A stretch of DNA of 64,000 nucleotides. Source: an uncultured Gammaproteobacteria bacterium (lineage in GTDB: Bacteria; Patescibacteriota; Microgenomatia; Daviesbacterales; UBA10151). The DNA is taken from contig CAYOSW010000001.1 in the NCBI GenBank assembly GCA_964406775.1, positions 10,474-74,473 of the forward strand, in the 5' to 3' direction. The position numbers and the translations under genes were made by a program. Shown in pieces: positions 1-64,000 of this stretch (positions are counted from its first letter, which is position 1; each line of letters starts with the position of its first letter). The notes under the pieces are model-generated. The model ran no database searches, was not told where the DNA came from, and saw only the letters and a list, made by a program, of their open reading frames with translations.

Positions 1-830
1 CCTACTCATCTTGGGAGGCCGCATATGGAGGAAACACTCATTCTATGCAATCTGATCCACAACTAACTGATCCGGGATCTGCTAATTTTACTCTTCGGGC
101 CGGTTCTCCGGCTATTAATGCCGGTGTTGTATTATCTGGTATCAATGATGGATATAGCGGTTCGGCTCCTGACCTGGGAGCTTTTGAATATATATTCCCA
201 AGTTCTAACTCCCCATCTCAAAGTAATCCCGGCCCTGCTTCTTGTACAGATAGTGCACCGACAGGAACACCAGATTTATTTCAAATAGATGCAACTCCTA
301 CTCAAGCAACATTATATTTTGCTCCTGTTTCTGGATCAGTGAGCAGCTATTATATTTCCTATGGTTTATCCTCAGGAAACTATCAATATGGCACAAATTT
401 ACCCTCGAATCCTACAGGAGGTGCATTGTCTTACACAATAAACTCCTTAGCCCCTAATACCACCTATTACTTCACTATTCGTTCAGGAAATGGCTGTGCA
501 CCAGGAAAGTGGAGTAATGAGATGAGTGCCAAAACAGCTAAAAAGGGCGCATCAAATGGAATTAGTTACTTTAAGAATTTTCCTGCAAGAGTCTACTCAA
601 TTGTGCCTAAAAAAGTGTCTGTTCTGCAAACTACTGCTTCTAAGAAAAACGTAAATACTAAATCTCAAACAAGTGGAAGTTGTGAGTATATTGTCCAATC
701 TGGAGATTCTTTATGGAGTATTGCGAGTTTCCAACTAGGAAGTGGAAAACTTTACAAAGAAATTATGGAAAAGAATAACTTAGATTCTACATCACTTCAT
801 AATGGGCAAAAGCTTAAAGTCGGTTGTTAA
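1..830 (+). CDS. 5'-truncated secreted protein: beta-helix C-terminal repeat, Cys-bracketed FN3-like domain, C-terminal LysM domain
   Basis: Frame is open to window start. 'GSPAINAGV...SAPDLGAFEY' is a typical right-handed beta-helix ending. 'TLYFAPVSG...YYFTIRSGNGCAPGKWS' is FN3-like. 'EYIVQSGDSLWSIAS...LHNGQKLKV' is LysM. G+C drops in the 3' half. Confidence 0.5.
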   Translation, partial: YSSWEAAYGGNTHSMQSDPQLTDPGSANFTLRAGSPAINAGVVLSGINDGYSGSAPDLGAFEYIFPSSNSPSQSNPGPASCTDSAPTGTPDLFQIDATPTQATLYFAPVSGSVSSYYISYGLSSGNYQYGTNLPSNPTGGALSYTINSLAPNTTYYFTIRSGNGCAPGKWSNEMSAKTAKKGASNGISYFKNFPARVYSIVPKKVSVLQTTASKKNVNTKSQTSGSCEYIVQSGDSLWSIASFQLGSGKLYKEIMEKNNLDSTSLHNGQKLKVGC

Positions 831-938
831 TTATTTCTTAAGTTTCTAAGGGTTGCACCCCTCTTTTGCAAGGGTATATGAACGAGATCGTTGTCTCGCC
901 CTTGCAAAATTCACCCGGCTGTTTAGAAAGCATGTATT

Positions 939-959
939 GGAAGCAAGCAGGCTGCTTCC
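939..959 (+). terminator. Hairpin GGAAGCA-N7-TGCTTCC followed by an A/T-rich tail; possible terminator of the upstream gene
   Basis: Perfect 7-bp stem read directly. The T-run is weak and interrupted. Confidence 0.3.
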
Positions 960-1011
960 ATAAAACTAATTCTTTTAGGAAAAAATCTACAGCCGGAAAG
1001 GAGGGATATAT

Positions 1012-1440
1012 ATGAGTGCTTTTATGGTTGAAGACAAAACTATTAATAGAGTTGTCACTTGGTTAGGAAACGAAGTTAAGAAATCGGAAGGTTACGATCT
1101 TAAAGAGAAATTAGAGGAACTAAACTATAATCTTACTTCTGATGAATGGGAAGAAATTTTAGCCAAGGACATGTTTCAATTAAATACTGATGGCGTGAAT
1201 GCTAGGTATGGAAATGGTGAAGCAGAAAAGTTTAGACCACTGGATTTTCAATACCAATCGGAATATTCTTTTACAACTGTACAGATATTAAAGTCTTTAC
1301 AATGTTGGCTTTATCAGTGTACTGAAGGAAATCTACCAAAAACAGAACTCTATCAGTTTTTTGATAATGTTGTTGAGACATATCTACTCAAAAAAATTGT
1401 TTATGCTCTTCCTCAGTATGATAGTGCTGAGTGGGCTTAA
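1012..1440 (+). CDS. Hypothetical protein (142 aa), first gene of the AT-rich island
   Basis: Strong RBS 'AAGGAGG' 7 nt upstream of ATG. No recognisable motifs. Confidence 0.5.
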   Translation: MSAFMVEDKTINRVVTWLGNEVKKSEGYDLKEKLEELNYNLTSDEWEEILAKDMFQLNTDGVNARYGNGEAEKFRPLDFQYQSEYSFTTVQILKSLQCWLYQCTEGNLPKTELYQFFDNVVETYLLKKIVYALPQYDSAEWA

Positions 1441-1447
1441 AAAATTA

Positions 1448-1472
1448 CTAACCACCTCTGCCCGGTGGTTAG
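1448..1472. terminator. Bidirectional intrinsic terminator between convergent genes
   Basis: 9-bp stem CTAACCACC / GGTGGTTAG with a 7-nt loop. T-rich on the minus-strand side and pyrimidine-rich on the plus side. Confidence 0.5.
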
Positions 1473-1473
1473 C

Positions 1474-2289
1474 CTATTCTACTTTCTGCCAAAGTGTTTT
1501 TGGATCTTTTGTTTTGATGGCATTTTTAGTTTCTAGAAATAGTTGAATATCAGCGGTAATAGCTTTTTGTAAAACTGCCTGCCCATATTTAAAAATATGA
1601 AATTTTAGACTATCTGTAGGTAACACAAATAATATTGCAGGAAATGGACTGTTATTAGTATTTTCCTGCCAGGTATTATCATTGAAATACTTTATATACT
1701 CCTGTATTCTTTGTCTGGGTAACCACTTAGGATCTGAGTCTTTAAAGATATGCAAGAAAAATCTTCTTATTTTATTTCCTTCCTGAAAAACAACATAAGC
1801 ATCTAGTTCAGTTTTAGGAAAGTAATCAAATTTTGTTAAATTAGATTGGGTAAAAAACTTAAGTTCTTCGTTTGGATTTTTTTGAGACAATAAAAAGAGA
1901 AACATATCAACAATTTCTCTACAGTGATTTTTAAAAATAGGTTTTCTGCTTTTTTCTCTGTAAACCTTTTCTAAAACGGTAATATCATAACCGTCTAATT
2001 TCTTGAGAAATTTTCTTCCCAGTGGGGCAAGAAAATAATTAGCTGGTTTTCTGTTTTCATTTATATCGGTTCTTTTGTAGTCTGTATCTATATACTTTAA
2101 AGTTGTTAATTCTTTTAGCCATTCTTGGGTAGTTGATGGATCTTTATGGTTAAATAGTTTTTGGAATTGATAGGTGTTAATGAAGCGGAATTTATAGATA
2201 TCTTTGATGATTTGTTGTTGATTAAGTGTAATCTTTGGTAGAGTATCGTGAAGTTTTGAGTCAGTTTGTTTTTTAGTCAGTCTTTTCAT
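1474..2289 (-). CDS. Replication-relaxation (Replic_Relax) family protein, typical of conjugative/mobilizable elements
   Basis: N-terminal 'LTLNQQQIIKDIYKFRFINTYQFQKLF' matches the winged-helix start of the Replic_Relax family. Lies next to a coupling-protein gene. Confidence 0.55.
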   Translation of the reverse strand: MKRLTKKQTDSKLHDTLPKITLNQQQIIKDIYKFRFINTYQFQKLFNHKDPSTTQEWLKELTTLKYIDTDYKRTDINENRKPANYFLAPLGRKFLKKLDGYDITVLEKVYREKSRKPIFKNHCREIVDMFLFLLSQKNPNEELKFFTQSNLTKFDYFPKTELDAYVVFQEGNKIRRFFLHIFKDSDPKWLPRQRIQEYIKYFNDNTWQENTNNSPFPAILFVLPTDSLKFHIFKYGQAVLQKAITADIQLFLETKNAIKTKDPKTLWQKVE

Positions 2290-2393
2290 TTTTTACTTCC
2301 TCTTATATTTATATAAGTAATAATAAAGCAGGATTTTTATTCTATTTAGCTTTAATTTTGTTTATTTTTTGCCAGTACGGGTATTGGCAATTA

Positions 2394-5114
2394 TTAGACA
2401 TTTTGGAATTCAGGCATATTAGGAACTCCGCCAGTATTTTTAACCTCTGGAATTTCTTCTGAAGCTTTATTTACTAAAGTTTTAACCTTTTTTATTCCCT
2501 CCGGTTTTTTATAAACAATGGCATTGTTTTTTCTGGATGCTGCCATGAGTTTTTCGATCTTCTTAACATTTTTAACAACCTCTATTTTGATCGTTTCTCC
2601 GGAAAACGGTTCTTCTGACTCAATGGCTGACATCTTAATATAGAACTTGTACCTAGGAAGAGATTGTATTTCACCCTTTTCAACATAAGGGTACAGTTGG
2701 GAGAGAAGTAGCTCTTCATCTATCGGATTACCAGTTCTAAAAGTTACTACTGTCGTAACGTTTGAAAGAATAATATTCACAATACTTCTATCTTGTTGTT
2801 GAGAGGTTGATTGTTCGGCAATACAAACATCTAGTCCATACTTTCTGCCCTCGGATAACATTTTAGCAAAGGATAAAGTTGCAAAGTTTTGAAACTCATC
2901 AACATATAAATGAAATTGTTTTCTTTTCGCTTGTGGAATATCTGCCCGTTTTAATGCTGCTTGTTGGAGCTTAGTTAAAATGGTTGTTCCTAACAGTCTT
3001 GCGGTATCCTCACCTAACTTCCCTTGAGAAAAGTTACATATTAGAATTTTCCCATCTAAAATATCTCTAAAATTAATTGTTGATTTTTTCTGCTCAAGGA
3101 TTCTTTTTGCAGTAGGAGAAAAAAGAAATCTTCCAATCTTAGCTGTGACACCACTGACCATTTTAACCACCTGATAATCACCAGCTCTGCCAAACTCAAA
3201 CTTCCAGAAGTTCTTTAAGTTCTCATCTTGAAGTTTAGCAACTACTTGTTTTTGGAAGGTAGGATTATTAAGAAGATCATATAACGTAAAAATAGTTGGG
3301 CTTTCAGTTGTAAAAGCAGTATGAATAGTATTTCTTAAAATATATTCAATTCGATGAGCATTAGCATTTTCTTCTTTTGAGAATACTTTTCTAAATAAAG
3401 ATACAACTCCTTCTGCTACAACTTCTTTTTCAAGTTCTGCTTCATCCTCATCAAGCCCAGGAGTAAGCTCTAATAAGTTAATGCCTACCGGATGTTTTAA
3501 ATCAAAAGGATTGAGATAGACTAAATCATTTATTCTCTTTTCAGGTATACAAGTTAGTAAATCTTCAGAGACATCACCATGAGGATCAAGAAATGCCATC
3601 CCTGCCCCTTGCTCGATATCATGCTTAGCCATTGAAAACATTAAGGTGGTTTTTCCAGATCCAGTTCTTCCAATAATATACATATGGGTTTTTCTCTCTT
3701 CTTCAGAAAGCCCAATTATTGTTTCCGTTCCTCCATAGGTGTTTTTTCCCAGAACAACAGATAATTGTTTGTTATTCTTTAATGAAACCGGCGCAGGAAG
3801 TTCTTTGCTATGTGCTTTAATAATATTTTCTGTTTGAGTAACTCTAGTAAAAGGAAAATGATAAAGGTCGGATATTTCAGAGACTGATAAAACAGTTGGA
3901 CTACTATTAAAAGAAAAAGACAATAATCTCTTTTTAAAATTAAGAAAGAGGAACTTATTAAATCCAGAAAATGGGAAAGTCATTTTCTTTTTTAAAGATT
4001 GACTACTAGGAGTAGTAAAAATACCTAAAGAAGAATTAAAACCTCTTACTCTTTCCGATAATTCATGTTTATCTTTCATTCCGATAAGCACTCTAATTCT
4101 TGCTTCAAATAATGGCTGATCAATTTTTTCCTCAATAGCTCTCACTGCCTCTTGTTCAAAGTTAGTTAATACTCTCGCTGGCTTTTGTAGGTTCTGTGAA
4201 TTGTAATATGCCATATACTGCATTTGGGATTGTCTGGCTGCCATTTTGGCATCACCTAAATCGTTAACAACAGTCCTTAAAGCCCACCCTAAAACACCCA
4301 GGGCAATTTTAATCATGGTAATAGGAAACTTCAGAATACTTATTAATTGGGAGCTACTTAACTCATTTATATATCCCAAAGCATCTTCACCTCTTAAAAT
4401 CTTTTGTTTGATATATGCCGTGCTGTTTCTTTGAGTTGGAGATAATACTATTTGAAACGAGATGAGTTCTTGAGGAGATAATTTAGTCATCATTCCGGTA
4501 ATGTAGGCAACTGGATCATGTTCGATTAATACATTTTGTTTTTGGAGTGGATAGGCAAAATGTTTTGTTAAATCAAATTCAATAACTTTACTGTGAAAGT
4601 TCGGGAGATCTGATATTTTCTCCGGTAAATACTCATTGGCAACTTTGACACTGACTTGAGGTAGATATGAAAGCAAACTTCGCTTGAGATTATTTACTTG
4701 ATGAGGAGAGGTTCTTATTAAATATCTAATACCTTGTTTTTGCGTAGACACAATCTCACAAGCAAAAACAATCTTCTTCCCAATTACTTTATCCCAAAGT
4801 GATCGCTCCTTTCCTAAATTATGGATAACTGAGAATAATTGTTGTGTTGTATACGCTGTCTTTTCTGTAGTTGCCGGAGGTGTGAGTTCTAAAAGAATAG
4901 ATTTTTCTGTGAATGATTTTTTAAAAGAGATAACTTTACGGATTATATAGAGAAGACAAATAAAAACTATTCCAGTTAATAGAAACGGTAATAAGGAAAT
5001 TGATGCACTAGAATTTACCTGAGGAAGTGCTTTCGAGTGAAAGAATTGATTTAATAAATAATCTGCTCGTAAATGCTGGATGTCCATAAAACTACCCTTA
5101 TAGGGCAGTTTCAA
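2394..5114 (-). CDS. Type IV coupling protein-like P-loop ATPase (VirD4/TraD/TrwB family) with N-terminal TM segment and ~390-aa N-terminal extension
   Basis: TM helix 'ISLLPFLLTGIVFICLLYII'. Walker A 'IIGRTGSGKTTLMF' is followed by 'FLDPHGD' (TrwB/TraD AAD-binding signature). Walker-B-like 'HLYVDEFQNFA'. Confidence 0.65.
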   Translation of the reverse strand: MKLPYKGSFMDIQHLRADYLLNQFFHSKALPQVNSSASISLLPFLLTGIVFICLLYIIRKVISFKKSFTEKSILLELTPPATTEKTAYTTQQLFSVIHNLGKERSLWDKVIGKKIVFACEIVSTQKQGIRYLIRTSPHQVNNLKRSLLSYLPQVSVKVANEYLPEKISDLPNFHSKVIEFDLTKHFAYPLQKQNVLIEHDPVAYITGMMTKLSPQELISFQIVLSPTQRNSTAYIKQKILRGEDALGYINELSSSQLISILKFPITMIKIALGVLGWALRTVVNDLGDAKMAARQSQMQYMAYYNSQNLQKPARVLTNFEQEAVRAIEEKIDQPLFEARIRVLIGMKDKHELSERVRGFNSSLGIFTTPSSQSLKKKMTFPFSGFNKFLFLNFKKRLLSFSFNSSPTVLSVSEISDLYHFPFTRVTQTENIIKAHSKELPAPVSLKNNKQLSVVLGKNTYGGTETIIGLSEEERKTHMYIIGRTGSGKTTLMFSMAKHDIEQGAGMAFLDPHGDVSEDLLTCIPEKRINDLVYLNPFDLKHPVGINLLELTPGLDEDEAELEKEVVAEGVVSLFRKVFSKEENANAHRIEYILRNTIHTAFTTESPTIFTLYDLLNNPTFQKQVVAKLQDENLKNFWKFEFGRAGDYQVVKMVSGVTAKIGRFLFSPTAKRILEQKKSTINFRDILDGKILICNFSQGKLGEDTARLLGTTILTKLQQAALKRADIPQAKRKQFHLYVDEFQNFATLSFAKMLSEGRKYGLDVCIAEQSTSQQQDRSIVNIILSNVTTVVTFRTGNPIDEELLLSQLYPYVEKGEIQSLPRYKFYIKMSAIESEEPFSGETIKIEVVKNVKKIEKLMAASRKNNAIVYKKPEGIKKVKTLVNKASEEIPEVKNTGGVPNMPEFQNV

Positions 5115-5204
5115 AGCAACGTAAGTATATCATAAAGCTAATTCGTGCTTGACAACTATCTATATTTAGATATATACTACTATCTATATCTCGATAGTTA
5201 AGTA
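5115..5204. promoter_or_regulatory. Divergent promoter region of the island with repeated/palindromic motifs
   Basis: TTGACA (5149-5154), 18-nt spacer, TATACT (5173-5178) on the plus strand. The same hexamer reads TTGTCA-N15-TATGAT on the minus strand. Direct repeat ACTATCTATAT x2. Outer inverted repeat AACTATC...GATAGTT. Confidence 0.35.
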
Positions 5205-5639
5205 TTGAATATGCAAGCTATAAATCTATCATTATTCTCAGACGATAACTCTACAAAAACTCCTTATATTCCAAATAGTGAGAAACAAGCGAAACAAATA
5301 CCTAAAGTAGCAGAAGAACAAATATTAACACCAGTAGCAGAGATACTAGGTAAGGTTGCTGTTCAACCTCCTAAAAATATTGGACCTACTGAACTTCTCT
5401 CTCAGTCAATTAGTAACTCTTTAAATTCACTTTTTCCAGAACAACAATATGATGATAAAGATATTCAAAAAGCTAAACAAATACTTGGAGAAATTGCCAA
5501 TCAGTTTAGTCCGGAAGAATTAAAAGTGGCAGTTACTGAGATTCAATATCTGGTAAGCACTTGGATAGATGATTTTGAAAAAGAAATCTTTGATGGAAAA
5601 ACTCTAAGAGAATTATTGCATGAGAAAGGTAGTCTATGA
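5205..5639 (+). CDS. Hypothetical protein (144 aa from a TTG start; 142 aa if the ATG at 5211 is the true start), overlapping the integrase start by 4 bp (ATGA)
   Basis: Overlap suggests translational coupling with the downstream recombinase. No motif recognised. Could be an accessory or directionality factor. Confidence 0.45.
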   Translation: MNMQAINLSLFSDDNSTKTPYIPNSEKQAKQIPKVAEEQILTPVAEILGKVAVQPPKNIGPTELLSQSISNSLNSLFPEQQYDDKDIQKAKQILGEIANQFSPEELKVAVTEIQYLVSTWIDDFEKEIFDGKTLRELLHEKGSL

Positions 5640-7198
5640 ACAATATTATTCGTGATGATGGTAAAAAAGCGATTATTTACTTGAGAGTTTCTTCTGAAGA
5701 ACAAATAGATAACTTTTCTTTGGATACTCAGGAGGATATATGCCGAAAAGAAGCTCTAAAACGAGGCTATGAGGTTATTGAAGTATTCAGAGAAGAAGGT
5801 AAATCTGCTAAAAGTATTTTGGGTAGAACTGTTTTATTAAATCTACTTGAGTATTGTCGGAAGAAGAGCAATAAAGTCCAAGCTGTTTTTGTATACCGCT
5901 TAGATCGTATCTCCAGACAAACTGCTGATTATTTAGCTATTAGGAAAAAATTAGCTGAAAACGGTGCAAATATAATATCTGCTACAGAACCTACAGGGGA
6001 TAGTCCAACTGAAAAGTTAGTAGAGACTATATTAGCTGGATTTGCTCAACTGGATAATGATATTAGAAGTGAAAGAACAAAAAATGGCCTAAGAGCAAGA
6101 TTTAAAGCTGGACTCATTGGTAGGAAACCTCCAATAGGATATATTTCTCAGAGTGGTTATGCAGTAAAAGACCCTGAAACTTGGGATAATATAAAAAAGG
6201 CTTGGGATTTAATGGCAACCGGAACAAAGAGTTTAGCCGAAATGGCTAAAATTATGAATGAATGGGGAGTAAGAATAGTTACTAAGCAACAAACATATAC
6301 ATTAAGACCACAAACAGCTAATAGAATCTTCAGACAGAAATTCTACATGGGAATTGTTACTTCAGATAAATATCCGGAAGAAGTTAAAGGTCAACATATT
6401 CCTATGATTACTGAACAACAATATTATAAAGTGCAGGCAATTTTAGATGGGAGAAATGTTAATAAAGTGGCACTTGCTAAGAGAAATAGCGAAAATCCAG
6501 AATTTCCGTTGAGACGATTAGTTAAATGTTCTAAATGCGGTATGGGTTTAACTGCCGGATGGAGCAAAGGGAGAAACGCCAAGTATCCTTATTATCGTTG
6601 TGGAGGGCGTTGCGTAGCATCATCTATTAAAGTAGATGTTTTAGAAAATACTTTAATAGATCTTTTGAAACAAATTACTCCTACAAAAAAAGGACTAACT
6701 CTCTTTATTGCCTTTTTATACAAAACATACAACGAGCGACTTTCCAGATTGCAAAAGATTAATAGTGAAGCGGATGACGAAATTACACGTCTACAGACTA
6801 TGAGAAAGTTACTTGTTGAGAAAAATATTACGGGTGTTTATTCCGACGAAATATTCAAAGAACAAAACGCCATTATTGAAGACAAAATGATTCGAGCACA
6901 AGTTGTTAAAGATGATGCAACTATAGATAAATATAATATTGATGCTTTAACCAGCTTTATTAAGACATTACTGGCAGATTTAGGAGAAACGTACAAGAGA
7001 TCCAATATAAATCAGCTTCGTGTGCTGCTTGGTTCAATCTTCCCTGATGGACTAGCTTGGAACTATGAAGGCACATTGAACCATAGGATTAGCCCGATAT
7101 ATCAAGCTATTCGGGATAGTGAAAAGAATACTATCCCCTTTGGTACCGCGTACGGGAGTCGAACCCGTGATTACTGGGATGAAAACCCAGCGTCCTAA
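5636..7198 (+). CDS. Large serine recombinase (serine integrase)
   Basis: Resolvase catalytic domain 'AIIYLRVSSEEQ...VFVYRLDRISRQ'. Recombinase domain. Zinc ribbon 'CSKCG...YYRCGGRC'. Coiled-coil C-terminus. The last ~19 codons lie antisense within tRNA-Glu. Confidence 0.85.
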   Translation: MNNIIRDDGKKAIIYLRVSSEEQIDNFSLDTQEDICRKEALKRGYEVIEVFREEGKSAKSILGRTVLLNLLEYCRKKSNKVQAVFVYRLDRISRQTADYLAIRKKLAENGANIISATEPTGDSPTEKLVETILAGFAQLDNDIRSERTKNGLRARFKAGLIGRKPPIGYISQSGYAVKDPETWDNIKKAWDLMATGTKSLAEMAKIMNEWGVRIVTKQQTYTLRPQTANRIFRQKFYMGIVTSDKYPEEVKGQHIPMITEQQYYKVQAILDGRNVNKVALAKRNSENPEFPLRRLVKCSKCGMGLTAGWSKGRNAKYPYYRCGGRCVASSIKVDVLENTLIDLLKQITPTKKGLTLFIAFLYKTYNERLSRLQKINSEADDEITRLQTMRKLLVEKNITGVYSDEIFKEQNAIIEDKMIRAQVVKDDATIDKYNIDALTSFIKTLLADLGETYKRSNINQLRVLLGSIFPDGLAWNYEGTLNHRISPIYQAIRDSEKNTIPFGTAYGSRTRDYWDENPAS

Positions 7199-7216
7199 CC
7201 ACTAGACGAACGCGGC
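7141..7216 (-). tRNA. tRNA-Glu (anticodon UUC), CCA encoded
   Basis: Hand-folded. Acceptor GCCGCGU/ACGCGGU. D-stem CGUC/GACG. Anticodon stem CUGGG/CCCAG with loop UUUUCAU. T-arm ACGGG-UUCGACU-CCCGU. Discriminator A then CCA. Confidence 0.8.
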
Positions 7217-7545
7217 GCGTCGGAGTGTGCTCACAAGTTCGTTTTGTTTTCACAAAAGCTGAACTTACCACTACTCCTCCTTTCAAAATTGCTTTGCAAT
7301 TTTGGCAAAAGGCAATCAAGAAAAGCCCTGAAATTTTATCAAAAACTGAAAGAATAGTCTAATATCTCTTTAAGATCTCTTTGATGTTGTTTAATGCAGT
7401 TTTAATTAGTTGACCTGAGCCGTGAAAATCGCTATTTTATTAGTCCAGCGTAAGTTGGGTTTCTCGCTAAAACATATACTTACTGTCTAAGTTTGTTTAT
7501 GTATGAAGTTTTAGCAATAAGACTTTGTATGGCGAGAGAGGAAAA

Positions 7546-7565
7546 AGCCCCGCAAGGGGCTTTTT
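7546..7565. terminator. Bidirectional intrinsic terminator (AAAAAGCCCC-GCAA-GGGGCUUUUU) downstream of the P450 gene
   Basis: Perfect 5-bp GC stem with a GNRA-like loop, flanked by an A-run and a T-run. Confidence 0.6.
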
Positions 7566-7577
7566 CTGTGTTAGGGG

Positions 7578-8942
7578 TTATATTTTCCGGATAGTTGCGC
7601 TGATTGGTTTATCCGGGCGCAGCACCGCAAGAGGAGCCGGTTTTGCATCCGTATCAGCGTGAATATCGTGGCCCTGCAGCATTGTAGCGAGAATAAGCGG
7701 GCCTTCAACCATAGCTAAAGCCTGGCCGATACAGGACCTCTCCCCGGTTCCGAACGGGATAAATGATTCCCGCACTGCTGGCCTTTTATCATAAAACCTC
7801 TCCGGTCTGAATTTTTCCGGTTCGTCCCAATAGTCAGGGTGACGGTGTGTCAAATAAGAACAAACGGCAATCACCGAATCTTTTTCTATTGTCTCGCCCG
7901 TTGTGAATCCGATATCTTCCGTTGCCTTGCGGGTAAAGATCCATACCGGAGGAGTTAGTCTCATTGATTCTTCCATCACCGCTTTATGCCATTTTAATGA
8001 CCGGACTTTTTCGAGATCAGGTAGTCCTCCTCTCATCACTTCCTGCGACTCTTTTCTTAAAAGTTCAAGATGCTGCGCATTTTCCGGTTTGGATAAATTC
8101 ATAAAAGTCCAGGTCAGGGCTGTAGAAGTAGTTTCGTGACCGGCCAGAAGAAACATCAATGCCTCGTTAACTAAAGCGTCGCGGTTTGCCTGAGTGGGAC
8201 GCTGTAATCCCTCTTTTACCATTAAGCCGAAGAGCTCATTCTTATTCGGATCGTCATAGCCGCGGCTTAAAATATCCCCGCCGGTTGCCCTTAAATTTGT
8301 CAGCGCTTGTCTGACAGTTCTGAATAAAGGAGTTTCCAGAAGATGAACCGGCAATCCGCCCATTCTGAGCGTATAACTGTAAAAATCCAAAGCTGTAGTT
8401 AAATCGCGGTTTAAACGGACAGTTTCCTCGGGTGTAGCCTGGTATCCGAAAAAAGCTTCGGTAGCGATTCTTAATGTAAGTGACGTTAAATCCGCACTCA
8501 AGTCGGGTGTTACGGGATTTCCGACCCGCCTGGGATAATCAGTTTCCCAGGAATCTAGGGTTGCCCCTGCCTGTGCCGATATTACCGGAATATAGGATGC
8601 CAGCATTTTCCGGTGAAAAGCCGGAAGAGCCATCTGTCTGCGCCATTTCCATTCTTCTCCGTCGGCAATATCCAGCATATTTGTGCCTATCAGACGGCGC
8701 ATAATTTCCGAATCAAAGCCTGCTTTATCTATTTTGTCTTCGTGAGTCGAAAAAAGTTCACCTATAAGTAACGGATCTGAGAGTAAAATCCCTCGGCGGC
8801 TTAGAAAATTAACTTTAGCAAAACCTCCGCGAGAAGCAAATATTTGTCCTATTCCTTCAAGCGGGCTGTGTGAAAATACGTATGCTGCCCCGAGGGCTTC
8901 TGCAAATCCCAATTTCGGTTCGTGAACGATAGCCATAGCCAA
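7578..8942 (-). CDS. Cytochrome P450 monooxygenase
   Basis: Heme-ligand loop 'FGTGERSCIGQALA'. I-helix 'LLAGHETTS'. K-helix 'EESMRL'. 454 aa. Confidence 0.9.
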   Translation of the reverse strand: MAMAIVHEPKLGFAEALGAAYVFSHSPLEGIGQIFASRGGFAKVNFLSRRGILLSDPLLIGELFSTHEDKIDKAGFDSEIMRRLIGTNMLDIADGEEWKWRRQMALPAFHRKMLASYIPVISAQAGATLDSWETDYPRRVGNPVTPDLSADLTSLTLRIATEAFFGYQATPEETVRLNRDLTTALDFYSYTLRMGGLPVHLLETPLFRTVRQALTNLRATGGDILSRGYDDPNKNELFGLMVKEGLQRPTQANRDALVNEALMFLLAGHETTSTALTWTFMNLSKPENAQHLELLRKESQEVMRGGLPDLEKVRSLKWHKAVMEESMRLTPPVWIFTRKATEDIGFTTGETIEKDSVIAVCSYLTHRHPDYWDEPEKFRPERFYDKRPAVRESFIPFGTGERSCIGQALAMVEGPLILATMLQGHDIHADTDAKPAPLAVLRPDKPISATIRKI

Positions 8943-9035
8943 ATATTATAAAACAGTTCATACTCTATTACAACCTATAGTTCATTGAAACAAGCTACTA
9001 TGCTGGAGCGAAGTGGCTGAGACCGGTAATTCTCA

Positions 9036-9725
9036 TTAACTATTCGGGGAAAGGGGTAGTATTTCGCTTTTGAGTAATCCGATAATATACGGGACACTTC
9101 CTGGTTGGTCAAAATGGCCCTGGCCTTGAGCCAAAATAGGTTTTGCGCCGAAAGTTGAGGCAATGTTCCCGAGATTAGTTTCGGGAGGTTTGACGACCGT
9201 ATCGTCTGCTGAATTTACGGCAACAAACGCTCCGCGGATGTGGTCCCTGATTATTGAGGGAGATAATTGTCTGCCGTAGCATCTTTGGTCGAGTAAGGGG
9301 TCGCCTGAAGCAGTTTTATGTCTTCCCGCAATCAGAAGTGCGGCATCTACTGTCACTGCGTATTGACTGAGGGTATACAAAGCAATATTTACGCCTAAGC
9401 TGTGGCCGGCAAGTATCACAGGTCTTTTGGCTGATCGAATAAGTTCTGCTAATTTATAGGAGGCTGTCTCCGGATTCATTATTTTTTCCGGATCTGAGGT
9501 ATTAGCCGGGTTGGTTAAGGGTAAATCGGGGACAACGGTCAGTAAATTTAATTGGGAAGGTGCCTGGATGCTTAGTGTGGAATAAACTCCCATATCAGGT
9601 GAACCGTTATAACCGTGAGTCAGAATTAGCGTGCCTGAAAATTCGTGTCCTGTAAAAAGAAGTGCAAAAGCTCCGGCTGTCGTTTTTAAAAACCCCCGCC
9701 TGCCAACCCGAATTCTTTCGGCCAT
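9036..9725 (-). CDS. Tat-signal alpha/beta-hydrolase (lipase/esterase, PGAP1-like fold)
   Basis: Twin-arginine motif 'RRGFLKTTAGAFALLF' directly after the internal Met. 'THGYNGS' and nucleophile elbow 'AGHSLG'. The track ORF extends to 9767, but Met15 is the more plausible start. Confidence 0.65.
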   Translation of the reverse strand: MAERIRVGRRGFLKTTAGAFALLFTGHEFSGTLILTHGYNGSPDMGVYSTLSIQAPSQLNLLTVVPDLPLTNPANTSDPEKIMNPETASYKLAELIRSAKRPVILAGHSLGVNIALYTLSQYAVTVDAALLIAGRHKTASGDPLLDQRCYGRQLSPSIIRDHIRGAFVAVNSADDTVVKPPETNLGNIASTFGAKPILAQGQGHFDQPGSVPYIIGLLKSEILPLSPNS

Positions 9726-9837
9726 ATCGAAATTATAGTAAAAACAACCGCAAAAAGCATACGTCACGCGTACCTGCTTACACTTCTCTTACAGCTTCTT
9801 AAATCATCTTAGAAAAATATGTTATATAAATCTCATT

Positions 9838-9987
9838 ATGGATCCTAACGTTGCCGAAGCGCAAAGAAAAAGAGAGGAAGCCGAAAGACTCCAGCAGGAA
9901 GCTGACCTTGAGGAAGCGCGGGCCAGAGAACTCGCAGAACAAGAGAAAGCAGCGATTGATGATAAATACGGAATAAGTCAACAGTAA
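9838..9987 (+). CDS. Possible small charged coiled-coil protein (49 aa) upstream of gltB
   Basis: ATG...TAA ORF 'MDPNVAEAQRKREEAERLQQEADLEEARARELAEQEKAAIDDKYGISQQ'. An A/T-rich promoter-like stretch lies upstream. Below the track's size cut-off. No homology claim. Confidence 0.25.
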   Translation: MDPNVAEAQRKREEAERLQQEADLEEARARELAEQEKAAIDDKYGISQQ

Positions 9988-10063
9988 TCCGTCAGGTAAA
10001 TGTCTGAATTAAGTTATTTTGCAGGGTTGTCAAACTTTTTTCTGACAGATAAAATGATTCTGC

Positions 10064-13000
10064 GTGAAAAGGGAACTGCAATCACCAGTACCGAATGCCC
10101 TTTACATCCCCGGCAGGGTCCACGATGCTTGCGGGGTTGGTTTTTTGGCAAACGTGAACGGCTACCGTTCAGGCCGTCTTCTTCAGGATTCTCTCATAGC
10201 TTTAGGCAGACTTTCCCACAGGGGTGCCAACGTCGGGGACACTTCTGACGGTTCGGGAATACTAATTCAGCTTCCATCGGAATTTTTTGCACTTCAGGCC
10301 GGGCGCCTGGGGCACGGTACTAGAAATTTACAGCCTGGGGATTTAGGAGTCGGGATGGTTTTTTTGCCGGGACAGGATAGACAGGCTGCGGAATCGGCAA
10401 GAGGAAGAACCGAAATAGCGTTCGCGTCGAGAAATTTACGTGTACTCGGGTGGCGCGAAGTTCCTGTCGAACCCGGAGTTCTGGGAAAAAAGGCCGGAGA
10501 TACAAAGCCTCAAATTGAGCAGATAATAATTTCCCGTCCCGAAGGAATGGATGCTAAAGCTTTTGAGAGAGAGCTTCATCTGGCAAGCAGGCTGGCGGAA
10601 AATCTTTCGTCGCAGGCGGATATTGAAGGATTATATTTTGCGTCCGTTTCCGCGCAAACTCTTACCTATAAAGCGTTAGTTGAAGGAAGCAAACTCGGCC
10701 AGTTTTATCCCGAACTATCGGATCCCCTGATGCAGATTGCTTTTGCCCAGGTTCATCAAAGATATTCAACAAACACTTTACCGAGTTGGGAAAATGCCCA
10801 GCCTTTTCAGTTCCTTGCTCATAACGGGGAAATAAATACGGTTGGTGGCAATAAAATATGGACCGCAGCCAGGGAAGCGGGGATGAGATCTCCTGTCTGG
10901 GGTGGTGCATTAGCAGACCTAAGCCCGGTCATTCGGGGCGGAGGTTCGGATTCGGCGAACTTAGATAATGTTATTAAACTCCTGACACTCTCGGGACGCT
11001 CGGTAAGCGAAGCTATGGCCATAGCTGTTCCATCAGCTTGGGAAAACGATAGTGGAATGAGCGCGCAGGAGAGAGCCTTCTTCGAGCACGGACAGCTTTT
11101 TATGAATCCCTGGGACGGACCTGCACTTTTGGTTTTTACCGACGGAACGGAAATCGGCGCAATTTTGGATCGGAACGGTTTACGGCCTGCAAGATATATG
11201 GAAACCAAAGGCGGATTGATTGCGGTTACTTCGGAAGCGGGCGTTGTGCCTGTTGATGAATCTGAAATTACCAAAAAAGGAAGGCTCGGACCGGGACAGA
11301 TGGTTATTGTCGATATTGCCGGGGGGAGGGTTAAGGAAGATGCGCAAATAAAAACGGAACTTGCCTCAAAACACCCTTACGCGCAAATTACTGGGGAGAC
11401 TATCCGCCCTTTAAGCGTTTTTACGGGCAGGACCGAACCTGATTTAAACGGCCACGAACATTATCTTCTTTATCCTCCGACTTTAAGCCAGCTCCAGATT
11501 GCCCACGGTATGACGCACGAAGATATCGAAACTGTAATTACATCTATGGCTCAGGAAGGAAAAGACCCGGTATGGTCGATGGGCAAGGATACACCTGAGG
11601 CGGCGATTTTATCCGATGTTGTGCGTCCGCTTGATGTATTTTTTAAACAGCGTTTTGCTCAGGTAACAAATCCTCCCATCGATCCTATAAGGGAGAGAGC
11701 CGTAATGTCTTTAAATACGGTATTGGGTCCCAGACCCGATATGCTTTCAACCGAAGTTTTTGACGGTACGGTTATTAAACTTGAAAGTCCGATACTTGAT
11801 GATGCTCAGCTTAAGGTTTTAAAGTCGGTTAAAGAAGGTCCCGTATCGGTTGCAACAGTCGGGACATTATTTGATATCGCCAAAGGCCCGGGAGAGCTGG
11901 AAAATGCGGTTGCCGGTCTGGTTAAGCAGGCAGAGGCTCTCGTTGATTCGGGTAAGGGGATATTGGTCTTAAGCGACAGAGGAATAACAAAAGATAAGGC
12001 TTCAATGCCGATATTGATGGCGCTCGGTGCGGTTCATCAGCATCTTATAAAAACAGGCAAGAGAATGCAGACAAGTATTGTGGTCGAGACGGGCTCTTCC
12101 TGGGATATTCACCAGCTGGCTTTGCTTGCAGGATACGGAGCAGATGCCATCAATCCCTGGCTGGCCTTTCAGACTGCGGAAGCGATAGCTGCTTCAAAAT
12201 CCGATAACGGACACGGCGACAGACTGATGAGGGAGGCGAGAGAAAAATACCGCAAGGCTGCGGAAGCAGGGCTTTTAAAGATTTTTTCCAAGATGGGAAT
12301 CTCCACTTTTGCAGGCTACCAGGGTGCCCAGATTTTTGATGCCATTGGTTTATCCCGGGACGTTGTTGATCTTTGTTTTACCGGTACTTCGTCTCCTTTA
12401 GGCGGACTGGGATTTGAACAAATAGGAGAGGACGTTATAGCTCTTCACACCCAGGCTTTTGATCACGACGGCTTATCAAAATTGCCGTTTCCGGGACTAT
12501 TTAAGTTTAACAGACAGGGTCCGGGTCCTTCGATGAGTCACGCACATTCGCCGGAAGTCTGGCGGGCACTCCAGGCTGTTGCCAGGAACGGGATTCCTGC
12601 CCACGATGGTGTCGAGCTGAAATATCAGGTTTACGCGGATAAAATTAACGGAGGTCCGGTCAGGGGACTGCGGGATTTATTGGGATTCGTTCCGCAAAAT
12701 CCGGAAATTGATATTTCTGAGGTTGAAGATGCTTTGGGGATAGTTAGAGGCAGGTTTATTTCAACCGCGATGTCGCTAGGGGCATTGGGGCCTGAAGCCT
12801 GGAAGGACCTGGCGGTTGCTATGAACCGCCTAGGCGGACGTTCCAATTCGGGAGAGGGCGGGGAAGATCCGAGATTATATCGGGATCAGCCTGAGCGGAT
12901 GGATAATAAAATTAAGCAAGTTGCTTCAGCCAGATTCGGTGTAACCGCGGAATATTTGATTATGGCTGATGAGCTGGAAATTAAAATGGCCCAGGGCGCC

Positions 13001-14656
13001 AAACCCGGAGAAGGGGGTCAATTACCAGGTTTTAAAGTTAATTCCGAAATTGCTTTCTATAGAAAAACGGAGGAAGGTATTGAATTAATATCTCCACCTC
13101 CCCACCACGATATTTACAGTATCGAAGACCTGGCTCAGCTGATTTATGATTTAAAACAGGTTAACCCTGATGCCAAAATCGGAGTAAAGCTGGTTTCTGA
13201 ATCGGGAGTCGGAACAATAGCCGCGGGAGTTGCTAAAGCGGGCGCAGATTATGTTTTAATTGCAGGAAACAACGGAGGAACAGGTGCAGCACCCTTGGCG
13301 TCCATTCATAGCGCGGGTTCTCCTCTTGAATTAGGTCTTGCGGAGGCTCAGCAGGAACTGGTGGCCAACGGTTTAAGGGGAGGAATAACTCTGCGGGCCG
13401 ACGGCGGACTTCAAACCGGCAGGGATGTGGTTATTGCGGCAATGCTGGGGGCTGATGAATTCGGCTTCGGGACAAGTCTTCTGGAGTCCCTCGGGTGTGT
13501 TATGGCCAGACAATGTCACTTAAATACGTGTCCGGCAGGAATTGCCACACAGGACCCCGAAAAAAGAGCAAGATATAAAGGGACTCCTGACAATGCGGCA
13601 GCATATCTGCTCAGTGTTGCACGGGATGTAAGAGGATATCTTGCCAGACTGGGAGTCTCGAGTCTTGATGAGGTTATCGGCAGGACAGATTTCCTGACCC
13701 AGCTGCCGAGCGAGTCCGCAGTACGCGCCAACACTCTGGATTTATCACCCGTTTTAGCTCAAATAGATCCCACAGGCAGTGAACCGAAGAAGCGGATACC
13801 CGGACGGACCAATGCCGCACCCGAGAAAGGAAGACAAATCAATAAAACAATTCTTGAAGATGTAAAAAGCGGATTAATAGCCGGAGGTTCCGTTGAAAGA
13901 ACTTACGAAGTTTCAGTCAGCGACAGGACGATTGGTGCAACTCTTGCCGGTTTTATCGCAAAGGAATTCGGGATTCTGCCTGAAACGGGACTACCCGAGG
14001 GGGCGGTTAAACTGAACTTCAGGGGAAGTGCCGGGCAGAGTTTTGCCGCATTTGCCTCTCTCGGAATGGAATTAAATCTTGAGGGGGAGGCGCAGGACGG
14101 CGTTGCTAAAAGCCTGTCGGGAGGAGTCATTACAATAAGACCTCCGCGTGAAGCAGGCTATGTTCATCAGGAGAGCGTGATAGTTGGAAACGCTGTCGGA
14201 TATGGGGCAACTTCGGGTAAAGTCTTTATTTCCGGTCAGGCAGGTGAGCGGTTTGCGGTAAGAAACAGCGGAGCGACGCTGGTTGTTGAAGGTTTAGGAG
14301 ATCACGGTTGCGAATATATGACCGGCGGAGAGGTCTTCGTATTAGGAAAAACTGGTAAAAATTTCGGTGCCGGAATGTCGGCAGGAACGGCTTATGTTCT
14401 TGATGAAAGTGGAGATTTTGAGGGTAAAGTGAATAAAGAGATGGTTAATGTTGCGGTCATAAACGAGGGAGGGGAATTGGAGAAACTCAGAGCTATGATA
14501 GAAGAACACCGCACAAGAACCGGCAGTGTTAAGGGCTCCGAGATGCTAGATAATTGGGAAACTTACTCCGGACTATTCAGAAAAGTTGAGCCTAAAAAAG
14601 CAAAAAATGCACAAATTCAGGATCCCGTTGCAGCCACCGCGGCAGCCCGGGCATAG
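10064..14656 (+). CDS. gltB: Glutamate synthase large subunit (GOGAT; possibly ferredoxin-dependent since no small subunit gene follows)
   Basis: N-terminal amidotransferase 'HDACGVGFLANV'. FMN/FeS central and GXGXG C-terminal domains recognisable. 1530 aa. The next gene is unrelated. Confidence 0.9.
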   Translation: MKRELQSPVPNALYIPGRVHDACGVGFLANVNGYRSGRLLQDSLIALGRLSHRGANVGDTSDGSGILIQLPSEFFALQAGRLGHGTRNLQPGDLGVGMVFLPGQDRQAAESARGRTEIAFASRNLRVLGWREVPVEPGVLGKKAGDTKPQIEQIIISRPEGMDAKAFERELHLASRLAENLSSQADIEGLYFASVSAQTLTYKALVEGSKLGQFYPELSDPLMQIAFAQVHQRYSTNTLPSWENAQPFQFLAHNGEINTVGGNKIWTAAREAGMRSPVWGGALADLSPVIRGGGSDSANLDNVIKLLTLSGRSVSEAMAIAVPSAWENDSGMSAQERAFFEHGQLFMNPWDGPALLVFTDGTEIGAILDRNGLRPARYMETKGGLIAVTSEAGVVPVDESEITKKGRLGPGQMVIVDIAGGRVKEDAQIKTELASKHPYAQITGETIRPLSVFTGRTEPDLNGHEHYLLYPPTLSQLQIAHGMTHEDIETVITSMAQEGKDPVWSMGKDTPEAAILSDVVRPLDVFFKQRFAQVTNPPIDPIRERAVMSLNTVLGPRPDMLSTEVFDGTVIKLESPILDDAQLKVLKSVKEGPVSVATVGTLFDIAKGPGELENAVAGLVKQAEALVDSGKGILVLSDRGITKDKASMPILMALGAVHQHLIKTGKRMQTSIVVETGSSWDIHQLALLAGYGADAINPWLAFQTAEAIAASKSDNGHGDRLMREAREKYRKAAEAGLLKIFSKMGISTFAGYQGAQIFDAIGLSRDVVDLCFTGTSSPLGGLGFEQIGEDVIALHTQAFDHDGLSKLPFPGLFKFNRQGPGPSMSHAHSPEVWRALQAVARNGIPAHDGVELKYQVYADKINGGPVRGLRDLLGFVPQNPEIDISEVEDALGIVRGRFISTAMSLGALGPEAWKDLAVAMNRLGGRSNSGEGGEDPRLYRDQPERMDNKIKQVASARFGVTAEYLIMADELEIKMAQGAKPGEGGQLPGFKVNSEIAFYRKTEEGIELISPPPHHDIYSIEDLAQLIYDLKQVNPDAKIGVKLVSESGVGTIAAGVAKAGADYVLIAGNNGGTGAAPLASIHSAGSPLELGLAEAQQELVANGLRGGITLRADGGLQTGRDVVIAAMLGADEFGFGTSLLESLGCVMARQCHLNTCPAGIATQDPEKRARYKGTPDNAAAYLLSVARDVRGYLARLGVSSLDEVIGRTDFLTQLPSESAVRANTLDLSPVLAQIDPTGSEPKKRIPGRTNAAPEKGRQINKTILEDVKSGLIAGGSVERTYEVSVSDRTIGATLAGFIAKEFGILPETGLPEGAVKLNFRGSAGQSFAAFASLGMELNLEGEAQDGVAKSLSGGVITIRPPREAGYVHQESVIVGNAVGYGATSGKVFISGQAGERFAVRNSGATLVVEGLGDHGCEYMTGGEVFVLGKTGKNFGAGMSAGTAYVLDESGDFEGKVNKEMVNVAVINEGGELEKLRAMIEEHRTRTGSVKGSEMLDNWETYSGLFRKVEPKKAKNAQIQDPVAATAAARA

Positions 14657-14704
14657 GGAACTTGAATATAATGACTGCCGGGACTTCGCTGTATAATTAC
14701 CACA

Positions 14705-15661
14705 ATGAATTGGGTTGATCTTACAATTATTATTCTGCTTCTGTTTTTTGTTTATGAATCCATCGGACGCAATTTGTTGAGTGAGGTTCTTGATGCCGCG
14801 TCATTTCTGATCGCTTTTTTTGCTTCACTGCGTTTTTATAACGAAATAGCTTCATTTTTTATTAACAATTTTCAGGTTCCGAACTCCCTAAGCAAAATTT
14901 TCGGTTTTATTATCGTTTGGTTTTTGGTGGAAGCGGTATTTTTCGGTTTAATCCATCTGATTGTTTTTAAGTCACTCAAATTTATTCGCTATCCGAAATT
15001 CTTAAATTATCTTTCTCTGGTTCCAGCACTGTTTCGGGGATTGGTGTTTATTTCAATTATCTTAGTACTCTTAGGTACTTTTCCGGTCCAGCCGAGGATA
15101 AAAAAAGACATTCACGATTCAAAACTCGGATCACTGATTTTAAATCAAACATATAAGCTTGAAGGGCCCTTAAAAGAAGTTTTCGGCGGGATTACCGAGG
15201 ACACCTTTACATTCCTGACGGTAAAGCCCAGAAGTGATCAGACGGTTAATTTAGGTTTTAAAACGACAGAATTCAGCCCCAATCCTGCATTTGAAAATGA
15301 GCTTATCGCCCTGGTCAATAAAGAAAGAGCCTCGAGGAATTTACAAACACTTACCGCTGATGATACATTAACAAAAATCGGCAGAGGTCACTCGGTTGAT
15401 ATGTTTACCAGAGGTTACTTTGCCCATAATTCTCCGGAGGGAAGGAATGTATCCGATAGGGCAATGGAAAAAAATTACAGCTTTTTGGTTATCGGAGAAA
15501 ATTTGGCATATGCCCCAAGTGTAGCGCTGGCGCACAAAGGATTGATGGACTCCGAAGGCCACCGGGCGAATATTTTATCTCCCGATTTCAGTAAAATAGG
15601 TATCGGAATAATGGACGGGGGGGTTTACGGACTTATGGTAACGCAGGTTTTCTCAAATTAG
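14705..15661 (+). CDS. CvpA-family membrane domain fused to a C-terminal CAP/SCP (PR-1-like) extracellular domain
   Basis: N-terminus 'MNWVDLTIIILLLFF...' with 4 TM helices resembles CvpA. C-terminus 'GHSVDMF...HNSPEGR...GENLAY...HRANIL...' is a CAP domain. Confidence 0.55.
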   Translation: MNWVDLTIIILLLFFVYESIGRNLLSEVLDAASFLIAFFASLRFYNEIASFFINNFQVPNSLSKIFGFIIVWFLVEAVFFGLIHLIVFKSLKFIRYPKFLNYLSLVPALFRGLVFISIILVLLGTFPVQPRIKKDIHDSKLGSLILNQTYKLEGPLKEVFGGITEDTFTFLTVKPRSDQTVNLGFKTTEFSPNPAFENELIALVNKERASRNLQTLTADDTLTKIGRGHSVDMFTRGYFAHNSPEGRNVSDRAMEKNYSFLVIGENLAYAPSVALAHKGLMDSEGHRANILSPDFSKIGIGIMDGGVYGLMVTQVFSN

Positions 15662-15662
15662 T

Positions 15663-16271
15663 ATGGATTATAAAAAGGTTTCACTGCTCGGGCTGGTAAT
15701 TCTAATTTCTATTTCGCTTGGATCTTTTTTAATTTGGCAGGGACTTAATCTGGACAGGAAAGCTGACGAGCAAAATGTCCTAGGCAGTTTAACCGAGCAG
15801 ACTGTTGCTTCAGCTTCACCCTCCGCAAGTCCGGTTACTTCGCTTAATTCACAAAATCCTCTTGCAGAAGTCGTAAAAGTGGTTGACGGAGACACTTTTG
15901 AGGTGAGGATTGACGGACAAAACTATAAAGTAAGGATGATCGGGATAGATACGCCCGAAACCGTTGATCCGCGCAGGCCTGTAGGATGCTTCGGGAAAAA
16001 AGCCAGTGCTGAGACCAAAAGATTACTCGAAGGTAAAGAAGTAATTTTAGCAAAGGATGTATCAGAAGCAGATAAATATAACCGCCTGCTGAGGTATGTA
16101 TATTTACCAATTGGCGACGGAAACAATCTATTTATAAATGATTATCTGATACGCCAGGGTTATGCAAAAATCCTGACATATCCGCCGGATATAAAATATA
16201 ACTCAAGATTTCTTGAGGCAGAAAGGGAAGCCAGGGATAATTTAAGGGGATTGTGGGGAGAATGCAAATGA
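15663..16271 (+). CDS. Membrane-anchored thermonuclease (staphylococcal nuclease-like)
   Basis: 'VVKVVDGDTFEVR...VRMIGIDTPE...' SNase catalytic motifs. N-terminal TM anchor. Confidence 0.8.
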   Translation: MDYKKVSLLGLVILISISLGSFLIWQGLNLDRKADEQNVLGSLTEQTVASASPSASPVTSLNSQNPLAEVVKVVDGDTFEVRIDGQNYKVRMIGIDTPETVDPRRPVGCFGKKASAETKRLLEGKEVILAKDVSEADKYNRLLRYVYLPIGDGNNLFINDYLIRQGYAKILTYPPDIKYNSRFLEAEREARDNLRGLWGECK

Positions 16272-16402
16272 AGTTTAATGGTAAAATAAGTTATTAACGG
16301 GTCCTGCCGGCTCGCAGCCCCCAAAAATGTACTCAAAGAGCAAGCTCTTAATTGCGTCATTTTTCAGGGCGCCCCGCTCGCCATCACCCGTATATTTAAT
16401 AA

Positions 16403-16945
16403 ATGGACAAGAAATTTTGGTTTCAGCTTGCAGGGCTCGCAATAGTAATATTGGCTGCAACATTTTTCGCATTTAACCGCAAGACACTTATTCCTTTTAC
16501 AAGTCAATTTATAAAGCCTACCGCTCAGACAGTAAATAAAGAGACCGAGAAGCAGATAAAAATTGTTGACCCGTCCGGGAATATTAAAGCGATTATAAAT
16601 GCGGAGATGGCCGACACTCCTGAAAAAAGGACTAAAGGTTTGGGGTATAGGGATTCGCTGGCGACGGATTCCGGAATGTTTTTTAATCACGAAAATACTC
16701 AGAAATACACTTATTGGATGAAAGGTATGAGATTTCCGATAGATATTATGTGGATTTTGGATGATGAAATCGTAGATCTTATTCAGAATGTTCCGGCCCC
16801 GGTACAAGGGCAAAGTGACGATACTCTGGAGCGCTATTCCTCTGTTGTGCCGGTAAACAATGTTCTTGAAACAAATGCCGGATTTGTTCAAAAGTTCGGA
16901 ATCTCTCCCGGCGACAAGATTATTCTGGAGGATAAATCGAAGTAA
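16403..16945 (+). CDS. DUF192 (COG1430) domain protein with N-terminal TM anchor
   Basis: 'TKGLGYRDSL...GMFFNHENT...YWMKGMRFPIDIMWI' matches the DUF192 core. The opposite-strand ORF 16364-16891 is judged spurious. Confidence 0.65.
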   Translation: MDKKFWFQLAGLAIVILAATFFAFNRKTLIPFTSQFIKPTAQTVNKETEKQIKIVDPSGNIKAIINAEMADTPEKRTKGLGYRDSLATDSGMFFNHENTQKYTYWMKGMRFPIDIMWILDDEIVDLIQNVPAPVQGQSDDTLERYSSVVPVNNVLETNAGFVQKFGISPGDKIILEDKSK

Positions 16946-18369
16946 TGCTGATTCTGCCCCTGAAATTCGTCAGAACCGAAGATAAAAATTTAATAGGGGA
17001 AAATCTTTTTAATCTTTCCAAGTTGAAACATTTGGATTTTCCGGTAATCGAGTCGGTAATCGCAATACCTCCCGTTGAAATATTTAAGAAAGTAGTGGAA
17101 AAATTTAACAGACAACACGCCCGGCTAAAGGATTATATAGGTAATATCACTCAGTCGATGAATGATATAAAAATTCCGGAGAGTCTGGAAAATTTTTCTT
17201 TAGTGCATTTTTCGGATTCGGATAAAACTATTAAAGTTAATATCTCTCTTTTATGGTCAAATCTTTTAAGTAAATGGATCCTGGAGCTAACTTCAAAAAT
17301 CGAGAGAGATGAAAAAAATTTATTTAGATTTACACCCCAGCTTATTATTTTTTCGGCTGATTTTACCGGTTTCGGACGGGGTTATTTTGATGAAGACCGG
17401 GACCACGTTGTGATTAAAATCGACAACGGAAGTCTTGATTTTAATATGTCCCAGGAAATCGAGAATCTGATAATTTTGGGTAATAAAAAACTGGTTCTCC
17501 CGCAGGTTTACTATTGGGTTATTGAAGACGGAAAAATAAAAATTATAAAGCTTGCACCGTTTACTCAAAGCTTTCCAGACGAAAAGGAAAAATTGGAGGA
17601 TACCGTTCAGATCAAACCCAGAAGAAGTCTTCCGAAGACTGCAACTAAAATTATTATGGATCACAAAAACGGAATGCTTAATGATTTAAACAGTGATGGG
17701 GTGCTGTTGAAAATAGAAAAAACGGATGCAGAGAGCATAAATACCGAACTTACTAAGATTCAAAATTTTCAGAAAAATCTTAAAGTAATTTTTTACCCGG
17801 ATTTTAAAAATAATGAATTTAAAGATTTGGATTTTGCTAAGAGCTTTTTATTTTTCAGAAATAAGAAGAAATTGGATATCTCGGTAGTCCTGCCGAAAAC
17901 ATATTCAATAGAATCGTTTCTTAAATCAAAAACGGATTTTGCATCTTTAGGGATCTACAGTAAGGGCAGTTTAAAGATTTGGAAGGAATTTTCAACAGCT
18001 GCGGACTTCTTAATGATGGATGAATATTTAGATGCGGGATTTGACGGAGCACTGATTAATTTGGACGAGATTGCCAGAATTGTAACGGGTGTAGATCCTC
18101 AGTTGATCAGGGACGAGCCGAAGAGAGATTGGATAAAGACCGTTGAACTTTTTCTAAAGGAACTGAAATTTAACAGATTAATTAAAGAAAATAAACAGGT
18201 TTTAGTTTACGGAGTTTTAGCCGAAAATGAAGAACTCTTAGGATATTTTATTAAGTCCGGAGTTTGGGGTGTGGCTTTCAGACAAAACGTAGCGGATGCA
18301 TTCAAACAGCATATCGCATATCTGGAAAGTCTGCATATGAAGAAATTAACTTACGCTAAGGTTGAGTAA
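16945..18369 (+). CDS. Degenerate PEP-synthase / pyruvate-phosphate-dikinase-like protein lacking the phospho-histidine swivel domain
   Basis: Start overlaps the DUF192 stop (TAATG). N-terminus 'KNLIGENLFNLSKLKHLDFPVIESVIAIPP' resembles the PPDK_N 'GGKxANLxEL...PVPxGFxIT'. C-terminus 'FDGALINLDEIARIVTGVD...LVYGVLAENEELL' resembles the PEP-utilizer TIM barrel. No 'GGxTSHAAI' motif. Confidence 0.45.
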   Translation: MLILPLKFVRTEDKNLIGENLFNLSKLKHLDFPVIESVIAIPPVEIFKKVVEKFNRQHARLKDYIGNITQSMNDIKIPESLENFSLVHFSDSDKTIKVNISLLWSNLLSKWILELTSKIERDEKNLFRFTPQLIIFSADFTGFGRGYFDEDRDHVVIKIDNGSLDFNMSQEIENLIILGNKKLVLPQVYYWVIEDGKIKIIKLAPFTQSFPDEKEKLEDTVQIKPRRSLPKTATKIIMDHKNGMLNDLNSDGVLLKIEKTDAESINTELTKIQNFQKNLKVIFYPDFKNNEFKDLDFAKSFLFFRNKKKLDISVVLPKTYSIESFLKSKTDFASLGIYSKGSLKIWKEFSTAADFLMMDEYLDAGFDGALINLDEIARIVTGVDPQLIRDEPKRDWIKTVELFLKELKFNRLIKENKQVLVYGVLAENEELLGYFIKSGVWGVAFRQNVADAFKQHIAYLESLHMKKLTYAKVE

Positions 18370-19026
18370 GAGAATAAATTCTCCCTTGGGTGGTTTTTTC
18401 TTAAAATCTTCAAGTATTCCGCTGCATTTTTTTCTGATTATTTCCTGGTGAATTTTAGTAAGTTCTTTTGCCAAAACTATTTCGGGATCCGAGAGTTCTT
18501 CCGAAATTTCCTTAACGGTTTTTATCAATTTGTGAGGCGCAACAAAAATTATAAAAGTCGAGGGCATTAACCCGCTCATCTGTTTGATATTTTGAAGAGC
18601 TGTTCTTCTTCTGCCTTCTTTTTCCGGGAGATATCCTAAAAATGTAAATTTATCCGGCGGAAGTCCGGAAAGGGTCAGTGCTGTTGTTACCGAGGAAGGT
18701 CCGGGAAGTGAGTCTATCTCAAGTCCCCGGGCAATTACTGCCCTGACTATTTTGTATCCGGGATCGGATACTAAAGGCGTCCCCGCATCCGACACAAGTG
18801 CCAGATTTTTACCTTCTCTTAATTTTCCGAGTATGAAATCTTCAGACTTGAATTCATTAAAATCATTTAAAACGATTAACGGTTTTTTAATTTCGAAGTG
18901 GGTTAAAAGCAGAGAAGTACGTCTTGAATCTTCGCAAATTATTTCATCAGCTTCTTTTAAAACTTCCAAGGCGCGTAATGTTATATCTTTTAAATTGCCT
19001 ATTGGTGTCGGAACTATAGTTAACAT
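18346..19026 (-). CDS. rsmI: 16S rRNA (cytidine1402-2'-O)-methyltransferase
   Basis: 'MLTIVPTPIGNLKDITLRALEVLKEADEIICED' is the canonical RsmI N-terminus (tetrapyrrole methylase fold). Confidence 0.85.
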   Translation of the reverse strand: MLTIVPTPIGNLKDITLRALEVLKEADEIICEDSRRTSLLLTHFEIKKPLIVLNDFNEFKSEDFILGKLREGKNLALVSDAGTPLVSDPGYKIVRAVIARGLEIDSLPGPSSVTTALTLSGLPPDKFTFLGYLPEKEGRRRTALQNIKQMSGLMPSTFIIFVAPHKLIKTVKEISEELSDPEIVLAKELTKIHQEIIRKKCSGILEDFKKKPPKGEFILLLNLSVS

Positions 19027-19076
19027 TAGAGAATTTTACTCCGAGAGAAGCGAACGGGCAAGTTTAACCGTAAAAA

Positions 19077-19697
19077 TCAGGATTTTGAGTATTTTTCTTT
19101 AACGAAATGATAAACAGCCGGGGCAATTGAGGCAAGAATAATAACTCCGATTATCGGTAAAAGATATTTATCTACGTCCGGAATAAGATTTCCCAGAAAG
19201 TAGCCTAGAAATGTCATACCGATAGCCCAAAAAAAACCTCCGACAAGATTGTAAGCAATGAATGTGGAGTATTTCATACTGCCGATTCCCGCAACGACCG
19301 GAGCAAATGCTCGGATAACAGGTATAAAGCGGGCAAGAATTATGGTTTTTCCTCCGTGTTTTTCGTAGAATTTTTCAGCTTTCATAAGATGGTCCTTATG
19401 AAATAACAGTGAATCGTCTTTAGAGAATAACTTTTTGCCAAATTTGTGACCGATCGAATAACCTATGCTGTCGCCCAATACCGCAAAAACAAACGAACCC
19501 AAAGCTAAAGCCCAAACATTAAAATAACCTTGAGAAGCTAAAAATCCGGCAGTAAACAGAAGTGAATCGCCCGGAAAGAAGAAACCGATCATCATTCCCG
19601 ATTCGAGAAAAACTATTGCATAAATACCGATAAGTCCGACCGCTTCTATCACGGAACGCAGGTCTCCGTGAAGTAAATTACCTATTTCAAAACCCAT
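19077..19697 (-). CDS. DedA/SNARE-associated (VTT domain) membrane protein
   Basis: 'FFFPGDSLLFTAGFLASQG' is the DedA signature. Multiple TM helices. Confidence 0.8.
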   Translation of the reverse strand: MGFEIGNLLHGDLRSVIEAVGLIGIYAIVFLESGMMIGFFFPGDSLLFTAGFLASQGYFNVWALALGSFVFAVLGDSIGYSIGHKFGKKLFSKDDSLLFHKDHLMKAEKFYEKHGGKTIILARFIPVIRAFAPVVAGIGSMKYSTFIAYNLVGGFFWAIGMTFLGYFLGNLIPDVDKYLLPIIGVIILASIAPAVYHFVKEKYSKS

Positions 19698-19710
19698 TGA
19701 TTGAGTATAG

Positions 19711-20964
19711 CTAAATATCCCGGAAATCTAAAGTGGCGAAGTAGTCATCTAAAGTCTCGGCTCTTCTGATTTGCTCAACTCTACCGTCAGGTTTTAATAA
19801 AAGTTCGGCAGAGCGGAGTTTGCCGTTGTAATTAAACCCCATTGCAAACCCGTGAGCGCCGGTATCGTGGATTGCGATTATATCTCCTATTTCAATTTCC
19901 GGAAGTTTCCGGTCAACAGCGAACTTATCATTATTTTCGCAAAGCGACCCGACAACATCGTAAGTTTTTGTTTCGGGTGCATCTTCCTTCCCTAAAACTG
20001 TTTCGTGGTGATAAGCTCCATACATTCCGGGGCGCATTAAATTAGCCATACAAGCGTCCACGCCGATGTAGTTTTTATATGTTTCTTTTTTGTGAATTAC
20101 TCTGGTAATCAGGTAACCTGAAGGACCGGTTATAACTCTTCCGCACTCGAAAACAATTTTGAAGGGAGAGATTCCTTTTCCGGTTATCAATTCGCCGTAT
20201 AAAGTTTTAATATTCTCCGAAACATAATTTAAATCCATATCATCCTGGTCGGGTTTATAAGGAATTCCGATCCCTCCGCCCATATTGATAAACTCAATTT
20301 CAATACCGGTCTTTTCTTTAATTTCTGAAACTAAGTCAAAAAGCATTCTGGCAGTTTCAATAATATAGTCAGCATTCAATTCATTCGAAGCAACCATTGT
20401 ATGCAGTCCGAATCTTTTAACCCCTTTTTCTTTCGCGGTCTTGTAAGCTGAGAAAATCTGATCTTTTGTCAGTCCGTATTTTGCCTCTTTGGGATCGCCG
20501 ATTAATGCATTGCCGGTTCTGTTGGGGCCCGGATTATAACGGAAACATAGGAGGGAAGGGAGGTGTCCCAAGGTCTTTTCTAAAAATCCGATATGGGAAA
20601 TATCATCAAGATTAATTATTGCACCCAATTCAAAGGCTTTTTTAAATTCCGCGGCTGGAGTTTCGTTTGATGTAAACATTATTTCCTCTCCACGGAAACC
20701 TACTTTCTCGCTCATAATAAGTTCCGCAAGCGATGAACAATCAACACCCATACCTTCTTCTTTAAGTATTTTTAGAATATAAGGATTCGGCAGTGCTTTA
20801 ACTGCAAAGTAATTTTTAAAATCTCGAGTCCAGGAAAATGATTTGTAAAAATTTTGTGCAGTGTTTCTGATATTTTTTTCATCATAAATATGAAATGGGG
20901 TCGGATATTTCCTAATAATTTTTTCAATATCTAATTCGCTGAAAGGGAGCTTTAAATTCTTCAT
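19711..20964 (-). CDS. lysA: Diaminopimelate decarboxylase (PLP-dependent, Orn/DAP/Arg decarboxylase fold)
   Basis: 'YFAVKALPN' (PLP Lys), 'NMGGGIGIPY', 'GSLCENNDKF'. Last gene of the lysine cluster. Confidence 0.75.
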   Translation of the reverse strand: MKNLKLPFSELDIEKIIRKYPTPFHIYDEKNIRNTAQNFYKSFSWTRDFKNYFAVKALPNPYILKILKEEGMGVDCSSLAELIMSEKVGFRGEEIMFTSNETPAAEFKKAFELGAIINLDDISHIGFLEKTLGHLPSLLCFRYNPGPNRTGNALIGDPKEAKYGLTKDQIFSAYKTAKEKGVKRFGLHTMVASNELNADYIIETARMLFDLVSEIKEKTGIEIEFINMGGGIGIPYKPDQDDMDLNYVSENIKTLYGELITGKGISPFKIVFECGRVITGPSGYLITRVIHKKETYKNYIGVDACMANLMRPGMYGAYHHETVLGKEDAPETKTYDVVGSLCENNDKFAVDRKLPEIEIGDIIAIHDTGAHGFAMGFNYNGKLRSAELLLKPDGRVEQIRRAETLDDYFATLDFRDI

Positions 20965-22154
20965 ATTTTTAACCTCTCCCGGATATTTTTAACGGCTTTC
21001 TTTATATTTTCTTTCTGGCCGAATGCAGACAATCGGATATAACCTTCGCCCGCTGAACCGAAGCCGGAGCCGGGGGTAGAAATGACATTACATTCATTGA
21101 TTAATTTATCAAAGAATTCCCAGGAAGTAAGTTTTCCGGGAGTTTTAACCCAAATATAAGGCGCGTTTTCTCCGCCAAAAACTTTAAGTCCCAAATCTTC
21201 CATACCGCTTTTAATAATTTTTGCATTTTCCATATAGTAACCAATTAGCTTAGAACATTCTTTTTGTCCTTTGGGAGATAAAACCGCAATGGCACTTTGC
21301 TGGACTACATTTGAAGCACCGTTAAACATTGTAGTCTGCCGTCTATTCCAGAGCGAATTGATCTCACCTTTATTTGTTCCTTCGATCACCAATTCTTCGG
21401 GTACAATACTCCATCCTAATCGGACACCAGTAAATCCCGCCATCTTTGAGAGACTCTGGATTTCTATTGCGCATTTTTCCGCTCCTTTAATTTGATAAAT
21501 ACTTTTCGGAAGTTTCTCATCCGAAATATATTCCGAGTAAGCGGCATCAAAAATAATTACCGCTTTGTTTTTAGTTGCATAATCAATAAAACTTTTCAGT
21601 TGAGATTTTGTAGCAACCGCGCCTGTCGGATTATTCGGGGAACAAAGAAAAATGACATCTACTTTTGATTTCGGGACTTCGGGTATAAAACCGTTTTTCT
21701 CATTGCATTCCATTAGAACGATTTTTTTGCCGGCAATAATATTTGAATCCTGATAAACCGGATAGACCGGATCTGAAACGGCAATCACAGAATTATCCGC
21801 AAATATGGAAGTGATATTAGCCGAATCTGATTTCGCGCCGTCGGAAATAAATATTTCGGAAGGTTTTATATTAATTCCTTTTTGTTTATACCAAGCCGAA
21901 ACGGCCTCTCTTAATTTAAAATTACCTTGTTCATCGCCGTATCCGGTATAAGTTTCCCGGTTTTCTAAAAGATCAACGCCTTCGCGTAGACCTTTAAGAG
22001 CCGATTGAGTTAAGGGGAGGGTTGTATTTCCGATGCCGAGCTTAAGCAGTTCAACTCCAGGATTTTTTTCGGAAAATGCTTTCGCTCTTTTTGCAATCTC
22101 CGAAAACAAATAAGTTTTAGCGAGTTTATTATAATTTTGATTAATTTTAGTCAT
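20961..22154 (-). CDS. dapL: LL-diaminopimelate aminotransferase
   Basis: N-terminus 'KINQNYNKLAKTYLFSEIAKRAKAF...LKLGIGNTTLPL' closely parallels the DapL N-terminus. Confidence 0.8.
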   Translation of the reverse strand: MTKINQNYNKLAKTYLFSEIAKRAKAFSEKNPGVELLKLGIGNTTLPLTQSALKGLREGVDLLENRETYTGYGDEQGNFKLREAVSAWYKQKGINIKPSEIFISDGAKSDSANITSIFADNSVIAVSDPVYPVYQDSNIIAGKKIVLMECNEKNGFIPEVPKSKVDVIFLCSPNNPTGAVATKSQLKSFIDYATKNKAVIIFDAAYSEYISDEKLPKSIYQIKGAEKCAIEIQSLSKMAGFTGVRLGWSIVPEELVIEGTNKGEINSLWNRRQTTMFNGASNVVQQSAIAVLSPKGQKECSKLIGYYMENAKIIKSGMEDLGLKVFGGENAPYIWVKTPGKLTSWEFFDKLINECNVISTPGSGFGSAGEGYIRLSAFGQKENIKKAVKNIRERLKI

Positions 22155-23232
22155 TTAAATATCCCTTTTTAAAAAGCAATTCGGCAGTCAATATTCCACC
22201 GCCGGCTGCACCCCGGATCGTATTATGCGATAAACCGATGAATTTGTAATCTGAAATATTATCCTTGCGTAATCTGCCCGCGGCAATCCCCATACCGCTT
22301 CCGAGATTTCGGTCTAAGGCGGTTTGCGGCCTGTCTTTTTCTTCAAAATAAGTGATGAAAGGATCCGGAGCTGACGGTAAATTCAAATCCTTTAATGGGT
22401 TAAAATTTTTCCAGGCTTCCAGAATCTGTTCACCGGATGGTGTATGTTGAAATTTCACGGAAACGGAAGCCATATGTCCGTCAGAAACAGGAACCCTGAT
22501 GCAGGTAGCTGAAATTTGAATTCCGGTCTCAGACTCTATTGCCCCGTTTTTCAGTTCACCCCAAATTCTCAACGGTTCCTTTTCGGATTTTTCTTCCTCT
22601 CCATCGATTAAGGGTTTTACGTTATCCGTCATTTCAGGCCAGTTCTGCAAAGTCCTGCCGGCTCCCGAAACTGCCTGCAGTGTTGTCACCGTGACTTCCG
22701 ACGGTCCGAATTTTAGTAAAGGTGTAATCAGAGGGACGTAAGACTGGATTGAACAATTGGGTTTTACAACGATAAGTCCTTTATCCCATCCTCGGTTTTT
22801 TCTTTGTATATCTATTAATTCAAGATGGTTGGGATTTATCTCGGGAAGAATCATAGGTATGTCTTCTGTCCAGCGGTGTGCGGAATTATTTGAAACGACC
22901 GCAACGCCTCTTGACGCATAAGCCTCCTCGACACGGCGGATGAAATCTTTATCCAAGTCAATTGCGCAAAAAACCAGTCTGACTTCAGATGCAATCGAAT
23001 CAATATCTTCCTCAACTGCAAAAAGTTTCATACCGGATATGGATTGGGGAATAGTTGCCTCCATAGACCATCTGCCCTCAACTGCTTCGCTGTATTTTTT
23101 ACCTGCTGAGCGCGGAGAGGCCGCAAGAACAGTCACCTCAAATAAGGGGTGATTTTGCAGTAATGTTATAAAACGTTGTCCGACCATACCTGTCGCGCCC
23201 AGTATTCCTACCGGAATTTTAGTATTTTCCAT
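22147..23232 (-). CDS. asd: Aspartate-semialdehyde dehydrogenase
   Basis: 'IPVGILGATGMVGQRF' Rossmann N-terminus. Catalytic region 'SATCIRVPV...H'. Operon context. Confidence 0.85.
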   Translation of the reverse strand: MENTKIPVGILGATGMVGQRFITLLQNHPLFEVTVLAASPRSAGKKYSEAVEGRWSMEATIPQSISGMKLFAVEEDIDSIASEVRLVFCAIDLDKDFIRRVEEAYASRGVAVVSNNSAHRWTEDIPMILPEINPNHLELIDIQRKNRGWDKGLIVVKPNCSIQSYVPLITPLLKFGPSEVTVTTLQAVSGAGRTLQNWPEMTDNVKPLIDGEEEKSEKEPLRIWGELKNGAIESETGIQISATCIRVPVSDGHMASVSVKFQHTPSGEQILEAWKNFNPLKDLNLPSAPDPFITYFEEKDRPQTALDRNLGSGMGIAAGRLRKDNISDYKFIGLSHNTIRGAAGGGILTAELLFKKGYLND

Positions 23233-23235
23233 AAT

Positions 23236-24171
23236 TTATATCAGTTTCAGGTTTTTGAGAACCTTTTTCAGGATCTCCTCGTTTTTATCCTCAAGGGGAA
23301 CAAGAGGTAATCTCAGTCCGAGTTCGATCTTCCCCATAAGTGAGAGTGCAGTTTTAACAGGAATCGGGTTTGATTCGATGAAATTAACGCCCATTAAATC
23401 CCAAATCCTGTAGTGGAGGCTCCTGGCTTCGGTAAAATTACCGTCCAGAGCCAGATGCACCATATCCGAAAATTCCCTGGGAATTTCGTTGCAGACTACA
23501 GAAATACAGCCGTGTCCGCCTGCGGCAATTAAAGGCAGGGTAAACGCATCATCTCCGGAAAGAACGGAAAAATCCTCAGGACCTTCAATGGATGCAAGTT
23601 TGATGATTTCCATCATTTGAATAATCGATCCGGATGCTTCTTTTACCGCTTTAACTAGAGGCACCTCTCGGGCAATTCTGATTATTGTTCTTGGAGAAAT
23701 ATTGGAGCCGGTTCTTCCGGGAACGTTATAAATAACGATTGGAAGCCCTACCTCGGCAACCGCTTTAAAATGGGCAACTAATCCGTTGGCTGTCGGCTTA
23801 TTATAAAAAGGAGTTACGTGAAGCAGTGCGTTTGCTCCTGCTTTTTTGGCGATTTTTGATAAATGAACAGCCCTTTTTGTGTCATTTGAGCCGGCTCCAG
23901 CAATAACCGGAATTCTGCCCTTAACCTGTCCGACGACGGTCTTAATTACGGTTTCATACTCCTCTTCATTCATTGTTGCGGCCTCGCCTGTTGATCCGCA
24001 GGGGACGATGGCGTCAATTCCGCCTGAGATTTGCCATTCCACAAATTTTTTCAGAGCAGGCAGATCAAGACTACCGTTTTTCTTAAACGGTGTAACTATT
24101 GCCGGTATTGAGCCGAAAAATCTGATGTTTTGCATTCTAGTCCGCAACCTTCCTACAGCGTCACCCCTCAT
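23236..24171 (-). CDS. dapA: 4-hydroxy-tetrahydrodipicolinate synthase
   Basis: 'GSIPAIVTPF...GIDAIVPCGSTGE'. The likely true start is the internal Met at ~24132, because the track ORF overlaps the dapB end. Confidence 0.85.
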   Translation of the reverse strand: MRGDAVGRLRTRMQNIRFFGSIPAIVTPFKKNGSLDLPALKKFVEWQISGGIDAIVPCGSTGEAATMNEEEYETVIKTVVGQVKGRIPVIAGAGSNDTKRAVHLSKIAKKAGANALLHVTPFYNKPTANGLVAHFKAVAEVGLPIVIYNVPGRTGSNISPRTIIRIAREVPLVKAVKEASGSIIQMMEIIKLASIEGPEDFSVLSGDDAFTLPLIAAGGHGCISVVCNEIPREFSDMVHLALDGNFTEARSLHYRIWDLMGVNFIESNPIPVKTALSLMGKIELGLRLPLVPLEDKNEEILKKVLKNLKLI

Positions 24172-24892
24172 TTAAAACAAAGAGGCTGTCGAAGCTGTAA
24201 ACTCCTTTCTTGTCTTTTATGAATTCCGCTGCCATTACCGCGCCTTCGGCATATCCGCGTCTGGAATGATTTTGGACGGAAAGCGTTATTGAATCGGCAT
24301 CGGAATCAAATGTAACTTCGTGCATTCCGGGATTTCTCCCGCCTCTTAAGGAAGCGAAATGAAGTTCGTCCTCTTCAATTTTCCTGTCCAGTCTTCCCGT
24401 TTCCAGTTTCTTCTTTTCCGGAAAATTGGCCATTATTATTTCCGCTGTTTTAAAAGCCGTTCCCGAAGGACTGTCTTTTTTGCCTTTATGGTGGATTTCA
24501 GTGCCGAAGACGTCATAATTTCCGTATTTGGAGGCGAGTTTGCCCGCAGTTTCGACCAATTTAAAGAAGATGTTTGTTCCGATTGCAAAATTCTGGCCGT
24601 AAATCAGCCCCGTTCCGGCATTATTAACGAGCTCTTCCACCTCCGATATTCTGTCGTACCAGCCTGAAGTTCCGACAACCATATTTTTTCCGAATTCTAA
24701 AACTTTTTTAATATTATCGATGGCAACTTCGGGTGAGGAAAAATCAATTACAACGTCGCAGTCTTTTATTCCTTCCGCGTCCCAACCCTTTGATTCCGAA
24801 CTGATTGAACTAATTTCGTGATTTCCTCCGGACTTTACAATCTCTTCAATTTCCCGTCCCATATTTCCGTAACCTATCAATGCAATTTTCAT
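24161..24892 (-). CDS. dapB: 4-hydroxy-tetrahydrodipicolinate reductase
   Basis: 'MKIALIGYGNMGREI' NAD(P)-binding N-terminus plus the DapB C-terminal domain. Confidence 0.85.
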   Translation of the reverse strand: MKIALIGYGNMGREIEEIVKSGGNHEISSISSESKGWDAEGIKDCDVVIDFSSPEVAIDNIKKVLEFGKNMVVGTSGWYDRISEVEELVNNAGTGLIYGQNFAIGTNIFFKLVETAGKLASKYGNYDVFGTEIHHKGKKDSPSGTAFKTAEIIMANFPEKKKLETGRLDRKIEEDELHFASLRGGRNPGMHEVTFDSDADSITLSVQNHSRRGYAEGAVMAAEFIKDKKGVYSFDSLFVLNEG

Positions 24893-24894
24893 AT

Positions 24895-25713
24895 TTATCT
24901 TTCTGCCTCCATATCGGTTATAACCAGCGTACCACGGGCACCTGTATTAAAAGTATTCCGCACTAAAACGGGTATGCCGGAATTCATAACCGGCGTCAGG
25001 CAATCGGGATGGAGTACTTTGGCGCCGTTTTTTGCCATCTCAATCATATGATCTATCATAATTTTCTCCAAAGTCCGCGCTTCCCGGTGGAACTTCGGAT
25101 CGTGAGTCATAACACCGTCAACATCCGTCCAGTTCTCGTAAATCTCCGCACCAACTCCGCGGGCTATTATAGCACCTGTGATATCCGATCCTCCTCTTGG
25201 AAAGGTCGTTAGGTTATCCTCCAAATCAAGTCCGTAAAAACCGGGGATTACAACTTTGCCTAGGGCCTTACCCAGGATAATTCCAATTAGCGAATAGGAG
25301 ATTTCATTAACGGATCCGTCCGGGTTTATTCTGATTAGCTCGGTTGCGTCGACAAAATCGGCCTTTAATAAGTCAGCCAGCATACGGGCAGCCAGCCATT
25401 CCCCTCTTGAGGCACGGCAGGAAGGGTTGTTGAAATTAAGAGTGAAGGCCTCGAACGCTTCCGCCAGACTCGCTTCAATATCTCTCCAGCCCAAAATCCG
25501 TCCCTCCTCAAGGAATCTTCTCTCGACAGCACCCCAGTTTGCCTCTAAGAGATTGTCGGTTATCTTCCCCGGATATTTCTCGTTCTTTCCCGGTGCCGAG
25601 ACGACAATAAATTGCCTGGAAGGATCGGAATTAATAATTTGCATTACCTGGCGGATTGAAGCGGCATCAGCCATAGACGATCCGCCGAACTTTGCAACAA
25701 TTGGCTTATTCAT
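24895..25713 (-). CDS. lysC: Aspartokinase catalytic domain only (272 aa), with no ACT regulatory domains
   Basis: 'VAKFGGSSMADAASI', 'RGGSDITGAIIA', 'TDVDGVMTHDP', 'AKVLHPDCLTPVMNSGIPVLVRNTF...GTLV' align to the AK kinase domain. The protein ends where the ACT domains normally begin, and dapB follows 3 bp later. Confidence 0.7.
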   Translation of the reverse strand: MNKPIVAKFGGSSMADAASIRQVMQIINSDPSRQFIVVSAPGKNEKYPGKITDNLLEANWGAVERRFLEEGRILGWRDIEASLAEAFEAFTLNFNNPSCRASRGEWLAARMLADLLKADFVDATELIRINPDGSVNEISYSLIGIILGKALGKVVIPGFYGLDLEDNLTTFPRGGSDITGAIIARGVGAEIYENWTDVDGVMTHDPKFHREARTLEKIMIDHMIEMAKNGAKVLHPDCLTPVMNSGIPVLVRNTFNTGARGTLVITDMEAER

Positions 25714-25780
25714 ATTACGGAATGATACCTTCAGCTCGGTGCGTGGTCAAAAAATCCTGAAGTTTGTACAATTTACAAGT

Positions 25781-25804
25781 AATTTGTTAAATATTTAACA
25801 AATT
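25781..25804. promoter_or_regulatory. Perfect 24-bp palindrome AATTTGTTAAAT|ATTTAACAAATT upstream of the lysine operon (candidate operator)
   Basis: Read directly. Lies between the minus-strand terminator (25820-25860) and the lysC start. An adjacent 8-bp palindrome TTGTACAA sits at 25764-25771. Confidence 0.4.
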
Positions 25805-25819
25805 TAGGCTGATTTTGGG

Positions 25820-25860
25820 GTAAAAAAAGAGCCAGATACCTGTAATAGCAAATGGCTCTT
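25820..25860 (-). terminator. Strong intrinsic terminator on the minus strand (AAGAGCCA-N18-UGGCUCUU followed by U8)
   Basis: 8-bp stem. On the minus strand the hairpin is followed directly by TTTTTTTT. Confidence 0.6.
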
Positions 25861-26110
25861 CTATCTATTTGTTGTACCAATTACCTATATCTTTCCCTAA
25901 GGCACGTTACTCTTAAGGTCCGAACAGCAATTACACACTGTGTTCCGGTAAGTTCCGCAAACCCCTAGATAGCCGGGGTGTGCTCCGCAAGCTTTCCCGA
26001 TCGATATCATCTGACTTCTAACACTTTACCGATCTATGGTACTTAAACAGAAAATTAATTTCCGGGTTTGTGGTCCCCTTTGTCTCTTTCCTGCTCAAAC
26101 GGAGCTAACC
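25861..26110 (-). ncRNA. Candidate structured ncRNA of unknown class (~250-285 nt), or a long structured leader of the lysine operon
   Basis: ORF-free. Locally G+C-rich inside an AT-rich intergenic region. Several hairpins (CCGGAACAG-N13-CUGUUCGG, CCCC-N9-GGGG). Promoter-like TTGACT-N18-TAAAAT around 26120-26150 on the minus strand. Ends at the terminator above. No match to the L-box, RNase P P4, tmRNA or SRP motifs I could recall. Confidence 0.3.
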
Positions 26111-26398
26111 CCATTTTACTCATTTGTATAGTTAGAAAGTCAATATACTGGATGTTGTGTTAAAAGAATGATTAGACTACTAAATTAACGAGAGTTCAAT
26201 TGTAATAAGGTGTCAATTGCTTTTTTGTAATTCTTTTGCTACTAATTCAGCTACTGCACAATCACTTAGAATATCTTCATACGCAATAGTCTTATTAGAC
26301 AGATTATAAAAAAAGTTCGCAGCATCTTTAACCTCAGTATTATTTTTCAAGATTTCTATTAGAGAAAAATCCATAAGAGAATTATATCAATGTGTGTT

Positions 26399-27019
26399 TT
26401 ATTCGAATCTGCGGATAACACCGACGCATTTTCCCTGGATTTGGACTTCGCCCGTATTTACGTAAATCGGTTCCATAGCGGAGTTCGCCGGCTCCAGACG
26501 GATCCTATTGGGCTCGCGGAAGAATTTCTTCAAGGTCGCGAGCCCGGAATCCAGTAACGCAACCACTATGTCTCCGTCTGCGGCTGAGTTCTGCTCTTCG
26601 ATAATAACGTAATCACCGTCCAAAATTCCGGATTCAATCATTGAGTCGCCTTTTACCTGCAGAACATAAGATTTCTTTTTATCCGAAATCATATGCGGTG
26701 CAACATTCACGGTTGCTCCGGGATCGGTGTAGGGCATAATAGGCTGGCCGGCCGCAATATATCCAAGTAAAGGCAGCTCTATAGTACGGGGTTTAATATT
26801 AAATTCATCTAGAAGTTCAATTCCGCGTACGGTTCCTTCAAATTTCCTTATTGCACCTTTTTTAACAAGCGCCATCAGGTGTTCGTGAACGGTTGCAAGA
26901 GAGGAAAGGCCCATCGCCTCAGCAATTTCGCCTAAAGTGGGGGAGTAACCGTATTTATCAATATATTCCCTTACGAAATTTAAAATATCTTTTTGTCTTT
27001 TGTAGAGTACTGCTGGCAT
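26399..27019 (-). CDS. lexA: LexA repressor
   Basis: N-terminal wHTH. S24 peptidase domain with 'GDSM' (Ser) and 'LKKF' (Lys). Confidence 0.9.
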   Translation of the reverse strand: MPAVLYKRQKDILNFVREYIDKYGYSPTLGEIAEAMGLSSLATVHEHLMALVKKGAIRKFEGTVRGIELLDEFNIKPRTIELPLLGYIAAGQPIMPYTDPGATVNVAPHMISDKKKSYVLQVKGDSMIESGILDGDYVIIEEQNSAADGDIVVALLDSGLATLKKFFREPNRIRLEPANSAMEPIYVNTGEVQIQGKCVGVIRRFE

Positions 27020-27168
27020 TTGAGTAAAAATACTTTACCAAACAGAACCCGAATGTGTCAAGCGCATCAATCTATATCAAAATTAATTTTACCGAAGAAT
27101 CAGCATATTTCTTTTACTCTAATAACCTATAGTTGTAAAATACAGCTGCTTTTTTTATAATCACTGTT

Positions 27169-27588
27169 ATGGAAGTTTACAGGTATTGGACATCAGGCAA
27201 GCTTGCGGAAGCGAGATCTGCAGGAAAAATTGAAAGTAATTATCCGAGGACTTTTCCGAGGTTTCCTCGTCATATCTTTGTATTACCCGAAAATCCCTTG
27301 GCTTGGGGTACGGAGAATATGAGGAAGTTGGTTTGGAATGTGAATTTAAATCACAGACGCAGATCAGATGATCAACTGGTTCTTTTAAGATTCAACATAG
27401 CTGAAGATGATCCTGCAGTATTCATACGTGACTTATACGATTGGGATTGGCAGCCTATTGCTACTCATAAACCGGCAATGTTTCAATTTCCTGAAATTAT
27501 TGTTCCTACACCGATTCCTATTGAATTCGTTACTCAAATTCAGGTTCCTATTGAGCTGGATCGAAACCCCTCCATTAGTTTATGGTAA
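27169..27588 (+). CDS. Hypothetical protein (139 aa) divergent from lexA
   Basis: ORF only. Shares the intergenic region with lexA, so it could be SOS-regulated. Confidence 0.4.
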   Translation: MEVYRYWTSGKLAEARSAGKIESNYPRTFPRFPRHIFVLPENPLAWGTENMRKLVWNVNLNHRRRSDDQLVLLRFNIAEDDPAVFIRDLYDWDWQPIATHKPAMFQFPEIIVPTPIPIEFVTQIQVPIELDRNPSISLW

Positions 27589-27633
27589 GAAATTTATATA
27601 TTTGCCAAATAAATAATTTCTGCTATTATTTGT

Positions 27634-28473
27634 TTGATGAATTACCAGATTGGTATTATCGGGTACGGGATTGTAGGTCAGGCTGTTGAGTACGGATTCC
27701 GCGGGGAAGATATTCATATCTACGATAAGTTTAAAGATTACCTGTCTCTTCCTGAGGTTTGCGCAAAGTCTGAGTTTATCTTTGTATCTGTTCCCACTCC
27801 GATTATGGAGAATGAATCGGGAATTGATTTATCGATTGTTGAAGAAGTAGTGGGGGAGATAGCCAAAGAAGTAGAAGGAACCGACAAAATCGTTATTTTA
27901 AAATCGACGATAGTCCCCGGCACAACAGCGGCTTTACAGAAAAAATATCCTGAAGTTAATTTTTGTTTTAACCCTGAATTTTTGACGGAAGCAAATTTTT
28001 TAGAAGATTTTGTTAAATCAGACCGATGTGTGGTCGGTTCATCCAACGATTTAACCTCAAGAAGGGTAATTTCTCTTTATAAAAAACATTTTCCCCATAT
28101 GCCGATGTTTCAGACCGATCCGACGACAGCCGAGATGGTTAAATATATGGCCAATTGTTACCTTGCAAGTAAAGTTATTTTTGCCAACGAAATGTTTGAT
28201 ATCTGCGAGAAACTCGGAATTAAGTATGAGGAAGTTAAGAAACTAGTCGTTGCTGACCATAGGATTTTTGACTCTCATTTAGATATAACAACAGCACGCG
28301 GATTCGGCGGAAAATGTTTCCCTAAGGATTTACTCGCACTTCGTGCAATGGCGAAGGAAAAGGGCGTTGATACTTCGATTTTAGACGCGGTTTGGAAGAA
28401 AAATACCTCAATCCGCAAAGTCCGCGATTGGGAAGAAATCCCCGGGGCTGTAACAAAAGTTAAAAAAGATTAA
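27634..28473 (+). CDS. Short UDP-glucose/GDP-mannose dehydrogenase-family protein (NAD-binding and central domains only)
   Basis: Rossmann 'IGIIGYGIVGQAV'. Catalytic Cys motif 'GFGGKCFPKD'. Ends at 279 aa, so the C-terminal UDP-sugar-binding domain is absent. Confidence 0.65.
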   Translation: MMNYQIGIIGYGIVGQAVEYGFRGEDIHIYDKFKDYLSLPEVCAKSEFIFVSVPTPIMENESGIDLSIVEEVVGEIAKEVEGTDKIVILKSTIVPGTTAALQKKYPEVNFCFNPEFLTEANFLEDFVKSDRCVVGSSNDLTSRRVISLYKKHFPHMPMFQTDPTTAEMVKYMANCYLASKVIFANEMFDICEKLGIKYEEVKKLVVADHRIFDSHLDITTARGFGGKCFPKDLLALRAMAKEKGVDTSILDAVWKKNTSIRKVRDWEEIPGAVTKVKKD

Positions 28474-28554
28474 ATTCTTTTTATATCCTACCCTGTAGCT
28501 ATAACTTCACTTCAAAAAAATAATTTCGATAGTTCGGGCTGGAGCCAAGATAGG

Positions 28555-29079
28555 TTAAGGTTTATCTGCAGGTGCCGGTGGTTGAGCAGGAGCAGGAGGA
28601 GGAGCTGCCGGGGCCGCGGGCTGCATTGAAGTAACCGAAGCGCTGGTATCTATTCCCATCGGATTTTCCTGAGCTGCCGGAGCTACGGGTGCTGCAGGAG
28701 CTGCTCCGACACCTTTTTTCTGCATAATATTTTTTACTTCCTGGACGATTTGATCGGGAGTATAGGCGGCTTTAACTAAATATCCGTCCGCGCCGAGTTC
28801 GAATCCCTGTTTAATAACCGCATCCTGCCCTAGATTAGTTAAAAGTACGACGACTAAATTTTTGGTATTGGCGTTCTGGCGGATATTCTGGAGAATCTGG
28901 AGTCCGTTAATATCGGGAAGCATTATATCGAGTAAAGCAAGATCGTAAGCGTTTCGGGTTAATGCTGTTAAGCCTTCCTGGCCAGTGCCGAATGCATCCG
29001 TAGAGAATCCCGAAAGATCAAGCTGGCGCTTGAATAAATCACGGATAAATTCTTCGTCTTCTACTAAAAGTACCTTCAT
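28555..29079 (-). CDS. Stand-alone response-regulator receiver domain with a Pro/Ala-rich C-terminal tail
   Basis: 'MKVLLVEDEEFIR...LLDIMLPDINGL...' CheY-like. The tail 'AAPAAPVAPAA...PAAPAAPPPAPAQPPAPADKP' has no output domain. Confidence 0.8.
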   Translation of the reverse strand: MKVLLVEDEEFIRDLFKRQLDLSGFSTDAFGTGQEGLTALTRNAYDLALLDIMLPDINGLQILQNIRQNANTKNLVVVLLTNLGQDAVIKQGFELGADGYLVKAAYTPDQIVQEVKNIMQKKGVGAAPAAPVAPAAQENPMGIDTSASVTSMQPAAPAAPPPAPAQPPAPADKP

Positions 29080-29123
29080 AAATTGATTCTAACAGATACG
29101 TCAACCCGAAACTATCAATGATT

Positions 29124-30626
29124 TTATATTCTTTTAGTCAAAAGGTTGATATCAAAAGTTTCGGCTACTGCGGGCAAGGAGAATGAAAAAGTTGACCCTT
29201 TTCCGATCCCCTCAGATTCCGCCCAGATTTTACCGTTATGAAGCTCAACTATCGCTTTTGATAAATAAAGACCGAGACCGTTGCCTTTTGAGGCTTGCTC
29301 GGCAGCTCCTCCCTGGACTCTGAAAAATTTAGTAAACAGATGCTTAAGCGATTCAGGGGGAATTCCCTTACCTGTATCCTTAATATGAGTTATCACCATC
29401 TCATCTTTGGTGTCAATCCAAACCTCAATTTTTCCCTGTGGTTCAGTATAATTTATGGCGTTTGATATCAGATTGTTTAATACCTCATTAATCCGTACGA
29501 GATCAACCTCAACTGAAGGCGTTTTTGTCTTAGGTTCATCCATAATGAGCTGAATCCTCTTTTCTTCCGCCCGGTGCTGAAATGTGTCAACCTGGGTTTT
29601 AACGTTTGTGACCCAATCTAAAACTTGGGTATTCAAGCTCATAGCTCCCCGTTCAACACGCGCAACCGATAAAAGATTTTCGACAAGTCCGCTCAGCTGC
29701 TGAGTTGAAGTATTAATCCTCCTAATAAACATTAACTGGTCTTCAGCAAGTTTATTTTGATTTTCGTTTAAGAAAACGGAGATGTAGCCTTTTATTGAGG
29801 TCAGAGGAGTGCGGAGTTCGTGGGCCGCCATAGAAACAAAATCCAACTTCATAGATTCCAGCTGTTTTTCCTGGCTTTTGTCGTGCAGAACAATTACGAT
29901 TGACGTATCGATTGATTGGCCTAGCGGAGGTTGGAAAACGCTCATATCGGCGTAAGTTTGTTTATTGATATTACTGACCACCCTTGCTTCCTGGATGTAA
30001 AAGATTTTAGTTTCAGGATTGTCGTTTTTAATTGTTCCGTATTTGACAGGCAATATTTCCTGGTTTGTCTTATCGTAAAATCTTATAAATTGGTCAATTC
30101 TGCGTCCTACAGCATCTGTCTTTTGAATACCTGTAAGGAATTGAGCTGCGGTATTTAAGTGTTTAACTTCATATCTAAGATTTAAGATGATCACAGGATC
30201 AATAACTTCGGAAATTGAGGTTTCAAGTAAATTTATCTGAGCATTAAGGTCTTCTTTCAGTATCGAAATATCCGAAGCTTCGTTATTAAGTTCATTATTA
30301 ATCTTATCCAGATGGTCGAAGATATCTTTAAATTCCCCCGTGCGGTATTCCGGGGCTATCGGTTTGTAGCTTTTGCTGAAGATTGAAAATATTGCGGGTG
30401 CAATCAATCTGAGTGATTTGAGAAATTTATCACTGAGATAAAAGTAAGTTATGGTTCCCGAAATTCCCAGGAAAAGTACGGCTATTACGACCGTAAGTAG
30501 GTATTGTCCTAAAGAATTTAAAATAGTTGTATAAAGGCTTAAGTACCACGCAACGCACAACAGGGCTGCCGGAGGTAGAGAAAAAAGGGATAGAAGGAGG
30601 ATCAGTTTCAGTTTACTGCCGGGCAT
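29124..30626 (-). CDS. Sensor histidine kinase (TM, PAS-like, HisKA and HATPase_c domains)
   Basis: H-box 'AAHELRTPLTSIKGY'. N, G1 and G2 boxes 'NLISNAINYT...GNGLGL'. Confidence 0.85.
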   Translation of the reverse strand: MPGSKLKLILLLSLFSLPPAALLCVAWYLSLYTTILNSLGQYLLTVVIAVLFLGISGTITYFYLSDKFLKSLRLIAPAIFSIFSKSYKPIAPEYRTGEFKDIFDHLDKINNELNNEASDISILKEDLNAQINLLETSISEVIDPVIILNLRYEVKHLNTAAQFLTGIQKTDAVGRRIDQFIRFYDKTNQEILPVKYGTIKNDNPETKIFYIQEARVVSNINKQTYADMSVFQPPLGQSIDTSIVIVLHDKSQEKQLESMKLDFVSMAAHELRTPLTSIKGYISVFLNENQNKLAEDQLMFIRRINTSTQQLSGLVENLLSVARVERGAMSLNTQVLDWVTNVKTQVDTFQHRAEEKRIQLIMDEPKTKTPSVEVDLVRINEVLNNLISNAINYTEPQGKIEVWIDTKDEMVITHIKDTGKGIPPESLKHLFTKFFRVQGGAAEQASKGNGLGLYLSKAIVELHNGKIWAESEGIGKGSTFSFSLPAVAETFDINLLTKRI

Positions 30627-30755
30627 TTTCTCTATTATCGCACAAATTTAAGCGCTCTTGTGGAAGGTTTTTAGCTGAATTGTTCGGGTTTTTTGTGGTA
30701 TTATTCTTATACTTGCTCAGGATTTATTGGTTAACAGCCTCATAAAGTATTTATT

Positions 30756-32747
30756 ATGAGTAAATTCAAAATTGCATCGAACTTCAAACCGACAGGAGAT
30801 CAGCCTCTAGCGATAGAGAAGCTTGTTGACGGACTTAAAAAAGGTGAGAAAAATCAGGTTTTGCTCGGAGTAACCGGGTCGGGTAAGACTTTTACTATGG
30901 CAAATGTTATAGAAAAAGTTCAGAAACCGACGCTAATTATTTCCCATAATAAAACCTTGGCCGGCCAGCTGGCCCAGGAATTCCGCTCGATTTTTCCCGA
31001 TAACGCGGTCGAATATTTCGTTTCTTATTACGATTACTACCAGCCCGAGGCATACATTGCCGCTTCCGATACTTATATCGAAAAAGAAACCCAGATTAAC
31101 GAAGAAATTGAGAAATTAAGGCTTTCTGCAACTACCTCGTTGGTTACAAGACGGGATGTTGTAGTTGTAGCCTCAGTTTCCTGTATTTATAACTTAGGTT
31201 CGCCAAAGGAATATATCGGGGCAACTATGGAGATAAAAGAAGGTGTCCGGCTTTCGATAGATTCGATAACTAAAATGCTCACAAAGATGTTTTATACCCG
31301 TAATGATTACGATTTTAAGCGGGCAACTTACAGGATAAAAGGGGATACCCTGGATATCTTCCCGTCTTATACAGATCACGCGATAAGGATTGAACTGTTG
31401 GGCGATAAGATAGAGCGGCTCTCGATACTCGATCCTTTAACGGGCAATATAACCCCCACACACAATACAGTAACGGTTTATCCGGCCAAGCACTACATTA
31501 CTCCCGAGGACCGCTTAAAACCCGGTTTGGCGCAGATTGAAAACGATCTGCAGCTCCGTCTAAAAGAACTGAAAGACCAGAATAAACTTCTGGAAGCACA
31601 AAGACTTGAACAAAGAACTAATTATGATCTGGAGATGATCAGGGAATTCGGACATTGCAACGGGATTGAGAATTACTCTCGGTATTTTGAGGGAAGGGCA
31701 CCGGGTGAGCCTCCGTATTCTTTAATGGAGTATTTCTCCAAAGATTATCTGGTGATTATTGATGAATCACACATTACCATCCCTCAGATCAGGGGAATGT
31801 ATAACGGTGACCGGGCGCGGAAAGAAAATCTGGTTGATTTCGGATTCAGATTACCTTCAGCGTTGGACAACCGTCCTCTGAAGTTTGACGAATTTTTACG
31901 CAGGTTAAACCAGACCGTTTTTGTTTCGGCAACCCCTGATGAATATGAATTGTCTTTGGCGGGACCTGATAACATTGCAGAGCAGCTCATTAGACCGACG
32001 GGAATCCTTGATCCGGAGATTGAAGTCAGAAAAACCGAAGGCCAGATTCCCGATGTTATGAAAGAAATAGAGGAAAGAGTGAAAAAGGGCGAGAGAGTTT
32101 TAGTTACGACTTTAACTAAAAGAATGGCCGAGGATTTATCGGAATATCTTTTGGAACATAAGATCAAAGTTACATATCTTCACTCGGACGTTGAAACCCT
32201 GAAGCGCTCAGATATTCTTCGGTCCCTGCGGATGGGGGAATACGATGTAATAGTGGGTATAAATTTGCTCAGGGAAGGATTGGATTTACCCGAAGTGTCG
32301 CTGGTGGTAATTTTGGATGCGGATAAGGAAGGATTTTTGCGCTCCCGGACTTCGCTCATTCAGACAATGGGACGGGCTGCGCGCCATATCCAGGGCAAAG
32401 TAATTATGTACGCGGATACGGTGACTAAATCTATGAATGCCGCGATTGAGGAGGTAGACAGAAGACGCAAGTATCAGGCGGAGTATAACGAGGAACACGG
32501 CATTACCCCGACAAAGATTAATAAAGCTTTGCGCGACAGATTAATTGAAAAAGTAGAAGAGCTGGAGGAGGCTTCTGAGAAGGAGCTTACAGTTGACGAT
32601 ATTCCGGAAAAAGATAAAGCCGAGATGGTTAAGCTTTTGGAACAGCAGATGCAGAATGCGGCTTCAGTTTTGGACTTTGAGGAGGCCGCGAAGATACGCG
32701 ATCAGATTAAGGAATTATCCTCAGAACAATCGGTCGGGGGAGATTGA
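30756..32747 (+). CDS. uvrB: Excinuclease ABC subunit B
   Basis: 'FKPTGDQPLAIEKL...GVTGSGKTFTMANVI'. Helicase motifs. C-terminal UVR domain. Confidence 0.95.
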   Translation: MSKFKIASNFKPTGDQPLAIEKLVDGLKKGEKNQVLLGVTGSGKTFTMANVIEKVQKPTLIISHNKTLAGQLAQEFRSIFPDNAVEYFVSYYDYYQPEAYIAASDTYIEKETQINEEIEKLRLSATTSLVTRRDVVVVASVSCIYNLGSPKEYIGATMEIKEGVRLSIDSITKMLTKMFYTRNDYDFKRATYRIKGDTLDIFPSYTDHAIRIELLGDKIERLSILDPLTGNITPTHNTVTVYPAKHYITPEDRLKPGLAQIENDLQLRLKELKDQNKLLEAQRLEQRTNYDLEMIREFGHCNGIENYSRYFEGRAPGEPPYSLMEYFSKDYLVIIDESHITIPQIRGMYNGDRARKENLVDFGFRLPSALDNRPLKFDEFLRRLNQTVFVSATPDEYELSLAGPDNIAEQLIRPTGILDPEIEVRKTEGQIPDVMKEIEERVKKGERVLVTTLTKRMAEDLSEYLLEHKIKVTYLHSDVETLKRSDILRSLRMGEYDVIVGINLLREGLDLPEVSLVVILDADKEGFLRSRTSLIQTMGRAARHIQGKVIMYADTVTKSMNAAIEEVDRRRKYQAEYNEEHGITPTKINKALRDRLIEKVEELEEASEKELTVDDIPEKDKAEMVKLLEQQMQNAASVLDFEEAAKIRDQIKELSSEQSVGGD

Positions 32748-33734
32748 TCTCTCTATACAGGTCTTGTAATTGTCCTCATCCAATCCCAAGCAAAGATCTC
32801 TGGCTAAATCTTTATAATTAGGATTAATTTTAAAAACCCAACCTGCTGCTGACCGGCACTCCACCTGTGCCTGCGTCCCCGGCATTTGCAGACACGCATT
32901 AAGAGTTAATTGCGGGCTGAACCAGCTTCTCTGGGCAACGACAATTCCCACTCCCATAAAACAGGCTTCTCTTGGCTTTTCTGCAATGACTTGTGAGCAA
33001 AGATCCGCAACTTTTTTATAATCATTGTTCAAAATCCCTACCCACCACTGACTTTGTTCGTAGTAACACGAAATTTGATAAACTTCCGGAAGAAAAGAAC
33101 AGGGTTCTTGAATCCGGCTTTCATCCTCAAGGTTTCTTAATCCGATAAATTTGTTTCCCGAATCCATCATTCCGGGCTTGTTATATTCCATAAAAACCCC
33201 TTGGGTACACCCTAAGGTGTTGGGTTTTTGGATTGATTTACAAATTCCGAGCGCCTGCACTAGATTTTCCCTCTCCCTTCCTAAATATTCAATCAGTCCG
33301 TGGCCGATTCCGTGACGGCATCCCGTCTCCTTTTCTCCGCCTGTATTAATACAGGCTTTATTGATTTCTTTGACAATTTCCGGCCCTTTATCCTCTAAGG
33401 CGGTGATAATAAATCCGTGGAAGCACCCGTATGCAAAATTATTATCGCAAACGGATATTCCGGATACCCCTTCGTTTTTATAGAGAGCTTCTCCGAAGAT
33501 ATGGGTAATATAGTGGATATCGGTAGGGTATTTGCTTAAATTTTTTTGTTTGAATTTTTTATAGGCAGTTTCTCCTCCGTAATTTTTAATTTCCGCATCC
33601 CAAAATTTAAATTCTCTTTTTATATCAATCGCAGAATCCTCCTGCTCAGGCAGCTTTGCAGTCCGGTTAAAGTAAATAAATCCGGACAGCAAACCCGTAA
33701 AAACTAACAGTGCGATAAAAATGCGGTATTTCAC
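32721..33734 (-). CDS. Secreted cysteine-rich hypothetical protein (337 aa)
   Basis: Signal anchor. Repeated Cys pairs ('CDNNFAYGCFHG', 'CINTGGEKETGCRHG', 'CKS...GCTQG'). Confidence 0.5.
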   Translation of the reverse strand: MKYRIFIALLVFTGLLSGFIYFNRTAKLPEQEDSAIDIKREFKFWDAEIKNYGGETAYKKFKQKNLSKYPTDIHYITHIFGEALYKNEGVSGISVCDNNFAYGCFHGFIITALEDKGPEIVKEINKACINTGGEKETGCRHGIGHGLIEYLGRERENLVQALGICKSIQKPNTLGCTQGVFMEYNKPGMMDSGNKFIGLRNLEDESRIQEPCSFLPEVYQISCYYEQSQWWVGILNNDYKKVADLCSQVIAEKPREACFMGVGIVVAQRSWFSPQLTLNACLQMPGTQAQVECRSAAGWVFKINPNYKDLARDLCLGLDEDNYKTCIERSISPDRLF

Positions 33735-33781
33735 AAACCTATTATATTACCTATAAGAGAGGGATTCGGTGACGGGAGTTT

Positions 33782-34318
33782 TTATAAAACAGCGAGAAGT
33801 GCTCTGCCAGTTCTTGCTTCAACAGCCAGAAAATTTCTTTTATCAGGATCGTCTACGGCTCTGCTGAATAGTGCAGCGCACTGAACCGCTGTTTCAAGCT
33901 CTGTTTTATAAGTTTTAAGCCATTCTGCATCCTGAGGTTTGGCGGGTGTTCCGGCTTCGGGATCCCAGCCTTCTGTCGCTGCATTTATCAGAGTTGCGGC
34001 ACGAACAGCGCGGATTTCGTCGTAGGCTCCGGTATTCTCAAAGGCAAAAGCCCTGACAGCAACGAGGGGTCTTAAACCGGTGTCTTTATTGTCCAAGGAT
34101 TGGCCGACTGCATCCGCAACAACAAGCGCATCTTTTAATTCTGTTCCCTGGATAACACTGATTCTGGCAGAAGCTGCCCAAATTTCGGAAAATAAAAGCC
34201 CTTTATCTCTTTCGGTGCCCTGGATTCTCTGAGTTAATTGACCGGCGAGTTCCATAACAGTTACTGAGCGTGCCGTTGGGCTTCCGTGTCCTATTGCAAG
34301 TGATCTCTCAGCTAACAT
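33782..34318 (-). CDS. Hypothetical protein (178 aa), locally G+C-rich
   Basis: ORF with a coherent helical, Ala/Leu-rich sequence. No motif recognised. Confidence 0.4.
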   Translation of the reverse strand: MLAERSLAIGHGSPTARSVTVMELAGQLTQRIQGTERDKGLLFSEIWAASARISVIQGTELKDALVVADAVGQSLDNKDTGLRPLVAVRAFAFENTGAYDEIRAVRAATLINAATEGWDPEAGTPAKPQDAEWLKTYKTELETAVQCAALFSRAVDDPDKRNFLAVEARTGRALLAVL

Positions 34319-34360
34319 TTCCCGAAATTTTATCCGAGAATAAACTATAAGTCAAGAAGA

Positions 34361-34681
34361 TTATTTATTTCCGGGTTTAACAATCCGGATACCCATTTTC
34401 TCAGCTTTTTTTGTGGCAGGGCTAACAGTTGTTTCTGATGAAGGGATATATTTTGCCTTAGCCGCTTCTCTTGAGGCGAGTTCATCACTGGGAGAAATTA
34501 TTTCTCCCTGAACAGATCTTCCGTTGGACGCAGCCTGAATAGTCACCCTCGGCTCGAGGGGCTTTACTTCAGGTTTTTTATCGCTTTGAGCCGGTGGGCT
34601 GATAAGAGCGGCCTCAACAGTCTGACCGTCGACTGTTACGTTGATTGGGGACTCTCCCGCTTCTTCGTTTTCGCTAATCAT
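34361..34681 (-). CDS. Hypothetical protein (106 aa)
   Basis: ORF only. Confidence 0.35.
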   Translation of the reverse strand: MISENEEAGESPINVTVDGQTVEAALISPPAQSDKKPEVKPLEPRVTIQAASNGRSVQGEIISPSDELASREAAKAKYIPSSETTVSPATKKAEKMGIRIVKPGNK

Positions 34682-34731
34682 TCTTATTTAATTTATATCT
34701 AAAATCGGGATGAAATCAAGGGGGGAGTTAA

Positions 34732-35976
34732 TTATTTTAAAGTTACATAAAAACCAGTAGCCGTGTACTTTTGCATTTTATCACCGATTTTGGCATACAC
34801 GGAACCCCGGGTTTCTTTAAGTAGATTTGTATTCCAATCTTTTGCTCCCCAAAGCCTTGTCGGGTTTTTCGAATCGGCATAGAGTTCCAGATTGAAAGGA
34901 TTATTCCGCGAGTCACCTATCTTATAAATGCGGGTATCCTTAATCGCACCCTGTTTAAAAAGGTCGTCTGCACAGTTAACTAAATACAAAACACTCAAAT
35001 TGTTTCCGTAAATATCGCCGCCGCCTTCTATCGGCACCAGATTTTTGATAATTGACGATTCGGTGACTGGTTGTCCTTCTTTAATGTAACTTACAATGAA
35101 TAACCGCTCAGCGGTTGATGCTGCTGTTTGGTCAAGCTGATACTTGTCGTTATTGGTATTGATATCAAAATAATAGCCGTTAACGAAATCCTTCTTATCG
35201 GATTGATGGCTGTTTCCTAAAACGAAACTATCAGGAAAACCCTTTAAAGGCCTCAGTACGAAATCTGAACAGCTGCTCAGTTCTTCGGTAAAAGTCACAC
35301 TCTTTGCCATCTTAGTTAAGACATCCGTAATCTCTACCGGATCAAGTTTTTGCTGAAGCGCAGCATAGATATTTGCCGTGAAACGGTACTCTACTCCGTC
35401 TTTCCTGAAGCTTATTGATGTTTGATCCTGGAGTTGCTCAAAAAGTGCATTTTGACCTTCTCCCAAAGCCGGTATGTTGAAATTGTTGTTTTTAACAGGC
35501 GTAGGTACTGAAATATATTCCTGTGCGTAAGTAGGCGCATATTTAAGATCGACTGAACCAGAGGAATCCATACTTCCGATATCCGGAGGAATAGGTAAAG
35601 AGAGCATTCTTGGAGGGGTGGGATAACTATATTCATAAGGAACACCAGCGGAAACTGAAATCATATATTGATCGGAAATCTCCGAGCCGGCTTTTAGGGG
35701 CTGAAAGTCAATAAACTTTATTTCCGAGGGGTACTTGTCCGGAGATCTGACCACCCATTCCGGGGGATATTTTATAGAAATCTGGCCGAACTTAAAGTTA
35801 TAAACTTTCCAATCTGCCGTTTCTTTATTTAAAACCTCAGCCGACTTTGAAGGTTTCTCCCTGCCGAATTTAGATAAAATCTGATCCTTATAGAAATAAA
35901 AACCGGCGGACAAAGCGAGAATTACAACTAGGATAATAATTATCGGCGAAAAGCCTCTTTGATGTTGGGCAGACAC
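34732..35976 (-). CDS. Secreted/membrane-anchored hypothetical protein (414 aa)
   Basis: N-terminal TM 'IIIILVVILALSAGFYFY'. No motif recognised. Confidence 0.5.
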   Translation of the reverse strand: MSAQHQRGFSPIIIILVVILALSAGFYFYKDQILSKFGREKPSKSAEVLNKETADWKVYNFKFGQISIKYPPEWVVRSPDKYPSEIKFIDFQPLKAGSEISDQYMISVSAGVPYEYSYPTPPRMLSLPIPPDIGSMDSSGSVDLKYAPTYAQEYISVPTPVKNNNFNIPALGEGQNALFEQLQDQTSISFRKDGVEYRFTANIYAALQQKLDPVEITDVLTKMAKSVTFTEELSSCSDFVLRPLKGFPDSFVLGNSHQSDKKDFVNGYYFDINTNNDKYQLDQTAASTAERLFIVSYIKEGQPVTESSIIKNLVPIEGGGDIYGNNLSVLYLVNCADDLFKQGAIKDTRIYKIGDSRNNPFNLELYADSKNPTRLWGAKDWNTNLLKETRGSVYAKIGDKMQKYTATGFYVTLK

Positions 35977-36061
35977 ATTTCAATCGTAGATGCAAAAAAT
36001 ACTAAAATCAAGAGACTGATTATCCCCCCCCAGGGACTTTAAAAAACTTCCGGAATCTGTT

Positions 36062-36075
36062 AGAATTTTCATTCT
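36062..36075. promoter_or_regulatory. Palindrome AGAAT-N4-ATTCT upstream of uvrA (candidate LexA-type operator)
   Basis: Read directly. Its architecture resembles GAAC-N4-GTTC (Cheo-type) boxes, but the sequence differs. Not found upstream of lexA or uvrB. Confidence 0.2.
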
Positions 36076-36111
36076 GTTTCGCGTATATTTCGTGCCTTCA
36101 ACTTATTAAAT

Positions 36112-39015
36112 ATGACAAATGAAAAAATAATCATCAGGGGAGCCAGACAGCATAATCTCAAGAATGTTGATCTGGAAATTCCGAAAAACAGCCTGGTTGT
36201 CTTTACCGGGATTTCAGGTTCGGGTAAATCCTCGCTGGCTTTTGATACTCTCTATGCGGAGGGTCAGAGAAGATATGTAGAGAGCTTATCCGCATACGCC
36301 AGACAGTTTCTGGGAGTTATGGACAAACCCGATGTTGATTATATAGAAGGATTATCTCCAGCAATTTCCATTGATCAAAAATCATCCTCGCACAATCCGC
36401 GTTCGACAGTCGGTACGACAACCGAAATTTATGACTATATGAGACTGCTGTTTGCGCGTGTTGGGCATCCTCATTGTCCGGTTTGCGGACGGGAAATTTC
36501 CCGGATGAGTGTTCAGCAGATTACCGAGGCAGTTATAGCCAAAATTAAAGATTCTTCAAAAAAGCAGTACCGGTTTTTTGTGATGGCTCCGATTGTAAAG
36601 GACAGAAAAGGAGAATTTACATCACTTTTTGAGGATTTGAGGAAAAAAGGATTCTCAAGAATCAGAATTGACGGCCATTTAAGGGAACTCTCGGAAGACT
36701 TTATGCTCCTTAAGAACAATAAGCATTCCATTGATCTTATCGTTGACCGTTTAGCTTTGGACAAGAAAAGTGTTCAAGAGCAAAGTAATTACTCAAGAAT
36801 TTCACAATCAATTGAAACAGCGAGCAAGATGGGTGAAGGCTCAGTTATTATTTCCGAAGTATTGGACAGCTCGCTTGATTTCCCTCAGAATCCGAAAAAA
36901 CTTGAGGACCATCTTTACTCAGAGCGGTTTGCCTGTCCTATCGATAATATTGCATTGTCCGAAGTCGAACCCCGACTGTTTTCATTTAACTCACCTCACG
37001 GAGCTTGTCCTGAATGTACGGGACTCGGTTCGCTTCTTGAAATTGATCCCGATAGTATCTTGAACCCGATACTCTCTATAGTTGAGGGAGGGATTTTGCC
37101 CTGGAGTAAACTTGCAACGAATGAGACTTGGTTTACCAGACTTATTGAAGCAGTAGGTAAGGAATACGGCTTTACAATGAGTACCAGGCTTGGTGAGTTG
37201 AGCCCGGAGGCAAGAGAAATTTTGCTTTACGGAGCCGGCGAAAAAGAATTTTCTGTTGAGGGGAAAAACCGGCAGGGCAGATGGGTGAGTTTCCACTCAA
37301 CATTCAAAGGACTTGTTGAAAACCTGAAAGAGCGCTACAGAGAAACAGAATCGGAATGGGTTAAAGCGGAAATTGAAAAGTATATGACCCGCGAAATTTG
37401 TCCGAAATGTAACGGGTCTAGACTGAAGGACGAATCTTTATCCGTTACCGTCGATAAGTTGAATATTGCCGAGGTTACTTCTATGTCGATTCGGGAGGCC
37501 CTGGATTGGGTAAAAAAACTTGAGATCGGTTTAACGCAAACAGATAGGGAGCAGATAATAGCAAAAACAATCCTCAAAGAGATTGTCTCCCGGCTTCAGT
37601 TTTTAGTTGATGTCGGTTTAGACTACCTTACTTTAGACAGAGCTTCTATGACTTTGGCCGGAGGGGAATCCCAACGTATTAGACTGGCCTCTCAAATAGG
37701 TTCTGGACTTTCAGGAGTGCTGTATGTGTTGGATGAGCCTTCGATCGGACTTCACCAAAGGGATAATACCAGGCTGATTACTACATTAAAAAAACTCCGG
37801 GAACTCGGGAACACTGTTATTGTCAACGAACACGATGCCGAAACAATGCTTGAATCGGATTATATGTTTGAGATCGGACCGGGGGCAGGAGAGCACGGCG
37901 GAAGAATAGTCGCCCAGGGGACTCCTCAGCAGATTTTAGATAACCCCGATTCTTTGACCGGAAGATATCTTAAAGGCACTAAAAAAATCGAGATATTGCC
38001 GGAAACAAAAAGAAGCGAGAGTGCGGGAGAGCTTGAGGTCGTTAAGGCATCAGAACACAACCTCAAGAACGTTTCAATTAAATTTCCGCTGGGTAAGTTA
38101 ATCTCTATTACTGGAGTTTCGGGATCGGGTAAATCAACATTGGTTCACGATGTTTTATTTAAAACACTGGCGCAAAAATTCTACCGGGCTAAGGATAAAC
38201 CCGGAAAACACGAAAATGTTTTAGGAACCGAAAATCTGGATAAGATTGTTATGGTTGATCAATCGCCTATCGGACGTACGCCGAGATCAAATCCGGCAAC
38301 TTATACCGGCGCATTTACATTCATAAGGGAACTTTTTGCTGCGTCTCCTGAGGCTAAAATCCGCGGTTATGGTCCGGGCAGGTTTTCATTTAATGTCAAA
38401 GGCGGAAGGTGCGAAGTTTGCGAAGGAGAAGGACAAATTAAAATTGAAATGCAGTTTTTGCCCGATGTGTTCGTAAAGTGCGAGGGGTGCGACGGAAAAA
38501 GATATAACCGTGAGGCTCTCGAAATTCACTTCAAAGATAAGGATATTTCTCAGGTTCTGGATCTAACCGTAGAAGAAGCACTCGACTTTTTTGCGAATAT
38601 TCCGCAGGTAAAAAATAAATTTGCAGTTTTAAATGAGGTCGGATTGGGTTATATAAGGCTGGGACAGCCGGCTACGACTTTGTCGGGAGGAGAAGCCCAG
38701 AGAATTAAGCTTTCGTCCGAACTTTCAAAGCGCCAGACAGGACGGACTTTGTATATTCTTGATGAGCCGACAACCGGACTGCATTTTGCGGATATTGAAC
38801 GGCTGCTTAAAATTTTAAGAAGACTGGTTGATATCGGGAATACGGTTATTATTATTGAGCACAATCTCGACGTTATTAAAAACGCGGACTGGATCATTGA
38901 CCTTGGTCCTGAGGGCGGAGTTGGCGGGGGAACTCTAGTTGCTGAAGGCACACCCAAACAAATTGCTGCAAATCCGAACTCTCACACCGGCCGGTATTTG
39001 GCTAAGATAATCTGA
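36112..39015 (+). CDS. uvrA: Excinuclease ABC subunit A
   Basis: '[45 protein letters not shown]'. Two ABC modules. Zinc fingers. Confidence 0.95.
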
Positions 39016-39050
39016 TTTTTGCTACAATTAACTCACAGATAATCTTTGTA

Positions 39051-40901
39051 ATGAAAAAGTTTTTATTTTCTCTCCTTTTACTTATCCTTTTGATTGTACC
39101 TTCAGATATTTTTGCGGCTAATGAATTTTCTTCTGGTTATAAAGTTAACTATTCCGTAAACCCGGATGGTGTGACTGAAGTAACCGAGGAGATTTTACTG
39201 AAAAATCTGACCGAAAAATTTTTTCCTTCGAGTTTTAGTGTAATTTTGCCTGGGAACAGCGTAACTGATGTTAAGGCTTCCGATTCTCAGGGCGCATTAG
39301 AAGTCGTTTCCGCAACTGAAGGCCCGAACACCAAGCTTACGGTTAAATTTTCAAACCAGCAGATAATCGGTTTAAACAAAGAGTACTCGTTTAAACTAAT
39401 TTTTAAAGACAGTAGTATCGCAAAAAATCTGGGGAAAACCTGGATGATCAGTATTCCGAAGCTGACACAGGGATCTGAAGTTACGGACTCAACGTTTAGT
39501 TTATCGGTTCCGACCTCTTTTGGTGATCCGGACTATATTGCGCCGTTACCTGTAAAAACAGCTGAGGCCGGCGGACGGATCATTTTTACCTACAACGAAA
39601 AGGAATTTTTTGCCTCCGGCATAACAGCAGTGTTTGGTCGGGAGCTTAACTTTTCTTACAAAACAGGCTACGTTCTGAAAAACAACTCAATTTTTCCTAA
39701 ATATCTGAAAATAGTTCTGCCTTCGGATTCGCACCTGCAAAAATCTTTTCTTGAATCAATTGATCCCAAACCTGAAAATACCGAAACAGATAAACTAGGT
39801 AACACCCTCGCAGTTTTTAAACTTAACCCTGCGCAAGTTCTGAATGTCACATCTGCAGGCCAAGTTAAAACTTTACTCTCGGCCCAAAAAAAGGATTTAT
39901 TGAATAATGAAGAAAAAATTTATTACACGGATTCATCAAGATATTGGGATGTGACAAGTCCGGTGATTAAAAATAAACTATCCGAGATTTTGGCGGCTAA
40001 TAACCCCACAACCGATTTTGAAAAAGCCCGGGAAATTGATAAATTCGTCAGTAATTTTCTGAGATTTAATTCGGATAGATTAAACCGCGGGTTTGACCGG
40101 TTTGGTTCGGTCACTGCCTTAAATAACCCCGAACAATCTCTGGCTGCAGAATTTGTTGATCTGGAGATTGCTTTACTCAGGAGTGCCGGTATTCCTGCCC
40201 GCCAGGTTATCGGTTTTTCTTTAAACTCAAGCGGTAAGCCGTTCTCTTTTGTAAATCAAAAACTTCATACCTGGGTAGAGTTTTACGATAACGAAAAAGG
40301 CTGGGTTATATCTGATCCCGCCTGGGAAAATACAACTAAAGGTATAAATCTCTTTGCCTTTAATGATCTGACTCATATCAGACTCGCAGTTTCTGAAGGC
40401 CGTGATGAGTTTGTTTTACCTACCGAAGCCGAAGCGGGGATATTTGACGGTAATCCTTCGCAAAGGCAAGGAGCTCAACTGAGTGTTGAGGTTGCGCCGG
40501 AAATTCTTTCCGGTTTTCCTGCCAAAGCAAAAATCAGAATCAGTAATTTGGGCAATACCTCTTTCCCCGCAAGCGAACTGCAGATAGATACGTCTAAGAT
40601 TTTATTGGTGACAGGTGACGGAGAGGCGGGTTCTGCAAAAGTTATTAAAACGCAGGTTTTGCCTCCATTCGGTAATCTCGAATATGATCTTAACTTAAAG
40701 ACCGGGGCAATCTGGCATTCGTATCAAGATGTTTTACAAGTTACTTTTGCCGGCTTTACAGACACTCACGTTATTGCGGTAGTTCCGGTACTTTCATACC
40801 GGATTTTTGCAATTGAAATAGTCGGCGGTATTATTATGATAGCCCTTTTTTATATAGCTGTTTTTCTAATCCATCATAAATCTGCAAGAAATTCACGGTA
40901 G
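39051..40901 (+). CDS. Secreted transglutaminase-like domain protein with C-terminal TM anchor; catalytic Cys apparently replaced
   Basis: 'AEFVDLEIALLRSAGIPARQVIGF...HTWVEFY...DPAWEN' fits the transglutaminase-like core, but has Ala/Glu where the Cys of 'GxCxxFA' is expected. Confidence 0.55.
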   Translation: MKKFLFSLLLLILLIVPSDIFAANEFSSGYKVNYSVNPDGVTEVTEEILLKNLTEKFFPSSFSVILPGNSVTDVKASDSQGALEVVSATEGPNTKLTVKFSNQQIIGLNKEYSFKLIFKDSSIAKNLGKTWMISIPKLTQGSEVTDSTFSLSVPTSFGDPDYIAPLPVKTAEAGGRIIFTYNEKEFFASGITAVFGRELNFSYKTGYVLKNNSIFPKYLKIVLPSDSHLQKSFLESIDPKPENTETDKLGNTLAVFKLNPAQVLNVTSAGQVKTLLSAQKKDLLNNEEKIYYTDSSRYWDVTSPVIKNKLSEILAANNPTTDFEKAREIDKFVSNFLRFNSDRLNRGFDRFGSVTALNNPEQSLAAEFVDLEIALLRSAGIPARQVIGFSLNSSGKPFSFVNQKLHTWVEFYDNEKGWVISDPAWENTTKGINLFAFNDLTHIRLAVSEGRDEFVLPTEAEAGIFDGNPSQRQGAQLSVEVAPEILSGFPAKAKIRISNLGNTSFPASELQIDTSKILLVTGDGEAGSAKVIKTQVLPPFGNLEYDLNLKTGAIWHSYQDVLQVTFAGFTDTHVIAVVPVLSYRIFAIEIVGGIIMIALFYIAVFLIHHKSARNSR

Positions 40902-40916
40902 TTGTAAAATACGCTG

Positions 40917-42206
40917 ATGTTGCCTTCGTTTGTTAATAAAGAGCTGGTCCCGCATAAACCCGGGATCTATATCTATAAAAATAGTTCCGGCAAAGTAATA
41001 TATGTCGGGAAGGCGGTTGATTTATTTAGCCGGGTTTCGTCGTACTTTAATAACACCTGGAAAGATGTAAAAACCGCAAAATTGGTTGAAAATATTGCTT
41101 CCGCGGAAACAATTATTGTCGAATCGGAAATAGAGGCGTTAATACTTGAGGCAAATCTAATTAAAAAGTATATGCCTGTTTTTAATATCAGGCTTACTGA
41201 TGATAAGGATTACCTATATATAGTAGTGACGGATGAGGATTTCCCCAAAATACTCACGGCCCGGAAGAAAGATATATTAAAGGTTAAAAAATGGTTCGGC
41301 CCGTATCCTTCGGCCACTACAGTTAAAACCACATTAAAAAAGTTAAGGAGAGTTTTTCCCTGGTGTTCCGGAAAGAATCAGGAAGCGGGAATTGTGAATC
41401 AAGCAAAAAGAAAAGCGTGCTTTTATTACCATTTGGGATTGTGTCCGGGAGCTTGTGTCGGGACTATTTCCAAAGAGGACTACGGCAAAATCATCAAAAG
41501 ATTTTCTAAATTTTTAGATGGTAAAAAACAGGAGTTGCTGGAAGAGTTGAATTCCGAAATGGAAAAGGATTCCAAAAATCTGAAATTTGAAGAAGCAGCA
41601 AGCGTTAAAAAAATTATAGAGGGAATAAATTACGTTACGGCTCCGACAAAAATTACCAACTACCTCCTTAATCCGAATTTTTTGGAAGATTTAACTAAAA
41701 ATTCCCTGAGAGAACTTCAGAGTGTTTTAAATTTAAACGAACTACCGGTCAGGATCGAAGGTTACGATATTTCAAACTTCCAGGGCAGCGATGCGACGGG
41801 ATCAATGGTTGTTTTGACTAACGGTGAAATTGATAAATCTCAATACAGAAAATTCAAAATACAAATTACGGGCAAACCCAATGATTTTGCAATGCACGCT
41901 GAAATGATGGGCCGCAGATTAAAACATCAGGAATGGCCTTATCCGCAAGTTTTTATTATTGATGGAGGCAGAGGCCAGGTCAGTTCGGTTGTAAAAATTA
42001 TGCAGGAGATGGGAGTTGATATACCGGTGTTTGGACTCGCAAAAAGAGAAGAATGGCTGTATCCGCCCGAGGGGGATATTATAAAATTGCCTAAAAAATC
42101 ACTGAGCTTGCGTCTCTTGCAAAAACTCCGCGACGAATCTCATAGATTTGCGGTAAGCTATCATAAGAAATTGCGGGCGAAGGCTTTTTTGCCGGATAAA
42201 AAATGA
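40917..42206 (+). CDS. uvrC: Excinuclease ABC subunit C, short form (GIY-YIG, UVR and RNase-H-like endonuclease domains; no C-terminal HhH)
   Basis: 'GIYIYKNSSGKVIYVGKAVDLFSRVSSYF' GIY-YIG. UVR motif 'FEEAASVKKII'. 'RIEGYDISNFQG...FIIDGGRGQ'. 429 aa against ~600 typical. Confidence 0.7.
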   Translation: MLPSFVNKELVPHKPGIYIYKNSSGKVIYVGKAVDLFSRVSSYFNNTWKDVKTAKLVENIASAETIIVESEIEALILEANLIKKYMPVFNIRLTDDKDYLYIVVTDEDFPKILTARKKDILKVKKWFGPYPSATTVKTTLKKLRRVFPWCSGKNQEAGIVNQAKRKACFYYHLGLCPGACVGTISKEDYGKIIKRFSKFLDGKKQELLEELNSEMEKDSKNLKFEEAASVKKIIEGINYVTAPTKITNYLLNPNFLEDLTKNSLRELQSVLNLNELPVRIEGYDISNFQGSDATGSMVVLTNGEIDKSQYRKFKIQITGKPNDFAMHAEMMGRRLKHQEWPYPQVFIIDGGRGQVSSVVKIMQEMGVDIPVFGLAKREEWLYPPEGDIIKLPKKSLSLRLLQKLRDESHRFAVSYHKKLRAKAFLPDKK

Positions 42207-42859
42207 ACAAAGAAAAATTAAATCAATTTACACTGGACATTGAATTTTTGTTAATCTCCGCAGTTCAAGGTGTGGCTTTGGGTGCTCTGGGAACGGCTGC
42301 GGCAGGACCTTTAACTGATCTAAATTACCAATATTGGCCTTATATTATCTCGGGATTTCTGCTTATCTTAACTTTTTGGTCGCAGGCGATCGTTCACTCA
42401 CTGTCTTTTATTAAATGGCCTTTGGATTTGGCGCATAATTTTCTTTACTTTCTTCTGGGGCTGGTTGAGTTTCTGGCATTTACCCAGCTTGAGGATCCCT
42501 TAAGGTGGTTTATTTTTCAGCTGGTGTTTGTCGTTGTCGGAGCGGGGTTGTATCTTGTGGATCTAAAGCTAATTAAAAGCGGGCGGGGGAATTTTGATGA
42601 CACAAAGGAGCAAAAAGCCCTGTATAAACATATCCTGGATGAGCAGGTCAAAGAAATAAAAACTCTTATTCCCTCGGGTCTGTTATTTAATCTGCTGGCT
42701 GTCTACTTTATCTGGAAATATCCCGGAATTTTTATAGATCAGGGGTACCATATTTTTATAGTCGGAATTCAGGTATTACTAACTATGTATATTGTTTCGG
42801 TTTCCATAAAAAGCTTCAGAAAAAGATCGGTACTCATCTCTGCCTGCATTAAAAACTAA
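42203..42859 (+). CDS. Hypothetical integral membrane protein (218 aa)
   Basis: Multiple hydrophobic helices. Start overlaps the uvrC stop. Confidence 0.5.
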   Translation: MNKEKLNQFTLDIEFLLISAVQGVALGALGTAAAGPLTDLNYQYWPYIISGFLLILTFWSQAIVHSLSFIKWPLDLAHNFLYFLLGLVEFLAFTQLEDPLRWFIFQLVFVVVGAGLYLVDLKLIKSGRGNFDDTKEQKALYKHILDEQVKEIKTLIPSGLLFNLLAVYFIWKYPGIFIDQGYHIFIVGIQVLLTMYIVSVSIKSFRKRSVLISACIKN

Positions 42860-42876
42860 CTTGCTATAATGAGGTA

Positions 42877-43287
42877 ATGATTAAATCTGTCCTGAGGGAT
42901 TATCTGTTTAATCTCGCTATTCTTTGGGGTGTAACCGAAATTTTCCCGGGGTTAAGTTATACCGGGGGATTTAAAACTCTGGCAATAGGAGCCCTGGGAC
43001 TGATGGCTATGAATCTGGTAATAATTCCGCTTTTAAGAGTGGTTTTTTTGCCTTTAAATATTTTAACTCTGGGCATATTTACCTGGGTAATAAATGTTAT
43101 TGCACTTTACCTGCTTACAACGATAATTCCTCAATTTAAACTTCTGCCTTATAATTTTCCCGGAGGTTCTTTTTTAGGGATTGATCTGCCTCCTCAAAAT
43201 TTCACCCTTCTGTGGGTAGCAATCATAGCCTCGTTTATGATAGGATTTGCAAGCAGATTTGTGCACTGGCTCACATCTCATAAATAG
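42877..43287 (+). CDS. 4-TM membrane protein of the phage-holin-4/DUF360 superfamily
   Basis: 'LAILWGVTEIFPGLSYTGGFKTLAIGALGLMAMNLVIIPLLRVVFLPLNILTLGIFTWVINVIALYLL' matches the PF04020-type pattern. Confidence 0.55.
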   Translation: MIKSVLRDYLFNLAILWGVTEIFPGLSYTGGFKTLAIGALGLMAMNLVIIPLLRVVFLPLNILTLGIFTWVINVIALYLLTTIIPQFKLLPYNFPGGSFLGIDLPPQNFTLLWVAIIASFMIGFASRFVHWLTSHK

Positions 43288-43289
43288 TT

Positions 43290-43508
43290 ATGTATAACGC
43301 TTTTTTAATTTTGGAAATAATACTCGGAGTAATATTAGTTGTATTAATTGTTCTTCAGTCAAAAGGGACAGGGCTCGGATCCACTTTCGGCGGGGATATG
43401 GGTTTTTACGGTACTAAAAGAGGCGCGGAAAAAATCCTTTTTATCCTTACCATAGTGATTGCCGGCTTATTTTTAACATCTTCTCTCGCGGGAGTAATCC
43501 TGCAGTAA
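43290..43508 (+). CDS. secG: Preprotein translocase subunit SecG
   Basis: 72 aa. 'ILGVILVVLIVLQSKGTGLGSTFGG' resembles the SecG 'LIMLQQGKGADMGASFG' motif. Confidence 0.6.
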   Translation: MYNAFLILEIILGVILVVLIVLQSKGTGLGSTFGGDMGFYGTKRGAEKILFILTIVIAGLFLTSSLAGVILQ

Positions 43509-43515
43509 ATTTTTT

Positions 43516-44898
43516 ATGACTTTTTGGGTTGATTTTATCCTGACCTTTTTGAAGCGCAAGAAGTGGCTGATACTCTTTTTTTTAGCAGCTGCAGCTGTTT
43601 TGGCGGGAATTTTTTACTTTACTGTTGCCGTAAATAAACAGGGCAGATTAAAGGAAGGATTGGTCGGTACCCACGAAGAGAGAGATTTGCCTGTAACAAT
43701 TCTGAACTTAATATCCAAGCCTTTAATCAGGGTCGATAAAACCGGGAGTCCTTCGGCAGAACTGGCTGAAAATTGGGAGGTAAATAAAGAAGCAACAATT
43801 TACAGAGTAAAAATCAAACCTGGTCTTTTTTGGAACGACGGAAAACCGCTCAAAGCTTCGGAGATATATCTGGCCATACCTGATGTAGAAATCAACGCGC
43901 CGGACGATCAAACTTTGGAGTTTAAACTGGCCGAAACTTTCAGTCCTTTTACTACACTTTTGACCAAACCAATTTTAAGAAAAGCCCCGACGCCTTACGG
44001 CTTTGAATTGGTTGGAGTTGGGCCTTATGCAGTTAATGCAGTAAAAAAAGATGGTCCGTTTGTAAAAAAACTGGAGCTCGGATCCGGCGATAAAACTTTC
44101 CCTGAAATTACCGTAACTTTTTATCCTAACGAAAAAATTGCTAAATCGGCATTGAAGTTAGGAGAGGTTCAGGCACTCTTAGGGACCACCGAAAGCGGGG
44201 ATTTAAACTTTAATAATCTAGACCGGAAGGAATTTACAAACTACACTCAGCTGGTAACAATATTTTTAAACACCGAAGATCCGATATTATCTGACGAAAA
44301 TCTGCGGATAGCTTTAGCCTTTGGAGCGCCTGAAATTCCAGGATTTGAAATAGCCCGGACTCCGGTGTCTCCTTTCTCTTGGGCGTTTAACGAAAATGTC
44401 AGGGATTATCTATCCAATCCCGAAAAAGCGAAAGAATATCTAAAAAAAGTCCAAAAAGGGAAAGAAGAAACAATAACACTTACCTCAACCAGTTCCCTAT
44501 CCGAGATCGGCGAGAAGGTGGTTGAAAGCTGGAATAACTTAGGTCTTAAAACGGTAACCAGATCCGAATCCGGAATACCGCAAAATTTTCAGGCCCTTCT
44601 CATCACCCAAAATATCCCGGCTGATCCTGATCAATATTCTCTCTGGCATTCAACTCAAAAAGGCGTAACTAATATTTCCAGAATCGCTTCACCTAGAATC
44701 GATAAAGATTTGGAGGACGGTAGAAAAATCACAGATCCTGAAGTGCGTAAGCAAAAATATCAGGACTTCCAGAAGATTTTACTCGATCAGGCACCGGCTG
44801 TTTTTTTGTACTTTCCTAAATATGAGGTGGTCTTTATGAAAAAAGCGGAAGATGAATTGAATAAAGTTTTGCCGGTTCAGCTCTCTAATCTAAACTAA
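43516..44898 (+). CDS. Membrane-anchored solute-binding protein family-5-like (oligopeptide SBP-like) protein
   Basis: 'PSAELAENWEVNKEATIYRVKIKPGLFWNDGKPLKASE' resembles the SBP_bac_5 N-lobe. N-terminal TM. Confidence 0.45.
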   Translation: MTFWVDFILTFLKRKKWLILFFLAAAAVLAGIFYFTVAVNKQGRLKEGLVGTHEERDLPVTILNLISKPLIRVDKTGSPSAELAENWEVNKEATIYRVKIKPGLFWNDGKPLKASEIYLAIPDVEINAPDDQTLEFKLAETFSPFTTLLTKPILRKAPTPYGFELVGVGPYAVNAVKKDGPFVKKLELGSGDKTFPEITVTFYPNEKIAKSALKLGEVQALLGTTESGDLNFNNLDRKEFTNYTQLVTIFLNTEDPILSDENLRIALAFGAPEIPGFEIARTPVSPFSWAFNENVRDYLSNPEKAKEYLKKVQKGKEETITLTSTSSLSEIGEKVVESWNNLGLKTVTRSESGIPQNFQALLITQNIPADPDQYSLWHSTQKGVTNISRIASPRIDKDLEDGRKITDPEVRKQKYQDFQKILLDQAPAVFLYFPKYEVVFMKKAEDELNKVLPVQLSNLN

Positions 44899-46024
44899 AT
44901 CCCAAAAGTTCAAAACCTGCTTTCGAGGCTCCGGGATTTTTGATACTTGCATAAATCAGCTTCGTAATTGTTGCGGGAACATTAAAATCGTCCTCCAGAT
45001 CTCCGGTCAGTTCATCCAAACTTGATGAGTCTGATTCTATACCTTTCAAATTTTTCTCTATTTCGTTCATATATCCTTGGGCCTGGATCATCAGTTTTTC
45101 CGTATATTCCCAGGGTTTTCGGTAGTGATTCAATAAAAGCATTAGGCGAATTGCATTTGCCGAATATTTTTTAAGAAGGTCTGAAACTAAAACCAAATTT
45201 CCTAAAGATTTACTCATTTTTTCTCCCTCAAAAGAAACCATCGCGATATGCATCCAGAATTTTACAAATGACGCCTTTCCGGTGTAGCTTTCGGATTGAG
45301 CTAATTCCGATTCGTGATGAGGGTAAATTAAATCAAAGCCACCTCCGTGGATATCTATTTGCTCGCCCAGAGTTTTTTTAATCATTGCCGAACATTCGAT
45401 ATGCCAACCCGGTCTGCCTTTACCCCAGGGCGAGTCCCAGGAGGGTTCGTCTTCCGTCGATTTTTGCCATAGTAAAAAATCCAAAGATGCTTTTTTATTC
45501 GGGTCGCTGGGATTTCCTCCGCGTTCTTTTAGAAGTTCAGTCATTTCGCTTGTTGAGTATTTGGAAAGCTTTCCGTAATCCGGAAATTTGGCGGTTTCAA
45601 AATAGACATTGCCGTTTTTCTCATACCCAAACCCGTTAGTCAGTAATTTACTGATCATAATTATTATTTCAGGGATGGAATCGGTTGCCTTAATATAATG
45701 ATCAGGCATTTCAATATTTAAAGAACGCAAATCATTTAAAAATTTATCTGTCCAGAATTTACCGAGTTCCTGCCAATTTTTACCATCTCTTTTTGCCCTC
45801 TTTAAAATATCATCGTCAATATCCGTAACATTTTGAGTATATATAACCCTGTGATTTTTAAATTCCAGATAACGCTTTAAGGCGTCGAAAGTAATATAAA
45901 CAAATGCGTGGCCTAGGTGGGTTGTATCATAAGGAGTAATACCGCAAACATATATTTTAACTTGCCCCGGCTCCAGTGGTTTGAATTCTTCAGCTTGCCG
46001 GGAGTAGGAATTAAACAGTTTCAT
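44885..46024 (-). CDS. cysS: Cysteine--tRNA ligase (short, ~379 aa from the internal Met; CysS/MshC family)
   Basis: 'MKLFNSYSRQ..EFKP' matches the usual CysS N-terminus. HIGH motif 'TTHLGHAFVY'. KMSKS 'GEKMSKSLGN'. The track ORF extends 13 codons further 5'. Confidence 0.75.
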   Translation of the reverse strand: MKLFNSYSRQAEEFKPLEPGQVKIYVCGITPYDTTHLGHAFVYITFDALKRYLEFKNHRVIYTQNVTDIDDDILKRAKRDGKNWQELGKFWTDKFLNDLRSLNIEMPDHYIKATDSIPEIIIMISKLLTNGFGYEKNGNVYFETAKFPDYGKLSKYSTSEMTELLKERGGNPSDPNKKASLDFLLWQKSTEDEPSWDSPWGKGRPGWHIECSAMIKKTLGEQIDIHGGGFDLIYPHHESELAQSESYTGKASFVKFWMHIAMVSFEGEKMSKSLGNLVLVSDLLKKYSANAIRLMLLLNHYRKPWEYTEKLMIQAQGYMNEIEKNLKGIESDSSSLDELTGDLEDDFNVPATITKLIYASIKNPGASKAGFELLGFSLD

Positions 46025-46038
46025 AGAGGTATCGCAGA

Positions 46039-46770
46039 ATGTATAATACATCCGATACTTCATTTATGAAAGCATTATTCATTTTTGCACATCCTGATGA
46101 TGAGACATTCGGTACCGGTGGTACTATCGCCAAACTTGTAAAAAACGGGGTGACGGTCAATGTTATAACTGCGACCACAGGCCAGGCGGGTCAAACGGGA
46201 GAATACGGGGATATAACGCCCAAGGAGCTCGGGGAAAAACGGAAAATTGAGCAATCTGAAGCCGCGAAAATTCTCGGAATTTCAAAGACTACTTACTTGG
46301 GGCTTATGGACGGAGAGCTTATAAATCATCCTGTGGAAGAACTTGCCGGTATACTCACTCCTCTGATAGAGGATGAGAACCCCGATATCGTCATCACCTT
46401 TGAAAAAAACGGCGCCTCCAACCACCCCGACCACAAACAAATCTCACTCGCCGCAACAGAGGCCTTCAAAAAATGGATGAAGGATGCCGGAAAGCACGTC
46501 AGACTTTATCACGTCGGTGTGCCCGTAAGTTATCTTAAAGCTTACGAAAAAGCCGGGCTTACGATGACCGCATTCGGAACGCCCCAGGGGACGCCGGATG
46601 AGGATTTTACAACGGTTATCGATACCTCGGACGTTTTTGAAATAAAGGATAAGGCGGCAAAATGCCACATTTCGCAAAAGAAAGATTGGGACAGATTCGG
46701 AAGCAGAATGGGTATTGTTGATTTGAAAAAAGAATTTTTTGAACTGATCGCAGAGAATGGTCTAGGTTAA
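46039..46770 (+). CDS. PIG-L/LmbE-family N-acetylglucosaminyl deacetylase
   Basis: 'MKALFIFAHPDDETFGTGGTIAKL' is the PIG-L signature. The likely start is the Met at 46066. Confidence 0.75.
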   Translation: MYNTSDTSFMKALFIFAHPDDETFGTGGTIAKLVKNGVTVNVITATTGQAGQTGEYGDITPKELGEKRKIEQSEAAKILGISKTTYLGLMDGELINHPVEELAGILTPLIEDENPDIVITFEKNGASNHPDHKQISLAATEAFKKWMKDAGKHVRLYHVGVPVSYLKAYEKAGLTMTAFGTPQGTPDEDFTTVIDTSDVFEIKDKAAKCHISQKKDWDRFGSRMGIVDLKKEFFELIAENGLG

Positions 46771-47496
46771 ATATGCTTTTTCTACAGGCACCAAGGCATT
46801 ATTTTGCAAAAAACCTATGTGTTTTGTCATCCAGCGCATCATTAAATGACCGAACACCGGTTTAATGAATGTTTGTGCCGTTTTAAAATCCGAAAGATGT
46901 GTATAATTCGTTCCTTCTATGAGAGCTAAGTTAGCGGCTGCGTCTTCAAGCATTTCAGATAGTCTAAGATTTTTGCGCGGTTTCGTGAGAGTCCTGGCTG
47001 CTCGTAGCCCTAAAAGATCCGCTCGGTATTCGTTTTCATCCTGTGTACCAAATACAAAATCAGTCATATAATCTCCTCCTATTGAATACCAAAAGCTTGA
47101 CCATAATTCTGGTGGATATTGCTGCTGGATATTACCGGTCCTTATCCCCGGGTCAATACCGAAAGAATTAATTGCTGCTCTTAAGAGCTTAGATCTGTTG
47201 TTATACGCGGCAATTGGGGCCACGAAATGGATAAGATAACAATTATTGCTTCCTCGAGTACTTGTTGTATCTTTGTCGGGTAATATCAATCTTTGATCCC
47301 TTAGTGAGTCTTTAAGACCCTCAGGGAATGGTTTATTAGCGAACATTCCATCCCATACTGCATTTACGTATTGGTTGCGGATTATTGCGCAGGCTGTAAC
47401 TGAAGGTTCGGTAAATCCGGATCCTTCAACAGCTTTAATTTTTTCGGCTATTCCCAGTAAGTGCTGCTTTAGCATCTCACCTTCAAGCATAGACAT
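46762..47496 (-). CDS. Hypothetical protein (244 aa)
   Basis: ORF only. Confidence 0.4.
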   Translation of the reverse strand: MSMLEGEMLKQHLLGIAEKIKAVEGSGFTEPSVTACAIIRNQYVNAVWDGMFANKPFPEGLKDSLRDQRLILPDKDTTSTRGSNNCYLIHFVAPIAAYNNRSKLLRAAINSFGIDPGIRTGNIQQQYPPELWSSFWYSIGGDYMTDFVFGTQDENEYRADLLGLRAARTLTKPRKNLRLSEMLEDAAANLALIEGTNYTHLSDFKTAQTFIKPVFGHLMMRWMTKHIGFLQNNALVPVEKAYLT

Positions 47497-47532
47497 AGAA
47501 GTATTTTACTATAAGTTAGAAAAAATTTAAAA

Positions 47533-48981
47533 TCAAGGGCATTTAATAGTAAACGGCCCAGAGAACGGTGAAAGTTGGGCCGGTGTTGGGTTTGTCACGG
47601 AAGCTACAGCATACTGGGCATAATAAATAACACTGTCATTTATAGTCGCGTTAACCTGCTGGCTATTGTTTGAGGTCGATTGAGCTGCCTGTGAAGCATT
47701 TACCAGATCATTTCCGCCGCTGGTTGATCCCAACTGGAGAACGTAATATTGTGCCCCGGTAACATTAGTAAAATTTACTGTCATATTCCAGGTGTTATTG
47801 CTGTTATGGGTACTGCAGGTCGGGAAAACCGGACCCGCAGGTGCGCCGAGAGAAAAACCGGTATTCAGAGTAAAAAGCTGATTTTGAGCGGGTGCGGCTA
47901 CAGTGTATGTCTGTGAGTCTGCGTAGTCCGTATTCTGGTTATTTTGCTGTCCTTTTAAGACTGCCAGCATATTGTAAGTAGTACCTGCTGATGCACCATT
48001 CCAGGTCCAGGTTGAGCCGTTTGCTGGGGTTATTCCATTTACAACGACCTGGTAGTTATTTGTTGTTCCCTGAGGCGCTGCAAGTATAACGATGGATGAT
48101 CCGTTAGGGGCCGAGCCGTTAAAATTAATGGTACCGGAAATAGCAGATGACCCGATGGGGAGTATAGAAGAGGAAGGTGCACTTGAAGCGGGTGAGCCGG
48201 TATTATTCGCAGAAAAGCTCTGCTTATTCTGCAGAACGGTTATTGCTCCGACAGGAGGCGTTGCTGAAGAGTTGATTGTCAGTTCCGCATTGTCGGAAGG
48301 AGCGGAAATCGCAATGTTATTTGAGGTTCCGATCAAACTTCCTTTGCCGTCGTAAAGTTTTCCGATTACTTCGTATTTTTCTCCCGAGACGGCATTTGCA
48401 TAAGTCATAGTCCTTTTAACTGTCGCACTTAGATCTTTAACCACAACGGAATAATCTTCCGAACTTCCGTAAACCCTGCCCAAAATATCAAACGTTGCTC
48501 CCTGGGGGATATATCCGTTGATATAAACAACACCGGAGATAGAAGCGGGCTGAGGCTGAGGCGCCGGAGGTGTTTCGATATTTAAAGTCAGTATTTCCTC
48601 TCCTGCGGGTGCGGTTACAACCAAAGGATCGGACGTGGTTGATCTGGAACCGTTTAAGTCAAGATAAGCCTGAAGTTCGTAAGAATTGCCAGATACAGAG
48701 CCTGTGTATTCCCAGGCTGTTTCATCAGCTGCCGGTAATCCTGAAACGAAAATTTTATAGGCGCCTGTAGAGCCGTGGTCCTTAACACCGATACTGATTG
48801 ATGAGCCTTGTGGAATTGGACCGTTAATTTTGATGACTCCAGAAATTGAGGCCTGCTTTTGGGAAGAATTAAAGAATGGCACATTCGGTTTGATGAATTT
48901 AGATGTAATTAAACCAACATCAAAAAAAACGAGGGCAAAGATTAGAACAACAATACCTACGGCGATGCCTTTGAGCAGCAT
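47533..48981 (-). CDS. Secreted repeat protein with three ~65-aa Ig/CarboxypepD_reg-like repeats and a Cys-bracketed FN3-like C-terminal domain ending in 'IKCP'
   Basis: Internal repeats 'ISGV(I/V)xINGxIPQGSS...'. C-terminal domain paralogous to 49024-49929. N-terminal TM. Confidence 0.55.
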   Translation of the reverse strand: MLLKGIAVGIVVLIFALVFFDVGLITSKFIKPNVPFFNSSQKQASISGVIKINGPIPQGSSISIGVKDHGSTGAYKIFVSGLPAADETAWEYTGSVSGNSYELQAYLDLNGSRSTTSDPLVVTAPAGEEILTLNIETPPAPQPQPASISGVVYINGYIPQGATFDILGRVYGSSEDYSVVVKDLSATVKRTMTYANAVSGEKYEVIGKLYDGKGSLIGTSNNIAISAPSDNAELTINSSATPPVGAITVLQNKQSFSANNTGSPASSAPSSSILPIGSSAISGTINFNGSAPNGSSIVILAAPQGTTNNYQVVVNGITPANGSTWTWNGASAGTTYNMLAVLKGQQNNQNTDYADSQTYTVAAPAQNQLFTLNTGFSLGAPAGPVFPTCSTHNSNNTWNMTVNFTNVTGAQYYVLQLGSTSGGNDLVNASQAAQSTSNNSQQVNATINDSVIYYAQYAVASVTNPTPAQLSPFSGPFTIKCP

Positions 48982-49023
48982 AAAATAATTGTCGTGTATC
49001 CGGGAAAATTGCGCAAGTATCCG

Positions 49024-49929
49024 TTAAGGACAGTGAATCGTTTGTGTTGAAGAGAAAGAGGAATATTGATAGGCTGTCGGATTCGAGACGCTGGAAACGG
49101 CGTATTGGGCATAATAATTGACGCTGTCAGTTAATGTTGTATCCTGAGTTTGACCGCTTTTGGAAATGTCTGCAATATCCGTGTCTCCGCTGGTTGAGCC
49201 GATCTGAAGCCAGTAATATTTCGCGCCCTCAACGGCAGGATAGTTTACGGTTGCCGACCAGGTGTTGTTGCTGTAATGGTTGTTGCAGGTAACGGTTATA
49301 GTGCCGGTTGGTGTGGCCAAAGCGTAACCTACATCAACCTGGAAAACCTGACCGCTTGAAGGCGCTTTAAGCGTATAAGTCGGGGATTTTGCATAATCTA
49401 TATCTGTTCCTCCCGATTTTCCTTTAAGAACCGCAATTAGATCGTAAGTTGTACCGTTTGCTGCGGAAGTCCAGCTCCAATTCTCGCTGTCCTGCGCTTT
49501 AATGCTGTCAACGACAGTCTGAAAATTATTACTCGTATTGTTTTGGCGTGATGTAATAACTATCGAACTGCCCGAAGGCGGGGTTCCGGAGATATCAATA
49601 AGCCCGGAAATATTTGTAACGCCTGCCTGGGATGAACTTTGGTTTGCAACATTATTTTGCAAAACCGTGAAGGAGCCGATTATAGCTTTCGGAGTGGGGG
49701 ATGCTTTCGGTTTACCCGAAGCTTTTACTGATACTGACGGAACGGGAGTTGGTGACGTTACGGCAGTCGGATTTGAAATTTTATTTTCAGGCAATTGGGT
49801 ATTTTGAACAGCCGGCAGATTTAAGGGTGGTTTAAAATTTTGGGGCTGGTAGAGGAAAAGTCTGTAAACTAAAAAAATTGCAGCAAGGGTAATTAAAATG
49901 GCCGAAATTATGGCAGATGTAAACCACAT
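49024..49929 (-). CDS. Paralog of the upstream gene: one repeat module plus the same C-terminal domain, ending 'IHCP'
   Basis: The two C-terminal domains share ~50% identity over ~100 aa ('SNNTW..TVN....YY.LQ.GSTSG...DSV.YYAQYAV.SV.NPT'). Confidence 0.55.
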   Translation of the reverse strand: MWFTSAIISAILITLAAIFLVYRLFLYQPQNFKPPLNLPAVQNTQLPENKISNPTAVTSPTPVPSVSVKASGKPKASPTPKAIIGSFTVLQNNVANQSSSQAGVTNISGLIDISGTPPSGSSIVITSRQNNTSNNFQTVVDSIKAQDSENWSWTSAANGTTYDLIAVLKGKSGGTDIDYAKSPTYTLKAPSSGQVFQVDVGYALATPTGTITVTCNNHYSNNTWSATVNYPAVEGAKYYWLQIGSTSGDTDIADISKSGQTQDTTLTDSVNYYAQYAVSSVSNPTAYQYSSFSSTQTIHCP

Positions 49930-50034
49930 TACTAATTATTAATCTGTAGGAGTTATTTATTCAACTGAATCGGATAAAAATTTAAGGAGAAAAAAGTCAC
50001 ACCCGGGACAAGCCCGGGTGTGCGCTTCTTTTAA

Positions 50035-50304
50035 TTAACGGTCTTCCCTTGGTCTAGCAATATTAACAACGATCTTTCTACCTTCCATATCAGAACCATT
50101 AAGCTTTTCAATAGCTTCTTTGGCTTCTTCCTCATTTTCCATTTCTACGAATCCGAATCCTCTTGAGCGACCTGTCATTCTATCTTTGAGAACAACTGCG
50201 CTAACAACAGAACCGAACTGGGAAAATAAATCTCCTAATTTTTGATCGTCAACTGCCCAGGGAAGGGAACCGACAAATAATTTGGTAATAGTAATCACCG
50301 CCAA
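50035..50304 (-). CDS. RRM-type RNA-binding protein
   Basis: RNP-2 'KLFVGSLPW' and RNP-1 'RGFGFVEM'. Confidence 0.8.
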   Translation of the reverse strand: MAVITITKLFVGSLPWAVDDQKLGDLFSQFGSVVSAVVLKDRMTGRSRGFGFVEMENEEEAKEAIEKLNGSDMEGRKIVVNIARPREDR

Positions 50305-50501
50305 TCTAGGTAAGCTTATGCCTTCTAGACTGACTGTCTAAACAAAGCGCACAAATTTAACACTAGTAAGAATTTTAACGTGCCCATAGTAAAAATGCAA
50401 TATTTGGGTAATTCACTTTTGTTTATCAAAAGCAAGGTTCTGCGAGCGAGCGATAGAATTTTTGATATCGCGAGGCGAAGCAGGTCCTTATTCTTTCAAA
50501 C

Positions 50502-50527
50502 GAAAAACCACGGATGTAAATCCGTGG
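50502..50527 (-). terminator. Intrinsic terminator (CCACGGAU-UUAC-AUCCGUGG + U5) ending a hairpin-rich 3' UTR
   Basis: 8-bp stem and tetraloop followed by TTTTT on the minus strand. Three further GC hairpins lie at 50541-50599. Confidence 0.55.
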
Positions 50528-50615
50528 ATGAAGTTTGTTTCGCCAGAAGGCGAATCTCGCCGAAGGCGAGCAAGAAGAGAAACTACGGGCGAAGCGTAGC
50601 GGAGTCCGTAGAGGC

Positions 50616-51146
50616 TCATTTTGCTTCGGAGATTTGGAGGACTAAACCGAGAACCATTTCGTTAACGTCGCCTTTTTGATCATCAGGAAATTGAGTCGCC
50701 AGATATGTTAATGCCTCCTGCTGTTTCTCTAAAGATTTACCTAATTTTAGAGTCAGTTCGTTAGCATCCGCTTTTTCTTCCCGTGCTTTTTTCTGGAGTT
50801 TAACTGCTTCTTCCCGGTTTGATTTATTTAATTTTAAAGACTTTAAAGCGTTGGAGTAGTCTTTATCTTCTACCAGTTTGGTCGCTTCAACCAATCTTTT
50901 TTCTGATAGCTCAATTTCGTATCCCGCTTTATTTAAGTTACCGAACGTAAACATTCCGCTTAAACCCTCTTTTAGCTGTTTGGCCCAAAACATACCATCC
51001 GCGACAGTAGTTCCGGGTACGATAGGCCAGAAAAGAGCATAAACATCGACCTTATCATTTTCATTTTGTGCGAGGATCGCAGAGGGTGTAAAAAGGATGT
51101 TCAGTACAAAAAGGAAAACTAATAAGCAGGATACTATTTTTTTCAC
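50616..51146 (-). CDS. Secreted hypothetical protein (176 aa), Lys/Glu-rich
   Basis: Signal peptide 'MKKIVSCLLVFLFVLNILFTPSAILA'. Confidence 0.5.
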   Translation of the reverse strand: MKKIVSCLLVFLFVLNILFTPSAILAQNENDKVDVYALFWPIVPGTTVADGMFWAKQLKEGLSGMFTFGNLNKAGYEIELSEKRLVEATKLVEDKDYSNALKSLKLNKSNREEAVKLQKKAREEKADANELTLKLGKSLEKQQEALTYLATQFPDDQKGDVNEMVLGLVLQISEAK

Positions 51147-51188
51147 TTAAGTTTATATAACAATCTTAAGAACCGTCTGTCAAGCTAA

Positions 51189-51452
51189 CTATTGGGGCTG
51201 ACAAACTGCCAGTCTGTTTCTGGGGAAAGTCAGGAGTATGCCCTCTCCCGGCGCGTCATTCCGGGTGGGGACTAGAGGTATTCTATCGGTTAAGTATCTG
51301 AGACTGCTGCATCTGCGCGGTTCATCCGGCTCGGGAATACGCAAATCGGCATCGCCGAAAACAAACGGTGCCTCGAGTCTTCTTTTGTCTTCTATTTCGG
51401 CGCGGGTCTGTCTTACCCACAACGGCTCACTAAGATCAAGTAATATACCCAT
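51189..51452 (-). CDS. Possible small protein (87 aa) in a G+C-rich intergenic island
   Basis: ORF only. An overlapping plus-strand ORF also exists, so coding status is uncertain. Confidence 0.2.
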   Translation of the reverse strand: MGILLDLSEPLWVRQTRAEIEDKRRLEAPFVFGDADLRIPEPDEPRRCSSLRYLTDRIPLVPTRNDAPGEGILLTFPRNRLAVCQPQ

Positions 51453-51536
51453 AGTTATTATTTGAAATTCAAACTATCGGATATTACTAAGAATTAAAGT
51501 AGCCGGCTGGACAAAATCCGTACAATTTTAAAAAAA

Positions 51537-53318
51537 TTAGCGGGTGCCGTTTAGGTTTATTTTGCGGATGCGTATATTTTTCGGAGTAACTTCTACTAAT
51601 TCCGTATCGTCAATATATTCCAGCGAATCCTCAAGATCCATTAATTTCGGAGCGTTAAAATGCTCGGAAACCCCCTCACCTGAGGAGCGGTGGTTAGTCT
51701 GCTGTTTTTCTTTACAAACATTCACGCTCATATCGCCGGTGCGGGCATTTGAACCGACTACTTGCCCTTTATAAACAGGAACATTCGGTCCGATAAACAA
51801 AGTTCCGCGCGATTGAATTCCCGTTAAACCGTGAAGCTTAGTTGATCCTGTTTCGTGAACGACCAAAGATCCGTAATCCCTGGTAAATCCGGCTCCCGAG
51901 TCAGGTTTAAAATCCTCAAAAATCGTGTTCATAAGTCCCAGACCCTTGGTATCGGTAATAAATTGGCTTCTGAATCCGAAAAGTTCGCGGGTCGGAATTA
52001 CGTACTCAATATCAACAATTCCGCCCTCGTTTTTCATATTGATTAACGTAGCGTGTCTTTGACCTAATTTTTGGATGATTGTTCCTGAAAATTCTTCAGG
52101 GGTTTCGATAAATAATCTTTCGTACGGAGCAACTGTAACGCCATCTACTACTTTAGTGATAACCTGAGGGCGTGATACCTGGAACTCGTATCCTTCCCGG
52201 CGCATTCTTTCGATTAAGATCGCAAGATGGAGTTCTCCGCGCCCCGAAACGATCCAATCCGTATTCGGTCCATTCTCGATTCTCAACGCAACGTCGGTTT
52301 CAAGTTCTTTATAAAGGCGTTCCTGGATTTGTCTGGTTGTTTTAAACTCTCCTTCTCGTCCAGCGAAGGGGGAAGTATTAACCGAAAAAACCATTCTTAT
52401 TGTGGGTTCTTCTATATCAAGAAGAGGTAAAGCGGAGGGAGTATTCGGATCGGCAATTGTTTCACCGATAGTAACATCAGGAATTCCTGCAACAGCAACA
52501 ATATCTCCGGCTTGGGCATCTTTTGCCTCAACTCTTTGTAATCCTTCAAAGCTCAAAAGAGAAGTAACCCGGTATTTTTTTTGTTCACCGCTTCGGTTGA
52601 TATGAGTAATATCCTGTCCCTGGGAAATTCTTCCATTATAAACCCGGCCTGTAGCAATACGGCCTTTAAAGTTATCCGCCGAAATTGAGGTTACTAAAAT
52701 CTGTAATGGTTTTTCCGGATCTCCGTAAGGCTCGGGAATTTCCTTCATAATTTCTTCAAAAACCGGAGTAATGTCGGTCATTTTATTAATATCCGGTTCT
52801 TTTCCGGCTTTTCCAAGCTTGCCCGAAGAATAAATAACGGGAAAGTAAGCTGTCTCCTCATCCGCTCCTAAATCGATAAACAGATCAAATGTTTTATTTA
52901 AAACATATTCAATTCTTGCATCGGCTTTGTCTATTTTATTTACAACCACAATGACTTTGAGACCCATCTGCAAAGCCTGCTTTAAAACAAACCGGGTTTG
53001 GGGCATCGGACCTTCTTTTGCATCAATCAGTAAAAGACAGCCGTCAGCCATCTTTAAAACACGTTCAACTTCTCCGCCAAAATCCGCGTGGCCCGGGGTG
53101 TCGATAATGTTAATTTTTGTCCCGTTGTAGTTTACTGAAGCATTTTTGGAAAAAATTGTGATTCCGCGTTCTTTTTCTAACTCGTTAGAATCCATAATCA
53201 GATCCGTTCCGACGAGCTCTTTATCCATTTTTGTCTGGGTCTGGGTAAGCAAAGCGTCAACAAGAGTAGTCTTGCCGTGGTCAACGTGAGCAATAATAGC
53301 GATATTTCTAATGTTCAT
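51537..53318 (-). CDS. typA: Translational GTPase TypA/BipA
   Basis: 'MNIRNIAIIAHVDHGKTTLVDALL'. EF-G-like domains. 593 aa. Confidence 0.9.
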   Translation of the reverse strand: MNIRNIAIIAHVDHGKTTLVDALLTQTQTKMDKELVGTDLIMDSNELEKERGITIFSKNASVNYNGTKINIIDTPGHADFGGEVERVLKMADGCLLLIDAKEGPMPQTRFVLKQALQMGLKVIVVVNKIDKADARIEYVLNKTFDLFIDLGADEETAYFPVIYSSGKLGKAGKEPDINKMTDITPVFEEIMKEIPEPYGDPEKPLQILVTSISADNFKGRIATGRVYNGRISQGQDITHINRSGEQKKYRVTSLLSFEGLQRVEAKDAQAGDIVAVAGIPDVTIGETIADPNTPSALPLLDIEEPTIRMVFSVNTSPFAGREGEFKTTRQIQERLYKELETDVALRIENGPNTDWIVSGRGELHLAILIERMRREGYEFQVSRPQVITKVVDGVTVAPYERLFIETPEEFSGTIIQKLGQRHATLINMKNEGGIVDIEYVIPTRELFGFRSQFITDTKGLGLMNTIFEDFKPDSGAGFTRDYGSLVVHETGSTKLHGLTGIQSRGTLFIGPNVPVYKGQVVGSNARTGDMSVNVCKEKQQTNHRSSGEGVSEHFNAPKLMDLEDSLEYIDDTELVEVTPKNIRIRKINLNGTR

Positions 53319-53380
53319 ATTATTTTGTAATATCGCAGAGATTTGCTGTGCAAATCTGGAGCAATATTCCTAATGTTCAT
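53319..53380 (-). promoter_or_regulatory. 21-codon upstream ORF (MNIRNIAPDLHSKSLRYYKII) made by duplicating the typA start; its TGA overlaps the typA ATG (ATGA)
   Basis: A 19/20-nt direct repeat 'aatatt(c/t)ctaatgttcat' at 53361-53380 and 53299-53318. The upstream-ORF frame was read by hand. Confidence 0.3.
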
Positions 53381-53484
53381 TTTTTAGCCGAACGGTTATT
53401 ATACCTTATTCAGAAAGCGAATGATAGAGCTATAGGATAAAAACGTAACTTTACACATAAAAACCTATAGTATATAATATAAAT

Positions 53485-53868
53485 ATGATTGAGATTTATC
53501 AATCCATTGGAAGATTTAATTTGAGCTTTTGGACATCTCCCTTTTCTGGAGAAGCGAGGGCTCGTGAAGCCGCAATAAAACTTGCTAACTATCAAATGGT
53601 GAATACAGTTCCGGCAGTTGTCGATAGCATCCGCGAACATGAATTAGAACATGCTTTAGCAGACGAGATGATGATAGTTGGTGAAGCTGAAGGGCTGTTT
53701 GTAGCTCAGTTCTTTGGAGTGAAGATTGGTCATTTTTTTCATACAGCTTTTATGCAGCAGGGATATGGACCTTTGGGATTCCGGACGAGGGATCAGTTAA
53801 GAACTATTGCTGCAGGCCCTGCTAAATTGTCTCCCGCGGACAGATACGATCTTTGGAGGCTCAGGTAG
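53485..53868 (+). CDS. Hypothetical protein (127 aa)
   Basis: ORF only. G+C above its surroundings. Confidence 0.4.
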   Translation: MIEIYQSIGRFNLSFWTSPFSGEARAREAAIKLANYQMVNTVPAVVDSIREHELEHALADEMMIVGEAEGLFVAQFFGVKIGHFFHTAFMQQGYGPLGFRTRDQLRTIAAGPAKLSPADRYDLWRLR

Positions 53869-53888
53869 TTTTTGTACGTTAATAAGAA

Positions 53889-54554
53889 TTAACTTTCCTT
53901 AGATTGCCTGTAAAAATAGGTTTCTTTGCTTCTTTTTCCGGCCACGCTATTGATCTCTTTAAGAACACGGAAGGGTAAGTAGTCTCCGTTTACTCCTTCG
54001 CAGGCGATAACCTCGCCCCTTCTGGTCATAATCCATTCGGCAAGTAATGCGTAGTCCAGCTGTGAGCTTCCGAATCGGTAGCCCATTCCCGGTTCTCCGC
54101 GGTATGGAGGGTCGACAAACCAGGTAGCCTCGACATCAGGAGCCTCCGTGTAGTCGCCGGTAAGAATCCGCCAGTTTTTTACTTTATGAATATTTTCGGA
54201 CATAAACCTTTTGCTTGCTTCCCATTTACGCGCGATAACGGGGGTAATTAAGGTGCTTTTCCGGCAGTAATCCATTTTACTGACACCGTGGACTATAGTT
54301 AGAAACTCCGAGCTTCTCTCGCCAGGCGTTAATACAGGTAAGTCTCTTATCGTATCAGCAGTTGCCTCACCGATCAGCCACTCCCAAACAGCCGCCATTC
54401 TTTCATCCTTTTCAACCAGTAAAACGTCTCTCTGCCAATTATCGCCATAAAGAGCATAAGACGCCGCACCGGCAAATGGTTCAATAATTCTGTCCAGAGT
54501 AGGCTGAGGATAATAACGGGCAAGTCTTTTCTTACGCCCGTAGTAATAAATCAT
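53889..54554 (-). CDS. Solitary Dam-like N6-adenine DNA methyltransferase (D12 class), short
   Basis: Motif I 'IIEPFAGAASYAL' (cf. Dam 'VEPFVGAGSV'). Motif IV 'FVDPPY'. 221 aa. No adjacent endonuclease candidate. Confidence 0.7.
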   Translation of the reverse strand: MIYYYGRKKRLARYYPQPTLDRIIEPFAGAASYALYGDNWQRDVLLVEKDERMAAVWEWLIGEATADTIRDLPVLTPGERSSEFLTIVHGVSKMDYCRKSTLITPVIARKWEASKRFMSENIHKVKNWRILTGDYTEAPDVEATWFVDPPYRGEPGMGYRFGSSQLDYALLAEWIMTRRGEVIACEGVNGDYLPFRVLKEINSVAGKRSKETYFYRQSKES

Positions 54555-54681
54555 AGCTACTAATTATATCAATTAAACTATAGGATTCAAAATTAACTTG
54601 TTTGGGATAATTTTAGATCTGAGGAGACTTAAATTTATCTAAAACTTGTATTAGCCGTATTTTTTTGGAATACTTAGATCA

Positions 54682-55278
54682 ATGCCCCGGAAAAAGAAAG
54701 AAAGCCAACCGCAAGTTAAAAAATTCTCCTCTAAAAAGCTCTGGGTAGTTTTGGCCGTCATTCTATTAATATTTCTCGTAATTCTTGTTAAGACAGGCCA
54801 TAAAAGAAGTTCTTACAAGATGTCCGGATCTCAAAAGGCTGTAAGTTTTGATATAGGGAACAAGACAATAACTTTAAATAACGAACAAATTTCCTTTTAT
54901 AACGGTCTTCATAAAAGCATTAACAATTCATACGGACAGCATATGGCTGAGATATCCGGTAAAAATATAAGCCCCGACGGCACCAGATTTGCGGCGATTT
55001 TAACTGATTCTCCGGGAGGGTCGGGGACTTTTTATTATCTGATCGGCGGAATGTTAAAAGACGGAAAGGAAATCTACTCAAAGCCTATCCTGCTCGGAGA
55101 CAGAATTAATATTGAATCCGTGGAGGTCTCTGATCCGGGCCGTGAGGATAGCGGCTTGATTGAAGTTAAATATTTAGACAGACCTGCGGGTGCGCCGATG
55201 GCGGCTGAACCGACGGTTGAATCTTTATCAAAATTCGGTTTTGACGGGAACGGAAATCTGACTAATATTTTATACTAG
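54682..55278 (+). CDS. Membrane-anchored hypothetical protein (198 aa)
   Basis: Lys-rich N-terminus followed by TM 'LWVVLAVILLIFLVILV'. Confidence 0.45.
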   Translation: MPRKKKESQPQVKKFSSKKLWVVLAVILLIFLVILVKTGHKRSSYKMSGSQKAVSFDIGNKTITLNNEQISFYNGLHKSINNSYGQHMAEISGKNISPDGTRFAAILTDSPGGSGTFYYLIGGMLKDGKEIYSKPILLGDRINIESVEVSDPGREDSGLIEVKYLDRPAGAPMAAEPTVESLSKFGFDGNGNLTNILY

Positions 55279-55290
55279 CTCCCATCAATT

Positions 55291-56022
55291 ATGCAGGAAC
55301 CGACACACGAAGCAGAAGTTCTTCCCAGAATGGTTGAGATTGCCCAGACAAAAAGGGCGGTACAGGAGTTAATTTCAACTGAACGCTTTCAAAGAGCGGT
55401 TACAGCTCACAGATTGGTTGATATGAGCAGTCACTCAGTCGATCTTTATAGGCATTTTCCCGATTATGCTCCGCCTGAGGGAGTTCTACAGCAGCTTGAA
55501 CGGGCAACAGGCGGGAGGATTTACACTTTTACGGAGGACCAGCGGAATGAGTTTATGAGAGAAATGTTTGGCGTCGGGGATTCGATCCGTTCGGCCTGGA
55601 TGTTTGCCGCAGCTCTCGATTCAGCAGGAAATTATCATACAACAGTAGGTCACCCAATCCGCAGTTTCACTCATCCCGGCGAGGCTCCGGGAAAAGAATT
55701 AAGCTTTCACTCTATGCGCGGGATGTTTATAAAGCTTGGCGGTAAATTTGATGGTGTTGAGGTTATGCAGCTTGACGCGGGCGATAGCCGTCAGCTCTTT
55801 GATCTAACCCCGAGGCAGGAGCTTTACGATAAGATGGTCGGGAGTATGGCCGGGGAGGAGGCTAATCCTTATTCGGGTGCGGGGTGGCTCGATCATTTAG
55901 GTGCAAGAAGAAGCCCGTTGCTTATAATCTGTAATGAAAAATTTAAGATTGAGGACGCGGTTGATATAAACAGGCATTTAAAAAGAATAAACCGCCAGCC
56001 CTTACCGCCCCCTCAAAAATAA
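55291..56022 (+). CDS. Hypothetical protein (243 aa), G+C-rich
   Basis: ORF only. Confidence 0.45.
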   Translation: MQEPTHEAEVLPRMVEIAQTKRAVQELISTERFQRAVTAHRLVDMSSHSVDLYRHFPDYAPPEGVLQQLERATGGRIYTFTEDQRNEFMREMFGVGDSIRSAWMFAAALDSAGNYHTTVGHPIRSFTHPGEAPGKELSFHSMRGMFIKLGGKFDGVEVMQLDAGDSRQLFDLTPRQELYDKMVGSMAGEEANPYSGAGWLDHLGARRSPLLIICNEKFKIEDAVDINRHLKRINRQPLPPPQK

Positions 56023-56023
56023 T

Positions 56024-56986
56024 TCACCGTTTAATTATTCTGTCCTGAGTCTTTACCCAATTATTGCCGCCTTCGTGATGGAAGCGCTTAACCCGGGGCG
56101 GCGCGGCATCAACCATTGGTCTGTAGACTGTTGCGAGTTTTAACCCTCTCTCTGCCTGGTGTTCAAAATAATATTTTATCGGTGCTCTGTGACCGTCTCC
56201 TTCCACAGCGGTAATTTTAGGATCAAGTTCGCCTGCATCGGCTAAAGTTGTAAAGATAAGTGAAAAGGCGGCGTTCTGATAGTCCGCCATATCGGCCAAT
56301 GTGACAGTTAACGGGTTCGGATGGCTGATTGAGGCGGATGTCTGAAGCCTCTGACGTTCCTGCTGGTCTCCCAGAGCCAGACTTCCTGCCACTGCTAAAC
56401 CTGCAAGGCCCGCCGCTCCGGCAAAAAATGTTCTTCGGCTGAATCCTTTTTGTCTGATGGCCTGTTCTCCCGCAGAATAAAGAGTTTTTACTCCCTGAAT
56501 TGCAGGTACTGCCTCAAGTCCGATGAATCTGACGATCGGGTAGGCGAACCCCAGCTTGCTCAGTTTATCTGTTGATTCTGCCTCATCAGGCGAAATACTG
56601 TAAGGATTCATAACTAAAATATCTTTGCCTAATTCTCCGGCAATTTGCTCAAGGGAGGCAAAAAAATCGATATCTTCCCGAAGCTCCTCAAGTCTTCGTC
56701 TGATTTGATCCGGAGACGTTCCTGAAATTTCGTGCTGAGCCTGGATTATTGCTTCGGAAATACTGCCGTCGGGTGTCAGAAACCCTTCAGCCCTCGGAGC
56801 AAATTCCAAAAGTACCGCACCGCTTTGACTGAACTGATCTCTGAACTCCTGTTCGTGAGCCCGGAAAGTAGGCATCCGGTGCTGTACGCCCATAAATTCC
56901 AGAGAAACGCCTTTATATCCCCAGGATTCCCGGGCTAGATACGGTTCATTCTCTTTTAAAGGCTGTTCTTTAGATCCTTCAGACAC
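56024..56986 (-). CDS. Hypothetical protein (320 aa) with an internal twin-arginine-like motif
   Basis: 'GFSRRTFFAGAAGLAGLAVAGSLALG' at residue ~190 looks like a Tat signal. This could be two fused genes or an over-extended start. Confidence 0.4.
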   Translation of the reverse strand: MSEGSKEQPLKENEPYLARESWGYKGVSLEFMGVQHRMPTFRAHEQEFRDQFSQSGAVLLEFAPRAEGFLTPDGSISEAIIQAQHEISGTSPDQIRRRLEELREDIDFFASLEQIAGELGKDILVMNPYSISPDEAESTDKLSKLGFAYPIVRFIGLEAVPAIQGVKTLYSAGEQAIRQKGFSRRTFFAGAAGLAGLAVAGSLALGDQQERQRLQTSASISHPNPLTVTLADMADYQNAAFSLIFTTLADAGELDPKITAVEGDGHRAPIKYYFEHQAERGLKLATVYRPMVDAAPPRVKRFHHEGGNNWVKTQDRIIKR

Positions 56987-57049
56987 AGAATAATTATATC
57001 AAGATGAAGTCCTTAAGTATTAACAGAAACGAGCAGTAATCGAAAATTT

Positions 57050-57493
57050 TTATCCTAAAACTTTTTGCTCTTTTAAGATTTGAATAATTTTTCCCCGTGT
57101 GCCGAGAATCCGGCCGATCATAATTCCGGCCAATACAGCAAAACCTGCAGTGCTTACCTGAATATCGTGTGTAAAATATCCGACGATGCGTTCCCGGAAC
57201 AGCTCAAATAAGATATACAAACCAAGAACTACGCCTCCGAAGATATCGAGACGGCTCACAACTTTTTTAGCATCCTTATCCCAGGAGGTATGAAACATCC
57301 TCGAAGTTATTATTCCTAAAATAATTCCTGCAATCAGACCGGATATGCCGTATTCCAGTCTTAAAGCACCCCTCAAAACATTGTAAATAAGAATACAGAA
57401 AAGAACGGAAGAAATTATAAAATACAACCGGAGTCTGAAACGCAGCCTTTTATCTATGTGATGAGAATGGTTCCGGATGGATTGAGGCTTCAC
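57050..57493 (-). CDS. Hypothetical integral membrane protein (147 aa)
   Basis: Four predicted TM helices. Confidence 0.45.
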   Translation of the reverse strand: MKPQSIRNHSHHIDKRLRFRLRLYFIISSVLFCILIYNVLRGALRLEYGISGLIAGIILGIITSRMFHTSWDKDAKKVVSRLDIFGGVVLGLYILFELFRERIVGYFTHDIQVSTAGFAVLAGIMIGRILGTRGKIIQILKEQKVLG

Positions 57494-57612
57494 TGATTAC
57501 AGTTTAACAGAATCCGAAAAAAGAAAATTAAATTAAAAACCTTATCAATAATATTATCCATCAGGGACAATACGCACTTTTGATACGCAAAAGCCTAACC
57601 CTGAAACACGAG

Positions 57613-57684
57613 TGAACCGGGTGGGATTCGAACCCACGGCCTTATCCTTAAGAGGGATTTGCTCTACCACTGAGCTACCGGTCC
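57613..57684 (-). tRNA. tRNA-Lys (anticodon CUU), no CCA encoded
   Basis: Hand-folded. Acceptor GGACCGG/CCGGUUC. D-arm GCUC-AGUGGUA-GAGC. Anticodon loop CUCUUAA. T-arm GUGGG-UUCGAAU-CCCAC. Confidence 0.75.
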
Positions 57685-57727
57685 TCAAAACCGATAAATT
57701 ATAACCAATTTATGAAGAAATTTCGAA

Positions 57728-57964
57728 TCAGTCCAGTCCCCGGCGTTTTTTCTCGGCTGACATAACCTGGTCGGCAATGTTTAATTCCTGCGGATGCTCG
57801 CCGTCATCTCCTTTATATAATCCCATCTCGTGCGCATTTTCCAACATATCATCATCAGATTCTAAATCCGGAACACTGCCGCTGATTGCTCCTTCTCCAG
57901 CCTGAGCGGGCGTAACTGACTCCTGATGTTTTTTATCATCACCTAAGTGAGTGTTTTTGGCCAT
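57728..57964 (-). CDS. Small acidic hypothetical protein (78 aa)
   Basis: ORF only. Confidence 0.35.
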   Translation of the reverse strand: MAKNTHLGDDKKHQESVTPAQAGEGAISGSVPDLESDDDMLENAHEMGLYKGDDGEHPQELNIADQVMSAEKKRRGLD

Positions 57965-58040
57965 TAATTATCACCTCCTGCGTTTTGAGTTTAGTATAAA
58001 GACGGAAATAATACCATTATGACAGTGTTAATATTTATAT

Positions 58041-58694
58041 ATGGGAGAAGGAATAGGCGAGAAATTACCTGGCTGGATAAGAGAGGCGGATGTAGTGGAA
58101 TTTCCGGATGTTAATTCTGCGGTTGTTTCAAAAACTGTTTTGCCGGGGATAGGAAGTATGGTTGTTACCGATTCCGGACTGGAGATGCTTGGGGATTATC
58201 TTCAAAGTCCGGAAAAGTTCGTGCGGTTTTTGGATCACTCGGCTCACGATACGCGCGCCTTTAGGGGGATCGGGAATTTAAGGGAAGTCGGCGACTCGAT
58301 GCTTTTAAAGTTTGATGTAGCCAAAGAGCCGATCGAAACAGTTTTAACCCACCAAATGATTGATGCCCTTGTACCGAGGGAAACGGAAGACTATGTTTAC
58401 GATCCTGTCAGGTATCATCTGGGAGTGAATCTTCCCGGGCTTTATATAATTTTAATGGACAGAGTCCAGGCCCGTCCGATAATGAGCCAAGACCAAAGCA
58501 GGAGCGTCTATACCGCCTGGAAAAGATTCAGTGCTGAAGCCGCCTCGCACGGTATCAGAATTATCGGAACAATGGGGGATGTTCTGCACCGCGATATGGT
58601 GGACAGAAACGGTGTTTTAGTACCGAAGATTGCAATTGTGGATCAAGTCGTTCCCGGTATCCACGCGGATTTGGCTAAAGCGAAAAAAAGATAG
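58041..58694 (+). CDS. Hypothetical protein (217 aa), G+C-rich
   Basis: ORF only. Confidence 0.45.
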   Translation: MGEGIGEKLPGWIREADVVEFPDVNSAVVSKTVLPGIGSMVVTDSGLEMLGDYLQSPEKFVRFLDHSAHDTRAFRGIGNLREVGDSMLLKFDVAKEPIETVLTHQMIDALVPRETEDYVYDPVRYHLGVNLPGLYIILMDRVQARPIMSQDQSRSVYTAWKRFSAEAASHGIRIIGTMGDVLHRDMVDRNGVLVPKIAIVDQVVPGIHADLAKAKKR

Positions 58695-58710
58695 CGCCCC
58701 CGGAGAGATA
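58695..58710. repeat. 16-bp direct repeat GCGCCCCCGGAGAGAT; the second copy (58812-58827) is the 3' end of tRNA-Arg
   Basis: Exact match read directly. Hairpins CUCUC-N5-GAGAG and an AT-rich palindrome lie between the copies. Confidence 0.5.
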
Positions 58711-58812
58711 ACACGCCCTCTCCTTCGGAGAGCCGAACAAGATCAAAGATCTATCCGAATCTCACATCAGGGTTAAACTTTAAATATGCAAAAATGCATA
58801 TCTTAAAGTTTG

Positions 58813-58886
58813 CGCCCCCGGAGAGATTCGAACTCCCGTCCTCTTCGTCCGAAGCGAAGCGCTCTAATCCACTGGGCTACGGGGGC
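58813..58886 (-). tRNA. tRNA-Arg (anticodon UCG)
   Basis: Hand-folded. Acceptor GCCCCCG/CGGGGGC. Anticodon stem CUUCG/CGAAG with loop CUUCGGA. T-arm GGGAG-UUCGAAU-CUCUC. One C·A mismatch in the D-stem. Confidence 0.75.
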
Positions 58887-58897
58887 GTAACCGTATT

Positions 58898-59257
58898 TTA
58901 ACAAATCTGAAGCTCTGTATTTGATTTCAGTTTAAATTTGGTGATTGAACCTTGCTCCAGCTCTATTACAAAGTTATACCGAAAGTCCCAGAAGAAAAAT
59001 CTGTTTGGTTTCAAAAACTGCTTTGCCTCAACTATTTTATATTCTTTATTCAGAATAAGTACGTCAATCGGCTTTTTCAGAAAAAAAGTATGAATTCCGA
59101 AGCGGGTTTTGAATAATAAATTCCTCGGATTTGATTTTAAAAGAAGACCGAAAAGTCTGTCTTTTAAAGATTGGGCAAATTTTAAATCCCTGCAAATTAT
59201 CTTACGGGTCTTCCTGATTTTAAGTATCATAGCTTCAAATATACCACTTGCGTGCAT
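58898..59257 (-). CDS. DUF192 (COG1430) domain protein, second paralog in the window
   Basis: 'AQSLKDRLFGLLLKSNPRNLLFKTRFGIHTFFLKKPIDVLILNKEYKIV' matches the DUF192 core. Confidence 0.55.
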   Translation of the reverse strand: MHASGIFEAMILKIRKTRKIICRDLKFAQSLKDRLFGLLLKSNPRNLLFKTRFGIHTFFLKKPIDVLILNKEYKIVEAKQFLKPNRFFFWDFRYNFVIELEQGSITKFKLKSNTELQIC

Positions 59258-59259
59258 AA

Positions 59260-60021
59260 GTGTCTGATGCTATTATGCTTCAAGTTATGGCTACGGCTAA
59301 GAATAAAAAAGCAACTGTTAAGAAAACCGAATCAAAAGTTTCGGCTCCTAAAAAGACAACCCGCAAAAATTCTCAAACAGAATCCGTGATGTCGGAAATT
59401 AAATTACCCGGCGATTTCAATCCCTCTAAAATGTTAACCCGCAAATATTTATACATTGTAGCAGTAGTTTTGGCAGCGATCGGAATTCTTTTTGCCCTCT
59501 CGAAGTTTTGGGTTATTGCCTGGGTTGATAATAAACCGGTAACTAAATTTGCGCTTTACTCAATGCTGGAGAAAAGAGATGCGGGCAAGACGACAGAAGA
59601 ACTGATTACCGAGACTTTGGTTAATTCGGAGGCTGGGAAAAGAAGACAGGCTGTTGCGGACGCCGAAGTTGAAGCGGAAATTAAGAAAATAGAAGATCAG
59701 CAGGGCGGAGCGGAGCAGTTAAATCAAATTCTATCTATCAGGGGATTAACCCGTGAGGATTTCCAAAAATTGGTAAGGCAGCAGCTTTTGATCCAAAAAA
59801 TGTTCGGTGAAGGAATTAATATCACTGATCAGGATGTTGAGAAATATATCGAAGCAAACAAAGAATCTATTTCTCCTGAGGTATTAAATAATCCGGAAAG
59901 TTCCGAAGCCGCTAAATTGCGCGAAGGAGTTAAAGAGCAATTAAAATGGGATCAAGTAAATGCCAGCTATAAAAAATGGTTAGATGAGAACTTAACCGGC
60001 TCCAGAGTTTCCCGCAATTGA
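59260..60021 (+). CDS. SurA-N-terminal-domain (PpiD/PrsA-like chaperone) membrane-anchored protein without a PPIase domain
   Basis: TM 'YLYIVAVVLAAIGILFAL' then a SurA_N-like region. Track start is GTG at 59260. A downstream ATG at 59275 or 59287 is the more likely start. Confidence 0.5.
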   Translation: MSDAIMLQVMATAKNKKATVKKTESKVSAPKKTTRKNSQTESVMSEIKLPGDFNPSKMLTRKYLYIVAVVLAAIGILFALSKFWVIAWVDNKPVTKFALYSMLEKRDAGKTTEELITETLVNSEAGKRRQAVADAEVEAEIKKIEDQQGGAEQLNQILSIRGLTREDFQKLVRQQLLIQKMFGEGINITDQDVEKYIEANKESISPEVLNNPESSEAAKLREGVKEQLKWDQVNASYKKWLDENLTGSRVSRN

Positions 60022-60669
60022 TTTCCGCGGAACGGTAATTCCCGCCAGTATTCCGAAAGATACTCCGACTAAAAATCCGCCAATAACGTCTGACGTCCAA
60101 TGTTCTCCGAGAGATATTCTCGATACGGTCATTACGGCTAAAATTCCGAGAAGAACAGGTATAAAAATCAGTTGAGTTTTGTTGCTCTTTCTGAATAATA
60201 AATAGCAGATAAAAAAAGTTATTAAAAATGCACTTCTGGTTTCGTGTCCCGAAGGGTAAGAAAAATCGGTCTGAGTAAAGTGAAGTGGGAAGTCGACCTC
60301 AAGTTCTCCGCGGTAAAATAAAAATGGAGGGGCGGGGTGATGAACAAAAAGCTTTCCAAAAACTTCCATAGCCAATGCTAATGGGAGCAGAAATAATGAA
60401 GCGGCGGCCTTCCAGAATTTTTTAACAGCCATAATTATCAGGGTAAAAAACCAGATAATTCCGGTTATCTCGGCTGACCCTAAAACGGAAAAGAAAGAAA
60501 ACGGCAGATCAAGTCTTGCCGGAATTTTATTCTGCAGCTTAACTGTGGTATCAAAATCAAGTTTGGTAAAAGTTTCTTTAGCTACTAAATAAGAAAAAAG
60601 CATAAAAGCTAAAAACAACAGGGATGCGGAGATAAACAACAGCTTCTTATTTACAATTTTATTTTTCAT
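59992..60669 (-). CDS. PAP2-family membrane phosphatase
   Basis: 'SYPSGH' and 'SRISLGEHWTSDV' PAP2 motifs. Confidence 0.75.
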   Translation of the reverse strand: MKNKIVNKKLLFISASLLFLAFMLFSYLVAKETFTKLDFDTTVKLQNKIPARLDLPFSFFSVLGSAEITGIIWFFTLIIMAVKKFWKAAASLFLLPLALAMEVFGKLFVHHPAPPFLFYRGELEVDFPLHFTQTDFSYPSGHETRSAFLITFFICYLLFRKSNKTQLIFIPVLLGILAVMTVSRISLGEHWTSDVIGGFLVGVSFGILAGITVPRKSIAGNSGAG

Positions 60670-61163
60670 TTTATTAACAGGTAGAGCGCAAGAACGAATA
60701 GTAAAACTTGCCAGAAATCCCGAACGGTGAAGAGCAGAGCCTTTTTACCCTGACCGTGCCAATGGGTGGACATATGAAAATTAAATTCAGCTGTCAAAAT
60801 TTTAGGTCTCGGTATCATCCTGAAATTCCTGAGTCCCGCTAGGACATCCGGAAGCTGTGATCCGCCGACTCCGAAAAGAAGATAAAGAATTTCCAGCGGG
60901 CTTTTACCCAAGTAATAAGCCATACCTGTAAAAAATAAGAAGGGTAAAAACAGATCAAAAAGTATTACCCAAATAATGAATTTGCGGTAGCCGACATCGC
61001 CTCTGAAAAAATGTCCGTGGGGAATAAAATCGAAGAAATAGTGAGACGCCAAACCGGCAAGGCCGGTAAGGATAAGTCCTGTTGCCGGGTTCCCCGCGCC
61101 CAGATTCTGATATGCGAGGGTGCCGATTATGATTCCGACAGAAGTATGAGCGAAAGCCACCAC
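60666..61163 (-). CDS. Hypothetical His-rich membrane protein (possibly DUF457-like metal-dependent hydrolase)
   Basis: 'ASHYFFDFIPHGHFF'. Stop overlaps the PAP2 start by 4 bp. Confidence 0.4.
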   Translation of the reverse strand: MVAFAHTSVGIIIGTLAYQNLGAGNPATGLILTGLAGLASHYFFDFIPHGHFFRGDVGYRKFIIWVILFDLFLPFLFFTGMAYYLGKSPLEILYLLFGVGGSQLPDVLAGLRNFRMIPRPKILTAEFNFHMSTHWHGQGKKALLFTVRDFWQVLLFVLALYLLIK

Positions 61164-61208
61164 AGTTCCTCAGTATAGCAAAATTTTACAGGGAAGAGTA
61201 ACCTCAAG

Positions 61209-62000
61209 CTACCTATTTCTCTCGTTTTTAACAAAAAGGTAAGTTCCGATTGAGATCATAACAGTAAATAATATAACGATAATAAGAAAGTCGATCCAAG
61301 GTGGATATAAAACTACGTGATCGTAATCAGGATGACCCCAATAATAGAGCCCCCGGAAAAAATCTACGGCATAAGTCATCGGGGCAAGTCTGGAAAGTAC
61401 CAGAATCGGTAAGGGGAGCTCCTTAATCGGATTAAATACTCCGGCCAGAAAAAACTGCGGGAAAATTACGAAAGGGAAAAGCTGATTAGCGCTTCTCTGA
61501 TTGCCGAATGCCGCCATAACCAAAACACCGAAAGCTCCACCCAGAAGGCAGGCGGTTAAAATTGCCGGGACCGCCAGTAAAAGCTGATAGAAAGTTATAT
61601 CGATCGGGAGAAAGAGCGAAATAAACAATCCGAATAAAATAACTCCCGTTGCCTGTACTAGCGAAACAGCCGACTCGCCGACTATTTTACCGACGATAAT
61701 TGAATATCTGGAAATAGGTGAGACAAACATTTCCTGCGAAAAATCGTTTTCCCTGTCCTGGATGAGTGAGATAATACCCGAAGCCGTTGATTGGAATAAG
61801 GTTTGGGCAAAAACTCCCGTAAAGGTAAAAGTTAAATAGTTGAATGCAATAAATCTTCCGATATTGGATTGCAGACTTGTACCGAGCGCACCGATAAATA
61901 TAATTGGGAAAACAAAAGAAATAATCAGTCTGAACCGGTCTCGCAGAAGTTTTGTAAAATCTCTTAAAGCGATAGTAAGTATTGCATTAACCTCTTTCAT
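61209..62000 (-). CDS. ABC-2 type transporter permease
   Basis: Six TM helices. Overlaps the ATPase gene by 4 bp. Confidence 0.7.
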   Translation of the reverse strand: MKEVNAILTIALRDFTKLLRDRFRLIISFVFPIIFIGALGTSLQSNIGRFIAFNYLTFTFTGVFAQTLFQSTASGIISLIQDRENDFSQEMFVSPISRYSIIVGKIVGESAVSLVQATGVILFGLFISLFLPIDITFYQLLLAVPAILTACLLGGAFGVLVMAAFGNQRSANQLFPFVIFPQFFLAGVFNPIKELPLPILVLSRLAPMTYAVDFFRGLYYWGHPDYDHVVLYPPWIDFLIIVILFTVMISIGTYLFVKNERNR

Positions 62001-62959
62001 TTCGTGACTCCCTGCCGAGTATCTCCGATTATCTCAAGATAAGCTTCTTCAAGACTAGGAGTATGGGTTCTAATTTGAGAAAGAGGTGCTTTTAATTCCT
62101 TAATAAATTTTTGAATGTCCTTATTCTTAACATAAATTTTAAATTCGCCGTTCTGGTTAAATTTAATTTTCTTTTTTGTCAGTTCGGCAGATAATGCGTT
62201 TCTCTCCGGAGTTTGGACGATCAGATAATCTTCTATCAGACTACGCTTAATATATTCAGGAGTGCCTTCCTTTACAATTTTACCGTGATTGATTATGCAG
62301 ATATGATCGGTTTCTTCGGCTTCATCGAGGTAATGAGTAGTCAGGAAAACTGTAGTCTTTTCTTCGCGCATAATCTGTTTTAGATATTGCCACAAGTTTT
62401 TCCGGGCCTCGGGATCAAGTCCGATCGTCGGTTCGTCTAAAAATAATACTTTCGGTTTATGCATCAGCGATCTGATTATCTCGAGTTTTCTCTTCATTCC
62501 TCCCGAGAATTTTTTTACGGGTTTGTACATCTCCTTATGTAAATCCAGCACCTCTGCCAACTCGTTAAGCCTTCTTTTGTATGATTCAGGCATAAGGGAA
62601 TAGAGAGGACGGAAAGGATAAAGTCCGTAAAGAATTGCGTGAAAGCGGATATTTTCTTCGGCGGTTAAATTTAAATCGAGAGACGGATTTTGGAAAATAA
62701 TTCCGACATTTCTACGTACTTTTGAAGACTCCTTTTCGGTATCGTAGCCGGCAATTTTAACTTCACCCGAGGTTTTTGTAAGAGTTGTCGTTAGTATGGA
62801 AATCGTTGTAGTTTTACCCGCGCCGTTTGGGCCGAGGAACGCAAAAAATTCACCTTCTTTAACCTCAAACGAAACTCCGTCAACCGCGTTTACGGAAGAT
62901 TTTTTATATCTCTTAATTAAGTTTTCTACTTTAATAATTGTGCTCATATAATGTACCAA
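61997..62959 (-). CDS. ABC transporter ATP-binding protein
   Basis: Walker A 'GPNGAGKTT'. Signature 'FSGGMKRKLEI'. Walker B 'VLFLDEPT'. Confidence 0.9.
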   Translation of the reverse strand: MVHYMSTIIKVENLIKRYKKSSVNAVDGVSFEVKEGEFFAFLGPNGAGKTTTISILTTTLTKTSGEVKIAGYDTEKESSKVRRNVGIIFQNPSLDLNLTAEENIRFHAILYGLYPFRPLYSLMPESYKRRLNELAEVLDLHKEMYKPVKKFSGGMKRKLEIIRSLMHKPKVLFLDEPTIGLDPEARKNLWQYLKQIMREEKTTVFLTTHYLDEAEETDHICIINHGKIVKEGTPEYIKRSLIEDYLIVQTPERNALSAELTKKKIKFNQNGEFKIYVKNKDIQKFIKELKAPLSQIRTHTPSLEEAYLEIIGDTRQGVTK

Positions 62960-63008
62960 ACTGAAGCCTAATAATAGATGAAATATCCTGATTAGTATAT
63001 TATGGAAT

Positions 63009-64000
63009 TATGGAGTCCGAATCCAGACCTCAAATAATCGTCCCTAAAACCCCCGATCAAATTAGGCAGCAAACGAGATTGCTTAGACTCCAGCCTTATG
63101 TACAGCTCTATAAGCCCGGTCCTCCTCAGGAATTTCTCGATGATCCCGCCACTTTCCGGCTGGGATTAGCTGATTACAGAGCATCGGTTAATAGCTGGGA
63201 GAAAAAGCATGGTAAAAGTATCCCACCCCCTCCCGACAGTATGGATGAGAAATACCGCAGTTACGAAAAATATCTTAAGGCATTCAGAAGAATCCGCAAG
63301 GAGCAGTCGGGTCATATTAAAGCAGCTGTCTGGACCAGGCCTGAGGGTGCATCAATAGGGCAAGCATATTTTGAGGCTGCAAGATACAGCCCTGACATCG
63401 GAAAGAATGTCCTCCAAAGGGTCAGCAAATCAACCGGCCGAGATCAGCCGGAATTATTTACACAGGAAGAGATTACCGCCGCCTCTGCAACGGAGGGAGG
63501 ATTTTATGCCCTGGTGGATAAAGCTTTAGCCCAAAAACCGGACATCGTCTTCAGTGCGTTTGATCAATTAAAACACGTTTTGACTAAAGAAAAATTAAAA
63601 GAAGTCGTTTTAAAAGCGGGTGCTCATTCAGGAGTCTTAGATCACTATAAGGAGCTTAAGCCTCTTTTCAGTCCCGAACAACAAAAAGCATTACTGGTTC
63701 CTTTAGTACAGGAAGGTAGGTATGGGTATTCTGTTGTCAGAGTCCTTCAGGACCCTGAAACAGCCGCATTATTTTCTCCCGCTGAGATGAAGTTTGTGCT
63801 TATAACCGCTTTTACGGCCAATGCCGATCTTCTCCGGATGCCCCAGCAAATTCAGGGCTATCTGGATAAGGGTGTGTTAACGCCTGATGATGTTCAGACA
63901 ATCGTCATAGCAAGGGTCACGGGATTTGAGATGTTAACGGAGATTGAAAAAATTCTGCCGATGCTTCCCAATCCCCAAAGTTTGGAAGCCGTAAAAAGAG
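63009..64000 (+). CDS. 3'-truncated hypothetical protein (at least 330 aa)
   Basis: ATG at 63009 opens a frame that runs to the window end ('MESESRPQIIVPKTPDQIRQQ...'). Not in the track because no stop is reached. Confidence 0.4.

Follow-up and report, generated by a model that had tools for sequence, protein, structure and literature searches.

The interval between lexA and lysC in this genome raises the question of whether it carries a regulatory leader of the lysine operon, a small protein-coding gene or an RNA gene in its own right. A sequence-only reading of the window (the whole 64,000-nt stretch of DNA analyzed here) had named an unclassified non-coding RNA or a lysine-operon leader as the candidates, and had described a segment devoid of open reading frames (ORFs) of 60 aa or more, with a G+C-rich core, a promoter-like start and a strong terminator. 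The absence of such ORFs is borne out, with none of that size in 25799-26398. The elements around this segment are as follows:

24895-25713, minus strand: lysC, coding for a 272-aa aspartokinase without ACT domains
25714-25821, minus strand: the lysC control region, lying outside the RNA; its block recurs whether or not a locus carries the RNA
25822-26108, minus strand: the candidate RNA gene between lexA and lysC
26213-26374: an ORF of 53 aa in the gap of the window, accompanied by short frames only
26399-27019, minus strand: lexA, with Peptidase_S24 and LexA_DNA_bind domains

Lying 3' of lysC are dapB, dapA, asd and two more ORFs, all on the minus strand; at the counterpart loci the positions of the latter two are taken by an aminotransferase and a PLP-dependent decarboxylase of the Orn/DAP/Arg type. 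The host is a CPR bacterium; its BipA/TypA protein is 72-74% identical to those of named Candidatus Daviesbacteria, and one genome with a homologue of the RNA bears the label Patescibacteria. Its aspartokinase falls in a small clade of short, ACT-less enzymes that come nearly all from metagenomes. Many contigs of this clade retain the same order, namely lexA, variable ORFs, a gap of 450-560 nt and lysC, and their gap can be aligned to that of the window. Which ORFs lie between lexA and the RNA depends on the lineage: the window has its 53-aa ORF there, and other loci encode a protein with a B3/4 domain, an Exo_endo_phos protein or a coiled-coil protein 131-176 aa long. Analysis of these variable neighbors with PADLOC and Pfam yielded nothing convincing by way of a link to defence.

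Homologues of the RNA were gathered from contigs that encode several of the clade aspartokinases, i.e. by synteny, and by exact-pattern scans with two conserved motifs, which retrieved three GTDB species genomes and six JGI metagenome contigs. The resulting alignment (A3) holds 13 distinct homologous sequences from metagenomes and metagenome-assembled genomes (MAGs) of a Daviesbacteria-related Patescibacteria lineage. Both nhmmer and a covariance model built for the family find one copy per locus, including a single copy in the window (255 bits, E ~2e-78), and place the borders of the unit at 25821/25822 and 26108/26109 on the minus strand, so that the span proposed from the sequence alone, 25820-26110, brackets it nearly exactly. 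As far as sampled, and judging from the sequences so collected, the family is restricted to a Daviesbacteria-related CPR lineage; its true distribution may be wider, because the homologues came from synteny and exact patterns only.

The control elements that delimit the unit are:

26170-26184, minus strand: upstream element TTTAGTAnnCyAATC, conserved in most homologues and located some 30-45 nt 5' of the -35 hexamer
26138-26143, minus strand: -35 hexamer TTGACT (TTGACA in most homologues), with TTGAC invariant in 13 of 13 sequences and the flanking bases variable
26113-26118, minus strand: -10 hexamer TAAAAT (TAAGAT or TAATAT in homologues), part of AGTAAnAT, whose spacing to the -35 hexamer and to the first helix is constant
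about 26106-26108: predicted transcription start
25822-25860, minus strand: intrinsic terminator with the stem AAGAGCCA/UGGCUCUU, a covarying upper stem, the conserved loop UAUUACA and 7 U
25860-25853 and 25834-25827, minus strand: the terminator stem arms, AAGAGCCA and UGGCUCUU respectively
25828-25822, minus strand: the terminator U-run of 7 U

The promoter-like start recognized in the sequence-only reading (TTGACT, 19 nt, TAAAAT) recurs, hexamers and spacing alike, in all 13 homologues: the consensus TTGAC(A/T), a spacer of exactly 19 nt and TAAnAT are followed 5-8 nt further on by the first conserved helix in each of them. By these sequence hallmarks the RNA has its own conserved promoter of the sigma-70 type, which a promoter scan had missed because of its 19-nt spacer. 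The upstream element matches without mismatch only once in the window, and is also kept in locus L022, despite the different genes that lie upstream there; it may represent a regulator site or an UP-like element of the RNA promoter. A regulon search of the window for this element and for the promoter pattern was uninformative, and comparison of the RNA promoter with those of the three tRNA genes of the window revealed no common signature. As regards SOS control, the direct-repeat block TTGATATAGATTGAT that the regions upstream of lexA have in common is not seen at the RNA promoter, and no sign of such control emerged. At the other end, the terminator was correctly recognized earlier with respect to its arms, AAGAGCCA and UGGCUCUU, and the 18 nt between them on the minus strand, whereas its U-run has 7 U instead of the 8 that had been counted. 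A simple terminator scan missed it because the loop limit of that scan is 8 nt. The hairpin is common to all the homologues, and five pairs of its upper stem display compensatory changes.

The earlier description of the core as G+C-rich likewise agrees with its composition (0.54 at 25900-25999 vs 0.26-0.34 in the flanks), and the palindromic hexamers remarked upon there, GATATCGATCGG and AAGCTT, are present and correspond to the P3 stem and the junction of the fold described below. Folding is strand-specific, with the minus strand reaching -96.3 kcal/mol (z = -4.0) and the plus strand a z of only -0.67. RNAalifold recovers the same helices from 10 sequences and from all 13, and the single-sequence folds of two distant homologues arrive at them independently. 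With three tertiary pairings added, the full structure comprises 76 pairs in 14 helices, and 96.2% of the cells are paired across the 13 sequences. Compensatory changes occur at 28 of the pairs, as against 12.1 +/- 2.2 in column shuffles, none of 500 of which reaches 28, and 4-11 in slid controls where partners were moved by 1-3 columns; part of this signal derives from a few lineages, and the family has few members, closely related to one another (the covariance model gives them an effective sequence number of 1.65). A conserved secondary structure is hence backed by compensatory changes beyond those of the controls. The structure is modeled as two domains, a 5' three-way junction of variable sequence and a highly conserved 3' domain, with these parts:

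25982-26108, minus strand: 5' domain, a three-way junction according to RNAalifold and pair counts
26106-26100 with 25987-25982, minus strand: P1, AGCUCCG with CGGAGC, invariant
25822-25981, minus strand: 3' domain, made up of P4, a long-range helix, P5, P6, a linker and the terminator
25978-25962, minus strand: P4 hairpin
25951-25946 with 25886-25881, minus strand: long-range helix, UUACCG with AGGUAA, showing one compensatory change (CUUAUC/GAUAAU in L022)
25940-25925, minus strand: P5 hairpin
25918-25895, minus strand: P6 hairpin, with 5 compensatory pairs
25966-25972, minus strand: P4 loop strand CUAUCUA of a pseudoknot, partner of UAGAUAG at 25867-25861
25861-25867, minus strand: linker strand UAGAUAG of the same pseudoknot, directly abutting the terminator stem
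25930-25935, minus strand: P5 loop UGUAAU, complementary to the terminator loop AUUACA at 25846-25841

In the 5' domain, the hairpins P2 and P3 vary at their tips and have five compensatory pairs each, and conservation extends to the junction strands, AGUACC and GGGAAGC; sequence identity averages about 60%, with the helices retained. The 3' domain has a mean pairwise identity of about 80%, equal to or above that of the neighboring lysC coding DNA. Between lineages its identity is 71-82% vs 57-76% for lysC DNA, as exemplified by L015 with 75% in the 3' domain vs 57% in lysC. Two tertiary pairings and a weaker third were first found by eye, and an exhaustive scan of alignment columns for conserved partners of the linker and terminator region returned the first two and no others. 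One is the pseudoknot that joins the P4 loop to the linker (CUAUC/GAUAG), which is paired in 13 of 13 sequences, L004 having changed both sides to CUGUC/GACAG. The other is the 6-nt complementarity between the P5 loop and the terminator loop, which is kept in 12 of the 13; this conservation supports a pairing of the two loops, one that lies beyond the reach of covariation because both are invariant. The third possible pairing, ACGUR/NAC, is weak, displaying three pair types along with three mismatches. As judged from these sequence relationships, the terminator hairpin is tied by tertiary pairings into the conserved architecture of the 3' domain.

This architecture found no counterpart in Rfam 15 (4227 families). 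The whole window was scanned at gathering scores, with no family reaching them, and the region in the window along with three homologues (L001, L022 and L015) was scanned permissively at E<=10, where only chance or terminator-driven matches surfaced; together with ARAGORN, which reports just three tRNAs and no tmRNA in the window, these searches gave no credible match in any of the four. The Thr_leader match (16 bits vs a gathering score of 55) reflects the terminator alone, and a leader-peptide attenuator was set aside on these grounds and on the lack of any short ORF conserved across the homologues. The Ocean-VII RNA (RF03092; gathering score 53.5) reaches 22 bits in L001 and 10 bits in L022 and does not match the window or L015. 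The match in L001 spans the junction and the 5' strand of P3, UAAGUACCAUAGAUCAG, and leaves the hairpin of the model itself unmatched; we treat it as chance or a common short motif. A literature search on structured non-coding RNAs of CPR, Patescibacteria or Microgenomates and on Ocean-VII turned up nothing relevant. Of the two candidates in the sequence-only reading, the unclassified non-coding RNA is thus the one sustained, by the conserved promoter and terminator of its own, the covariation-backed fold, the lack of a conserved ORF and the lack of a match in Rfam or with ARAGORN.

The lysine-operon leader, in contrast, has not withstood closer inspection. Under this explanation the RNA would be a cis-regulatory leader of lysC-dapB-dapA-asd, comparable to a riboswitch or T-box, whose folded 3' domain stabilizes the terminator (OFF) and whose release from that fold allows read-through. 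Its appeal stems from the position of the RNA, which is co-oriented with and immediately upstream of lysC in about 10 of the 13 loci, such that some contribution in cis is possible, from the lack of ACT regulatory domains in the clade aspartokinases and from the tying of the terminator into the conserved fold. However, the control of lysC appears to be located elsewhere, in the following elements between the RNA and the gene:

25785-25800, minus strand: lysC operator palindrome TGTTAAATATTTAACA
about 25763-25771, minus strand: motif TTGTACAAA of the lysC control region
25750-25722, minus strand: lysC promoter TTGACC-17-TATCAT, ending 8 nt before the ATG at 25713

A distance of about 105-115 nt separates the U-run from the lysC ATG, and a conserved block occupies it. 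Across loci this block is made up of a perfect palindrome (TGTTAAAnnTTTAACA), the motif (T)GTACAAA and a lysC promoter of the form TTGnnn-17-TAT(C/T)AT that ends 6-9 nt before the ATG. An identical block occurs in relatives that lack the RNA: in L012 and L025 it comes right behind the stop codon of lexA, and in L008 it precedes lysC. It stands before lysC in L011, too. Because lysC lacks a Shine-Dalgarno sequence and the -10 hexamer ends 6-9 nt before its ATG, the simplest reading is that of leaderless transcripts from a regulated promoter of its own; with no Shine-Dalgarno sequence, transcripts that read through from the RNA would be poorly translated. Thus, the lysC genes of the clade appear, from these sequence features, to be controlled by a palindromic operator and a leaderless promoter.

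The reverse dissociation is seen as well, with the RNA remaining intact where lysC is displaced and two IS30 copies (L017) or other genes (L018, L020) lie downstream instead, and where phage-like genes stand in place of lexA upstream (L022). By this comparison of loci the RNA gene is independent of the genes that flank it. A systematic search of the alignment for pairings with the linker, the terminator 5' strand and the terminator loop detected only the two tertiary pairings, and no conserved antiterminator.

Neither of the known leader classes fits better. The Lysine (L-box, RF00168) and T-box (RF00230) models produced no covariance-model match at E<=10 in the window and the three homologues. 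What we took by eye for L-box P2-like stretches (AAGAGUA..GCCUU..GAAAGAU) and a T-box-like UGGNAC did not hold up, being unconfirmed by any model and, for the L-box, short and in the wrong order. The L-box shares with the RNA a location upstream of a lysC aspartokinase gene and an intrinsic terminator at its end; however, it has five helices round a single junction, a conserved core and an L2-L3 kissing interaction, whereas the RNA has a three-way junction and a separate pseudoknotted domain and lacks the J2/3 and J4/5 core. Moreover, the L-box resides with its switch in a 5' UTR, whereas here the lysC promoter is downstream of the terminator, the terminator 5' strand has no alternative pairing, and RNA and lysC each occur without the other. 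The T-box resembles the RNA in size, in an AGUA...GAA arrangement round a helix (the AGUA..GAA followed by GCA or GCU was examined by eye on this account) and in the UGGNAC shortly before the terminator. In contrast to the 7-nt UGGN bulge of the T-box antiterminator, though, this UGGNAC (columns 253-258 of alignment A3) has no conserved flanking helices, and its N, which is U, C or A among close relatives, tracks a base of the P6 loop rather than a tRNA discriminator base. The distal platform of T-box Stem I has no equivalent in the P3 tip, which ranges from 6 to about 18 nt and has no conserved distal motifs, nor does the RNA share a transcription unit with an amino-acid gene. On balance, we regard a leader function as unlikely.

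A similarly low likelihood is accorded to a base-pairing sRNA, whose seed against mRNAs would come from conserved unpaired sequence, for instance UGGUACAAAAAUAGAUAG ahead of the terminator, with the remainder serving as a stabilizing scaffold. The promoter of its own, the intrinsic terminator and the conserved unpaired stretches near the 3' hairpin do conform to the typical layout of sRNAs. Nevertheless, with its 285 nt, 14 helices and pseudoknots the RNA greatly surpasses the usual seed-type sRNA in complexity, the pseudoknot occupies much of the candidate seed, and the sole complementarity to the 5' end of lysC that inspection brought to light (CCAAUU) is not conserved.

The variability of the locus invites the further suggestion that the RNA is cargo of an accessory or mobile island between lexA and lysC, e.g. 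an element-encoded RNA. Indeed, this interval is hypervariable, with different small ORFs, B3/4-domain and Exo_endo_phos proteins by lineage, IS30 copies or phage-like genes abut the RNA in some loci, and its presence or absence has the form of a clean indel. Yet the conservation of the RNA far exceeds that of the island ORFs, its chromosomal site is the same throughout, flanking repeats were not seen and PADLOC reported no defence match of note. Comparable searches of mobile genomes were negative: blastn against INPHARED phages and PLSDB plasmids found no match to the RNA, and three pattern scans of IMG/VR gave no true homologue, with all 21 returned loci failing the covariance model, among them L027, which on inspection is a chance match. 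We therefore assign the island-cargo explanation little probability.

Slightly less probable still is that we are dealing with a highly diverged CPR version of a housekeeping RNA (RNase P, SRP, 6S or tmRNA) that escapes the standard models. RNAs of the CPR are often atypical, and the size, strong promoter and complex fold would be compatible; two short strings, GGAAGCA and CCAUAG, resemble what we take to be elements of SRP helix 8 and RNase P, respectively. Nonetheless, neither the family models nor ARAGORN give a match at E<=10, and the topology differs from those of RNase P, SRP and 6S RNA: P1 joins the 5' end to the middle of the RNA, not to its 3' end, and there is neither a P4-type core nor a tRNA-like domain (as a tmRNA would have), nor one long hairpin interrupted by a central bubble. 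The distribution is, furthermore, very narrow, and close relatives lack the RNA at the lexA-lysC locus. In L008, L012 and L025 the whole gap between the two genes is only 90-130 nt, while the L011 contig ends 168 nt upstream of lysC and its available sequence has no match to the RNA model; because it is missing at the locus in the former three, the RNA is either dispensable there or sited elsewhere in the genome.

Finally, a gene for a small Cys-rich protein is effectively refuted: the 37-codon frame pointed out in the sequence-only reading, which had already doubted it, is open at 25897-26010 on the minus strand and again in L004, but these are its only full versions and the Cys residues are not conserved between them, translation of the homologous regions finds it cut short or shifted in frame in L018 and L022 and missing from L007, L014, L017, L019 and L026, it has no ribosome-binding site, and substitutions track base-pair compensation rather than codon periodicity.

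We accordingly consider it probable, on the strength of the sequence comparisons, that the minus strand carries at 25822-26108 a gene that stands alone and whose product is a structured non-coding RNA, about 285 nt long, which belongs to an uncatalogued family and acts in trans. This RNA would be made as a separate and stable transcript of that length, with the 3' hairpin docked into the fold and probably protecting the 3' end. In resemblance to other orphan bacterial RNAs of complex fold, it would then act in trans through its folded shape, be it as a protein- or ligand-binding scaffold, or as a catalytic or self-assembling RNA, rather than as a leader of lysC or by simple antisense pairing.

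A bolder version of this proposal, which we put forward only tentatively and deem rather doubtful, is that the RNA represents a new complex-fold class specific to a CPR (Microgenomatia) lineage and has a function for which bacterial non-coding RNAs of this size have so far offered no precedent: self-assembly, ribozyme activity or stand-alone metabolite sensing. In the first case the UGUAAU and AUUACA loops might link molecules head-to-tail as in ROOL, GOLLD and OLE; in the last the terminator hairpin might be part of the fold that senses the metabolite. Genomes of the CPR/Patescibacteria are tiny, and very few RNAs specific to a lineage are known from them. An RNA with 14 helices, at least one covariation-backed pseudoknot and a core that exceeds the adjacent coding DNA in conservation suggests a specific biochemical job in such stripped-down organisms. 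The alignment and covariance model add an orphan RNA class that can be searched for in MAGs and tested in vitro, and correct an easy mis-annotation, namely that of a terminator-ended structure upstream of lysC which resembles a lysine riboswitch and is none. The novelty lies in the RNA family itself; given its narrow distribution, the general impact may be modest.

Among known systems, the OLE, ROOL and GOLLD RNAs are comparable in being lineage-restricted, with elaborate folds and functions that are unknown or partly known, whereas they are two to three times larger and show no homology to the RNA described here. Ornate large RNAs of this kind attain higher-order assembly through complementary loops (PMC12286853), and oligomerization of the present RNA via its two invariant complementary loops would, by this analogy, be pure speculation. 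A closer parallel is presented by the raiA motif RNA (RF03072), another stand-alone bacterial non-coding RNA, of 200-300 nt, with a complex, pseudoknotted and highly conserved fold. It was named for the gene that is often downstream of it, which it is judged not to regulate in cis, and its function is unknown (PMC5737381, PMC10861870). The two differ in that the raiA motif RNA occurs in thousands of species of Bacillota and Actinobacteria, whereas about 13 sequences from one CPR lineage make up the lysC-adjacent family. They have no homology in sequence or structure, RF03072 matching neither the window nor the three homologues, and the inclusion of the terminator hairpin within the conserved architecture is a feature of the lysC-adjacent RNA. 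Thus, by analogy and not by homology, it is the raiA motif RNA that the lysC-adjacent RNA is most like in kind.

The lysC gene is preceded by a compact control region that forms a block common to the clade, being found in the related metagenomic loci L008, L010-L012 and L025, among others. The features of the window and of one related locus (L017) that bear on the lexA-lysC neighborhood are:

24895-25713, minus strand: aspartokinase gene (lysC; product of 272 aa, without ACT regulatory domains)
25722-25800, minus strand: lysC control region
26213-26374, minus strand: ORF of 53 aa, directly 3' of lexA
27040-27110, minus strand: conserved direct-repeat block TTGATATAGATTGAT upstream of lexA
2265-4375 of L017: tandem pair of diverged IS30-like transposase genes, recognized by eye (products of 334 and 339 aa)

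On the minus strand of the window, the control region contains a perfect 16-bp palindrome, TGTTAAATATTTAACA, as well as the motif TTGTACAAA and a promoter, TTGACC-17-TATCAT, whose end lies 8 nt 5' of the ATG; the lysC start of the window shows no Shine-Dalgarno sequence. Together, the conserved palindrome and motif and the promoter placed so close to a start codon devoid of a Shine-Dalgarno sequence suggest that the lysC operon is leaderless and governed by a putative DNA-binding regulator. In two related loci, L007 and L024, the palindrome directly abuts the U-run of the RNA terminator. The ACT-less enzyme of the 272-aa type is common to about 30 metagenomic relatives (P0001-P0030), and this short form is presumably free of allosteric feedback control; in L015, which has the same synteny, the aspartokinase has 467 aa.

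The TTGATATAGATTGAT block upstream of lexA recurs in L001, L004, L007, L015 and L024-L026, with additional GATTGATC repeats in the lexA promoter region of some lineages. Directly 3' of the block lies TTGACA-18-TAAAGT, and no canonical SOS-box palindrome was recognized in the lexA promoter regions of the window or these seven loci.

The 53-aa ORF that follows lexA has no match in Pfam or PADLOC. The same position in other lineages is occupied by unrelated ORFs, which encode a coiled-coil protein (131-176 aa), a protein with a B3/4 domain or an Exo_endo_phos protein; hence, the lexA-lysC interval is a hypervariable spot. In L017, the RNA is parted from lysC by the IS30-like pair, which is inserted directly 3' of the RNA terminator.

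Elsewhere, the window encodes:

2394-7216: putative mobile element with tRNA-Glu (7141-7216)
7578-8942, minus strand: cytochrome P450 gene (Pfam E = 2.6e-54)

In the former, genes for a coupling protein resembling TraG/VirD4 (906 aa) and for a large serine recombinase of 520 aa adjoin the tRNA-Glu gene, which the recombinase ORF partly overlaps, and the whole looks like a mobile element integrated at a tRNA gene. The cytochrome P450 gene adjoins it. Such an enzyme is unusual for the CPR, which are reduced, mostly fermentative organisms, and the genome hosting it appears to belong to the CPR. Two MAGs with the RNA and the same synteny (L013 and L014; GTDB records CAYMRP01 and CAYNRM01) are titled "uncultured Gammaproteobacteria bacterium"; these labels look wrong, because the gene content of the window and the similarity of its BipA point to Patescibacteria.

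Among known RNAs, Rfam Ocean-VII (RF03092; gathering score 53.5) gave sub-threshold matches to L001 (3686-3720; 22 bits) and L022 (2171-2206; 10 bits). The similarity does not extend beyond UGAGUAUCAGGGAUCAG and CAGAC of the single-stranded consensus; the model hairpin has no counterpart in either match. The resemblance to Ocean-VII is probably due to chance, though it could reflect a shared junction motif.
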